A stretch of DNA of 64,000 nt, taken from assembly GCA_951406725.2 (NCBI GenBank), contig OX597816.1, positions 166,904,001-166,968,000 on the forward strand. Reading direction: 5' to 3'. The notes under the pieces were generated by a model. It was not told the origin of the DNA, made no database searches, and saw only the letters and a program-made list of their open reading frames with translations. Of this stretch, positions 1 through 64,000 are shown piece by piece (position 1 is the stretch's first letter; each line of letters opens with the position of its first letter). The position numbers were made by a program, and so were the translations under genes. This DNA comes from Octopus vulgaris (taxonomy: Eukaryota).

Positions 1-177
1 TACGTGATATACAAATATATATACGTATGAATATTACACATACGTGCATACGCATCACACTTCGCTCGAAGCCATTGTAAAAGTTTAATAAATATGTTGA
101 CTACTAAAAAATATTGAGTAATACTTCAATTTAACATCAAATTGTTTCCGTTATAACGAGAAAAGTTTTGATATACG

Positions 178-269
178 AGTGTGTGTGTGTGTGCGTGTGT
201 GAGTGTGTTTGTGTGTGTGTGTGTGCGTGTGTGAGTGTGTTTGTGTGTGTGTGTGTGTCTGTGTGTGTA

Positions 270-326
<57 letters not shown>

Positions 327-432
327 ATACATATATATATACATATATATATATGATCCTATATGGATGGATGGATGGATGGATGGACGGACGGACGGAC
401 GGACGGACGGACGGACGGATGGACAGATGGAC

Positions 433-466
<34 letters not shown>

Positions 467-471
467 ATGGA
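178..471. repeat. compound microsatellite (GT)n, (AT)n, (GGAT/GGAC)n
   Basis: Directly visible simple repeats; they explain the overlapping low-complexity ORFs. Confidence 0.95.
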
Positions 472-725
472 TTGATGTAGGTAGGTATGTACACACTCAT
501 ATACATTTTGTGGATCTTTTAGTCATTGAACTGCGGTACTTATTATATCGGTCTTTTTGCCGAACCACTAAGTTGCAGGGACGTAAACAACCCATCACCG
601 CTTTTCGAGTAGGGGAGGGTCACAGAGGTGGTAGATAAGAACCTACATGCAGGACCGCCTTAGCAGCATTATTGACCTCCGAGCAATTCAATGTCTCTTC
701 TATTTATCATGACATATTCATAAGT

Positions 726-808
726 AGCACGATGGCCGAGTGGTTAAGGCGTTGGACTTAAGTTCCAATGGACGAATGTCCGCGTGGGTTCGAACCCCAC
801 TCGTGCTA
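726..808 (+). tRNA. trnL-TAA: tRNA-Leu (anticodon TAA), eukaryotic, long variable arm
   Basis: Acceptor stem AGCACGA(726-732)/TCGTGCT(801-807), discriminator A808; D arm TGGCCGAGTGGTTAAGGC; anticodon stem TTGGA/TCCAA with loop CTTAAGT (TAA 759-761); variable arm GGAC-GAAT-GTCC; T arm GTGGG-TTCGAAC-CCCAC; no encoded CCA. Confidence 0.96.
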
Positions 809-816
809 AAAGGTTC

Positions 817-826
817 TTTTTTTTTT
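817..826 (+). terminator. Pol III oligo(dT) terminator of the tRNA-Leu gene
   Basis: T10 run beginning 9 nt after the discriminator base. Confidence 0.85.
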
Positions 827-907
827 CTACTGTATTTTTAAATTAAATACCGCAAGGATCTTATTGAACTAGCTCTCTATAATTTCAACTTAAATGGGCA
901 CATATTT

Positions 908-1296
908 GGTGGAAGCACTCCGTCGGTTACGACGACGAGGGTTCCGGTTGATCCGATCAACGGAACAACCTGCTCGTGAAATTAACGTGTAAGTGGCTGA
1001 GCACTCCACAGACACGTGTACCCTTAACGTAGTTCTCGGGGATATTCAGCGAGACACAGAGAGTGACAAGGCCGGCCCCTTGAAATACAGGTACAACAGA
1101 AACAGGAAGTAAGAGTGAGAGAAAGTTGTGGTGAAAGAGTACAGCAGGGATCACCACCATCCCCTGCCGGAGCCTCGTGGAGCTCTAGGTGTTTTCGCTC
1201 AATAAACACTCACAACGCCCGGTCTGGGAATCGAAACCGCGATCCTACGACCGCGAGTCCGCTGCCCTAACCACTGGGCCATTGCGCCTCCACAAA
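908..1296 (-). mobile_element. tRNA-derived SINE, family A, full length
   Basis: Minus-strand head GGAGGCGCAATGGCCCAGTGGTTAGG...GGTTTCGATTCCC (A/B boxes); 11-bp TSD GGCACATATTT at 897-907 and 1297-1307; near-identical copy at 10189-10617. Confidence 0.9.
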
Positions 1297-1520
1297 GGCA
1301 CATATTTATAGAGGCAACGAACCAACGGGAAAATCCTGTACGTGGTTGCTCACGTTCCTAGAAATAACAGCTAAATATCAAATTCTGGAGCACTGGCTTG
1401 AAGTGCTTAGTTGGACAAATCAACTTCAATACTTTTTTTAAATCTGGTACTTATCCCATCGATCTTTTGTGTTGAACCGCTAAGACCCATTAATTTATTG
1501 ACAGCCTACAGCATCATACG

Positions 1521-1701
1521 TAGATTAGTGTTGGGCTCCTAGATCAGAGTTGGGCCCCTAGATCAGTGTTGGGCCTCTAGATCAGAGGTGGGCCCCTAGA
1601 TCAGTGTTGGGCCCCTAGATCAGAGGTGGGCCCCTAGATCAGTGTTAGACCCCTAGATCAGTGTTGGGCTCCTAGATCAGAGTTGGGCCCCTAGATCAGT
1701 G
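1521..1701. repeat. 19-bp minisatellite TAGATCAG(T/A)G(T/G)TGGGCCCC, ~9.5 units
   Basis: Units begin at 1521, 1540, 1559, 1578, 1597, 1616, 1635, 1654, 1673 and 1692. Confidence 0.95.
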
Positions 1702-2306
1702 AGACTACCGGCCAAATCAGTGCACTGGATTCTATAGTATTTACTAATTGACAGGAAACCGCAACATACATAGATCAAAAATGAGCCCTTATACCAATGA
1801 AGCCCCCGGACACATCAATAATCCGGGCCCTGTAGTATTTATTTACTGACAGCAAACCACAGCATCCCTCGTTGGCTCATCCATATACACATACTTAACA
1901 CAGGCGGGTGCTATTTGAGGGTGGTGTGGTCGTTACTTCTAAATGAATAGTTAAGTCCCTGCTTTATCTCAAGTATAGCATCGAAAGTGCAAGTCATTGA
2001 GCAAAGCTGTAATCGAAGACGTTCCACTTGTGACCATCCTGTCTTTGTGGGCAAGTAAATGCAGTGGTTCTTTCTGAAATTGAACCCATCTCCTAGACTT
2101 AACCCACATAACTACCATGTTATCATTTCCTCCAGGAAGATGTTGGGACAAAGTCATCAACGTTGAAATTAGGTCTCAGGTCAGTTGTCATCGAGGTTCC
2201 AGTCTTGACCATCCCGTCTTTGATGAAAACATTTTCCAACATTATTTAACGTACCGTTTCTTTCTTATAGGATGTCGTTCAAAATACCGTTTCGGTCATC
2301 AACACC

Positions 2307-2540
2307 TATTTCTTTATTACCCACAAGGGGCTAAACACAGAGGGGACAAACAAGGACAGACATAGGTATTAAGTCGATTACATCGACCCCAGTGCGTAAC
2401 TAGTACTTAATTTATCGATCCCGAAAGGATGAAAGGCAAAGTCGACCTCGGCGGAATTTGAACTCACAACGTAACGCAGACGAAATACCGCTAAGCATTT
2501 CGCCCGGCGTGCTAACGTGTCTGTCAGCTCGCCGCCTTTA
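2307..2540 (-). mobile_element. tRNA-derived SINE, family B (Meta/MESC-like core), full length
   Basis: Head GGCGGCGAGCTG..., B box GAGTTCAAATTCC, core GCCTTTCATCCTTTCGGG(G/A)TCGATAAATTAAGTAC; 13-bp TSD GGTCATCAACACC at 2294-2306 and 2541-2553. The core name is from recalled similarity. Confidence 0.88.
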
Positions 2541-3302
2541 GGTCATCAACACCATCTACACCCACCCAAAGTTCTTCGATGAATGTCAACAACCTGAAAT
2601 CGTTACAACATATAAAAGCTTTTAAGACATTATTATTAGGTATCATATTACTTAATAAAATAACACAAAACATACCAAGGAATGTCTGTGGAATTGGTGT
2701 CAAAAAACAACCCCGCCGCCACCACCTTCAGTCGAATATGACTTGGTTGCAAGCACCATGTTTTGGTCAATAGTTTTAGGTACCCATGTAGTCGCGAGTA
2801 GATATAGAAACCATTTCGGTCCCTTCACCCTTCATCTAGTGGAACGCTGGAGAGGACCGTTAGCGATTCACCCGAACTGGGCGGCGAGTTGCTCTGAACT
2901 ATTCGTTCGCGATGTTTCGCTAGATCAGTAGTCATCGACCGGTTTTTGCCTATAGACCTCTTTGATCCATATGTTATTATACTAGACCCCAACCCCCTAG
3001 CCACTCGAGGTTTAAAAAAAACTCATGTTTTTAAAATTAAATATTATTAGGAATTATATTTTTTAAATTGTTAAATTGTGCATTGTGTACACGTATAACC
3101 AATTTGTTGCACATAAGGTTTAACAGAAAAACCACTGCGCAAGATCAACAGTAAGACAGCTGAGAGGTTGTCTGTGCCTGCCCCTAACTATATAGGTCCC
3201 TAGAACAATTAGCGACGGCATGGTATTGCTACCGTGTCATATTCGCTGGAGAGTAACGGCTATGTGGATAGTGTAACGGCTACGTGACAGAGGTGAGCGT
3301 AA

Positions 3303-3885
3303 AGGCAGTGAGCTGGCAGAAACGTTAGCACTCCGGGCGACGTGCTGAGCGGTATTTCGTCTGCCGTTACGTTCTGAGTTCAAATTCCGCCGAAGTCGAC
3401 TTTGCCTTTCATCCTTTCGGGGACGATTAAATAAATACCAGTTACGCACTGGGGGTCGATATAATCGACTTAATCTGTTTGTCTGTCCTTGTTTGACCTC
3501 TCTGTGCTTACCCCCCTGTGGGTAGTAAAGAAATGGGTATTTCGTTTGTCTTTAGGTTCTGAGTTCAAATTCCGCCAAGGTCGACTTTGCCTTTCATCCT
3601 TTCGGGGTCGATTAAATAAGTACCAGTTACGCACTGGGGTCGATATAATCGACTTAATCCGTTTGTCTGTCCTTTTTTATCCTCTCTGTGTTTAGCTCCT
3701 TGTGGATAGTAAAGAAATAGGTATTCTGTCTCTCTTTACGTTCTGAATTCAAATTCCGCCGAGATCGACTTTGCCTTTCATCCTTTCGAGGTCGATAAAT
3801 TAAGTACCAGTTGCCTACTGGGGTTGATCTCATCGACTGGCCCCTTCCCAAAAAATTTTGTGCTTTGTACCTAGCCTAGAAAAGA
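3303..3885 (+). mobile_element. SINE family B, head-to-tail array of three units
   Basis: One complete head, then units restarting at GGTATT after AAAGAAAT(A/G) at ~3537 and ~3720. Confidence 0.88.
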
Positions 3886-3924
3886 GGTGAGCATGTAGAA
3901 ACGACGACATCCTATAACAAATAT

Positions 3925-4138
3925 CGGTCTCAAATTTTGGCACTCAAGGCCAACAACATCGGGTTAGGAGTGAGTCGATTATATCGACCCCAGTGGTTCA
4001 CTGGTACTTATTTTATCAATCCTACAAGGGATGAAAGGAAAATCAACCTCGGGGTAATTTGAACTCAGAACGTAAAGGCGGACGAAATGCTACTAAGCAT
4101 TTCGTCCGGCGTGCTAATGTTTCTGCCAGCTTCGCCTC
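3925..4138 (-). mobile_element. SINE family B, diverged copy
   Basis: Same core and B box as 2307-2540. Confidence 0.8.
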
Positions 4139-4537
4139 CCTGATACTCAAAAGACATTGTTGTCCAGGATGTGCGCAAAAACAGTATGGTCAAAACTGGG
4201 ATCTCGATGACAACTCATCCTGAATGTGCACACACTGGGACTCTGTGTGTGTGTGTGTGTGTGTGTGTGCATTGTGAAATGAAATGCCTCGCTCAAGACG
4301 TAACGCTCCACCCTACCCAGTAGTCGAACCCCGTGACTTCAGGATAATGAACCCGGTACCTCTAACCACTGGGCCTCGCTCCTTCGCTAACGATGGAGTC
4401 AAAAGGTAGAGAGCATACATAGAAATGTCTGAGGAAATAATGTCAAAAATGAGGACGGCTGTGCAGGGTTTCTATTAAATCAGGTGAGTGCCACATAACC
4501 AACTGATTCGTTATAGCAACACCACCAACCCCGCCGA

Positions 4538-5065
<528 letters not shown>

Positions 5066-5501
5066 AAGGTCATCACCATAATCATCATCAACATAATCAC
5101 GGAGCACACAACACATGCTGAAATCTAATCCGCATTTCTTCCCCCCCCCCCATCCTTCTCGTTTCCTGTATTTCTCGTATCCCTTCGCTCACTTCTCTCT
5201 CTAACTCTCTAACTCTCTCTCTCTCTCTCTCTCTTTCCCTCTCTCTCACACTCTCCCTTTCTCTCTCTCTCCCTCTCTCTCTCTTCCTCTCACTCTCTCG
5301 CTCCTCTCTCTTTCTCTCTCGCTCCTCTCTCTCTCTCACATAACTAATAAAATTCACATTTCAATAGTTATTCCTTATTAATATCTTTACACTGAAGCTG
5401 TTCTGAATTCTTTTGCACCAAATTCCGATTTGTTCTGATTTTGGCGCAAAACTATTCAGAACGCTGGCAGACTTCAACGTGACGAGTTTGAATTTTCTCA
5501 C

Positions 5502-5582
5502 TTGGTAAATCTTGCTGATGAGAGTTTAGGATTTTTCGCCAGAACTCGAAATCGTGACACAAGAGTGTCATCCAAGTGCCAG
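5502..5582 (+). ncRNA. type I hammerhead ribozyme
   Basis: CTGATGA 5515-5521; stem II GAGTTT/GAACTC; GAAA 5548-5551; stem III T-(CGT bulge)-GACAC-AAGA-GTGTC-A; triplet ATC with predicted cut after 5572; stem I CTTG/CAAG extended by TTGGTA/TGCCAG across an AAT bulge. Confidence 0.75.
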
Positions 5583-5737
5583 AACCTATAGCTGTAATGG
5601 TGTGTCTAAATTCTTCACCCGTTTGCCCGAATACTGTTGTTTTCTGATGTGTTTTTCAGTGCTATTCGTGGGTTTTAACTCCTATTTCTAGCAGGTAAGT
5701 ACCTCGTGTGCCCTTTTGATATATATATATATATATC

Positions 5738-6059
5738 GGGAGAATTCACATGAAAAAACAAAAGACAAAGACAGGTGGTGTAGACAACAACGCTCTGGAA
5801 ATGAAAAGGTCTTTAACGTTTCGAGCCTACGCTCTTCCACAGAAAGAAACAAGGATAAAAAATAAAGAATGTGTAGCGATCGCTAGCCACTACACATTCT
5901 TTATTTTCTCTCCTTGTTTGTTCCTTTCTGTGGAAGAGCGTAGGCTCGAAGCGTTAAAAACATTTTCACTTCCCGAACGTTATATTAATACATCTGTTTG
6001 TTGTCTACACCACCTGTCTTTGTCTTTTGTTTGTTTTTTTGTTTTTTGTGAATTCTCCC
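5738..6059. mobile_element. palindromic (foldback) element in (TA)n, probably Penelope-like derived
   Basis: Arms GGGAGAATTCACA...AAGACAGGTGGTGTAGACAACAA...GAGCCTACGCTCTTCCACAGAAAG...AAAGAATGTGTAG match their reverse complements on the right; ~13-nt loop near 5877-5889. Confidence 0.8.
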
Positions 6060-6210
6060 TATATATTACACGCTCACGTGGTTGCACCAGTTGATCCTGT
6101 ATCCTCTCATCACCCACGAACTTCTACAGATTCTCTACTGGACTTTCTACACTTCAGCTGCACCTCTCCTGCCTATGGATTTCACTGGACTCCTCTGTTG
6201 ATGAAAAATC

Positions 6211-6277
<67 letters not shown>

Positions 6278-6299
6278 GTGTGTGCGTGCGTATGTAAGT

Positions 6300-6598
6300 G
6301 GAGGCGCAATGGCCCAGTGGTTAGGGCAGCGGACTCGCGGTCGTAGGATCGTGGTTTCGATTCCCAGACCGGGTGTTGTGAGTGTCTATTGAGCGAAAAC
6401 ACCTAAAGCTCCACGAGGCGTCGGCAGGGAGTGGTGGCAATCCCTGCTGTACTCTTTCGCTGCAACTTTCTCTCACTCTTTCTTCTGTTGGCCTGCTTGC
6501 TCAGCCAGCGGGGTGGCGTCATTTGAAGGCTAAAACACGTTGTGACCAGCGATGTGTAACAACATCTGATAGTCTGGCCGGTCACGTGATCACGTGAT
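6300..6598 (+). mobile_element. SINE family A head and core with an alternative 3' tail
   Basis: Head nearly identical to 908-1296; sequence diverges after CTTTCTCTCACTCTT. Confidence 0.85.
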
Positions 6599-7261
6599 AT
6601 GTATGTATGTATGTAAATAAGATCTAGGCGATCACCTCATGCCAGAACCTGGTTAGCAAAATGCTCGAATAGCAGTGAAAAAACTACGCCTTTTAATCAA
6701 CCAAAGAATGGTTGGGTATACTTCAGCTAGGAGCACTCCACAAATCTAAAGTATGCATATCAAATAGGTATGTTATAATCTTTACAGACTAGATAGGAAC
6801 AATTTTCATATAGGTATAAAGAAGTCAAATTAAAGTTACATACATTTCCATGAACAACTACCATTTATTTCATATTATACATTAATGTCATGCAATATTA
6901 TATAATAAATTTAGAGCCAGTTCTCTTCTTCAAACATTTAATTCGATTCACAATCAACTTATAGATTGTAAATCAAATAACGTGAGTTAATTGTAGCACT
7001 AATAACCTGATCGTCATAGCATTACCAGCTCTCACATTATATCGTTATTTCATTTAGCAAAAGAAACTTCTCTGCACATTAAATTTGGGGCACGATCTAG
7101 AAATTTCTTGCTAGCCGTTTGTTGTAGGTTTTTAGCATAATACAATTTAATGGTTGCTGTTGTTATCGTTGTTGTTGGTTCTGGTTGAGATGGTAGTAGT
7201 GTCATTGTTGTCGTCGTCGTCGTCGTCGTTGTTGTTGTTGCAGTTGTTGTTGATGTTAATA

Positions 7262-7766
7262 ACCCTTTCTATTTTAGGCACAAGGCCTGGAATTTGGAGA
7301 AGGGGGATAGTCGATTATATCTACCCCAGTACTCAACTGGCACTTAATTTATCGACCCCGAAAGAATGGGGCTAAACACAGAGGGGACAAACAAGGACAG
7401 ACAATCGGATTAAGTCGATTATATCGATTCCCAGTGCGTAACTGGTACTTAATTTATCGACCCCGAAAGGATGAAAGGCAAAGTTGACCTTGACAGAATT
7501 TGAACTCAGAACGTAGCGGCAGACGAAATACCTATTTCTGTACTTCCCACAAGGGGCTAAACATAGAGAGGACAAACAAGGACAGACAAACGGATTAAGT
7601 CGATTATATCGACTCCAGTGCGTAACTGGTACTTATTTATTCGACCCCGAAAGGATGAAAGGCAAAGTATTTGAACTCGGCGGTATTTGAACTCAGAACG
7701 TAACGGCAGACGAAATACCGCTAAGCATTTCGCCCGGCACGCTAACAATTCTGCCAGCTCGCCACT

Positions 7767-7802
<36 letters not shown>

Positions 7803-8013
7803 GTTTCAAATTTTGCCACAAGGACAGTAGTTTTGGAGAGGGGGATGAGTCGATTATATCGACCCCAGTGTTTCACTGGTACTTATTTTATCGACCCCGA
7901 AAGTATGAAAGGTAAAGTCGACCTCGGCGGAATTTGAACTCAGAACGTTGCGACGAGCGGAATACCACTAAGTATTTTACCCGGCTTGCTAACGATTCTA
8001 CCAGTTCACCGCC
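7262..8013 (-). mobile_element. cluster of SINE family B copies, including a tandem dimer at ~7370-7766
   Basis: Repeated GTCGATTATATCGACCCCAGTG...CCCCGAAAGGATGAAAGGCAAAG motifs. Confidence 0.85.
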
Positions 8014-8037
8014 TGGTTGTTGATGCTAATAATGATT

Positions 8038-8245
8038 TTACAGCAGCCAGTGGTCGCTCTCTGAAAAGTTTGTGGTCGAACCTGTGACAGTGGAGACTTC
8101 CGGCGTTCCTGACCTCCGGACAACATCCTTGCTCACTGCTCTAGAAACAGAGATGGCTATCTGCAAGTGGTTGTTACCGTGCGTCTCCCTCGCCATCCTC
8201 CGAGACAACCCTTTTGTCCCATTTTGTCCGTCGATACCATGAGGC
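8038..8245 (+). mobile_element. decayed 3' end of a CRE-like non-LTR retrotransposon (C-terminus of restriction-like endonuclease)
   Basis: Plus-strand translation SLSEKFVVEPVTVETSGV...WLLPCVSLAILRDN resembles the CRE-clade FxPxAVETxG...RISxAIxRGN terminus. Confidence 0.6.
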
Positions 8246-8389
8246 GGGCTGACAAGTCTCATTAAGGTCGCTCAGCCCTTATATAAAACTATTCTATAAG
8301 CACCAGACAATGCAAAGACATAAATTGCTGCTGTTGCCGTTGAGTTGTTTTTGTTTCTGTTGTTGGTGGTGGTGGTGGTGGTGGGTGGG

Positions 8390-8633
8390 TTAAGCAACCA
8401 GACAGGTAAGGGTGATTAGGTGATGGTCTAGGACTTAGGGGCGAGAGACCCCAGACCTTAGAAAAAAAACTTTGGTCGTCTTGTTCTAGTCGAGGGCTCT
8501 TCGTTGACACCCGACACGACTGGAAATGGCTCAGTGGTTAGGGCATCAGACACGCGGTCGTAAGAACGCGGTTTCGATTCCCAGACCGAGTATTGTGCAA
8601 ATGGAGATCTCCAGGTCCAAATTGTTGAACGGC
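8390..8633 (-). mobile_element. interspersed repeat, probable LINE 3' end; second copy at ~48440-48640
   Basis: GGTAAGGGTGATTAGGTGATGGTCTAGG...CTTTGGTCGTCTTGTT...ATGGAGATCTCCA is shared by both loci; both abut trinucleotide tracts. Confidence 0.7.
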
Positions 8634-8682
8634 TGTTGTTGGTGGTGCCGATGGTGGTGGGGATGATAGCAGCTGTGGTCTC

Positions 8683-8720
<38 letters not shown>

Positions 8721-8761
8721 CTTCTTCTTCTTCTTCTTCTTCTTCTTCTTCTTCTTCTTCT

Positions 8762-8793
<32 letters not shown>

Positions 8794-9266
8794 CAATCAG
8801 GACTCACGCCATTAGCCGCAAAGAATAATCTCTAATTCGAGCCTACTCTAAGCTACTAAGAATGCGTGTGGCAACTTGAAGATCCACCCACCACACGCGA
8901 TAGACCGGCGGTTGCATGGGCGCGAAAGCTACGTTGTTATCCTCATTCCGTAAACGGTGGCTTTTAATGGGTGGAGAGCTGAACCATCCTGGGATACAGA
9001 GGATTCACAATGTAGACTAGGGTCTGAAAGTTTACCACACCATAGTGAGTTGCACCATGGTTCCTCTGCTTTATGGCAGAAGTAGGAAGAAAGATTGAGA
9101 GAAAGTTGTAGTGAAAGAGTACAGCGGGGTTCACCACCCACCCCCGCCGGAGCCTCGTGGAGTTTAAGTGCTTTTGCTCAATAAACACAATGCCCGGTTT
9201 GGGAATCGAAACCGCGTTTTACAACCGCGAGTCCGCTACCCTAACCACTGGGCCATCGCGCCTCCG
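8794..9266 (-). mobile_element. SINE family A head with a third tail type ending in (AAG)n
   Basis: Family A head at ~9120-9266; distinct tail; (CTT)n/(GTT)n tract at 8682-8793. Confidence 0.75.
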
Positions 9267-10188
9267 CAGCTGTGGTTTGGTCGTCTTGTCATCGTTATCG
9301 TTGTTGTAGTTGTTGTTGTTGTTGTTGTTGTTGTTGCTGTTGCTGTTGTTGTTGTTGTTGTTGTTGTTGTTGTGGTGGTGGTGGTGGTGGTGGTGGTGGT
9401 GGTGGTGGTGGTGGTGGTGGTGGAGGAGATGTTGTCAGCATCGGTGTTGTATTAACTCCAGGTTTCGATCAGAAACATTCCAACCGTGACAATCTAGCAT
9501 TGTTCCTTGTCAGAGTGCGCCCAAAGCCGCATAATCCAATGCGTTCTTTCTTTTCTAAGACAGCAAAATACAGCTCGAATGAGATTTAACTGCTATTCGT
9601 AGGTGGTCCAACAACTACAAGACAATCACCTTCAAGGTTCCCATGGCTTTGTTTTCTGGCTGTGAAAGTCGTCTGACTTCGAGAAAATAAGAAAGAATCG
9701 TTGGTTGTTTTTTTGTATTTTTTTCCGTCAACGATGTCATAATTTATTCTCCAAATGAATAGAATTGTTTAATTTCATAAACAACCTTTATTAATTGTTC
9801 AGAGATCACCCACATCGAATTTTCTCATCATAATAGGATTGTACAAGCTAAAGCAAGCCAAACTGGATTTGATCATCACAAATTATTCTGGTTTTTGTCA
9901 ACGTATGTGTAAGTGCAACGTGAGGTCTCAACAAATGACAATACTCAAGGAAACGGAAAATTTTGTAGATATTTTACTCTCAGCCACGTACATATATTTA
10001 AGTTTTGTTTTTGTTTGTTTCTTTTTCGCTGGGTTGTTGTTGTTTTTTTTTGTATACCTTGTATTTTTTATATATAAAAAAAAATTCCCGCTGGCCACTA
10101 GCCAAATGACAAGAGTCTTTTGTTTCAGTCAAGACATATTTCTGACGTTTCGGATCGTCTGAATTGCTTACCACGTGCAATGCTCATG

Positions 10189-10617
10189 GGCGGCGCAATG
10201 GCCCAGTGGAGGGCAGCGGACTCGCGGTCATAGGATCGCGGTTTCGATTCCCAGGATTTAATATAATCGTTTACGGTTGGCTTTCAGTTACATAATGCTA
10301 ACGGGCGTTGTGAGTGTTTATTGAGCGAAAACACCTAAAGCTCCACGAGGCTCCGGCAGGAGATGGTGGTGATCCCTGCTGTACTCTTTCACCACAACTT
10401 TCTCTCACTCTTACTTCCTGTTTCTGTTGTACCTGTATTTCAAGGGGCCGGCTTTGTCACTCTCTGTGTCACGCTGAATATCCCCGAGAACTACGTTAAG
10501 GGTGCACGTGTCTGTGGAGTGCTCAGCCACTTACACGTTAATTTCACGAGCAGGCTGTTCCGTTGATTCGGATCAACCGGGACCCTCATCGTCGTAACCG
10601 ACGGAGTGCTTCCATTT
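10189..10617 (+). mobile_element. SINE family A, full length, with a ~47-bp internal insertion
   Basis: Matches 908-1296; TSD ATGCTCATG at 10180-10188 and 10618-10626; extra sequence at 10255-10302. Confidence 0.9.
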
Positions 10618-10709
10618 ATGCTCATGATTAACTTGTATTTTTATGGTGGATATACGTTTTGCTTATGCGTATATCTTATGCGTGTGTGTTCATGCATTTC
10701 ATATACATA

Positions 10710-11982
10710 CAGGGGTTAAACAAAATAATGGAAACACCTTAAAATTTCAAAGAAATTTATTTTAATATGGGAAAGGGTCGCCTTTGGCAGTAATTACAGC
10801 TTGAATCCTACGAGGTAGAAGTTTGAATGGTTTCCGAAAAATTTTTGTCCATTCTTCAGCTAAAACAGTCTCCAATTCTTGTAGTGATGATGATGGAGGA
10901 AATCGACTCCTTATTTCTTTTCCAAAAATGTACCATAAGTGTTCACTAATATTGAGATCTGGGGACTGAGGTGACCAGATAAGATGTTCAACTTCACTAG
11001 AATGTTCCTCGTGCCATTCAGTAACAACTTTAGCTGTGTGAATTGGTGCATTATCATCCCGAAAGGTTGTGTTTCCCTCCGGAAACAGTTCTGCAACCAT
11101 AGGATGAATTTAATCAGATAAAATGCTTAAATAGTCTTAACTATTAATTCTGCCATAAAGAGAAACCATTGGGCCGGCGGATTTCCAAGATATAGACCCC
11201 CCCACTCCCAGATCATCACAGATCCTCCTCCGTGTTTAAAAGTTGGAAGAACGCAGTCTGGGTCAAATGCTTCTTTTGGCTGTCTCCACACGTATACTCG
11301 ACCGGTGGTCGGAAATAAGGAAAAGGATGACTCGACCGAGAAAATAACATTCTTCCACTGCTCTGGGGGGCCAATTCTGCAGGTTTTTACTCCACACTAA
11401 GCGCTTTGCAACGCTTGTTTTTGAAAGTAGTGCTTTCTGATTGCAAACCTCCCGTGAAATCTGGCTTTGTGCAACTCTCGGCGAACAGTTTTTTTTTTGT
11501 GGAAACTGGGTTCTTGAGGTGGTCATTAAGCTCTGCAGTAATTTTGGGAGCTGTACTTTTGTGATCCTTTCTAACAATTCGCGTAAGAGTCCGACAGTCC
11601 CCATCTGAAAGTTTTGGTTTTCTTCCGGAGCTTTGTTTCGACAAGGAGGTTTTTCCCTCTTTCTCAAAGACTGTCAATACTTTCGAGACAGTATCTCTTG
11701 ATACACCAAACATTTCAGCTGCTTTCGTTACGATAGCGCCTGCCATATGAGCACCAACAATTTGATCTCTTTGAAAGTCCGATAGACCTGTCATTTTAGT
11801 GAATTTTAATTACCTTTTTCTGATGATATCTGAAAAGAAACAGCAATTTTAGCAAAACATGTTAAGCAAAACTAATAATAAATCAAAAACATAAAAATAA
11901 ACAAGCTTTAGACGGTTTTATAGATATTTCAAAATTATGATGCTATGATGCTAGGTGTTTACATTATTTTGTCCAACTCCTG
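10710..11982 (-). mobile_element. Tc1-like DNA transposon with DD36E spacing (Incomer-like), full length but inactive
   Basis: 29-bp TIRs CAGGGGTTAAACAAAATAATGGAAACACC (10710-10738) and GGTGTTTACATTATTTTGTCCAACTCCTG (11954-11982), 4 mismatches; TA on both sides. Confidence 0.93.
10762..11794 (-). pseudogene. Tc1-family transposase, frameshifted
   Basis: MTGLSDFQRDQIVGA HTH, SGRKPKLS linker, VIFSVESSF (first D mutated to V), FRDDNAPIH, WSPQSPDLNISEHLW; split across frames with stops. Confidence 0.92.
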
Positions 11983-12118
11983 TATATGGATCTGTGCAGA
12001 TGTCTGGCCAAGGAAATTCAGGTGTGTGCTGTTTTCCATAGAAATGTGACACAATCTACATATTTCGGCTGAATCTTGGAGCTCCAATGGCTTTACAGAC
12101 TCTTTTGTTTATTAGGTA

Positions 12119-12514
12119 CTAGTAGTATCGCCCGGCGTTGCTCGGGTTTGTAAGGGAAATAACTATATAAGCATTTTTAGAGAGTTATAGCCAAAAAATA
12201 GCAAAAAAAATGCATTAAAAATGGAAAAAAATTATGGTAAATTTTTTTTTAAATCGTTGACTCATCGTAGACATTTTTAGAGAGTTACTTCCCTTATATA
12301 ATAGCGAAAAAATGCATTAAAATAGGAAAAAATGATGGTAATTTATTTTTTTAATCGTAGACTCATCGTAGACGCGTGCTAATACCCAGAAGGGCTCGAT
12401 ATGAATCACGACTATAAGATACCCGGTTTTGGTTAAACTGCACCGCAAAATGTGGGAGTAGTTAGGAATCTAAATCGTAGGAGACAGATACACAACTTCA
12501 CTTATATATAAAGA
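12119..12514 (-). mobile_element. non-autonomous Helitron
   Basis: Minus strand A|TCTTTATATATAAG...ACCCGAGCAACGCCGGGCGATACTACTAG|T: 5' TC, subterminal GC-rich hairpin, 3' CTAG, AT target without TSD. Confidence 0.82.
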
Positions 12515-12661
12515 TTTCATAGCAATCCCTTTCCTGTTCTTAGATCTCAAATATAACAGTCTTCGGAGTGTGATGTGATGTAAAGGTCAGGAACCCAAGA
12601 ACGGCTGCGCTTCGTGTCGATATTACTGTCAATCTCAAGTCTTCAAGAAAAATACCTATGC

Positions 12662-12826
12662 AAGCGCAGGAGTGGTTGTGCGGGAAGAAGCTTGCTTCCC
12701 AACCACTTGGTTTCGGGTTCAGTCCCACTGCGTGACACCTTGGGCAAATATCTTCTACTATAGCTTCGAGTCGACCAATGCCTTGTGAGTTGCTTTGGTA
12801 GACAGAAACTGAAAGAAGCCTGTCGT

Positions 12827-12862
<36 letters not shown>
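12662..12862 (+). mobile_element. SINE family C, 5' half
   Basis: Head GCGCAGGAGTGG...GGGTTCAGTCCC, CORE-like ACCTTGGGCAA, then (TG)n; many copies in the window. Confidence 0.82.
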
Positions 12863-12869
<7 letters not shown>

Positions 12870-13093
12870 AATTTATAATTATTATTAAAATTATTTTGTC
12901 TTTTTGTCTTCTCTCCTGGTGCTGTATGAACATTTATTGTCGTTTTAGAGTAGGTTTTGGCTGCTATTTCCAGCGTGGCGGTATCTCTTCGATACCCTAC
13001 ATTATAATTTTAATAATAATTATTACCTTTGAAGGTTTTTATTCCCATGCTGGCCACTTGATAAGATCGATATTTAAATTAACGATCTTATCC

Positions 13094-13128
<35 letters not shown>

Positions 13129-13151
13129 AACAAATTTTCAATATAAAGTAG

Positions 13152-13882
<731 letters not shown>

Positions 13883-14140
13883 GCTTGTATTTATATGATC
13901 ATAACCATATCTCTAGCATGTTTGTATATTACTAATGCTCTGGTTTAGTCAAAACACCTCATCATACGTTTGTACCACACTAATAATTACCGTTGTTCGA
14001 CATCTGTTTCACATCTTTTTATAAATGTAAATTACATACCGAAAAAGTATTGAAATGATATTGCTCAACTATGAACATTTCTACAACAATTTTAACTATG
14101 CTGTCATGTTGTCATTGAAAACAGATGTCAGGATATGTGC

Positions 14141-15017
<877 letters not shown>

Positions 15018-15945
15018 GAACGGCATGTGCCACAGAGGAAAAAAACCCAAAATAACTCAAGAGACAGGTACATATCTCGACAACAGGTTATTTACACACA
15101 CATACACATACACACACACACAAACACACACACACAAGCGCGTGTGCATTCACACATTATTCTAATTCAAGACATGAACCAATGTGTTACAAATAAACTC
15201 ACTGACATTAACCTTACATAAACAAAAACTTCTAAAGAACACTGGATGTTGACGCCGCCATACTCTTGCCTGTCATCTCAGAAATCAACTTTCCTTTCAC
15301 TTGAAGACAAAACATTGCCAACGTTTGAAATCTGTTGTCAATTTTAACTTTTCCAGAAAGAATTTTCTTGTATATAACAATATAACAGGCAATCTATTTT
15401 CAATTCATTTCTATTTTCATGTCAAAGCTCAGATTTATTCTCGGAGATCCAAGAATATTTCCATTGTAAACTAAAGTATTGTGAATATATATTTTATCCA
15501 CAACATACCACATTTCAAGGAAGTGGAATAAATTAAAGTATTAGTTTCAGATTTTGATACCATACCAAACAATTTTGGGAGAATATAAATCGATTACGTC
15601 GCCCCCAGTGTTTAACTGGTACTTATTTTATCGACCCCGAAATGGTGAAAGGTAAAGTCGACCTCGGCGGAATTTGAACTCAAAATGTAAATATGGGCGA
15701 AATGCCGCGAAGCATTTTACTCGGTGAGTCAACGATTCTGCCAGCTCGCCACTTTGGAATAAATCAAAATATTATAAAGCAACATTATAAAGCCTCACTG
15801 TAGATAAAATTAAAATGTAAACACATTGTTTCTGAATATGAGACGTTTTGACACAGCCGTTTGGGCGCCGCTTATTTGGCATCACTAATTCAACGCTGAC
15901 TTTTTTGACATCATACGTTTTAATGTTCCTCGTGTTCTCCCTACA

Positions 15946-16026
<81 letters not shown>

Positions 16027-16704
16027 ATTCTTTATTTATATACGTATATTTCAATTTGCGAGTGCATGCGTTCGTGTGCGTGCGTGTGCTTCCAAGAGAA
16101 AGATCATAATTGAGGGCCTGCCACCTACGATGCCATCGGGCATTCACCGCTCTCTCCGATTCGAGCAATGTTTTTGGTAGGAGCCCTTTATTAACGATAT
16201 TTAAAGATCTAGCTGTGGGTAAGAGAAACTGGACGTTCTCAGAGGACAAACTAGTTAGTCTGTTCCGGAGGACTTCCAGATCAAGGACTCCATGGCTAAC
16301 GTCCAGAAATCCCTGGCCTGGCCTGGCAGTGCTACCAAGGATCGCTGCTGGATCGAGTCTTTATAGGTACGGCGGAAGCAACAGCCAATATTTTTCTACT
16401 TCTTCAAGTAGACCCCGCCTCATTCAAGTATTCTCAACTCACTCATCTCTCTTCCTCCGGATTTCTATCACAGTTGTTGAGTCCAACTCCACCGCAATTG
16501 AACTAATCTCTTTTTCCAGTCCTGCTTTCTCAGAATGCCATCCCTCTGGAATTCCTTCTCTGTTCTTATCTTTCCTGCAGATATTGACCAACCAACATTC
16601 AAGAGGAACATTAAAGACATCAATCTCACTGGTCAAGGATGGCCCTCAAGGCCAAGGTCACTGCACTTCTCCTTCCTTCAGAACCAGCAATCAAAAATAA
16701 CTGT

Positions 16705-17125
16705 AATCGTGACTGTGTGGTAAGTTGTTTGTTTACCAACAACATGGTTCCGGTTTCAGTCCCATTGTGCAGCACCTTGGGCAAGTGTCTTCTACTATAG
16801 CCTCGGACCGACCAAAGCCTTGTGAGTGGATTTGGTAGATGGAAACTGAAAGAAGCCACTCGTGTGTGTGTTTGAGAGAGATAAAGAGAGAGAGAGAGAG
16901 AGAGTATGTGTGTCTGCGTCTGTGTTTGTTATCCACCATCGCTTGACAACCGGTGTTGGTATGTTTACATCCCCTGTAATTTAGCGGTTCGACATAAAAT
17001 CATTTGTAGGATAAATATCAGACTTTAAAAAAACAAGAAAAGTCTTGGTTCGTTCGACGAAAATTCTTCAAGACGATGCCCCAGCATGGCCGCAGTCTAA
17101 TGACTGAAACAAGTAAAAGATAAAG
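16705..17125 (+). mobile_element. SINE family C, near full length
   Basis: Head, core, internal microsatellite and tail ...ATGACTGAAACAAGTAAAAGA. Confidence 0.85.
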
Positions 17126-17541
17126 GATATAAATGATTCAACACTCCGTCTATCTTGGACTACACCATTTAACGTATCTTTACAAAATGCATAGCAGCAT
17201 TTCTTCCAATTCTTTACGTTCTGCGTTCAAATTCCACCGAGGTCGACTTTGCCTTTCATCTAATCAGGGGCGAAAAAAATAAGCGCCAGTTGATCATCGA
17301 GGTTAATGTAATCGACTTACCTCTTCCTTTAAAATAGCTCGTCTGAAACTATTATTTAATGTATCTTTTCTTTGAAGCTAACTTAGCTGCTATTTCTAGC
17401 ATAGTGAAGTACCCATCGCTGACATTACTCCCCAAAATCTAGAACGTTGAAATTAAATTGGAATCGAGTGAAAAGAAAACTCAAGCTCTACAAAGTTGTC
17501 TCCCTTTACTCAACTCAATATTCTGCTTTGTATTTTATTGT

Positions 17542-17794
17542 TTGTCCCTTCTCGAGCCATGCCTGGCTCATAAGGGCCGGTTTTCCGTCGCAGGTGAGCT
17601 GCTAGATGCAGGAGGAAAGAGTGAGAGAAAGTTGTGGCGAAAGAGTCAGCAGAAGTTCGCCATTACCTTCTGCCGGAGCCGCGTGGAGCTTAGGTGTTTC
17701 GCTCATAAACACACACATCGCCCGGTCTGAGATTCGAACCCGCGATCCCTCGACCGCGAGTCCGCTGCTCCTAACCACTAGGCCATGTGCCACC
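17542..17794 (-). mobile_element. SINE family A-related variant; related plus-strand copy at ~20574-20816 has a V-domain-like tail
   Basis: Head GGCACATGGCCTAGTGGTTAGG...GGGTTCGAATCTC; the 20574 copy contains GGCGTCCCGTCCAGGTGG...GGAAACCGGG. Confidence 0.78.
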
Positions 17795-18130
17795 ACGTCG
17801 ATAATATAAACTCTCTAATTTTGACACAAGGATTTTGATTTTGAGGGGAGGTGTAAATTGATATCCACGACCCCACTACTTGACTAGTACTTTATTTTAT
17901 CAGCCTCGAACGTCAAAAAGACCACGGCCGGATTTGAACTCAGAACGTAAAAGGGTCGAGAACATGCCGTTAAGTGCTTTGTCCGTCGTACTTGACGATT
18001 CTGCCAAATTTTATGTAATAGTGTTCAGGTGCACCACAACTCGTCGGAAAAGGGTAAAAGAAGGGACAGAAAACAGCACTATGTCGAGCAAAGAGAGACA
18101 GCAATGAAAGTTAGAAGGACATACACAATA

Positions 18131-18716
18131 GGCGCAGGCGTGGCTGTGTGGTAAAGAAGCTTGCTTCCCAACCAAATGTTTTCGGGTTCAGTCCCACTTC
18201 ATGGCACCTTGGGCAAGTGTCTTCTACTATAGCCACGGTCTGACCGAGGCATTGCGAGTGGATTTGGTACATGAAATCTGAAAAAAGCCCGTCGTATGTG
18301 TGTGTGTTTTTATTTTTATGTCCCTGCAACTTGACAATCGGTGATGGTTTGTTTACGTCCCTGCAACTTAACAACTTGGCGAAGGTACCGATAGGAAAAG
18401 TAGCAGACTTTAAAAAGAAACACGTACTAGGATTAATTTGTTTGACTAAAACCCTTCAAGGAGGTGCCCCGGCATGGGCTGCAATCCAATAGCTAAAAGA
18501 AGTAACAAAAAAAGAAAAAGATTAAAAAGGGAACAAAGGCGTAGGAATGGCTTATAGGCGTAAGAGTGGCTGTGTGGTAAGTAGCTTGCTTACCAACCAC
18601 ATGGTTCTGGGTTCAGTCCCACTGCGTGGCACCTTGGCCAACTGTCTTCTACTATAGCCTCGGGCTGACCAAAGCCTTGTGAGTGGATTTGGTAGACGGA
18701 AACTGGAAGAAGCCCG

Positions 18717-18757
<41 letters not shown>

Positions 18758-18953
18758 CCAACATCGCTTGACAACCGATGCTGGTGTGTTTACGTCCCTG
18801 TACATCAGCGGTTCGGCAAAAGAAACACAAAGAATAAGTACTGGGCTTCCAAAGAATAAGTCCTGGGGTCGATTTGCTCGACTAAAGGCGGTGCTCCAGC
18901 ATGGCCACAGTCAAATGACTGAAACAAGTAAAAGAGTAAAGAGTAAGAGTAAA
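18131..18953 (+). mobile_element. two adjacent SINE family C copies (~18131-18520 and ~18557-18953)
   Basis: Both show head, core and tail; the second ends in (AAAGAGT)n. Confidence 0.87.
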
Positions 18954-19459
18954 GAAGTTGAGTAAATAGATTTTGACATTTAGTTCCCTCCTTTCAATGT
19001 TCACAGATCAAATCAAGCAAGAGTTAACTTTATCTTTCTTAATTCCTTGGCCGGCTCAATGAATATCTGTAATATACTAAAGACGGTATAATCGTTACTT
19101 CAAGGCGGCGAGCTGGCAGATTTTTTACTGCACTGGGTGAAATGCTTAGCGGCATTTCGTCTGCGTTACGTTCTCAGTTCAAATTCTGCCGAGGTCGACT
19201 GTGACTTTTATCATTTCAGGATATCGATAACTTAAGTACCGGCTGCGTACTGGTGTCAACCCCAGTGCTCTTTTTTTTTTTTTTGTAAAACTTGGCACTT
19301 ATTCTATCGGTCTCTTTTGCCCAATTGCTAAGTCACGGGTACGTAAACACGCCTACACCGATTGTCAAACGGTAGGGGAGGGACAAACACAGACACAAAG
19401 ACACACACATGTATTTACGAGGGGCTTCTTTCAATTTCCATCTGTCAAATTCACTAACG

Positions 19460-19522
<63 letters not shown>

Positions 19523-19650
19523 AGAACTTGCAAGCATAAAGTGGATTCGATCCACCATAGCCAAATTTAAATTCAACAAATTTTTATCGTTACAACTGCT
19601 AACTCCGATATTTCACAATATTGTTTACTAATCAATCTTTCCCGTTACAT

Positions 19651-19685
<35 letters not shown>

Positions 19686-20924
19686 CATATAACAAGTTGC
19701 CATATTTTCCTGTACTTTGTTGTTGATTTTCGTTTTTGGATTTGGTTTGCAAGATTTTTTATGTAAGTTCATGAGTTGAAGCATATTCTGTTGTGCCTGG
19801 GGAGAGTCATTTTCTTTTTGTGCCTTATAATGTAACACACTCACCGGTAAAAATTTCCACTTATTTCTTATTTTTATTTTCCTAAAATTTTCGTTGAATT
19901 TTGCAACCTTTTCAATAGTCTTGACTCTTGTTGTGATGTGACCGAGAGTTATCTCCCATGGACTGATTATCATTAACGAGAGAAAAGGCGGGCTTTGAGC
20001 CTTTTACAAGAATGATTATAAATTCATCTTTTAGCTACAGTTCAATGTTTTTCCTGAATCAAACTGTAATTATAAAACACAAATACATGAGTTCATAAAT
20101 TCTTGAAACACTTTCTATAGAATCAGCTTGCATATTGTCATTTAACCCAAGTCCTGATCGAACAGACAAACGGTCAAAGATTTTCTAGCTGTGAACATTG
20201 CATCTGGTTTTTTGTATTATCTCTCAGTTTTTCTCTTTTGTATTGTTTTATTTTTAGTGTACAATATAATAATGATGATGCAATTATTGTGTATAGTGCT
20301 CAGGTGTACAACAACTCATCCAAGGTACATGTGTTACATGCAGTTACCTTCGTTGGGTATAAAGGATATAGTCAAGAATAAAGATGTGGGGATTCACGGC
20401 AGATGTACACCACTGCTTTCCTTGGATTTTCAACTAGAACGTTCCCTTCAAGGGAGTAAACCTGAACAATGTTTGTATAAAGCAGTGGTTCTCAAGCGAG
20501 GTCCATATAACGTTTAGAGACCCATATAATATTTAGTTGTTAAAAATTATGTCCAATAAATCGGTTATGGAGGCACTCGCGGGTTCGAATCTCAGACCGG
20601 GCGATGTGTGTGTTTATGAGTGAAACACTTAAGCTCTACGCGGCTCCGGCAGAAGGTAATGGCGAACTTCTGCTGACTCTTTCGCCACAACTTTCTCTCA
20701 CTCTTTCCTCCTGCATCTTGCAGCTCACCGGCGTCCCGTCCAGGTGGTGAACCTATACACCAAGGAAACCGGGGAAACCAGCCCTTATGAGCCAGGCGTG
20801 GATCGAGAAGGAACAAAAAATAATAATAAATTGGTTATACTCATCATCATCCTCGTCGTCGTCGTCATCGTTTAACGTTCGCCTTCCATGCTAGCATTCT
20901 TAATAATCACCATCATCATCATCA

Positions 20925-21097
20925 TCGTTTAGCGTCCGCTTTCCATGCTAGCATGGGTTGGACGGTGCAACTGGGGTCTGGGAAGCCAGAAGGCTGCACC
21001 AGGCCCAGTCTGATCTGGCAATGTTTCTATGGCTGGATGCCCTTCCTAACACCAACCACTCCATGAGTGTAGTGGATGCTTTTTACGTGCCACCAGC
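20925..21097 (-). mobile_element. RTE-type LINE 3' UTR fragment with (GAT)n tail
   Basis: GTGGTTGGTGTTAGGAAGGGCATCCAGC...AACCCATGCTAGCATGGAAAGCGGACG; the same tail follows RTE coding remnants at 22715 and 47300. Confidence 0.75.
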
Positions 21098-21617
21098 ACG
21101 TAATAATATATAATTATAAAGATAAAAGATTTTTTAAAACATCGAATGGATATGGGGAATATGTTTGAGAGAAACATCGAATGGATATGGGGAATCCGTT
21201 TGAGAGAATTGAAATCAAAGGAGTCCATTAGGGGGAAAAAAATGGTTGAGACAAATATCACAAAGTCTTTTGTTTTTGAGATGAGGGGAATGACGTGAGC
21301 TTAATAGGCTCTGAGAAGCAAAGGCCATTATAGTAGTAGGGTAAAAATGTAGAGATGAGGCAACACACTTGTGGACGAGAGGCTGGAGGGTATCTATGAA
21401 TGATTTTTCATCTCCATCTTATAAACTCCTATAATAAAATTAAAAAGTATAATTTATAAAAAAAAAATTCTTTGATTTCAAAACAATAATTCTTTCTCTG
21501 TTTTGTCATTACCACTTCATTATAAGAAAATTTTAAAGAAATTTCATGGAAATAATTAACAAAATTGGCAAAGAACAATAAAAATTCAGTGCTGTTATAG
21601 TGATGTATCTTTCTATT

Positions 21618-21809
21618 TTTTTACTTGTTTCAGTCATTAGATTATGGCCATGCTGTAGCACTGCTTTGAAGAATTTTAGCTAAACAAATCAACCCCAGGA
21701 CATATTACTTTTTAAGCTGGGTACTTATTCTGTCAGTCTCTTTTGATGAATTGCTAAGTTATGGGGACATAAACACACCAACACCAATTATCAAGCCATG
21801 AGGGACAAA

Positions 21810-21856
<47 letters not shown>

Positions 21857-22032
21857 ACTCACACTCACACACACATACATATGACAAGATTTCTTTCAGT
21901 TTCCATCTACCAAATCCCTCACAAGGCTTCAGTCGACATGAGGCTATTGTAGAAGACACTCGCCCAAAAATGCCATGCAGTGGGACTGAACCTGGGACAT
22001 TGTAGTTGGGGGAAAACTTCTTACCACAGCCA
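21618..22032 (-). mobile_element. SINE family C
   Basis: Reverse complement of 18557-18953. Confidence 0.82.
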
Positions 22033-22714
22033 CAACAACGAAATATATGTCTGATGAATACAAGTTAATATTGCATCAACATTTGGCTGTAAATTAGTGA
22101 GTTTTAGCCTTAAATTACCCAGACCCTTCTAGGTCTGGTTTGCTAATAATTCATGACCCTTATGCCCAAAAATTGTTTCAGTTATTTATCAATCCCTTGC
22201 ATAGCTACAAAGGACTCCCAACCAGGGGGTCAATATTGATTATTTTAACAAACCCTGATTTAAATAACAAGTGACTACATAGAACTATGTTGCCCAATGT
22301 GTCCTTTCTTAAATATATGTTGCGATTTGAGAGAGATTAAGGGTGCTATTTCTAGCAGACTAAATGACCATATCGAGGCTCTGAATAGTTTGTTCCAGGT
22401 GAGGAAACCAGAGAAAGACAAGACAAAAGTGTTTCAGATTAAAATGTGCCAAATCATTAAAACTCGTAGAAATTACAAGTATTTCTTTGTATATAATGTT
22501 ACATTCATTCAAGTTTCATACTGAATTTTTGTTGTTGGGGGGTGGGAGTGATGGTGGTCGTGTTGGCAGCAGTGGTATTTCTGCAATGTCATTCATTCAA
22601 CTGAGGTAATGATACCATGACTTTATGAATGACATCACTTGTAGTAGAAGTCATCGTCGTCCTCATTTTCAGTATCATCATTATGCGTTTTGAGCATTGG
22701 GTCTCAGGGAGGTG

Positions 22715-23046
22715 AAGCGGCTGGGTTCCTTTTGAGTGTTGGGCCTGACAGAGGCAATGACTGAGACCTTTGGCATTATGTCATGCTTGAGTAGATGACC
22801 CAAAACCAAGCTGAGCAAAATTACAGTCGTGGCAGATACCAGTGTCACCCAAATTGGCACCCATGCTGCCAGTGGCATGTAAAAGCACCTGTTACACTCT
22901 TGGACTGGTTGGCGTTAGGAAAGGTATCCAGCCGTAGATAACTATGCCAAATCAGACTGGAGACTGGTGCAGCCTTCCAGCTTGCCAGCCCTGGTCAAAC
23001 CATCCAACCCTTGCCAGCATGGATAACAGACATTAAATGATGATGA
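22715..23046 (+). mobile_element. RTE-type LINE 3' end
   Basis: TTGGGCCTGACAGAGGCAATGAC (LGLTEAMT, as in the ORF at 35401) followed by the shared 3' UTR and (GAT)n. Confidence 0.75.
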
Positions 23047-24061
23047 TCATCATCATCATTTAATATCCATCCTTCATGTTGGCATGGTCCATCCATTGAA
23101 AGACTCCATCCTATTCCAATGTCTCAGTGTTGGAATGGTTATTATGCCAAACACTTTACGGAGGTTACAGAGTGTCTTTTTTTCTCATGGCACCAACGCT
23201 AGAGGGGTTGCCATGAACCTCATAAGAATAAGTGGCAAAAGTGACCCCCATAACCAAAGCCAAATACAAAGGAGAGGGTAAGAGGGTTCTGAGAGGGTGT
23301 TAAAAGAGGGTTGGTAAGCTGAGAGGAAGAGATTTAGAATTGTGAAAATGTGAGAGGGAACAGTGTAACATCATCATCATCATAAACATCATCATCATTA
23401 CCATCACCATCATTATCGTCATTATCATCACCACCACCACATTTGTTTTCACTGTCCTGATTTTGTTACTAATTTTGACCCTCTCCAAAATCCCAAATTA
23501 TATTTAATTTGCTTTGCAGGAGCAACTGTGTTATCAAAGATGTATCTTGTCATGAATTGCTCGAAATACAAATTAGAAAAACAGCCGACAAATGATGAAG
23601 AGTCGTTGTTTATATTGCTTGCCTTGTTTTCCATTTGCTTCTTTCATTGGTTGCAAAAAATGTTCATATTTCATGTATTCATATTTCGTATTTCATGTTT
23701 TTGCATTTTATGTTGTTTACATTCTGTGACATCCTGTACCCACATATGCATATGTATATACATATATATGTAAGTATGTACATATATGTATATATGCATG
23801 TATATATATTATTTATATTTTATATATATATATTCTGAGGAGAGTCAGAATGTGCAAGATAATATATTTCAATAAATGTAGCTCGGAGATTCTTGAGACT
23901 AATTATAAAGCATTTCCCTAGAATACATAAGTATTGTAAACTCTTCAACACTCACAATGTCAGTTACTCCAGACAACATCACTTCAAATGTTGTATACTA
24001 CAAGAGATGCAAACACACACACCTACACAGCCTCCAATCCACACCTCAACCCATAACTGCC

Positions 24062-25116
24062 AAATTACATACTTCCTAATCCAAGGCAACAAAATTTCTA
24101 AGATTTTGAGATAATTTGCTGTGTTGATTTTAAGAACTGCTTCAATGAAATGAGGAGGCATCAATTTCCCATCACCTGTGACAGCTCCAAAGACCATAAT
24201 GGAAGCCAGACTCTTGCTATGCAGAGCTGAAAGAAATGGGAAGGGTTGTACATTATCACTTGTGAGTTTTGATGGTTTGCAATTTCGTCTACCATGCACT
24301 TCTTTTCATCCATGAAGATGCAGACATCTCCACAATGATGTTTCAGATGACTAAGAAGTTTGAAACTTCTTTCAGCTTGAATGGCTTTGGATTGGGTAGT
24401 TAGGATATTATGGTGTCTCCTCCAATACAATTTCATATGGAGTCTTGACTCACAGCCCTAAAAACAGTTATTTTACTGATTCCTCAATCTTGAGCCAACT
24501 TTGCTATCAATTTTGATGGGTCTGACTCAACTGATCTTGAGCCAACTTTGCTATCAATTTTGATGGGTCTGACTCAACTGATCTTGAGCCAACTTTGCTA
24601 TCAATTTTGATGGGTCTGACTCAACTGATCTTGAGCCAACTTTGCTATCAATTTTGATGGGTCTGACTCAACTGATCTTGAGCCAACTTTGCTATCAATT
24701 TTGATGGGTCTGACTCAACTGATCTTGAGCCAACTTTGCTATCAATTTTGATGGGTCTGACTCAACTGATCTAAGAAGCGAGATGTGTGTTTTCAGTCAC
24801 GACGAGGACAGTGAGGCTTTCTTTGAACATCCTTACTTTTCTTCAAATTGGCTACAACTCTCTACGAACAGTAGATTTGGCACACTTTATGGCTCTAACA
24901 ATCTCCCCCAGCACTTTAGCTGGCCCGGAATAATTTGGCAATTACACATCTATGGTTTAATTCTTTATTAACGTTCATAGTTTCTTCATTCTGAAATGCT
25001 AAATCATACAAGTGAATATTCAAGCTAACAATATTTAACATTTAGACTGCAACAAAATCTATACAATTAGAAATACATTCATTCGAAATTTATACCAGTT
25101 TACCTGTTACACCCTA
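24062..25116 (-). mobile_element. decayed, 3'-truncated Tc1/mariner-superfamily transposon (maT/DD37D-like)
   Basis: ATG at 24978 (MNVNKELNHRCVIAKLF...STVRR, HTH); FMDEK; ASIMVFGAVTGDGKLMPPHFIEAVLKINTANYLKILEILLPWIRK; candidate TIR TAGGGTGTAACAGGTAAACTG at the right end. The second and third catalytic residues are absent, so the subfamily is inferred. Confidence 0.8.
24488..24769. repeat. six identical tandem 47-bp units
   Basis: TCTTGAGCCAACTTTGCTATCAATTTTGATGGGTCTGACTCAACTGA at 24488, 24535, 24582, 24629, 24676 and 24723; no spacers. Confidence 0.97.
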
Positions 25117-25149
25117 TATATAAACATGCATGCACACACACAGACACAC

Positions 25150-27058
<1,909 letters not shown>

Positions 27059-27310
27059 GGATACAAAATTAGACGCTTTTAATATAATTTTTCTTTTGTG
27101 TGAGAGACAGAGGTATGTGTCTCCATATATGTCTTTCGTACCCCATTTCAATTGGTGTATGATTTTCAGCTTTAAAATTATTTGCAATGCTTATTACTAA
27201 AACTTCTAATACTAACTCTTATTATTATACCAATTGCTAGCCATTATAACCACCAATATTGCTACAATGAACCAATGAGAAAAGGTATTATATATGTATG
27301 CATGTCTATA

Positions 27311-27660
27311 TCTCTCTATATAAACGGCAGTTTGTCTGTCAGGTTGTACCCTCACCCTGACCACGGCTTTCAACCGATTCTGATGAAACTTGACACACAC
27401 ATAGCCCAATATCATAATTCAAAACTAACGCAGCGAAAATTTTGAAAAGTTCCCCCAGTTCTGAAAAAAATCGATAAATTCGACATGGGGTCGAGAATCA
27501 GAAACACAAACCACAGACTGTCTAGGGGACGCAACTCAACCTTTTTAACTAAAAAAAATTTACCATCATTTTTTTTTTCCATTTTTTGGCTATAACTCTC
27601 TAAAAATGCTTTATAGTTATTTCCCTTACAAACCCGAGCAACGCCGGGCGATACTGCTAG
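27311..27660 (+). mobile_element. non-autonomous Helitron
   Basis: A|TCTCTCTATATAAA...ACCCGAGCAACGCCGGGCGATACTGCTAG|T; the 3' ~100 bp is shared with 12119-12514. Confidence 0.85.
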
Positions 27661-28593
27661 TATATATATATATATATAAAGAGAGAGAGAGAGGGAGGAA
27701 TTAAAGATTTGTTTTGTATGTATGTATGTATGTATGTGTGTATGTATGTATGTATGTATGTATGTATGTATGTATGTATGCATGTATGTATGTATGTATA
27801 TGTGTGTGCATGTGTGTATGTATACATAATCTTATTTAATAAAAGAAGAACTGATCTCCATCTGCTTGTTTGTTACAAGATCTGTGTGAAGGAGGGGAGA
27901 AAGGGAGGAATCAACAGTGGAGATAACCCCTAAGAGCAACATCTGAGTAAGAGTACCATCCAAGAAGAGCACCATTCGAGCGTGACTGTTGCCAGAGTAG
28001 CTATCTGGCTTCCGTGCTGGTGGCACATAAAAAACACCATTCTAGTGGGATCGTTACTGATGATGAGAAAGGGAGGTAAAAAGGTTGTTGTTGTTGAAGA
28101 AGTACAGTGAGATAAAGAGAGTGTGTGTTGAAGATAGATAAGTAGTGTTGTCACCATAATAACTAACACAATTTTGATTTAAACTGCAGAAATTTTAAGT
28201 GCAAGTCTGTCAACACAATGCAACAAGGACTTCAAAAGAAAAAAACTTTCACTATGTAACAATATAAATAGTTATGTTTTTGGTTGTTTATGTATATGTG
28301 TATTTCTGTGTGTCTATCTGTTTCTGTATGCTCTTCAATGTAGAGACAACGTAACACAGACTTAAAGAAAAGACTTTCACTATAACGACAGATTTTTGCT
28401 GTTGAGAGAGAAATTCAGTGAGGAAGAGAGTGTGTACGTGAAAGATTGATAGTAACTACCAAGACTTTCACTATATAGCATTCTACTATTAAAAGAAGAT
28501 ACATGCATAGCGACACCTGACAGGTGTCTGTGTCAGTGACATGTAAAAAGTACCAACCGATCATGGCCATTTGCCAGCCTCCTCTGGCCTCTA

Positions 28594-28760
28594 TAAAAAG
28601 CACCCACTACACTCTTGGAGTGGTTGGCATTAGGAAGGGCCTCCAGCTGTAGAAACACTGCCAGATCAGACTGGAGCCTGGTGCAGCCTCCTGGCTTCCC
28701 AGACCCCAATCAAACCATCCAACCCATGCTAGCATGGAAAACGGACGTTAAACGATGATG
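28594..28760 (+). mobile_element. RTE-type LINE 3' UTR fragment
   Basis: AAAAAGCACCCACTACACTC...GCATGGAAAACGGACGTTAAACGATGATG. Confidence 0.75.
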
Positions 28761-29694
28761 GTGGTGGTGGTGGTGGTGGTGGTGGTGATGATGATTTTTA
28801 CTGGCAGTGTAGCAACAGATAAAGTTCTAGTGTCTTCTTTTTTCAATTATTTGAAGTCTTCCTGTAAAGAAAGAAGTAGTTTCTAACAAAGAAACAAACA
28901 TGAAAAAAACTCCATTGTTGGACTGTAGAAAACTTGAAAAAAGTCTTCCACTTTCAGATTCTATTTGTAACATGTGTGTCTGTTGCTATTAAAGCTTTTA
29001 TGCCATGTAGAACAGCCTACCATTATAATTTTATGTTTCAGGTTTAACATTGCAATGCAGCATCTTGGGACAGGCCTTCTACTAAAGTTTGGTAGGAAGC
29101 CAAACCTTGATAGTGAAATCTGAATGATGTGGCCTATATGAAAGTGAAACCCATAGGATTTATGTATCCTTGTGGAGAAAATTCACTCTGTTGATTTGGT
29201 TAGCATCATCACTTGGTCTTTGGTTACCTTTAACAGAATCCATTCTGTTGCATTTGTTTGCACCAGGGTTTTGGTTTAAATAATCACAACCGGATCAATT
29301 CGGGTCCCTTAACTAATATGCTCTATTCCTCCCTATTCCTCTATGGCAAAGATCATTGGTGATGTCTTCTTATCTCTGTTCAAGCCAGCAAAACACCAGC
29401 TTAATAATGGCTTCTGGTTTAGACACAGGGCCAGAAATTTTGAGGGGAGGATTTTAGTCATTTGCATTAACCTCAGTACATGACTGGCTTTTTATTTTAT
29501 CCTCCCCCAGCCCAACGGGATGTAAGGCAAAGCTGACCATTGTGGGATTTGAACCTAAAAATTAAAAAGCCGAATCAAATACTTCAAAGCATTGTGTATT
29601 TCTCAATGCTCCACACCAGCTTAATAATGGTTATTAATTTAGATACAAAGCCAGGAGAATAATTGATTACATCATCATCATCATCATCATCATC

Positions 29695-29975
29695 AGGAGT
29701 GGCTGTGTGGTAAGTAGCTTGCTTATGAACCACATGGTTCTGGGTTCAGTCCCACTACATGGCACCTTGGGCAAGTGTCTTCTACTATAGCCTCGGGCCG
29801 ACCAAAGCCTTGTGAGTGGATTTGGTAGATGGAAACTGAAAAAAGCCCGTCATATATATGTATATATACATACATGTGTGTGTGTGTGTCTTGCCCAAGG
29901 TGCCATGCAGTGGGACTGAACCCGGACCCATGTGGCTGGTAAGCAAGCTACTTACCACACAGCCACTCCTACGCC
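29695..29975. mobile_element. two SINE family C 5' parts in inverted orientation
   Basis: AGGAGTGGCTGTGTGGTAAGTAGCTTGC...CTTGGGCAAG (29695-29774) and its reverse complement (29890-29970). Confidence 0.88.
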
Positions 29976-30391
29976 TTTAATGCACAGCATTTCTTCTTAT
30001 TTCATTTTTCGATTTGGTTTGCAAGATTCTTTATGCGAATTCGTGTGTCGAAGCATATTTTGTTGTGTCTGGGGAGAGTCATTCTCTTTTAGTTATTTAA
30101 CACACTCACTGGTAACGTTTCCATTCATAAATAATAAGTAAATGAGTGGAAACTTTACTGGTGAGTGTGTTAAATAATAAGGCACTAATAGAGAGAGGTT
30201 CTCCCCAGACACAACAAAATTTCTTCTAATGTTCTGATGATTCTGCCAGCTCACCATGCTACACTAATTTCATAATTCTTTCAAAAATTTAGGGGAAGCA
30301 GTCTAGTTGGGTATATTAAAACCAGTGCTTTTTATTTTATCAACCCTGAAAAGCTGAAAGGCAAAGCTGATCTCAGTGGTATTTGAACTTA

Positions 30392-30619
30392 AGGTAGTGA
30401 GCTGGCAGAAACATTAGCACGCCAGGTGAAATTCTTAGTGGTATTTCATCTGCAGCTATGTTCTGAGTTCAAATTCTGCCGAGGTCGACTTTGCCTTTCA
30501 TCCTTTTGGGGTCGATTATGTAAGTACCAGTTGCACAATGGGGTTGATGTAATCGACTTAATCTGTTTGTCCTTGTTTGTCCCCTCTGTGTTTAGCCCCT
30601 TGTGGGTAGTAAAGAAATA
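30392..30619 (+). mobile_element. SINE family B nested in an older, opposite-strand SINE B
   Basis: 14-bp TSD GGTATTTGAACTTA at 30378-30391 and 30620-30633. Confidence 0.85.
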
Positions 30620-31354
30620 GGTATTTGAACTTAGAATGTAAAGAATAGGAAATGCTGCTAAGCTATTCGTCGGATGTGCTAATGGTTTTGCCAGTTCACA
30701 GCCTTAACAATAATATTAACGAGAAACATTAATATTACTAAATCCTTCCAAATCTTGATTATCAAAATTAATTAAATCATATGCAGTGAATTTCAATGGA
30801 AATACAGTACCAAAAGGGTTAAAATATTCTTTGTTCTCAATTTTCTGAAAATATCAGTAGTGAAGGTGAGGGCAAGAATGGTGTCAATTCTCGTCACTCC
30901 TCCACAAATTGATAAATCTTTTGATGCTCACACTTTAAAAAAAACAAAAAAACCCCTGTCATTTCAGAAATGTTGTAACAATGAGACACAGCTGTGTTTT
31001 TTAAAATTATAACAACAGATATGTCTCTCATACTCTTAAACAATGACTCACGAACTATACTACTGGAGCACTTAGTTTAGCTGAACTTGTCCTCTGCATT
31101 ACTGGGTGTCTGATCTTAAGTAAAAACTACTGACTTCCAAAACTGAGCTTTGTTTGTCTTGAATGAAACACAAATAAATGCCCACACATCAAAGATTTTT
31201 CTCCATTATGACTTCTTTTACTTGCCATTTAGAGTTTTCTTCCTCTGTTTTACTTATTTATTAACTAAAAGTATGTCAGTAATATGTAAGCATGAAATAA
31301 CTTACATGCATATATAAATGTGTGTGTGTTTATGTGTGTATATATATATATGTA

Positions 31355-31393
<39 letters not shown>

Positions 31394-31453
31394 ATATGTT
31401 TATATGTGTGTATATATATATATATGTGTGTGTGTGTATGTATGTATACATAT

Positions 31454-31530
<77 letters not shown>

Positions 31531-31564
31531 TATATATATACATATAAATATATATATATATGTA

Positions 31565-32259
31565 CTAGCAGGTGTACCCGGTAATTCCTGGGAGTAAAGA
31601 TGCTCTATTGACATGCCTTATTATTCTGATATAAGAAAGCAATTTCGTTATAACTGCCACAAAAGGTGTATTTTCCATCAGGAAAAAGTGCAAAAAACTG
31701 TCAGCTGGAGGAGGGAGAGATTGTTGGAGGTTGGTGAGAGAGGTTTGCGGAGGTTGGCGAGAAAGATAGTCAGAGGTTGGTGAGCGAGGTTGTTGAAGGT
31801 TGGCAAGAGACAAAGACATCATTCTGCTTAGCGAAGGCATCTGAGAAATGTATAACTGCTATAATTCCCATAAAAACTATTGTTTTACTGTGAGTAAAAG
31901 CGTTGTTGAAGTGTTAAGTGAAATTTAGCAATCGAGGATCAAATCCACGCTATGCCTGCATGAAGCCACGATAAATATGTTGTGGAATAAAAAATTTATC
32001 TACTATCATGGAAAAAATATAACTGTAAAAATGCAGAATTATCAGAGTAATGGACATTCAAAAAAGTATGTATGTATAGAAATGTATGAATGAAGTCTTT
32101 AATGTTTAAGATTCAAATTAAGGAAGTGCAATAATAATGTTTAGTAGTTCGAAACTGAGTAATGGAATGCAGAATATTGATAGCTTCGCTAAAATCTGCA
32201 GGTGGTATGGGTTATTTCCCTTGGGTTGTTTAAATAAAATATTAGCAATATATAGTAGA
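31565..32259 (-). mobile_element. probable non-autonomous Helitron (5' end may extend to 32521)
   Basis: Minus 3' end CCCAGGAATTACCGGGTACACCTGCTAG|T; candidate 5' ends A|TCTACTATATA (32259) and A|TCTACTTCATATA (32521); internal GAGGTTGG minisatellite at ~31715-31810. Confidence 0.6.
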
Positions 32260-33008
32260 TAGAAGGATCCATTGGAAGGGCCCTATTATTGATTTTTTTT
32301 TTTAAACAATCTAAGTATGTCACGAAGTTTCCAGACATGAATTCTACTCACATGTCAAAGTATAAAAGTAATATTGTCTGCAAAAATTAGAAATAGGACA
32401 CACAAAAAATCGAACATAAACAATGAAATGGGTTATTTTCCTTGAGCGTTTAAAAAATATTGTACAGGTGCTATGGGTTATTTCCCTTGGATGTTTAAAA
32501 AATTTAGTTATATGAAGTAGATATAAAGGTCCCTTCCATGGGCCATATTATCGATTATGGTGTATGTGTGTGTTGGAATACATATACAAATATCAAAAAA
32601 GTCTAACACCACCACATACTCCTCCCTCCCCTTTAAATTACCATTCCTTTCTCTCTTTCCATCGCTTTCTACTCCTCCCCACCAAATACACACAGGATGG
32701 CCTACATGCCCCGATCAATCTTTACATTGGTGGAAACTGATAAACATTCTTCAGTTATACATTTGCTGCTTCCAATGTAAATGCCATATGACCTGAGAAA
32801 ATGAACACATGAACTGTGATCCACCTGATGTCCATGGGTATTATGGACTATACTGTAATCATGCCAGGAATATGGACTATGATCATAAGAATCATGTGAT
32901 TCGTGGAAATGCGCATAGTAATGCATTAAAATATTTATAAGTTCCATCTATGGATTATTATTATTATTATTATTATTATTATAATTATTATTATTATTAT
33001 TATTATTA

Positions 33009-33366
33009 TTATCTCCACATTAGCGAAGGTGGAGGTATTGTTTTCAGTCATGTTTGTTTGTTTGTTCCATTGACAAGATATCTCAAGAACTGCTGGATGG
33101 ATTCGGATGAAACTTTCAGAGATGTTTGGCCTCAAGACTGGCACAAACTTATTAGATTTGGGGATTGATCCAGTACTAGACAAGAATTCTGGATTATTTT
33201 TCCGATTTTTTTACTTGATTTTTGAGAGCATTTTTAGTATTCTCCTTTGTGAGAGCAGTCGAGTTTATTTTAGATATTCTCTTTTTAAAAAATCATCTCC
33301 GGCTAATCATTGAGAGGATGTTGGTGTTGCCTTGGTGAAGGTTTGTGCTCTCTGAGTGCTCTTGTT
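33009..33366 (+). mobile_element. Helentron-associated non-autonomous element (HINE/DINE-1-like)
   Basis: 5' CTCCAC...GTGGAG short inverted repeat, (GTTT)n, ATGGATTCGGATGAAACTTT block, 3' TTGGTGAAGG followed by hairpin GTGCTC-TCT-GAGTGC; embedded in (TAT)n. Confidence 0.7.
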
Positions 33367-33466
33367 ATTATTATAATTATTATTATTATTTTTTTTCTTC
33401 CTTCTTTCTTCAAATTTTCTTCCATTTCTCGCCGTATTATTATTATCATTATTATTATTATTATTA

Positions 33467-33551
<85 letters not shown>

Positions 33552-33821
33552 ATTTATCCTACATTATATCAGCACAACTCAGTACAAACCCATGAAACTG
33601 ACTGTTAATGCTGGCTGGTATCATTAGGCTGTGGCTGGCATGATAAAATAGAAGCTTTTATATGCTCACTCAAAAACATTTCCTGTAAACAAACTTAAAG
33701 GATATATATAGATAGACATATATAAACACATATATGTATGTGTGTGTAGGTGTGAGTATGTGTGCATATATATGTGTGTTTATGTATGTGTGTATATATA
33801 TATATATATTCATATGTATAT

Positions 33822-33862
<41 letters not shown>

Positions 33863-34234
33863 TATGTATATATACATGCGTATGTGTGTGTTGTAAGAAA
33901 ATATGCATCTAGGCAATGTGATTTTGATTGAGAACAAAAGAAATGGTGAAATCTCTTAGGAAGAATATTTCTTTTGTCTTTAAGGAAGGAAGCAATATGA
34001 TAGCAGGAGGAGGGGTTTGTTAACACAATTCTTTAGAGATTCCACAGCAAAGTGTACATCTATATATAAATATATACAATATATACACATATATGTATGC
34101 ATATGTGTGTGTGTGTGCGTATACATATAATACATACATATATCACCATCATCATCATCTAATGTTCGTGGCATGGGTTGTCAGGGCTGGGAGGTGTTGG
34201 CTGGTATCTTTGTTCAACCCACATACTCTCTCTC

Positions 34235-34964
34235 TTTTACTCTTTTACTTGTTTCAGTCATTTGACTGCGGCCATGCTGGGGCACCGCCTTTAGTCGAGC
34301 AAATCGACCCCGGGACTTATTCTTTGTAAGCCCAGTACTTATTCTATCGGTCTCTTTTGCCGAACCGCTAAGTGACGGGGACGTAAACACACCACCATAT
34401 ACAGACAAACACAGACACACACATATATATACATATATATACATATATACGACAGGCTTCTTTCAGTTTCCGTCTACCAAATCCACTCACAAGGCATTGG
34501 TCGGCCCGGGGCTATAGCAGAAGACACTTGCCCAAGATGCCACGCAGTGGGACTGAACCCGGAACCATGTGGTTGGTTAGCAAGCTACTTACCACACAGC
34601 CACTCCTGCGCCTATAAATCTATAAATCTTTTAACTTTTACTTGTTTCAGTCATTTGATTGTGGCCATACTGGGGCACCACCTTGAAACATTTTTAGTCA
34701 AATGGATTAACCCCAAATGGATTAACCCCTATCGAGCTGTTCTGTTGAACTGTTATTTTACAGGGATGTAAACAAACCAACACTAGTTGTCAAGCAGTGT
34801 TGGGGGACAAACACATACATAAAGACATATATGATGGGCTCCTTTCAGTCCCATCTACCTCATCCACTAACAAGGCTTTGCTCTGCCAAAATGTATAATA
34901 GGAGATACTTGCTCAAGGTACCACACAGTGGGATTGAAACTACAACTATGTGGCTGGGAAACAA
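34235..34964 (-). mobile_element. two SINE family C copies (~34235-34615 full; ~34635-34964 head-truncated)
   Basis: Reverse complement of family C. Confidence 0.85.
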
Positions 34965-35234
34965 ATCCTGTAAATAATAATAATGGTATTTTTTATATAA
35001 GCTTAAAGCTTGTGGCAATCACCATGCAATGACTAAGGAAAATAGTCTAATAACCGGGAATATAAGCCCTCGACCGAAAAAAGGTTTTCCTATCCGTATG
35101 TTATATGGAAGCCTTCTTTTTTCTGTCGAGGGCTTATATGCCTTGTTATTAGATTGCTTTCCTTAGTCATTGCATGGTGATTGCCACAAGCTTTAAGCTT
35201 ATTTAAAAAATAGCATTATTATTATTTACAGGAT
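34965..35234. repeat. 270-bp near-perfect palindrome (foldback/MITE-like)
   Basis: ATCCTGTAAATAATAATAATG...ATAAGCTTAAAGCTTGTGGCAATCACCATGCAATGACTAAGGAAA...ATATAAGCCCTCGAC, with reverse complements on the right arm. Confidence 0.93.
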
Positions 35235-35256
35235 ATATATATATATATATATATAG

Positions 35257-35298
<42 letters not shown>

Positions 35299-35311
35299 AT
35301 AGATATATAAG

Positions 35312-35768
35312 TGGGCTGGCTACACCTCTGGTAAAGGCCACGGGTTATGGTCTCACTTGTCTTGCCAGGTCTTCTCACGCACAGCATATTTCCAAAGGTC
35401 TCAGTCACTAGTCATTGCCTCGGTGAGGCCTAATGTTTGAAGGTCGTGCTTTACCACCTCATACCAGGTCTTCTTGGGTCTATCTCTTCCACAGGTTCCC
35501 TCAAACACTAGGGTGTGGCGCTTTTTCACACTGCTATCCTCATCCATTCTCGCCACATGACCATACCAGCACAATCGTCTCTCTTGCACACCACAACTGA
35601 TGCTTCTTAGATCCAACTTTTCTCTCAAGGTACTTACACTCTGTCGAGTATGCACACTGACATTACATATCTATAGGAGCATACTGGCTTCATTCTTTGT
35701 GAGCTTACGCATGTCCTCAACAGTCACAGCCCGAGTTTCACTGCCATGTCACATGGCTGTTCGTACAT
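35312..35768 (-). mobile_element. RTE-clade LINE fragment (ORF C-terminus)
   Basis: QERRLCWYGHVARMDEDS...EGTCGRDRPKKTW matches the RTE RLRWxGHVxRM...GRPxxxW signature. Confidence 0.88.
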
Positions 35769-36899
35769 ACATATAGATGTAAATATATACATACATATAT
35801 ATATATATATAAGCTTTTATTTTATTTTTTTCTGATTCTTAGCTTATAATTAATATACAGATAGCATGTTTATCTTTCCAGTATTCCATAAGTAAATGCC
35901 CAGAGCAGTCTTTATAGAAACCACCTAATAAGTAAATAATTAAATACATGAATGAATATTAAACTGATTCTATGTAATCTTCCTTGTTTAGTGTTGAAAA
36001 TTGGTATATATACACATTTTATCTATTTTGGTTATGATGTCATATTTGATAATCTTAAATTTTATCTTTATACAACATAACAATATTGTTTATATGCAAT
36101 CACCCATAGTACCCCATGATAAAATTTCCTCTGTATTGACATCATAGGTTTTATTAGCGCCTTGCCCCTTTAACTGGTAATTAACATCTTGATTTGGGGT
36201 CTTCCCCTACCCAGCCTCCTTTATAGACAGTTACTTTATACTACTCCTAAAATCTTGACAATATTTATGACTATACCCAGCTATGAGCTGTCAATGCACT
36301 CCTGCCCTTCGTTCTAATCAGACACAATCCTCTAGTCTTAGATTTAGTAGTTGATAAAAAGACTAATAAATTAAAAGTGAACCACAATCCTTTACAAGCT
36401 ATGACTCCAACATACTTCATATATTTCTTGGAAACATAGCTACAATAGTGACAACATGGATTTTTTCTAACTTCTTGCTCTATTAAAGTATTTGAGTAAA
36501 ATCATATTAATGTGTCCGACTGATTGAAATTCTATTTATTCATTTGTGCAGCTGAGGATAGCCCTGCATTTAAATTGACATAATGATTGCATTGTTCAAT
36601 TAAATGGAGCTGCTTGAAACGATCGTATTGCATCACTTCTTGATATCCTGTTGCTTATTTTGATTTTGTATATATATATATATATAATAGCGAGAAGTTG
36701 AGGTTATAAGAGATAACGGTGTCATTAAGACCCAAAGGTGTCAGGTAATGCTACCATAGTTAAGTTCCAGATTCGGTAATATTGCGAATAAAGGGTTCAA
36801 CATTGGTTCTTTGTCAGCATGTGTATATAAGAATTTTTTGCATAATAAGATAAAAAAAAACCAAAGCCGTGTAGATATGAGAGCATTTATAGATAGAAG

Positions 36900-36951
36900 G
36901 TCTTACAGCTGTTTCTAGGATATTTATTAATTATATCTCTTCATCGGAGAC
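36900..36951 (-). ncRNA. Penelope-type minimal hammerhead motif, core variant CCGATGA
   Basis: Minus: GTCT-CCGATGA-AGAGATAT...ATATCCTA-GAAA-CAGCTG-TA-AGAC; stem I GTCT/AGAC, palindromic stem III ACAGCTGT. Confidence 0.55.
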
Positions 36952-37259
36952 AGTGTGAGAGGATGGTTAAGTCATAGTTAGTTTAGATGTGATACAAAAT
37001 AGAGAGTGAGGTGAAGGAAAGAAAACAGATGCAAGATATATATGGGTATTGAAGTTGTAAATCCATTTTTTAGGCATAATGGTATATATGCAACATTCTA
37101 ATATCCTATGAGTAGAGTTCAAAGGTCCAACAGAGTTTAAAATGGGTCCTTCCAAATATAGAGTTTATAAGAAATGTAAGATTCCCTTATGAATGAGATC
37201 TAGCAGATTTATATATATATATATGTATACATAAATATATATAAGTATGTATCAACAGC

Positions 37260-37300
<41 letters not shown>

Positions 37301-37819
37301 TAGACATATATTCACATACACACATACACATGTATACACACATATACACACGACATGACATATGATATATGCACATTCATATGCACAAACACACTCACAC
37401 ACAGATAAATGTGGGTGTGTATGAAAGTTTATCAGGGGGTGTATATTTGGGTGTATATGATGGAAGCCAGTTATACACAGCAGGTAGAGATTCCAACACG
37501 CTTAGAATAAAACATATATATGAAAAGAAAACAAGTCTTCAAAATCTTCAAAGTCTTCCTAGTAAGAGAGACAGTTAACAAGATTTTGGTAAAGGAACCA
37601 CTAACAACTATTAATTTGTATTGTTTTATATTAAACCTTGTTATGTTTTAGGTTTACCACGCAAAAAATGTGTCTTTTGGTAAACTGTAGACACAGATGT
37701 GAGAATGGTAATAGTTAAGGAAGGATGGTATTGAGGTTGGTTGGCGGCAGAAGAGTTAATGGGAAAGAAATTCTAGGAAGATGTTGTGCAAGTTGCGTAA
37801 CAATGTTATTTTAAGCTGG

Positions 37820-37898
37820 TTTATATATGCATATGTATGCGTGTGTATGTATATATATATATATATATATATACATACATACATACATACATATATAT

Positions 37899-37929
<31 letters not shown>

Positions 37930-37990
37930 CACACACACACACAAGCACATATACATATTTATATATACATATATAAATATATACATATAC

Positions 37991-38079
<89 letters not shown>

Positions 38080-38110
38080 CATATATATATACATATATAT
38101 ATATATATAC

Positions 38111-38155
<45 letters not shown>

Positions 38156-38250
38156 TATACATGTGTGTGTGCTTTTATGTGTGTATATATGTATATACGT
38201 TTGTGTTTGTATGTGGGTGGGTGTATGTGTGTGTGTGCGCATGCATGTGT
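37820..38250. repeat. (AT)n/(AC)n compound microsatellite
   Basis: Directly visible. Confidence 0.93.
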
Positions 38251-38867
38251 GTGAGTGTATTCATGTTGACGTTTTGTTTTGTAACCCGATGCAATATGCT
38301 TGCTCTGGGTATTGAAACTGCGTGTGCAACTTATTATAAATGAGGTAAACATGAACACTGCTCTTTATTAAATCGATGCCATATGTTTCAATTACAGGAT
38401 ATCAACATCATCATAATTGTCTTAGTTAATGAGGCTGTTGTAGGGGCAGTTTTTTAAAGCAGCCGCTCAACTTGCTAGAAATAACAGCCAAATCTCCTTT
38501 AAATCACATTTTCTGTTTTATGAAAAGAAATAAAATCAAAACAGAGAAGTGAATCCTGGTGCAGCTCTCCAGCTTGGCTGCTCCTATCAAAGCATTCAAC
38601 CCATACCAGCATGGAAAATGAACATCAAACGCTGATGATGATGATGATGATGATGGCTTCAGTTCACATAACTATTTGGTTTACCACCACCTATCAAACA
38701 TCACACTTAATAATATACCTGCTGAGGGTGGCAAGCTGGCAGAAATGCTAGCGTACCTAGCAAAATGTTTAACCCTTATTTCGTCCAGTTTTGTGTTCTG
38801 AGTTCAAATTCCACTGAGTTTGACTTTGTTTTTCATCTTTCTGGGGTCAATAAAATAAGTACTAGTC

Positions 38868-39265
38868 AGGAGTGGCTGTGTGGTAAGTAGCAAGCTACTT
38901 ACTTACCAACCACATGGTTCCAGGTTCAGTCCCACTGCATGGCACCTTGGGCAAGTCTCTTCCGCTATAGCCTTGGGCCAACCAAAGCCTTGTGAGTGGA
39001 TTTGGTAGATGAAAACTGAAAGAAGCCCATCATATATATGTATATATGTGTGTGAGTGTGTGTATGTGTGTGTTTGTCCCCCCTACCATCACTTGATAAC
39101 CGATGTTGGTGTATCTATGTCCCTGTAACTTAGTGGTTTGGCAAAAGAGCCTGACAAGATAAGTACTAGGCTTACAAAGAATAAGTCCTGGGGTTGATTT
39201 GTTCAACTAAAGGTGGTGCTCCAGCATGGCTGCTGGCAAGTGACTGAAACAAGTAAAAGAGCAAA
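38868..39265 (+). mobile_element. SINE family C following a SINE B fragment (~38725-38865)
   Basis: Family C head, core and tail. Confidence 0.85.
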
Positions 39266-40245
39266 GCAAAAACAGAGTAAAGGAATGAATTCCAATCACA
39301 TTTCATGGTTCGCTACCTCAACAGCTCCTTTATAGGATCCAGTGGGTAAAGACATCCTCAAGAGGAACCATGTCTGGTTTCGGCCCCTACTCCTCTACCA
39401 TTTTTGACATGGCACCTCCCCGCCTTTCGAAGGTGTCTTCAGCTCTCGTGTCGAGTGTGTTTTTCCTTTGGCTTTTTGTTCTTTGGTTTCTTCGATGCAG
39501 CGTCAACAAATGTCAGCAGGCGAACAACCATCCCGCCAAATATCCCTTTAAATACTCGCAGGTAGGCTCCAGCAGCCAGCACCAGCTAACTGTCATGTGA
39601 CACTATCTAAGCTTCAACTGACCAATGGAGGGGAAGGATGTGTAATTTTGGCCTGCGCCCTCTCTAAACCTACCTTCCAACAGCGTGGATGTAGCCAAAC
39701 TAACACCCCCACCATAAATTGCTGGCCTTGTGCCAAAATTCGAAACTAATACTATACCTGCTGTGCCAAAGACTATGTCTCAGTATATTCTAAGCCACAT
39801 ACTGTGTTAATAGTACAAAATGTCTATAACATCCTACACATGTAAAAGCTATAACCAACCATTTTGCTAACTGTGTATGTCATTAGTTATACATATATGT
39901 AAATATAATTGTCATTCTTTTCTCTCGTTAAAGAAATTGATTTGTAATGAGCCAGAAATGTTCTGCTGTATTATGCTAATTTGTTGCCGAATAAGGAATG
40001 GGTTAAAGAGGAAATGTTTAGGAAAACAAAAGAATCTTAGAATCTTTTGCAATGGCGAAAATGGATTTCAAAGTGATGTTCTTTGCAGGACATGCTTTTA
40101 TACATAATTATCTCTGTTTTCATTTTGTCTTTATATACACACACACACACACACACATATATGCATGTATGTATATATATGTTTCTGTATGAGCCCCCAG
40201 TCCAACCACGCCAGCATGGAACAGGGATGTTAAATGATGTTGGTA

Positions 40246-40277
<32 letters not shown>

Positions 40278-40638
40278 AATGGTGTGAGTGCTTGCATGCA
40301 TGTGTGTGTAATTTGTAGTTGTTAAAATGATCAGGAATTCCTTAAAGTAAACCAGCATTAGAACTACGTTCCCTGAACTTGATAGAAATCACAGCCAATT
40401 GTCCCTCACTCTTTTAGAAAAAGGAAACACATTGAGTAATGTAGTCTAAGATTCACTGTGTCTGAAATGAAAACAGGATGTTCACAGCTGGAGCATTTTG
40501 ATGAAAGATCTGTTAGGTGTTGACTGTCCGGGGGTTAAACAGCAACGAAAATTTTCTGAATAAAATAATCCATTCAAAATTTCCTTTCATAAATTTGCAT
40601 AATTAATTTGTTTAGGTGTTATTCCTTCCATTAGTTAA

Positions 40639-41011
40639 TTCATCATCATCATTGTCACCATCATCATCATCATTGCTACCACCACCATCATCATCATCCT
40701 CATTGTCACCACCATCATCATCATCATTATCATCTTCATCATCATCAATGTCACCATTATCACCATCTTCATCATTATCATCATCATCATCATCATCATT
40801 GTCACCACCACCATCATCATCATCATCATCGTCATCATCATCATTGTCATCATCATCATCATCATCATCATCATCGTCATCATCATCATTATCATCTTCA
40901 TCATCATCATCATTGTCACCATTATCACCATCTTCATCATTATCATCATCATCATCATCATCATTGTCACCACCACCATCATCATCATCATCATCGTCAT
41001 CATCATCATTG

Positions 41012-41051
<40 letters not shown>

Positions 41052-41205
41052 ATCATCATTGTCACTATCATCATCATCATCATTGTCACCACCACCATCA
41101 TCATCATCATTGTCGTTGTAGTCGTCATCATCATCATCATCATCATTATCATCTTTGTCATTATCATCATTATCATCTTCGTCATCATCATTGTCACCAC
41201 CATCT
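40639..41205. repeat. degenerate (CAT/CAC)n tract with internal higher-order duplication
   Basis: The block TGTCACCATTATCACCATCTTCATCATTATC recurs at ~40749 and ~40914. Confidence 0.92.
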
Positions 41206-42789
41206 TCATGCCTGCTTTCCATGATAAGTTGGACAGATCATTATGGCCTGAACCAAATCTTATTTGGAGTTATTATTCTTCTAGATGAGTAGAAGACAAC
41301 ATCTTACTCATATGTTACATTGTGAGTGTAGTTTTTCAGCTGGATGCCCTTCCTAACACCAGCCACTTTCCAGAGTGTATTGGGCTGCATTTTATCATAG
41401 CACCATCACTACAGAGGTTGCCCTGTCTCAAGTAAAACCAAAGACTACTCTGTTCTCTGCATCATATGCACTAAAGTGACTCCCACCTCCAGCAAGGCTA
41501 AAGTGAGATGTCTCTGTGTTGTACCTTGTCATTCATTTCTTTCACTCAACAACTAGGTGAGAGGAGAGCTAAAGTGGAAGCATGATAGAAGAAAGAGTAA
41601 TGGAAAAAGACCAGAATATTAGAAGTGAGTGGGAAGAGAAAGTAGAAAGTATAATTAAAGAGAAAAGAATGTAAGAGAGCTGCATGAGAGTTGTTGGTGA
41701 GGAGGTTGAGTAAAAGCAACATGATCAAGAAGGAATAATAGAGAAAAATCAGATTAAGTGGGTGATATGAGAGAAAGGACCACAGAATGAGGTGATTCAA
41801 GAGAAAATAACATAGAGTACTAGTGAGAGAGGAACAGGAGGGTAACAAAATAGAGTGTAATTAAAGTGAAAGGAAGAGAGAGAGAGTATGTGTGAAAGAG
41901 ACTGATACAACTACAAGAGATTGGAAAACAGACAATTGGAGCCTGGTGCAGCTCTCCAGCTTGCTAGCTCCTGTCAAACCATCCAATCCATGCCACCACG
42001 GAAAACAGACGTAAAATTATGATGATGATGATGATGATGTGTGATATGAGGTGAGCAGAGAGGACTGCGTATTTTGCTGTCATCTATTTTGAGAGTGGTT
42101 GTGAAATCCTTAACTTCTAGGTTAATACAATTATAAATATCAACATGGAATTTTTTATACATATATGTTCTGGAGATGCAACGAGATAATAATCTTTATA
42201 AACATTTTTTTCTTTTAATCTAAACGATAAAGATTTCTATGTTTTTATCAGAATTAATAGATATCTTATCTTGGTTAGCCTAGAAATTCCTGCTACTCTT
42301 TTAAATGGCTCTGGAATTTGTTGTTCAGTTTCCAGAACTTGACATTTCTTATTAGATTAAATAAATCCATTTCAAATAATTCCAGATGTTTGTTTGGAGC
42401 TGGATTTTTGAGTGTCTTGGTTCCATACTAATCTCACCCATCTGTACCTGGTTCTCTCTTATCAAAGACGCAGGCTTTCAATCTCATTCTCTGGATGAAA
42501 TTTTCTATGTTTATTTTTTTAAAGAATGCTTTTAAATGATATTTCACAGAAGAAACCAGGATAATAGTTGGAGAGTGTAGGAGATTGTTTTGCATTCAGC
42601 TGTTTCAATCTGTTTTATTTCTTTATGATGAGCAGTGATGGATGGCATCACTGTAAACACTTAGACATAAAGATTTCACAAGAGAGAGGGGTGAGGGGGG
42701 TGAGGGGAGGAAGAGAGAGGGGGAGAGGGAGGGGAGCGAGAATGTAGTTGAGAGAGAGAGGAGGAGAAAGAGAAAGAAAGTGATAGTGA

Positions 42790-42980
42790 GTGAAAGAGGG
42801 AGAAAAGGAGTAACAGAAAGAGAGGGAGTGAGAAAGAGAAGGAGTGAGAAAGAGAGGGGTGAGTAAGAGAGGACGGGAGAAAGAGAGGAAGTGAGAAAGA
42901 GAGGGAATGAGAAAGAGAGGGAGTGAGAAAGAGAGGGAGTGAGGAAGAGAAGGAGGGAGAAAGAGAGGGAGTGAGAAAGT
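42790..42980. repeat. purine-rich 16-bp minisatellite (GAGGGAGTGAGAAAGA)n
   Basis: Directly visible. Confidence 0.85.
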
Positions 42981-43941
42981 TCTGAGCATGTTTTGAAGTT
43001 TAACAATATTTTTTCTCATCATGCATTCACTTATTCACATTCTTGTTTCACCATCTTGTTACTTTAATATTGAAATACTTTGTAATATTTGGGCACAAAT
43101 GAGAATTTGGGAATGGCTTTAGCTCAGAACACCAACAACTAATACTATTGAAATGTGCCACTATTTCTTTTCATTTCATCCAAAGTATTTCATCCAAAGT
43201 ATTTCAATCGTATGCCCCAGCCCCTTCTTCAATCCCTGATAATGAAGAGATAAAAATACCGTGTTTTTGCACAGACAAAATACAATGTACTGCATTTTAG
43301 GCAATTGTATTTTTTTTGGTTTTCACCCTCTTTCATTACAATCCTGGAATCAAATGGGCATCATGGAGTGATAAGTAAGCAACTTCGCTTTTCCTTATCA
43401 AAATTGTTATTTCTGGTCTGTTATTTTTTAACTTCTTGTCCATTTGAATAGGAAAATCTCACAAGATCTTACATTTCTCCAACTCCAGTACTCTTTCAAC
43501 CAGATGATTGTACCATGTGTTTCCAGTTTCAAATCTCCATTTCTGATTATCAGTATCATCATCATCCTCATCATTATTATGTGCTTTTCTTCTTCCTTCA
43601 ATCTTCTTTCTATCTTGCTGAGTGTCTTCCTAACACCTGGGGCAAAGAAACTCACTATGTACATTGATAAGCCACTGAAATAAACACACCAGATTCTTCA
43701 TTTATAAAAATCAAATAAAGTTACGCAAAATTAAAACCCAGGATGGTACCACACTCAGTATAGACCTGTGAATTGGAGGAAAGGAGTTTGAGGGGGCACT
43801 TGTCGTTGGTATTCAGGGTGATCTTGGATGGTGGGGTTCCTCAATTATCCCTAGAGGTCCTCCAATATCAGGCACAGTTTCCATATTATTATTATCATTA
43901 TTATTATTTTTATTACTACTACTACTACAACTATTATTATC

Positions 43942-43992
<51 letters not shown>

Positions 43993-45455
43993 GCCTTTGC
44001 ACAGCTTCTAACGCTGGAGATGTACTACAGTGTCAGCTGTTCACTATCAGTAAACTAAGGTAACAGCCCTTATTTTTCGAGCACCTTCCAGAGTATTCAA
44101 GCAGTTCCAAGCAGTGCTGTTTTCTGCAAGTGCTTCACCCTTATTTGTTCCATGTACTTCTCAAGATTTTTACTTACTGTTCCCAGGGCTCCGACAATTA
44201 TCAGTACTACTACCAACTTTTTCATCAACCACAACTGTTTAACCTCCCAAAATAATCTGTCATATCTATCGACTTTTCTTTCTTCCTTATCGCATACCTT
44301 GTTGTCAGCTGGTCATGCTATATCTATGATAGTTTGCTTTCCCTCTCAATTAAGACTATGTCTGGTTTCCTATTCTCTATCTCATGGTCGCACTGAATCA
44401 TAAAATCCCATAGGCTCTTTGCATATCTATTTTCGATTATGCCTTCAGGTTTGTGGTTGTACCAAGTTTTTGCTCTGTCAAGTCCATACTTGTAGAGTGT
44501 CCAATGGACATGCTCTGTTGTTTTCTTCCGCTCTAATGCTGTGTTCACATCCAATAAGTCCTCTTCCCTCTCTTTTTCTTGGTACATACAGTCTGTCTGT
44601 GTCCCTTTTTGGGTGGAGTGTTCCATACCTGGTTAGTAACTTCCTTGTCTTTCTGTCTAAGCAGTTTAGTTCATTTACTGTCCATGTGATTACCCCTGCT
44701 CCATATCTAAGGAGTGAAGCCACCCAGGTGTTGATAGCTTCAATCTTATTCCGTCCGTTTAATTTCAACTTAAGGATCAGTCTCAGTCTGCGCAAGTACT
44801 CCACCTTATATTTTTCTGACATTTCTTTCTCCATCAATCTATCCATTTCCAATATCCCCAAGTACTTATAGCCTGTCTCTTCTACTTGCTTCATAACCTT
44901 CCCCAACAGTATCGTTAGCCTGTCCATACATTTGATTTTGCCTATCTTTAAGACTAACACACCACACTTTCTCAGTCTGAACTCCATTCTGATATCAGAA
45001 GGTATGCATTGTATCGATGAGGGAACTGACTTGGGCTTCATCTTTACCATAAAGTTTGAGGTCATCCATGAATAACAAATGGTTGACTTCTTGTTGGCAG
45101 CTTTTGAATACATTGCGGCATCAAGCACAGTGCAAAGATCAGTGGAGACAAGCAGTTCCCTTGGAAGATGCCCCTCCTGATTTCTACTGTCTCTAAACTT
45201 CTTCCGTATGCCATCAGGTCCGTCCTCCAATTCACCACACTTTTTCCAAGCAATCGCTCAACATTCGATACAATACCAAATAGGTTCATACATTCCATAA
45301 TCCAAGAATGTGGGATCATATCATATGCCTTATGATAGTCGATCCATGACGTGGCTAAGTTACTTTTCCTCCTCTTGCAGTCTCTAAGTACAGTTTTGTC
45401 TATCAAGAGTTGATCCTTGGTACCTCTGCACTTACGCTTGCAACCTTTCTGCTCA
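43993..45455 (-). mobile_element. R4/Dong-like non-LTR retrotransposon (RT plus restriction-like endonuclease), 5'-truncated and frameshifted
   Basis: EQKGC...[104 protein letters not shown]; 3' end abuts (TAA)n at 43883-43992. Confidence 0.92.
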
Positions 45456-46004
45456 TATAATACAACACAGACATTTAAATTGACAGGGTTTTTCTAAAGA
45501 TGTGGGCAGTACTTGTCAGCACAATCTTTTGGATTTCTCTGAGACATGGTTCTCCTGGGATGTTATCTAGATGCTTCTGACATTACTTTTTTATCATACC
45601 TAGGGCACCTACAATAACAGGAACAGTTCTCACTTATATGTGTATAAGTCCTTAGTTGAAAAATACCTGTTGTTATGTCCTGTTATTTGTATTTGTGTAA
45701 CATTATCCATTTTTTTTGTGTCCTTGTTTCCATAGACATTCGCTGCTTTCTTCCAAGGAATCTAATGCTCTTAGCTTAGTTTTTCCTTGAGGCTGGCCAG
45801 ATTGGAGCAATCTCGAGTATAACCAGCTGAAATTGCAAAGATAATCTAGAACTTGACTGAGGAAAGAAAACTCCAACTGACCCGTCCTTGTTTTCTTTGT
45901 ATCATCTATCTGGATATTTTGTTGTTCCTTTTTTGTATCACCTATCTGGATGTTTTGTGTTTTTGTCCCATTTTGTATTTTTTATATATATGTATGTATA
46001 TGTG

Positions 46005-46066
<62 letters not shown>

Positions 46067-46084
46067 TTTTATTCATTTACTTTT

Positions 46085-46402
46085 ATCCTTTTACTTGTTT
46101 CAGCCATTTGATTGCAGCCATGCTGGAGCACTGCCTTTAGTCGAACAAATGAAGCCCAGGACTTATTCTTTGTAAGCCTAGTACTTTTTTCTGTTAGGGT
46201 CTTTTGCCAAACCGCTAAGTTACGGGACATAAGCACACCAACATCAGTTGTCAAGTGATGGAGGGGAGAACAAACACAGACACACACAAATATATATGAC
46301 AGGCTTCTTTCAGTTTCCATCTACCAAATCCACTCACAAGGCTTTGGTCGGCCCGAGGCTATAGTAGAAGACACTTGCCCAAGGTGCCACATAGTGGGAC
46401 TC
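46085..46402 (-). mobile_element. SINE family C, head-truncated
   Basis: Reverse complement of family C. Confidence 0.82.
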
Positions 46403-46665
46403 AACTCTTTTGTCTTTTATATGTTTCAATCATTAGACTGAGGCCATTCTGGGGCACTGACTTGAAGAATTTTAGTTGAACAAATTGAACCCAGTACTTT
46501 GATTTTTGAGCCTGGCATATATGTGTGTGTGTGAGTGTGTGTGTAAAACCCTGTCTCAAATATCCTTCTCCTCCATCTAACCCATGCTAGTGTAGTAAAA
46601 CTGGTTCTATATATTTCTAATGATTTTGTCATGTCCATTCATTCATCATCATCATCATCATCATC

Positions 46666-47030
46666 ATTTAATGTCTGTTGTCTGTGCTGTCATGGGTTGG
46701 CAGGTTTGACCAGGGCTGGCAAGTTGGAAGGCTGCACCAGACTCCAGTCTGATTTGGCATAGATTTCTATGTCAAGATGCCCTTCCTAATACCAACCACT
46801 CTGAGAATGTAATGAGTAATTCTATGTGCAACTGGCATGGGTGCCATTTGCATGACACTGGTACCACGACTGCGATTTTGCTCGGCTTGATGAGTCTTCT
46901 TCTCAAGCACAACATAATGCCATAGGTCTTGATCATTGCCTTTGTGAGGCCCAATTCTCAAAAGGAGCTTAGCCACATTGCCTCCCTGAGGCCCAATGCT
47001 CAAAAGGAACTCAGCCACTTTGCCTCCTAT
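46666..47030 (-). mobile_element. RTE-type LINE 3' end
   Basis: GLTKAMI remnant plus the shared 3' UTR and (GAT)n tail. Confidence 0.72.
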
Positions 47031-47301
47031 TCTTGAAATTATTGTAAAGTGCCAAGTTGCATTCATTTTCAGGTTCTCACATGTTAAGAAGAATGGAAGA
47101 ATTGTGCAAATTATGGAGATTAGAATACTTTTAAAGAACCAACAAACTACCAACTACAAATGCATAAATGAAATAGCAGTATTACCTGCTCACTTGTCAG
47201 CTTAGCTGACTGAGGCAAGCAGAGTTATATACCTTGGCTTTGGGGCACACTTTAATCTCTCAGTTGCAATATCTCACCAGTGTTTTTATTTGTTGGGTCT
47301 A

Positions 47302-47833
47302 CCTTTGAACATTGGGCCTCACAGTGGCAATGGCAGGAGACCAAGACCTTTGGAGATATGCTGTGGTTGAGAAGACCTGGCAACTAAAGTGAGATCGCAG
47401 CCATGCATGTCTGGCCCAGTTAAGAGTACTCCTGATGTGTTGGGCGATATGATGTGCTTGAGAAGACCTGTTCAGTCAAATAAAACCAATATCATAGCCC
47501 TGACTGGCTCCTGTGCTAGTGGCATGTAAAAAGCACCACCTGAACGTGGGTGATATCAGTACCCCCCGACAGGCCCCTGTGCCAGTGGCACGTTAACAGC
47601 ACTATCCAAACGTGACCGATGCCAGGGCCTCCTAACTGGCTCCTGTGCTGGTGGCACATATAAAGCACACACTACACTTTCGGAGTGGTGGGCGTGTTAG
47701 GAAGAACATCCAGCTGTAGAAACATTGCCTGATCGAAGTGGAACCTAGTGCAGCCATTGGCTCTCCAGACCTCAGTCAAACTGTCCAACCCATGCCAGCA
47801 CAGAAAAACGGACGTCAAACGATGATGATGATG
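47302..47833 (+). mobile_element. RTE-type LINE 3' end with ~60-bp internal tandem units
   Basis: TTGGGCCTCACAGTGGCAATG, then three CTGGCTCCTGTGC...GTGGCA...AAAGCAC units, then the common tail. Confidence 0.75.
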
Positions 47834-48158
47834 ATTATTATTTCACCTCAGAAAAGAACAATCAAAATGATAAGATTTTAAAGAAACAAAAGGTGAAGAA
47901 GAAAAACAACAGAAAGTGAAAAATAAGTTCATGATTTGAAGCAGACATTCCAGTAACATGATTAACATTCCACACATTGCTACACACACATACACACGCA
48001 CACACACAAAACAAAATACAATATGTAGTCTTTTGTTACAAAAGGTAATGAAATAGAGCAGCAACATCAGCAGCAGCAAGTCGAATGATCTCGATCACCT
48101 GAGACATGACATCGACATACCACAACTGATGATAATAATGATGGTAATGATGATGATT

Positions 48159-48196
<38 letters not shown>

Positions 48197-48959
48197 ACTG
48201 ATGATGATGACAATGGTAGCAACAAAAACAATATCGGTGAGTGTCATTCTATACAAAGTATTTTAGTTTAGGCTGTGTGGTAAGAAGTTTGCTTCCCAAC
48301 CACATGGTTCCGGGTTCAGTCCCACTGCATGGCACATTTTGGGCAAGTGTCTTCTACTATAGCCCTAGGCCAAACAAAGCCTTGTGAGTGGATCTGGTAG
48401 AAGAAAACTGAAAGAAGCCCATCGTGTTGTTGTTGTTTTTAAGCAACAAGACGGGTAAGGGTGATTAGGTGATGGTCTAGGGCTTAGGGGCGGGAGACCC
48501 CAGACCTTGAAAAAAAGAAACAAAAAAACTTTGGTCGTCTTGTTTTAGTCGAGGGCTCTTCGTTGACGCCTGACACCACTGGGAGGAGGCCTTCGAAGTC
48601 GCTGGAAATGGAGATCTCCATGTCCAAATTCTTGAACGGCAAGCCCATCGTGTGTGTGTGTGTCTGTGTTTGTCCCTCACCACGGCTTGTCCTTCACCAA
48701 TGTTGGTGTATTTATGTCTCCCATAACTTAGCAGTCCAACAAAAGAGACTGAGAGAATAAATACCAGGCTTTAAAAAAGAAAGTACATAAGGTTTTGTGC
48801 AATAAATTGGTCATCCTTCTGCAATATACAAGATATGTTTTTATACAATTCCTAATAATATTTAACCCTTTAGAATTCTGATGTAATGCTTATTTGTTTA
48901 CACTATTCTGAGTTAGTCATGCATTATGTTGTAGCCTTGAGATTTTGGTGAGGTGGTTC

Positions 48960-49367
48960 TTTTACTCTTTTACTTGTTTCAGTCATTTGACTGCGGCCAT
49001 GCCAGAGCATCACCTTTAGTCGAGCAAATTGACCCCCGGGACTTATTCATTGTAAGCCTAGTACTTAATCTATCGGTCTCTTTTGCTGAACTGCAAAGTT
49101 ATGGGGGACATAAACACACCAGCATCGGTTGTTAAGTGATGTTAGGGCGTACAAACACAGACACACAAACATATACACACACATACATATATATACATAT
49201 ACATAATGGGCTTCTTTCAGTTTCCGTCTACCAAATCTACTCACAAGGCTTTGGTCGTCCCGAGACTATAGTAGAAGACACTTGCCCAAGGTGCCATGCA
49301 GTGGGACTGAACCTGGAACCATGTGGTTAGTAAGCAAGCTACTTACCACACAGCCACTCCTGCACCT
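48960..49367 (-). mobile_element. SINE family C, full length
   Basis: Reverse complement of 18557-18953. Confidence 0.87.
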
Positions 49368-49927
49368 ATTGTATATTTTTACAGTAATATGGCATGGTAG
49401 ATGTCAGCAGTTGGACCTTAGATGGTTTGACAGGAGCTGGCCAGACTCCAATTGTCTGTTGTGGTATATTTGCCAGTGTCATGTAAACAGCACCTATTAC
49501 ACTCTTGGAGTGGTTGGCATAAGGAAAGGCATCCAGCCATAGAAGCCATGCCAAATCAGACTGGAATCTGGTGCAGCTCCTTCACTTACCAGTTCCAGTC
49601 AAATTGTCGAACCCATGCGAACATGGAAAATGGACATTAAATGATGATGATGATGATAATGATATATAAATACACACACACATCACCATCATTTTTCGTG
49701 CAAGCATGAATCAGATGGAGTTTGTTGAAGCAGATTTTCTACAGCTGTATGTCCTTCTTGTTACCAGCTCTCATCTGTAATATGTAATATTTCACCATGG
49801 TCAGACATATTAAAGACAGCACAACATTGGAAATGACTAACACCGTTTGTATGACAATGACAAACATCTATAACTATCATGCAATGTCATGTGAGTACAT
49901 GTTCATACGTGTGTGAGTGTGTATGTA

Positions 49928-50494
49928 TTGGGTTGTCCAGAAAGTTCATGCCGATTTTTAAAGGAAAGAAAAAGGTCAATAAATTCTTGCCATTACATTT
50001 TTAATCAACCAAATATGAACCATTTTGTTGCACAATGCATCTCCATCTTTCCTTTAGCTTGAAAATACCCTCTTCCCAGAATTGAGGTGATTTCATGGCA
50101 AACAGTTCATCAAAGTATCTTTTTACGTCATTCAAGGAATTGAAATTTTTACTATTAAGACTATTTTACAGAGACCTGAATAAATGGAAATCCGAAGGAG
50201 CAATATCTGGTTAATATGGAGAGTGGGGCAACACAACCCAGCCGAGCCGCAGCAATTTTTGTCTGGTTCCCAAAGCATCAAGTGCTGAAAATGAACTTTC
50301 TTATCTTCCATTTTAATGGGTTACAGAATTAATACAGGTTATAGGAACATAATCGTTCTTCCACGAAAAGATAGCTTAAATTGTGCTCTAAATGGAGGTG
50401 GTAGTCAAATCCTATTTTATGGACTCAACCATGTTCTAAAATAAGTCGAAATGTAAGCTACTATAAATCAGCATGAACTTTCCGGACAACCCAA
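49928..50494 (-). mobile_element. internally deleted mariner (DD34D-type), non-autonomous
   Basis: 30-bp TIRs TTGGGTTGTCC(A/G)GAAAGTTCATGC(C/T)GATTT at 49928-49957 and 50465-50494, TA flanks; MEDKKVHFQHLMLW joined to TRQKLLRLGWVVLPHSPY*PDIAPSDFHLFRSL...GIFKLKERWRCIVQQNGSYL. Confidence 0.93.
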
Positions 50495-51304
50495 TACAAT
50501 GGTATTTTCAGTTTCCATCCAAGAATTTCACTCACAAAGAATTGTTTGGCCTGGGGATATAATAAAAGACACTTACCAAAAACAAATGACTTAACCATAC
50601 TACTATACCTGCTTCTAAATTAATAAGTAATTAATGAAAATTCCAAGACGAAACAAGAAATTGGAGCCAAATGTTTGCTGCTTTTCTTGATATAACATTT
50701 CCAAAATGTTAGGCACCACATTGTATTTCAAACCACAGACTGAAGAATTTTATTGGTTAAGAATGGCTATCTGCACAGACATGGCAGTATGGTTAAAATG
50801 TTTACTTCTCAACCACGTATTTTGAGTTCAGTCCCAATGTGTGGCACCTTGGACAAGTATCTTCTTCAATAAGGTTGGGCCTACCAAAGCCTTGGGATTA
50901 AATTTGGTATACAGAAACTGAAAGAAGCTTGTTACATATATAACCTTTCAGATGAGATGACAAAGGACCGAGATACCTGGCACCTTGCCGTACTCAAGAA
51001 AGCCCATCCTCCACAGTAAAAGTGTTAAGGCCACATCTCCCAGTGTTGGGGATTGGTCTGCAAAAGTCCTGTTCTGGTGCCACGTTAAAAGCACCCAGCA
51101 CATATTGTAAAGTAGTAAAGTAGTTGGCATTAGGAAGGGCATCCAGCTATAGAAACCAAACCAAATCAGACTGGAACCTGGTGCAGTTTCCCAGCTTGCC
51201 AGCACTGGTCAAACCGTCCAACCCACACCAGCATGGAAAACAGATGTTAAAGGACAATGAAGATGTTGATAATGATATATATATATATATATATATATAA
51301 GTCC

Positions 51305-51702
51305 ACCTGACTGACTTCCTTGCCGGTGGCACATAAAAAGTGCCATCTGAACATGGCTGATGCCAGTACCCACTGACTGGATCCCATGCCAGTGGTACAT
51401 AAAAAGCACCATCTGGACATGGTCAATGCCAGTATCCCCTAACTAGCTCCCGTGCCGGTGGCACGTAAAAATCACTATCTGAACGTGATCGATGCCAGGG
51501 ACACCTGACTGGTTCTGGTGCTGTTGGCATGTAAAAAGCACCCACTACACTCTCGGAGTGGTTGGCGTTAGGAAGGGCATCCAGCTGTAGAAACACTGCC
51601 AGATCAGATTGGAGCCTGGTGCAGCTTCTGACTCTCCTGACTTCAGTCAAACTGTCCAACTCATGCCAGCATAGAAAACAGATGTTAAATGATGATGATG
51701 AT
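51305..51702 (+). mobile_element. RTE-type 3' UTR with four ~62-bp tandem units
   Basis: Units ACTGGNTCCCGTGCCGGTGGCACATAAAAAGCACCATCTGAAC..., followed by the common tail and (GAT)n. Confidence 0.75.
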
Positions 51703-52387
51703 GATAATGATATATATATTCTTTTATATATGTGTGTGTGTATAAACCTACATACATACACATATATCTACATATACATACACATACACACACACACACA
51801 TATGTTTATGTATATATATATATATGTGTGTGGTATGTGTGTTTTGTGTATACCTTTGTATTGATATCATGTTATGTAAACAATTTAGTTCATTTCCAGT
51901 CTTCTGTGAAAACATGTCTGGCCATAAGGAAATATTGCCTTACCTGGAAACAGATGAGTATGACAGGAAAGGTATCTGGCAGCAGAAAATCTGTCTCAAT
52001 AAATTCTGTATGATGCACGCATGCATTAAATGACGACAACGATGATGATGATGAAAGAAACCTTACTAATTGATTAGGTTTAATTAAGAAAATTAAGTAG
52101 ATTTCATAGAAGACCATTCTGTATAAAACCCGTAAAGAAGATCAAAAGCAAGATTTATTTGTGATGTTTTATTTGAGATTGTTGCATTAATGTTTGATAT
52201 TAGCTATCAAAGAAATACCAACGCTGTTAAAGGAGGTTTTTGCTTCTGTGTTGAAAGTGTGTTCATTCTGTTGTTAAAATTTTTAAAAAAAAGACAAAAT
52301 GTTTCACAGAATTCCTAAAAATACAAAAATATTGATATAAAAACTTTAGAATAAATTGTAATAATAACAATAATAATAATAATAATA

Positions 52388-52626
52388 ATTGTCATCAGAG
52401 CATTGGGTTCAGTAACAGCCAATCTGAAAAAACATTTGAAAACCTTAGAAATACCCTACAATCTATGTGTATTGCAAAAGTCGGTATCACTTGGAACTGC
52501 ACACATATTGCGTAAAGTATTGTCTGTCTGAGGTCCTTGTTGTGACTTGACAAACAGTACAAACCACCGGTAGACACAATATCTTCAATCGACAACCTCA
52601 CAATATTGTATGCTGTGCGATACCTA
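52388..52626 (+). mobile_element. R4/Dong-like LINE 3' fragment flanked by (TAA)n on both sides
   Basis: IVIRALGSVTANLKKHLKTLEIPYNLCVLQKSVSLGTAHILRKVLSV*; related fragment at ~53745-54015. Confidence 0.8.
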
Positions 52627-52653
52627 TAATAATAATAATAATTATTATTATGA

Positions 52654-52989
52654 TGGGGGAGCATCATAGCCATGTGTTGAGAGGGATTCTTTGGGGTTTG
52701 AATAATTCACCTCTGGAAACATGGGTGGTTCTTTCAACATCCTTAAACAACCCTTATTCAGGGACCTTTTAAGCGGGATGGGCTACTCAACCTGAAGAAA
52801 ATTCTAACTGGGCCCCACCTGCAAGGTCATGTGCTGTTTATCTTGATATGAGATCACCATGTCGCGCACATATGGTTGTGATGCATGTGCCTGGTGTACC
52901 CTTATCAGACGGGTAGTCATGATGGGTATATTGGGCTTCGTATATTTTACCCCAGTGTCACTTTGATGGCATGAACTGCTCTCTCACTC

Positions 52990-52990
<1 letters not shown>
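52654..52990 (+). mobile_element. interspersed repeat with (TAA)n tail (LINE 3' UTR-like); second copy at ~53489-53740
   Basis: TCTGGAAACATGG...CCCTTATTCAGGGACCTTTT...ACCCCAGTGTCACT is shared by both loci. Confidence 0.75.
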
Positions 52991-53036
<46 letters not shown>

Positions 53037-53059
53037 TTTTATTAATTTGTATGTATATA

Positions 53060-53109
<50 letters not shown>

Positions 53110-54586
53110 TTCACTGAAATTTAGCAGAAGCAACAGACTGACTCAAGGTCTGAGAGTTTCATGCATTGGCACTTAGGTGCCAACACGTGAGTCATTCTGT
53201 TGCTTCTGCTGGGGGTTGGTGAAAATATACATATACTTGTAATTTGAGTTAGTTTTCCTGTAGACACACCCTGGTGTCACACAAATGGCACCTGTACCGG
53301 TGGCACATAAAAGCACCCATTACACTCTCGGAGTGGTTGGCATTAGGAAGGGCATCCAACCATAGAAAACCATGCCAAATCAACTAGATCCCGACGCAAC
53401 CTTCCAGCGTGCCAGCCGAGCCAAACCATCCAACCCATGCCAGTATGGACAATGGATGTTAAATGATGATGATGATGATAATATGACTTCTGGAAACATG
53501 GATGTTTTGTTGATCGTCTTTAAACAAACCTTATTCAGGGACCTTTTGAGCGGGATGGGCTACTCAGCCTGAAGAAAATTCTACCTGGGCCCCACCTGCA
53601 AGGTCATGTGCTGTTTATCTTGATATGAAGTCACCATGCCATGCAGTTATGCTTGTGATGCATGTGGCTGGTGTACTCTTATCAGACGGGTAGTCAAGAT
53701 GGGTATATTGGGCTTCGTATATTTGTACCCCAGTGTCACTCCAAATTGAAAGTGGAAATGGCAAGACTGTAAGGAATGTGAGAGGGTAAGGTAAAAGTGA
53801 TTCCAGTGGTGATTGGAGTGTTGGCATCAATCCCATTGAAACTTCAAGACTTCTTAAGGCAACTGGAAATCCCATGCAAGATTAATGTCTTGCAAATAGC
53901 AGCCTTATTGGGCACAGTACACATCTTAAGGAAAGTATTATTTGTCTGAGGTCCTTGTTGTGACTTCTTAGATGACTAAAGACTCCAGTGCATTTTTACT
54001 TACATTGTGTTACAAAGGAATGATAATAATAAAAATAATAATAATATTCACACAAGCATTTATATATTGTTATTGTTTTCATATTGAGTTACAAAATCAT
54101 CAAATACATTATGGTGTTGTTCAATATTTGTTTTTCATGAAAGTTTATGGACAAAACAACTACCAGCATAAATTACTAACAATATGATAACCAATAATAA
54201 TAACAATAATAATAGTAATAATAATGACGATTTCTTTATTAACCACAAAAGGTTTACAATTAGAAATGGCACAGTATGATGATAATAATAATAATAACAA
54301 TATCAATTCCATCATTTCATTGTACAAGAGTCACCTATGTAATCAGAAAGCAGAAAGCATGGAGCATATTGTAAGCAGGTTGCAAAATTTCGGCTCAGGA
54401 AGACTGCAAGCAACATCAGGATAACAAGATAATGTTTGTCTCAATTTACACTGGTTCAGTCCCAGGTCGTGGTACTTAAAGCAATGTCTTCTACTGTAGC
54501 CTCAGGCCAGCCAAAGCCTTGTGATTGGATCTGGTAACTGAAAAAAGCTCATTTCATATGTGTGTGCATGTGTGTTTATATAGGTG

Positions 54587-54618
<32 letters not shown>

Positions 54619-54637
54619 TCTTATTGAAATATATATA

Positions 54638-55218
54638 TAAATGTCACTAAATGTAACTAGGGTGTTAGGAAACGCTAGAAATAAAAGCTAAATCACTCTA
54701 ATTCTGTAGTTGATGCACATGAATGAAATCATATACATTAACAGGGACGATAATCATCTGAAAAGTGCTGATCATGAATTCTTAATATCGCCGCATCAGT
54801 TTCAGCAATTTCCATTGCCTCATCAGTTAAGACGGCTCAGCACTTTTCAGGCGATTATGGAACCTGTTAGTGTATATGTTTTCATTCATGTGCATCGACT
54901 ATAACAAGGCGGCAAGCTGGCAGAAACGTTAGCACGCTGAGCGAAATGCTTAGCGGTATTTCATCTGCCATTACATTCTGAGTTCAAATTCCGCCAAGGT
55001 CGACTTTGCCTTTCATCCTTTCGGGGTTGATAAATAAAGTACCAGTTACACATTGAGGTCGATCTGATCGACTTATTCCCTTTGTCTGTCCGTGTTTGTC
55101 TCCTCTGTGTTTAGCCCCTTGTGGGCAATAAAGAAATATATAGCATTAGAGTGATTTAGCTCTTATTTCTAGCAATGTAGGTGTTTCCTAACACCTTAGT
55201 CACATTTAGTGACATTTG
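54638..55218. mobile_element. TA-flanked palindromic element with ~145-bp arms, interrupted by a SINE B at ~54907-55138
   Basis: Left arm 54638-54785 is the reverse complement of 54827-54906 plus 55145-55218 (AAATGTCACTAAATGT, GATGCACATGAATGAAA, CTGAAAAGTGCTGA, TCTTAA); TA at 54636-54637 and 55219-55220. Confidence 0.88.
54780..54832 (-). ncRNA. type I hammerhead ribozyme motif forming the loop of the palindrome
   Basis: Minus: TCTTAA-CTGATGA-GGCAAT GGAA ATTGCT-GAAA-CTGATGCGGCGA-TA-TTAAGA. Core intact; stem II closed by G-U; stem III imperfect. Confidence 0.68.
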
Positions 55219-55264
55219 TAATTCTCCTTTTTGGTGAAACATTGCAAATTGTTGTTTATATTAA

Positions 55265-55815
<551 letters not shown>

Positions 55816-55954
55816 TTATTTATTTATTTGGTGATGCAAAATAGGATCCAAGAACAGGTTTGATGATGGAGAACAGGTTTGGTAAGTGCTGATACACAAA
55901 ACTCTCGGCCCTTAAGTTAGTCTGTTGCTTCTGCTAAATATCTATAACGAATGT

Positions 55955-56003
<49 letters not shown>

Positions 56004-57083
56004 TTTCTGTCTGTGTTTGTCCTGCATCACTGGTTGACAACTGGTGTTGGCGTGTTTACATCCTGGTAATTAAACACTTTGGCAAAACAGACTGATAGGA
56101 TAAGTATCAGGCTTTTAAAAAAAAACAAAAAAAACAAAAAATTAATTATTGGGGGTTCATTCTTTGAATTAAAAATTCTTCACAGTAGAACCCCAACATG
56201 GTCGTAGTCTAATGACTAAAACAAGTCAAAGATAAAAGACTTCCAACACTTCAGAGGAATGGTACAATCAGGTACCAGAAAAGATTCTAAACAAATTTGG
56301 TAAAGCAGAAATTGTAAGGAGTTTTAAGATCCAGACAGACTGAAGAATAGAACATTGCAGTTGATATATCAATATGCATGACAGAAATAATAATAATAAA
56401 TTTTACATTTCCTTTAGAAAAAGAATTAGAAAAGACCTTGAAATATGCTGAATTAGGAATAGAAATATCAAGAATACGGAGATGCCCAGCAGCAAAAGTC
56501 CAAACTGTATAGTTTAGCATTGAATCATTAGTTTTAATTAAAACAAAAATGATCAGACCACCTGGAATGGTTGGAGATCAAGACAGGCATGTAAGTGCTC
56601 TGAGTATCTTCACTTTTTGGAACAACTCATATTTTTAGAAAGCTACTTGCTGTCTAAGGCTTGTCAAGGCCTGTTAGGGCTTGAGATTTAGCATGAAGAA
56701 GTAAAAACAACATCCATACTGTATAAGGAAAAAAGAAAAACGTCAATAAAATAATACAGGCATCAGTTTTAATTTCATGACACATCTTTTGATGCAAAAC
56801 CTTGTTGTCCCTTGACATCTCTGGTTGAAACTTGTAATTTCGAGTCAAGCTGAAGCATAATCCTTTCTGCTGTAGGCACAAAGCCTGAAATTTTGGGGGA
56901 GGGGACTAGTCGATTAACTCGACCCCAGTGTTTCACTGGTACGAAATTTATCGACCTCGAAAGAATGAAAGGCAAAGTTGACTTCAGCGGAATTTGAACT
57001 CAGAATGTAAAGATGATTGAAATGTCACAAAGCATATTGCCTGGCATAGTTTGTCACCTTGATAATAATAATAATAATAATAG

Positions 57084-57131
<48 letters not shown>

Positions 57132-57576
57132 TATTAAAATACGCAAAATACTTTCTACGTAATCTCAAGTTTTAAAACAAACATAATTTTCGTATGGTTT
57201 TTTAGACATACAACACTAAGTACTAGACCAAATATATGGCACCCTAGGCATAACACCAACATGAACTTCCAACTTGTCTCTTGAGGTCTCTGGGTGAGAC
57301 TTGGAGCCAGCTTGTGCAAATGTAAAGCAAAATTCAAACATAGAATAATAATAATAATGATTTCAAATTTTGGCACAGTGCCAGAAAGTTTGGTGGAGAG
57401 GGTAAGTCGATTATATCGACCCCAGTGCTCAACTGGTACTTATTTTATTGACCCCGAAAGGATGAACGGCAAAGTCAACCTCAGCAGAATTTGAACTCAG
57501 AACGTGAAGACTGATGAAATGCAGACAAACGTTTTAGCCAGTGTCCAAACAATTCTAGCAGTTGGCCGTGGACGAA

Positions 57577-58175
57577 TATAAGAAATGGAAGAATGACCAG
57601 GTTGTAAAAGTTTTACACTGGAAACTATGCCAGAAATGGAGATTTGAAGCTGGAAACACATGGTACAATCACCAAGTCGAAAGAGTACTGGAGTTGGAGA
57701 AATGGAAGATTTTGTAGGACTTTCTTATTCAAACAGACAAGAAGTTAGAAAATAATAGACCAGAAATAACAATTATAGATAAGGAAAAGCAAAGTTATTT
57801 ACTTATTGACCCATCATGTCTGTTTGATTCCAGGATTGTAAAGAATGAGGAAGAAAAAATTTTTTAAAATACAATTCCTTAAAATTGGAAATAGGAGGAA
57901 TTTGGAACATGGGAACTGTCAAGGTTGTACCTATGATAATTGGTGCCTTGGGAACAGTAAGCAAAGATATAGACAAATGGCTGGAGGAGATTGGGCTACA
58001 ATACCCTGTAGAGCTCCTACAGAAAGTTTGTCTCTTCAAGACAGTAAGGATTATCAGGAGGTTTCGAAACATTTGAAAGACTGCTGAAAACTTGTGATAC
58101 CTAAGGTTACAGGTAGTAACCCACTACCCACATAAATTCTACCAGGAATAAGACCGAACCTGAGCCAAACCAAAA
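57577..58175 (+). mobile_element. R4/Dong-like LINE 3' fragment (endonuclease region) with (TAA)n tail
   Basis: LHWKLCQKW...WYNHQ...KIL*DFLIQTDKKLENNRPEI...VVPMIIGALGTVSK...LLQKVCL. Confidence 0.85.
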
Positions 58176-58907
58176 TAATAATAATAATGATAATAATAAT
58201 AGATTGTAGAACAAAAAGGTGACAATTGTCCCTGTGGTAATTGGTGCATTTAGCACAACACCCAAAATTCTACCTAAAAGTCTGAAGGTTATTCAAAACG
58301 GAGACACTTTGTTGACCCGCAGAAAAGTGTTACCATGTATTCTACAAGAATCCAAAGATGCAGATCAACAATGTGATTATTATGGTTATTACCATTATAA
58401 TAATCTTAATTATTACAATGAATATACACAAGAATTATTCTATTCATATATTTACACTAATTACTCAAATAAAGGATTCTATTTATAGAATAAACCAAAA
58501 TTCTTGGAAACCTAACTCCCATGACTTCAAGCCCTTTCACCTTCTCTTGAGAAAGGCATGAATACAGTAAAATCTCATTTCACCTCCATCTACATGTGGA
58601 AGCTTTGCTGCTTTTGTAAGAAATTGGTATGTACAAAAATCATAAATTCTTACATTCTGTCATCAATTTTGTAGAAGCATTCATTAAAAGACAAGTATTT
58701 GCAAAATCGTTTTAACTGGTACTTGTGAGAAAAGTATTTTGATTTTTTTTTTAAATAATACAGAATAAATTCCAGTTGGATAGGAACAATTTTTCTTTGT
58801 CTTTGAGATGTCATTTACATAAAATTTTGTTATAGAATATATTTGGTGATGTATGATCAATCTGTATGGTGTGTATATTAAATATAAAAGACAAACAAAG
58901 GAGGAAT

Positions 58908-60916
58908 TTATAAGATTCTTTCCATATAAATGGCAAAATATAATGTGCCTTTCTTATCTGAATATCCAGCAATTAGTTTTGGGAAAAAACTGTCCTTCAA
59001 GTACCCATCGGCAATGATATCTTCAAGCTGTGATATCTCAACATTGTTTTTGAATGTGCCTTGTCTGGAAGGGTCTTTCCTGAAAATGACTGAAAATCTT
59101 GGTCTTTTATACTTGCTGGAAGTGTCCAAGTATGTCATAACACGGTGTGCCTTAGCATTTGAGACAACGGTCTCAGTCAGTTCCTTCAGGGAAATATCTA
59201 TGTATTCTTTGTACTCTTTTACAGGTTTCTTTTCCAAAATGAAACACACTTGTGGTTCTTGATCAATGTGGACAAAACTCTGGACTCTTGGGACATAACC
59301 CTTCTCATTATAAACTTGAGCAAACAATTTGTAACATTGGGAATATTGTCGAATTCCAAATCGAATATCAACAGGTTCCTCTTTCACCGTATCAAATAGT
59401 GCCATATATCTGTTTTTGTCTGTGTGTGCGAAACTGATATAACTCTGTAATAAAGACAGATATACATTTTCCTTGGAATAAAGATGTTTGAAGTGGAGCA
59501 AACCCTTCTCGTCAAGCCCATGCTCCAGATAGAAAGAACTAAGACTTTCATCTGGGTTTATTTTAGAGATAACAGAAAAATAAGATTCTCTATTATACTC
59601 AAAAGCATTTATCCATTCAATTTTGAAGTGTTGGTCTTTAATAGCATTGACATATGCTGAAATATGGTGTTCAGACAACTTGTATTTAATAATTTGCTCG
59701 TTAACTCCTACATGCCCTACCCGAATATCGGCCAAATCATAAGAGAAGTAATTAGCACCATTTTGCGACCAATCTTTGAAATAATTCATGAAGTTTTGAA
59801 CTGGTAATGGTTTATTGTGACCACCAACTAATAGCATAACAAATGTCTCTGAAGACATATATGAGGAATTACCTGGATTCTGAACCGTTTGTAAGAAGTT
59901 CCGGTGGCACAACAGCATACCATCAATTATGCCATCTCCTTCCAGACAAACTCGACCATGTTTGTTCACATTTAGGTTAGCACCAACCCATGAGCCTGAA
60001 GCTTTCATTTTTCTTGGTTTTGCCAAGAGACTTTTGATGGAAGATTTTTTAAGTAATCGATGTGTACCAGTATGATCCAAGCATCGAAAAAAGCGCATAA
60101 TATCATAAACATTGGTATACCAGCCATCAGTGAGAGAGACCACCTCCCTCTCTAGGTGTAGAGAATAAGTTGTATTAAAGTTTCCGACCAAGCTACGTTT
60201 AACCATATTTTTTATCCTGTTTTCTTTCATATGTTTTCCGAATCTTGTATGCCACATTCCACAAGGCTCCAAAATATTTTTCCTTACAAATGTTGGATAA
60301 TCATAATTTTGAACTTTCTCAATAATTTGGTCCAGAATAACATAACCAAGATGAGAATGAACTGATTTTGTTCCTGGTTTAAAATTCAGTGGAATCGACA
60401 TCATGTATCTGAAAATATCCTTCATTTCAGCAGTGTTCTTTAACTGCATGATGGAAGTGATGTTTGGAATGCGATAACCATTCTTTAAGTAAATAGAATT
60501 CAGAACTGGATCAAACATTGGTGGCATAGCTGAATCCCAGCCACCAGCATGCCGAAGAAGGTCATCGACTATAATGTCATACAGCCTGTTGTCAGTTCGA
60601 AAAATGCTCCAAGGTCGTAAGTGATTCAAAATTCCAAACTTACCAAAGACTTTAGCAGTAAGGTTCACTTTACCATTTTCAACAAGTTTAAGAACGGATA
60701 CAGCAGTGAGTAATTTAGAAATATTTGAAGCTGGAAACAAGACTTCTGGTGTCATTTTAACATTGTTCTGTGTACTGCCATAACCATGGGAGTATAAGAG
60801 TTTCCCTTGGCGCATCAAAGCAACAGATGCACCCCGATATTGGAATTGCTTTAAAAATTTCTGGAAAGATTTGTCAAAATTTGCATTGTTCTCAAGACTT
60901 GGTCTTCCGTTGATTC
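58908..60916 (-). CDS. terminal coding exon of a beta-lactamase/PBP-fold protein with five C-terminal BTRD1/polyglycine-hydrolase-like repeats; upstream exon(s) not identified
   Basis: Uninterrupted frame of ~668 codons; acceptor TTTTTTTTTCATTTTCTCCTTAG| at 60917 (phase 1); begins INGRP...FDKSFQKFLKQFQYRGASVALMRQGKLLYSHGYG; family motifs FPASNISKLLTAVSVLKLVENGKV, DDLLRHAGGWD, LNFKPGTKSVHSHLGYVIL, ILEPCGM; stop TAA at 58908-58910. Confidence 0.9.
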
Positions 60917-61211
60917 CTAAGGAGAAAATGAAAAAAAAATAACATTAATTAGAATAACAATATTTTGATTAAATTTTATAAATTAAAAACCTAAAGAAGT
61001 GTTATAAATTCAGAACATGCTAGTTGGAAATATAGTGACTATACATTTACAGGTTTATTGGTATTGTTGAAAACAGTAGATGTACATCCAAAAATGAATA
61101 GCATTAAACACACAACAGATTAGTTCAAAATTATACACACACATACACACATATATATAAGAAATTAAATAAATGACAAGGAAAGAAGGAATTATGTCAT
61201 GAACTTCATTG

Positions 61212-61290
61212 GCTTACAGCTGTTTCTGCTACAAAATGCAATGCACTCACAGTTGAGTGCTTGAGTATCACTCTATAGCTTCACTGGAGC
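61212..61290 (-). ncRNA. degenerate Penelope-type hammerhead relic
   Basis: Minus: GCT-CCAGTGA-AGCTATA...TGTAGCA-GAAA-CAGCTG-TA-AGC; same architecture as 36900-36951 but the core is heavily mutated. Confidence 0.35.
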
Positions 61291-62309
61291 TTTAGACACT
61301 TTGTTCTGAAGCATATGTATATGAGTTCTAACATCAGGTTATTAGTAATCACCATGCCTCAGCAAAATAATATATAATATAAGGAAAATAAAGAGTTCAA
61401 ACACAGAAAAATCAGTTTATTTGCATAATAGTTAATTTCATAACACCTACACACGTTTGAATATCTACATTCATTCATATTTTACAATCAAAAATTGTGT
61501 TATGAATTTAGAAGTCTGTAGTGAACACTACATCTATTAGGATGTAAATGAATATATCAATTTTTACCCTGGAGAGATTTTTACCTTCTAAATTCATAAC
61601 GCAATTTTTAATTGTAAAATATGAATGAAGGTGGATATTGAAACATATGTAGGCATTATGAAATTGACTATTATGTAAATAAATTGATTTTCCTATGTTT
61701 AAACTCTCCATTTTCTTTATATTATATTACTAAAATTCTGTTGTCATATCGAATACATGAAAGTATTTATAAATTAATCGATATAGAAATAAACCAGTGG
61801 ACACTTGGATGTAAGACATTCCTAGAAAGAGTAATTTCTTTCTATACAAAACTTTATAAATATATTTACACACACATACCAATTTTCAGTATCATCTTCA
61901 TCATTTTAAGGTCTATTTTTCCATGCTTGTATGGATTAAACAGATTTTACTGTAGCAGATTTTCTGTGGTCAGATGCATGCCATCCTGTTGCCAATTCGT
62001 ACCTGTTTCCAAGTATGGTAATATTTCCCCTTGCCTCAACACATATTAAGCAAATATTGGAAATGAAAGACACTACTTGTATGACACTGACACTCAGTTA
62101 GAACTATTATGCGATGTCAAGACAAGAGTGGACAAACAACACACACAAACACACACACACACGCACACACACACATGTTTACATGTATGTATGTCTCTTC
62201 TATTTTCTAATTATTATAAATTTTCCACTGAGGAGGGAGCTGGTTTCCAACAAAGATACAAGTCTCCATCTTTGGGATGTAGTTAACACAGACAAATTCA
62301 CATTTGGAA

Positions 62310-62665
62310 CTTGAGAAAAGTCTTGCATATTTTTACTGTTCCCCTCACAGATTACACTTGTAATGTACAAACCAACCGGTTAATTTCTCTTTCTTAAAAT
62401 CCCAGTTTATCCAAATTCTCCTTTAAGCACTTACTAACAAAACCTAGTGCTCCAATTATTATTGATATGAATATGAGTTCATAGTCTGGATATAGAAGCT
62501 GGAGGTTTTGAAGCAGCTGTCCATAGATATCCTCTTTTTCTTTGATTTTCAAAGAGATATTTATATCTGCAGGGCAGCTGACCCCTATGATAGTACATAC
62601 CTTTGCCCCTCTATCCCAAATAACAATATCCAACCTGTTATGTTTACATTTGACAGAGGTTTTGA
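62310..62665 (-). mobile_element. RLE-type non-LTR retrotransposon fragment
   Basis: DIVIWDRGAKVCTIIGVSCPAD...KIKEKEDIYGQL...IIIGALGFVSKCL. Confidence 0.82.
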
Positions 62666-62702
62666 TATATGTATGTATGTAGATGATGGGTTTCTTTCAA
62701 TT

Positions 62703-63270
62703 TCTTATTTCTTTATTGCCCACAAGGGGCTAAACATAGAGGGGACAAACAAAGGGATTAAGTCAATTACATCGACCCCAGTGCGTAACTGGTATTTTAT
62801 TTATTGACCTTGAAAGGATGAAAGGCAAAGTCGACCTCGGCAGAATTTGAACTCAGAACGTAACGGCAGACGAAATGCCTATTTCTTTACTCCCCACAAG
62901 GGGCTAAACACAGAGGGGACAAACAAGGACAGACAAACGGATTAAATCGATTACATCGATCCCAGTGCATAACTGGTACTTATTTAATCAACCCCAAAAG
63001 GATGAAAAGCCAAGTCGACCTCAGTGGAATTTGAACTCAGAATGTAACGGCAGACGAAATACCTATTTCTTTACTAAACACAGAGAGGACAAACAAACGG
63101 ATTAAGTCGATTTTATTGACCCCAGTGTGTAACTGATACTTATTTTATTGACCCTGAAAGGATGAAAGGCAAAGTCGATCTCGGCGCAATTTAAACTCAG
63201 AACATAGCAGCAGAAGAAATACCGCTAAGCATTTCGCCCGGCACGCTAACAATTCTGCCAGCTTGCCGCC
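62703..63270 (-). mobile_element. SINE family B head-to-tail array of three units
   Basis: Single head at ~63215-63270; junctions GACGAAAT(A/G)CCTATTTCTTTAC at ~62870 and ~63053. Confidence 0.87.
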
Positions 63271-63439
63271 TTATATTTTTTTCAATTTCTGTCTACTGGA
63301 TCCACTCACAAGACTTTGGTAGGACTAGAGCTATGGTAGTCCAAGGTGCCAGGTAATGGGATTGAACCCAAAACCATGAAGTTGGAAAGCAAACTTCTTA
63401 AACTAAACAGCTGCTCCTGCGCATATACCTATGTATCTA

Positions 63440-63517
<78 letters not shown>

Positions 63518-64000
63518 TGTGTCTGTGTGTGTGTACTCAATACTTTCCACATCTGAAAATCAACATAACATACTAGTTGAAAATGGTAATTATACACCTA
63601 AAAACTCTCTGCTTCTAAATACATAACACCCAAGCTTAAAATGGTACTTAGACATCTAAAGATGTATTTGTGTTAAGGATTAGTTCTCTACAAAAGAACA
63701 CAGATAAATGGCTTCCTACTGTTTCCACAGATGTAATGTTGACATATAAAAGTGGTGAACCAAGATATTTCACTTTTAAATGTTTTACGGTGAAGCCAGA
63801 AAGTATATTTGCCTAGGTTCAATCAGTGTAAAACTTGTTCCTTAAATAAAAGTATAAGCTAAAGTCTCCGAATGATATAAGTAAACATACACACAAACCC
63901 ACAAACACATACACACTAACAACACACACACACACAGGTGCAGGCAAGGCTGTGTGGTAAGAGGTTTGCTTCCTAACCACATCGTCTCAGGTTCAGACTC

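Follow-up and report, generated by a model that had tools for sequence, protein, structure and literature searches.

The hammerhead motif at positions 5502-5582 of the window, by which we mean the whole 64,000-nucleotide (64-kb) stretch of DNA analysed, is real and beyond chance; it is not solitary, and in its native form it is not intact. It very probably belongs to a 5'-truncated, decayed copy of a non-LTR retrozyme in which a dimer-type hammerhead has lost its U16.1, and the complete-looking motif is likely inactive and lies in a shifted register. Most likely the stretch is a decayed and unremarkable example of an element type already known.

A full paired type I hammerhead descriptor has, with both strands scanned, a single match in the window (5515/5572), and any match at all occurs in 1 of 100 locally shuffled windows. 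This descriptor was substituted for a loose pattern without pairing constraints, whose 16 matches against a mean of 15.4 are at chance level. The 81-nt piece 5502-5582 has a folding z of -2.67. In the register read by the first-pass annotation, here called the shifted register, a full core, an AUC triplet and three helices are present on paper, and the features described are indeed in the sequence: the core letters CUGAUGA, GAAA and AUC (5570-5572), the G-C closure of stem II (5522/5547), the bulged stem UUGGUA-AAU-CUUG / CAAG-UGCCAG, and CAG/GTAAGT at 5694/5695. The outer complementarity suspected between about 5466-5489 and 5608-5627 pairs in the fold of 5440-5660. A scan of the window with profile model R1 gives no second hammerhead copy; R1 was built on the shifted register, and its match to 5502-5582 is therefore by construction. 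The proposed Infernal check against Rfam gives no hammerhead match: none passes the gathering score anywhere in the window, and none appears in 5300-5800 with the limit relaxed to E<=10. The Rfam hammerhead models likewise give no match at 8 other loci and seem to miss hammerheads of this family's class. Weak miRNA-like Rfam matches at 5398-5464 reflect a hairpin formed by a 32-nt insertion. Coordinates are collected in Table 1.

Table 1. Parts of the hammerhead-bearing repeat copy, in window coordinates
Feature	Position	Strand	Remarks
5'-truncated copy of the 482-nt repeat	5349..5720	+	consensus about 163-482 plus 1-33; about 84-87% to consensus
32-nt insertion	5399..5430	+	resembles inverted copy of adjacent hairpin arm
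Outer helix, 5' arm	5466..5489	+	also paired in folded family circle
Competing helix, 5' strand	5499..5505	+	pairs 5572-5578 and sequesters C17 of the shifted register (fold)
Native stem I, 5' strand	5510..5514	+	pairs 5560-5564; carries A-U to U-A compensatory pair
Core C3-A9, CUGAUGA	5515..5521	+	sequence, alignment
Stem II (closing pair G10.1-C11.1), containing an internal loop and a U-rich loop	5522..5547	+	
G12-A13-A14-A15.1	5548..5551	+	sequence, alignment
Native palindromic helix III (family AUCAUGAU), degraded	5551..5558	+	G at 5554, C at 5558
Native H17; predicted family cleavage 3' of this base	5559..5559	+	
3-nt insertion building helix III of the shifted register	5567..5569	+	1/35 rows
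AUC and stem I 3' strand of the shifted register	5570..5582	+	
Outer helix, 3' arm	5608..5627	+	fold
Donor-like site	5692..5700	+	family form CAG/GTAGG; GTAAGT private here
(TA)n run at 3' junction, likely insertion target	5717..5737	.	

Searches of the genome against itself identify window 5349-5720 as a copy of an old, dispersed, non-coding 482-nt repeat. The query 5340-5700 has at least 60 matches of 71-88% identity excluding itself (40 of 109 candidates scored), and the full unit has at least 80 (40 of 377 candidates scored); family copy numbers are lower bounds. The description of the motif as solitary holds in that one unit stands at the locus, but the locus belongs to a dispersed repeat family. 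The unit repeats head-to-tail, has a GC content of 0.34 and a longest stop-free frame of 56 aa, and has the make-up of a non-LTR retrozyme: non-coding, low in GC, within about 150-1000 nt and bearing a type I hammerhead. The predicted fold of the circularised unit has -124 kcal/mol, compared with -88.7 +/- 5.0 in 40 shuffles, and an AT-rich hairpin accounts for part of this. Mean identity to the consensus is 84.3% over 69 pieces of at least 150 nt from the 51 loci examined. More than one contiguous unit occurs at 13 of 51 non-redundant loci (92 pieces; longest 770 nt), and both orientations are present at 23 of the 51. The family therefore forms partial head-to-tail tandems, and the window locus is a truncated monomer. 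Two consecutive complete motifs, the mark of an "active" element in the accessible text of Li et al. (2026; 10.64898/2026.07.22.740005), are not found in the window, which holds one motif; one family locus has two cores at a distance of 485 nt, and helix III of the first is degraded.

Ends of the copies cluster. The 3' ends fall at consensus 28-63 in 36 of 92 pieces and at 187-205 in 15 of 92, both regions being AT-rich and mostly followed by microsatellite, with the bias that loci were chosen by queries spanning the hammerhead. The window copy ends at the commonest of these sites. Eleven ends at consensus 158-173 are in part internal (TAA)n expansions. The neighbourhood of the native cleavage site (15 nt to either side) holds just 1 of 184 piece ends, which fits a circular template and is likewise biased by the choice of loci. 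Taken with the tandems and inverted arms, the (TA)n ends of this non-coding hammerhead repeat favour the retrozyme or Penelope monomer that was among the first suggestions for the motif. On testable features, the sequences suggest that the family is a metazoan non-LTR retrozyme and would work like the others. About ten 5' ends or inversion junctions gather at consensus 213-242 (L003, L010, L023, L057, L076-L079), a hairpin that is also the site of the 32-nt inverted insertion of the window copy and possibly a place where reverse transcriptase pauses or switches. The paralogues compared lack the 32-nt insertion (joint 5398-5431 in paralogous contigs); the orthologues in organism A and organism C carry it (X4 record 9 is ungapped here).

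The donor-like site had been taken as a hint of transcription on this strand. The perfect form CAGGTAAGT occurs in 1 of 74 copies that cover the position and is a private mutation, while the commonest form, CAGGTAGGC (CAG/GTAGGC), occurs in 23 of 74; the perfect donor therefore does not support transcription, and no spliced read turned up. Positions 5608-5843 are covered by a contig from a run that is presumed, by guess, to be RNA, but at 17 substitutions and a depth of 2.9 it does not count as evidence of expression.

The family's own hammerhead lies in another register. Alignment A1 holds 35 of 41 profile matches, leaving out L027 (a 9-nt insertion) and five partial matches. The family sequence at the core is GAAA-UCAUGA-U-H-CAAGU, in which an 8-nt palindrome, AUCAUGAU, at window 5551-5558 forms helix III, H17 falls at 5559 and stem I pairs 5510-5514 with 5560-5564. 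Covariation and sister families that share AUCAUGAU show the native hammerhead to be of the dimer type, with a predicted cut after 5559 and not after C5572, the earlier predicted site, which is valid in the shifted register only. The fast natural monomeric type I hammerhead first proposed thus gives way to a palindromic dimer architecture. A short palindromic helix III that needs a dimer is the usual metazoan type I design in the available portions of PMC4209133 and PMC3088659.

Over the 35 rows, and with relatedness ignored in both cases, the native register has 17 cells changed on both sides against 7.5 in shuffles (reached in 0/500), and the shifted register has 8 against 5.8 (101/500). In native stem I an A-U pair becomes U-A in 7 rows, possibly through one inherited event, and one row retains the palindrome through a C-G swap. 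Stems I and II covary in the family, and helix III is palindromic. The shifted register scores 1/500 on percent paired and 15/500 on the covariation score, and minimal pairing is seen in 16 of 19 core-intact rows for it and in 14 of 19 for the native register; these sequences suggest that it is latent family-wide. Its far stem I strand has a downstream partner of its own (46 of 59 copies form 5-6 of the 6 pairs), and 5570-5582 natively form part of the outer stem I and of a downstream hairpin. Fold probabilities for native stems I and II together are 0.77 in the consensus and 0.95 in the insertion-free allele, against 0.01 and 9e-8 for the shifted register. In layout and duplex energies, two copies nest as a double hammerhead with an 8-bp helix III. 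RNAalifold predicts no consensus structure.

Support also comes from outside the 482-nt family. The core followed by GAAAUCAUGAU has 185 matches genome-wide against 2 for a reversed control. Twelve loci were inspected. Five sequence types other than the 482-nt family are among them, and in each a different stem I begins to pair immediately after AUCAUGAU-H: the pairing is clean at 8 loci and has one mismatch at L095. A further 2 loci belong to the 482-nt family, and L089 is an exception. Several repeat types whose stems I and II are unrelated thus have an identical AUCAUGAU helix III (L085-L088, L092-L096), and cross-family double hammerheads are possible in principle through this shared palindrome.

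Within the family, 16.1 is U in 31 of 35 rows, and the 5' core strand, stem II closure and GAAA are intact in 19 of 35. An A at 10.1 (10/35) and G17 (4/35) are odd for active ribozymes. In one A1 subfamily, A-A replaces G10.1-C11.1 (9/35 rows; for example L011, L017, L018, L026 and L029), often with C or U at H17. Two further structures were considered and rejected. A hairpin hiding the second AUC has no covariation support (342-444 of 500 shuffles score equally high), and a viroid-like off-switch helix is simply native stem I.

The window copy retains C3 U4 G5 A6 N7 G8 A9 and G12 A13 A14 A15.1. The view that all core positions are conserved is correct for the shifted register only; natively C5558 stands at U16.1, with H17 at 5559, and the A15.1-U16.1 pair is lost in the double-hammerhead layout. 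The native cleavage site appears, from its sequence, to be broken because U16.1 is C. Self-duplex energy of the helix III palindrome is -2.4 kcal/mol for the window copy against -7.2 kcal/mol for the family. Hammerhead mutants at 15.1/16.1 lose at least 10-fold in activity according to the accessible part of PMC3088659, and the NHH rule as given in the available text of PMC3884650 would allow some residual activity.

The completeness of the motif comes from three inserted bases. Helix III of the shifted register consists of 2 bp, a 3-nt bulge and 5 bp and depends on the insertion at 5567-5569, which is seen in 1 of 35 aligned rows and has a single exact match genome-wide. Homologous copies are dispersed through the genome, and the insertion-dependent fold described in the first-pass annotation occurs once. 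The insertion is missing from organism B (X2 record 2, 5436-5778, 1 substitution) and from organism C (X4 record 11, 5454-5643, 0 substitutions). It is present in two organism-A runs (X1, X5), one organism-A run possibly being the assembly's own source, and two other organism-A runs do not cover the site. Among the further runs, X6 has no aligned contig, X7 stops short of the motif and X9 has no orthologous piece of any length. Because all 34 paralogues are without it, the insertion is derived; it is also recent.

In exactly 5502-5582, the probability that stems I and II form with C17 free rises from 0.003 without the insertion to 0.86 with it, and the shifted fold dominates there with P 0.89. 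The predicted minimum-energy structure slips in helix III to a 7-bp helix that pairs U5571. When six upstream and eight downstream bases are included, the shifted fold falls to 0.008-0.009 with C17 paired, and in four longer contexts the predicted probability of formed stems with free C17 is 0.007-0.05, because CACUUGG pairs CCAAGUG over C17; these nearest-neighbour energies are without tertiary core contacts and uncalibrated on a known active hammerhead. The accessible fold is thus not predicted in longer contexts, where C5572 is unpaired with a probability of 0.07-0.24. The CACUUG(G)/(C)CAAGUG helix, named early on as a possible competitor, wins in every longer context tested, and it is strengthened by the rare G5576 (2/35 rows). 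The complete-looking motif is therefore modelled as a shifted register made by the 3-nt insertion, and it is likely inactive.

The same insertion could instead have rescued the ribozyme: after the loss of U16.1 it would have given the latent register a stable helix III, and the organism-A monomer would cut after C5572, perhaps while still being transcribed and ahead of closure of the competing helix. In favour, the shifted register has every consensus core base, the gain in the 81-nt piece is from 0.003 to 0.86, longer contexts improve the active fold by about 4.7 kcal/mol, and the insertion is in both organism-A runs that cover the site. The collapse of the fold on adding 14 flanking bases speaks against such a rescue, as does an active fold that lies 8.8-11.8 kcal/mol above the ensemble. 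Co-transcriptional folding would offer little advantage, because the 5' strand of the competitor lies upstream and its 3' strand includes C17. Moreover, stem I of the shifted register is altered in both runs, by an extra A following 5506 in X1 and by T5503C in X5. We regard this outcome as unlikely. If it were true, three bases would have moved the cleavage site 13 nt downstream, supplied a new helix III and made a monomer-competent ribozyme, and persistence of the inactive ancestral allele in sister organisms would make the birth of a hammerhead architecture directly assayable. Should the shifted register cut, sister-organism alleles would be a cheap natural test of the change from a dimer-type to a monomeric hammerhead.

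Domestication as a host ribozyme with a regulatory role in a transcript, which had also been raised, would fit a locus common to organisms A, B and C with the 5' core strand, stem II closure and GAAA intact, as they are in 19 of 35 family rows. The orthologues of organisms B and C, however, lack the insertion that builds helix III of the shifted register, both covering organism-A contigs carry a change in its stem I, and C5558 is common to the contigs of B and C, which have 0-1 substitutions. Since B and C are almost identical over the whole stretch, the sharing would point to recent ancestry and not to constraint. Of the long frames listed near the site, none looks like a host gene, the only clear one being at 58908-60944. 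The single-copy locus with a conserved fold that a domesticated ribozyme should present is not what is found, and domestication is extremely improbable.

Penelope-like elements bear on how the preferred element, a decayed non-LTR retrozyme, was mobilized. The genome has many GIY-YIG matches and intact 781-aa frames with reverse transcriptase (RT) and GIY-YIG domains, and the family has Penelope footprints in its 5' truncation, inverted arms and microsatellite target. The unit has no DNA similarity to 12 GIY-YIG loci (12 of 148 matches; 6136 candidates), and in no copy examined does it flank an RT + GIY-YIG frame. Among 67 partly redundant loci searched by tblastn, RT/EN matches occur only in L037/L073, where they belong to a distinct element that has a (TA)n end of its own and lies about 700 nt from the unit, and as a 64-aa match in L078 about 3.5 kb from the unit. 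We infer, rather than identify, a Penelope-like helper enzyme for the 482-nt unit because the 12 loci checked bear no resemblance to it and no examined copy is joined to a frame.

It is also conceivable that the unit is the pseudo-LTR (pLTR) stump of an extinct autonomous Penelope-like element and that the copies are its 5'-truncated ends. Inverted arms, 5' truncation, microsatellite targets, a donor-like site and a hammerhead with a palindromic helix III all match Penelope pLTRs in the accessible portions of PMC8557442 and PMC4209133, and an intact element in this genome has a 456-nt pLTR that ends in (TA)n. Against this origin, copies that exceed one unit (13/51 loci) re-enter the 482-nt unit and never an open frame, and the tblastn matches to RT/EN belong to the separate L037/L073 element or to the distant L078 match. 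A pseudo-LTR stump is thus very unlikely, though somewhat less so than domestication. L053 carries a Penelope-like element of this genome (430-885, 906-1985, 2245-4590 and 5217-5672), which is also found at L054 and L073. It has the 781-aa RT + GIY-YIG frame, a frame of 359 aa upstream that matches nothing in Pfam, terminal repeats of 456 nt that are 99% identical and end in (TA)n, and, by eye, hammerhead-like motifs with a palindromic helix III.

Comparison with known systems favours the retrozyme. Metazoan non-LTR retrozymes, as described in the consulted parts of PMC7229834 and Li et al. (2026), share the non-coding, low-GC unit of a few hundred nucleotides with one type I hammerhead, the monomers with partial tandems, the stable predicted circular fold and the presence of Penelope-like elements in the genome. 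The axolotl and newt motifs of these sources resemble the present one in that the monomer is weak and the dimer functional. In the portions consulted, retrozyme units of coral, mussel and axolotl are shorter than 482 nt; the present family differs further in being old (84% to consensus) and in showing no long array, and the window copy differs in being cut down to part of one unit, in which the native core is broken. Penelope pLTRs share the palindromic helix III that needs a dimer (PMC4209133) and the 5' truncation, partial tandems, inverted 5' copies, microsatellite targets and donor-like site near the motif (PMC8557442), as far as the consulted sections of those papers go. The differences are that no family copy examined is attached to an RT-GIY-YIG frame, that helix III of the family is an 8-nt palindrome and that its stem I is long, with an internal loop, and not minimal as in the accessible text of PMC4209133. 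Amniote intronic type I hammerheads, isolated and conserved in the parts of PMC7229834 and PMC3088659 available, are also lone motifs in non-coding DNA, whereas the window motif is one of many paralogues and its apparently intact fold is absent from the closest organisms. Among the titles and abstracts covered by a literature search on octopus with hammerhead, none concerned octopus retrozymes.

The following history would account for the window copy. Active ancestors would have been transcribed as multimers, and two ancestral copies would have paired via the AUCAUGAU palindrome into a double hammerhead, cut after H17 and had the product circularised, in line with the model in the accessible text of PMC7229834. 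A Penelope-like RT/GIY-YIG enzyme may then have made a nick in (TA)n, started priming where the RNA is AT-rich and continued copying beyond a single unit. The window copy would have inserted as a truncated single unit and drifted neutrally. Template switching in near-palindromes is a mechanism by which insertions arise, and it likely made both the 3-nt and the 32-nt insertions. The family modestly supports Penelope-type mobilization of animal retrozymes from circular or multimeric RNA, as proposed in the consulted part of PMC7229834 and argued for in vertebrates in that of Li et al. (2026). It also illustrates that reading a single sequence can misplace a hammerhead cleavage site in the wrong register.

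Several other features occur in the window. A fold-back repeat at 5738-6062 adjoins the same (TA)n as the 482-nt copy and has enormous depth in DNA runs. Each of its arms has, by eye, a minimal motif resembling a hammerhead, in which position 6 is U and an additional A precedes stem II, and the repeat also lies near the 482-nt unit in L002, L020, L026, L027 and L029. A tRNA match of 63 bits with a long variable arm is at 726-808 (+). By eye, a frame at 11387-11809 (-) resembles a Tc1/mariner transposase fragment and one at 44478-45493 (-) resembles a non-LTR reverse-transcriptase fragment. The 678-aa open frame at 58908-60944 (-) has a beta-lactamase-family domain and is likely a host gene exon.

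Follow-up and report, generated by a model that had tools for sequence, protein, structure and literature searches.

A probable decayed head-to-head insertion of a hammerhead-bearing 358-nt retrozyme in the genome of Octopus vulgaris

We analyzed a palindromic, hammerhead-bearing element in a stretch of 64,000 nucleotides of Octopus vulgaris DNA, referred to as the window. With a probability of about 80%, the element is a decayed head-to-head insertion of a non-LTR retrozyme with a 358-nt monomer. It was likely pasted into the genome by a Penelope-type enzyme, within a host transcript its arms likely pair into a hairpin that is edited, and its ribozyme probably no longer cuts. The palindromic layout is the published insertion signature of Penelope-like elements and does not define a new kind of element.

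The window copy is composed of the following parts:

54639–54838, minus strand: arm 1, a 5'-truncated piece of the 358-nt monomer that holds the hammerhead
54837–55218, plus strand: arm 2, an inverted 5'-truncated monomer piece starting at family position +55, with a SINE-like repeat inside
54904–55138, plus strand: SINE-like high-copy repeat, a later insertion with a TATA duplication
55219–55270, plus strand: tail of about 55–60 nt (family positions ~+198 to +257), found on arm 2 but not on arm 1 and followed by a TA-rich microsatellite

Arm 1 spans the family positions −12 to +197 (with the C of CUGAUGA as position 0) and ends at the short 3' end of the family, adjoining TA repeats. Arm 2 is arranged head-to-head with arm 1, and the two pieces overlap by 2 nt at the joint (54837–54838). 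Each arm comprises less than one monomer unit and has no tandem partner. An alignment of residues 54639–54771 with the inverted segment 54837–55218 resulted in 121 identical bases out of 135, with a 9-nt deletion in the left arm, and the folding of the arms far exceeds that of shuffled sequences (z = −10.6). The right arm is interrupted by the interspersed repeat of 235 bp, which has many matches across the window and whose TATA target duplication (54900–54903 and 55139–55142) can be read directly from the sequence. Inverted arms with a nested repeat had been described in an initial annotation of this DNA and are confirmed here; the repeat, there named SINE B, is referred to as SINE-like. The same annotation regarded the element as TA-flanked on both sides. 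This does not hold for the right end, since family sequence continues beyond 55218 to approximately 55270 before the TA repeats begin. The inverted arms stop at 54771 and 54837 and leave a spacer of 65 nt instead of the ~41 nt given before. The pair TCTTAA/TTAAGA is indeed stem I of the ribozyme, as had been proposed, but it does not represent the innermost bases of the arms: it lies outside the inversion, because ordinary, non-palindromic monomers have this stem I as well.

The ribozyme motif is located close to the joint:

54780–54832, minus strand: decayed type I hammerhead with a G-U closure of stem II and a broken stem III

On the minus strand the order of elements is UCUUAA, CUGAUGA (54826–54820), stem II, GAAA (54803–54800), the stem III region, UA and UUAAGA, with a predicted cut site between 54786 and 54785. 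The motif alone is within chance, as five loose core motifs were seen in the window and 4.5 were expected; the evidence beyond chance comes from the family described below. A search with the Rfam model Hammerhead_1 had been proposed in the initial annotation; in Rfam the window yielded only a weak match to Hammerhead_3 (23.2 bits, E = 0.062), which is below the cut-off of 48.5. A type III hammerhead, as indicated by this match and by the minimum-energy fold, was considered and rejected: the respective pairing rests on changes that are private to the window copy.

The window copy keeps the core letters of the hammerhead. Its stem III is broken, lacking the second pair as well as the palindrome, and its stem II is closed by a G-U pair. 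Both this closing pair and a sixth pair in stem II are C-to-T changes at CpG sites, so that the 6-bp stem II noted earlier reflects decay of this copy, the stem II of the family having 5 bp and a loop of 6 nt. The active fold was calculated to lie 8.7 kcal/mol above the minimum. This gap by itself is no proof of a dead copy, since nine motif-intact relatives span a range from 1.6 to 11.9 kcal/mol. For the stem III self-duplex we obtained −7.1 kcal/mol, compared to −25.1 and −19.3 kcal/mol in the two main family forms. As judged from these models, the ribozyme of the window copy is probably inactive. The impression of an aged copy in the initial annotation is supported by the G-U closure and the broken stem III. 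Self-cutting at the tip, which had been proposed along with it, is unlikely for this copy, given the broken stem III, the gap of 8.7 kcal/mol and contigs of presumed RNA that run across the cut site.

The window copy belongs to a dispersed family, whose unit is a head-to-tail monomer of 358 nt with low GC content and one type I hammerhead per unit. A DNA search of the 2.8-Gb genome returned at least 97 matches, based on 40 scored out of 913 candidates. A 19-nt core pattern gave 114 exact matches (control: 0) and a gapped core pattern gave 170 (control: 2). The exact 19-mer is present in 10 of 61 sampled units and in none of the 14 units of the least biased set. Since so few units contain it, the 114 exact matches suggest that ribozyme-bearing units number roughly 700 or more. 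Before counting we excluded 15 loci that had been fetched twice, three near-duplicates, one poorly cut unit (from the alignment) and locus L188, which belongs to an unrelated family. Arrays exceeding one unit were found at 41 of 147 loci. No plausible long reading frame over the element was detected in the first 46 loci.

Some further observations were made on these loci. Three pairs are nearly identical including their flanks (96–99%; L082/L083, L084/L087 and L107/L110) and probably represent segmental duplicates. Flanks shared between arrays occur on both sides and in both orientations and were read as other common repeats. Locus L188 (2980–3060; G000:C2:62810316) contains an unrelated hammerhead. 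Its stem III is similarly palindromic, its stem II is different, and the locus shows no similarity to the monomer.

In the motif shared by the relatives, the proximal stem I of 6 bp is extended imperfectly by about 30 bp; stem II has 5 bp, stem III is palindromic and the site is GUA. The CUGANGA...GAAA...UH core, the three helices and the open stem I correspond to a type I hammerhead. The hammerhead pairing is present in 85% of the cells of 83 natural units, a value that was reached by 0 of 500 shuffles. Among these units, double changes were observed at three pairs of stem I (UA52/CG16, UA62/CG8 and AU55/UA18) and at one pair of stem II (AU62/UA12); they reflect a few subfamily events inherited by many copies and not 80 independent ones. 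Of the aligned loci, 19 are variants selected by hand from a pattern search in which the core and stem III were held constant. A test for covariation in stems II and III had been proposed. It was seen in stem II, whereas the pairs of stem III are nearly invariant and only its middle varies. The middles CG, CGCG, CCGG, AT and ACGT are all palindromic; the exception is a non-palindromic CCGA in nine units. A palindromic helix III has been described as a mark of hammerheads that are able to work as dimers (PMC4209133). The curated Rfam cut-off was not reached by any of ten loci, motif-intact ones included.

Outside CpG sites, the core bases correspond to the column majority in 576 of 607 cells (94.9%), compared to 7736 of 8559 cells (90.4%) outside the ribozyme. 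All 11 core bases are intact in 32 of 61 units, most of which had been ranked by likeness to the window copy. We read the core excess as conservation in the source elements followed by decay after insertion. Selection on the inserted copies was rejected as an explanation, as only 32 of the 61 units keep the full core despite this excess. With dispersed copies that retain the core and with covarying stems I and II, the view that the window contains a genuine hammerhead of a mobile family is supported, and the type can be specified as type I.

The insertions display a recurrent architecture. Head-to-head pairs of truncated arms occur at 55 of 147 loci (35 of 109 in two pattern-selected sets), while tail-to-tail pairs were found at none. 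The 3' ends fall into two classes located about 60 nt apart, a short end and a tailed end. In the 55 inversions the ends combine as 28 short/tail, 14 tail/other, 7 short/other, 4 short/short, 2 other/other and 0 tail/tail. The window copy is scored as short/other for the sole reason that the SINE-like repeat splits its arm. The joints are scattered; 28 overlap, 4 are blunt and 23 contain inserted bases. A microsatellite is located within 20 nt of the 3' end in 71 of 122 cases. The 5' ends are not concentrated at the cut site, with 6 of 220 array starts lying within +36 to +46; most loci of this sample had been chosen because they hold the core, a choice that conceals such ends. Many arrays start at most seven bases upstream of the core (L039, L043, L073, L084, L089, L100, L102, L118 and L121). 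Such starts may look like stalling of reverse transcription at stem I, with a possible bias from the core-selected sample.

This architecture corresponds to the insertion signature of Penelope-like elements, for which an inverted, 5'-truncated copy in head-to-head polarity, an optional tail at one end, joints with microhomology and a bias towards (TA)n have been described (PMC8557442, PMC3846280). Cleavage and extension of both strands with an internal start of reverse transcription have been reported in vitro for one such element (PMC11167929). The octopus family shares with endonuclease-positive Penelope-like elements (PMC8557442, PMC3846280, PMC11167929) the 5' truncation, partial tandems, the head-to-head inverted copy, the optional one-sided tail, microhomology at the joints, the preference for (TA)n and other microsatellite targets, and the hammerhead within the repeat. 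The Penelope link suggested in the initial annotation is therefore likely, based on inversion, tail and TA-repeat footprint. The family differs from these elements in its tail of ~60 nt, compared to a reported 30–40 nt, and in that no RT/GIY-YIG frame was found with its monomer, so that it does not qualify as an autonomous element. No autonomous partner of the monomer was found among 151 plus 20 loci: Penelope-like protein fragments occur in 6 of the 151, in no case with a demonstrated link to the monomer, and in 0 of the 20.

A young Penelope-like family was observed as well (L008: 117–599 and L168–L186; G000, many contigs). It encodes a Cys-rich linker together with a GIY-YIG domain in open frames of up to about 750–780 codons, and its 150 scored matches are 96–100% identical, nearly all of them 98–100%. 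Many neighbouring matches form minus/plus, head-to-head pairs; the two 3' ends of the family are separated by ~47 nt and lie next to TA repeats. In five loci, no canonical hammerhead was detected by a simple motif scan. The endonuclease frame beside L008 was considered as a partner of the monomer and was not accepted, because this near-identical family has no significant DNA similarity to the monomer.

The family equally resembles the metazoan non-LTR retrozymes. It consists of dispersed tandem monomers within the reported size range of 170–400 nt (Cervera and de la Pena 2020, PMC7229834) and, like those described by Li, Clavereau and Pollet (2026, 10.64898/2026.07.22.740005), it carries a type I hammerhead in each unit and no protein frame was found. 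Its stem III is a 5-bp palindrome, in contrast to 1–2 bp in most metazoan hammerheads (PMC4209133). A further difference is given by the head-to-head inversions and the one-sided tail; the main text of PMC7229834 never uses the word "inverted". As far as can be judged from sequence alone, the family would represent a new, cephalopod-type non-LTR retrozyme. We found no published octopus retrozyme: Octopus is not named in the main texts of PMC7229834 and 10.64898/2026.07.22.740005, with a listing in the supplements being possible, and a paper on the repeats of Octopus vulgaris (PMC13282606) makes no mention of ribozymes in its main text. For the giant squid genome, 235 hammerhead-1 hits have been reported (PMC6962438).

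The reading in the initial annotation was that of a palindromic family, MITE-like and flanked by TA, in which the ribozyme forms the loop. One version of this idea is a distinct palindromic mobile family, whose RNA would fold into a long rod and cut itself at the tip. In its favor, the window joint mirrors the extended stem I exactly, and a single hammerhead is located near the tip in 8 of the 55 inversions, where shuffled joints would lead one to expect 4.2 (P about 0.03). However, six of these eight came from a search with the palindrome as query, the other sets contributing 2 of 35, and exact mirror joints occur in 2 of 55 inversions against 1.0 expected (P = 0.26). The ends are unequal, and since no two tipped copies have a joint in common, the foldback was not propagated as a unit of its own. 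The idea is largely refuted by these data, and we consider it very improbable. A DNA MITE with a captured hammerhead would account for the inverted arms and for the TA repeats at the left end, but not for tandem monomers, variable 5' truncation, the one-sided tail and the missing fixed pair of terminal repeats; its probability is close to negligible. The unit of the family is the 358-nt tandem monomer with scattered joints, and a palindromic MITE-like family was rejected in view of unequal ends, variable joints and tandem units. Given the biased search, the near-expected number of mirror joints and the unshared joints, the hammerhead-tipped form in the window is an occasional outcome of the usual insertion process. 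What stands of the earlier proposal of an undescribed ribozyme-bearing family or Penelope derivative is a ribozyme-bearing mobile family with a likely Penelope link, without the palindrome as its unit.

The distinction from a Penelope-like element proper is more subtle. The monomer could be the pseudo-LTR of an autonomous Penelope-like element with a rare or lost coding body, the observed loci being stumps and not a separate retrozyme. The identical insertion signature is in line with this view, and hammerheads with a palindromic stem III have been described in the pLTRs of Penelope-like elements (PMC4209133). Complete units, however, continue upstream into another monomer, with tandem arrangements at 41 of the 147 loci, and neither a shared unique body nor a linked frame was seen in the 151 plus 20 loci. 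We regard this explanation as unlikely and prefer that of a separate retrozyme inserted by a Penelope-type enzyme.

Upstream of the element on its minus strand lies a candidate host gene:

58908–60944, minus strand: exon-like open frame of 678 codons with a beta-lactamase domain (Pfam PF00144, E = 1e-31); stop at 58908

For the roughly 350 residues that come after the beta-lactamase domain, no Pfam match was obtained. A location of the element in the 3' UTR of this gene, on the same strand, is plausible. An AATAAA is present at 54240–54235 (minus strand), and the RNA depth drops near 54200. We claim no transcript 3' end there, because the simple repeats at this place interrupt the DNA contigs as well. 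Elsewhere in the window (44478–45493, minus strand), broken reverse-transcriptase-like frames were observed, which by the look of their translation belong to a non-LTR element.

We compared contigs from 4 of 24 listed sequencing runs with the window copy, the assignment of the runs to RNA or DNA being a guess. A contig from run X1 (presumed RNA; 54626–54934) shows six differences, all of them T to C on the plus strand and hence A to G on the hammerhead strand:

54734, 54738, 54739, 54880, 54881 and 54882, minus strand: candidate A-to-I sites, located on the arms within 54734–54882

Run X4 (presumed RNA), which comes from another study and carries another organism label, has the same six changes, and the replication consists of these two runs. 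The signal originates from the window copy, since one X4 contig reaches from the unique flank into the left end. No differences were found in contigs from run X2 (a DNA guess; 54626–54821) and run X6 (kind unknown, genome-sized; 54626–54825), which cover three of the six sites and do not represent DNA of the same individuals as the RNA. In the duplex predicted for the arms, five candidate sites are base-paired, whereas the sixth, 54738, faces a C. Paired sites and an A facing a C are as expected for ADAR. The changed base at 54738 is also the commonest base of the family at this position. With the RNA label of X1 and X4 being guessed, the minus-strand changes suggest A-to-I editing of the arms. 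The X1 contig extends across the cut site; if it indeed represents RNA, uncut molecules exist. The RNA of the window copy likely forms a double-stranded hairpin that is edited and not cut, and the six changes shared by X1 and X4 make the earlier proposal of a long double-stranded RNA with A-to-I edits on its arms likely. With A-to-G changes clustered on the two arms of a long, imperfectly paired duplex, and with one site facing a C, the window copy resembles the hyper-edited inverted repeats of metazoan transcripts (PMC5625713). Here, in contrast, a single insertion provides both arms, with a probably dead ribozyme as the loop. In DNA-like contigs with two other organism labels we counted 0 differences over ~200 bases of the element (54626–54825) versus 3 and 4 over 201 flank bases (54314–54514), numbers that are too small to indicate constraint.

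Based on these data we propose the following mechanism for the origin of the window copy. A source array would be transcribed on the hammerhead strand, and the transcript would cut itself into monomers, which might form circles. A Penelope-like RT/GIY-YIG protein would then nick AT-rich DNA on both strands. Reverse transcription could start internally, at two points separated by about 60 nt, giving rise to the short end and the tailed end, respectively. The two incomplete copies would be joined at their 5' ends, often via a few shared bases. In the window the joint came to lie on the extended stem I, either by chance or by snap-back of the cDNA, which would place the hammerhead at the tip of the hairpin. 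Afterwards the copy decayed and the SINE-like repeat inserted into one arm, and with host transcription of the minus strand the arms would likely become a substrate for ADAR.

A more far-reaching variant is that the long stem I serves as a snap-back point in Penelope-type reverse transcription. Hairpins with a hammerhead at the tip would then repeatedly be dropped into host transcripts, where those still young would cleave the host RNA and those that have aged, like the window copy, would persist and tune the message as editing substrates. Snap-back at stem I fits the window joint; the variant as a whole is a long shot.

The system is no new kind. A cephalopod-type retrozyme family with the full Penelope footprint would provide independent support for the recent proposal of animal retrozymes that are moved by Penelope-like enzymes. 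Such families are probably under-counted, because their hammerhead escapes the Rfam cut-offs. For the host, one insertion of this type can supply a transcript with a ready-made editing substrate.
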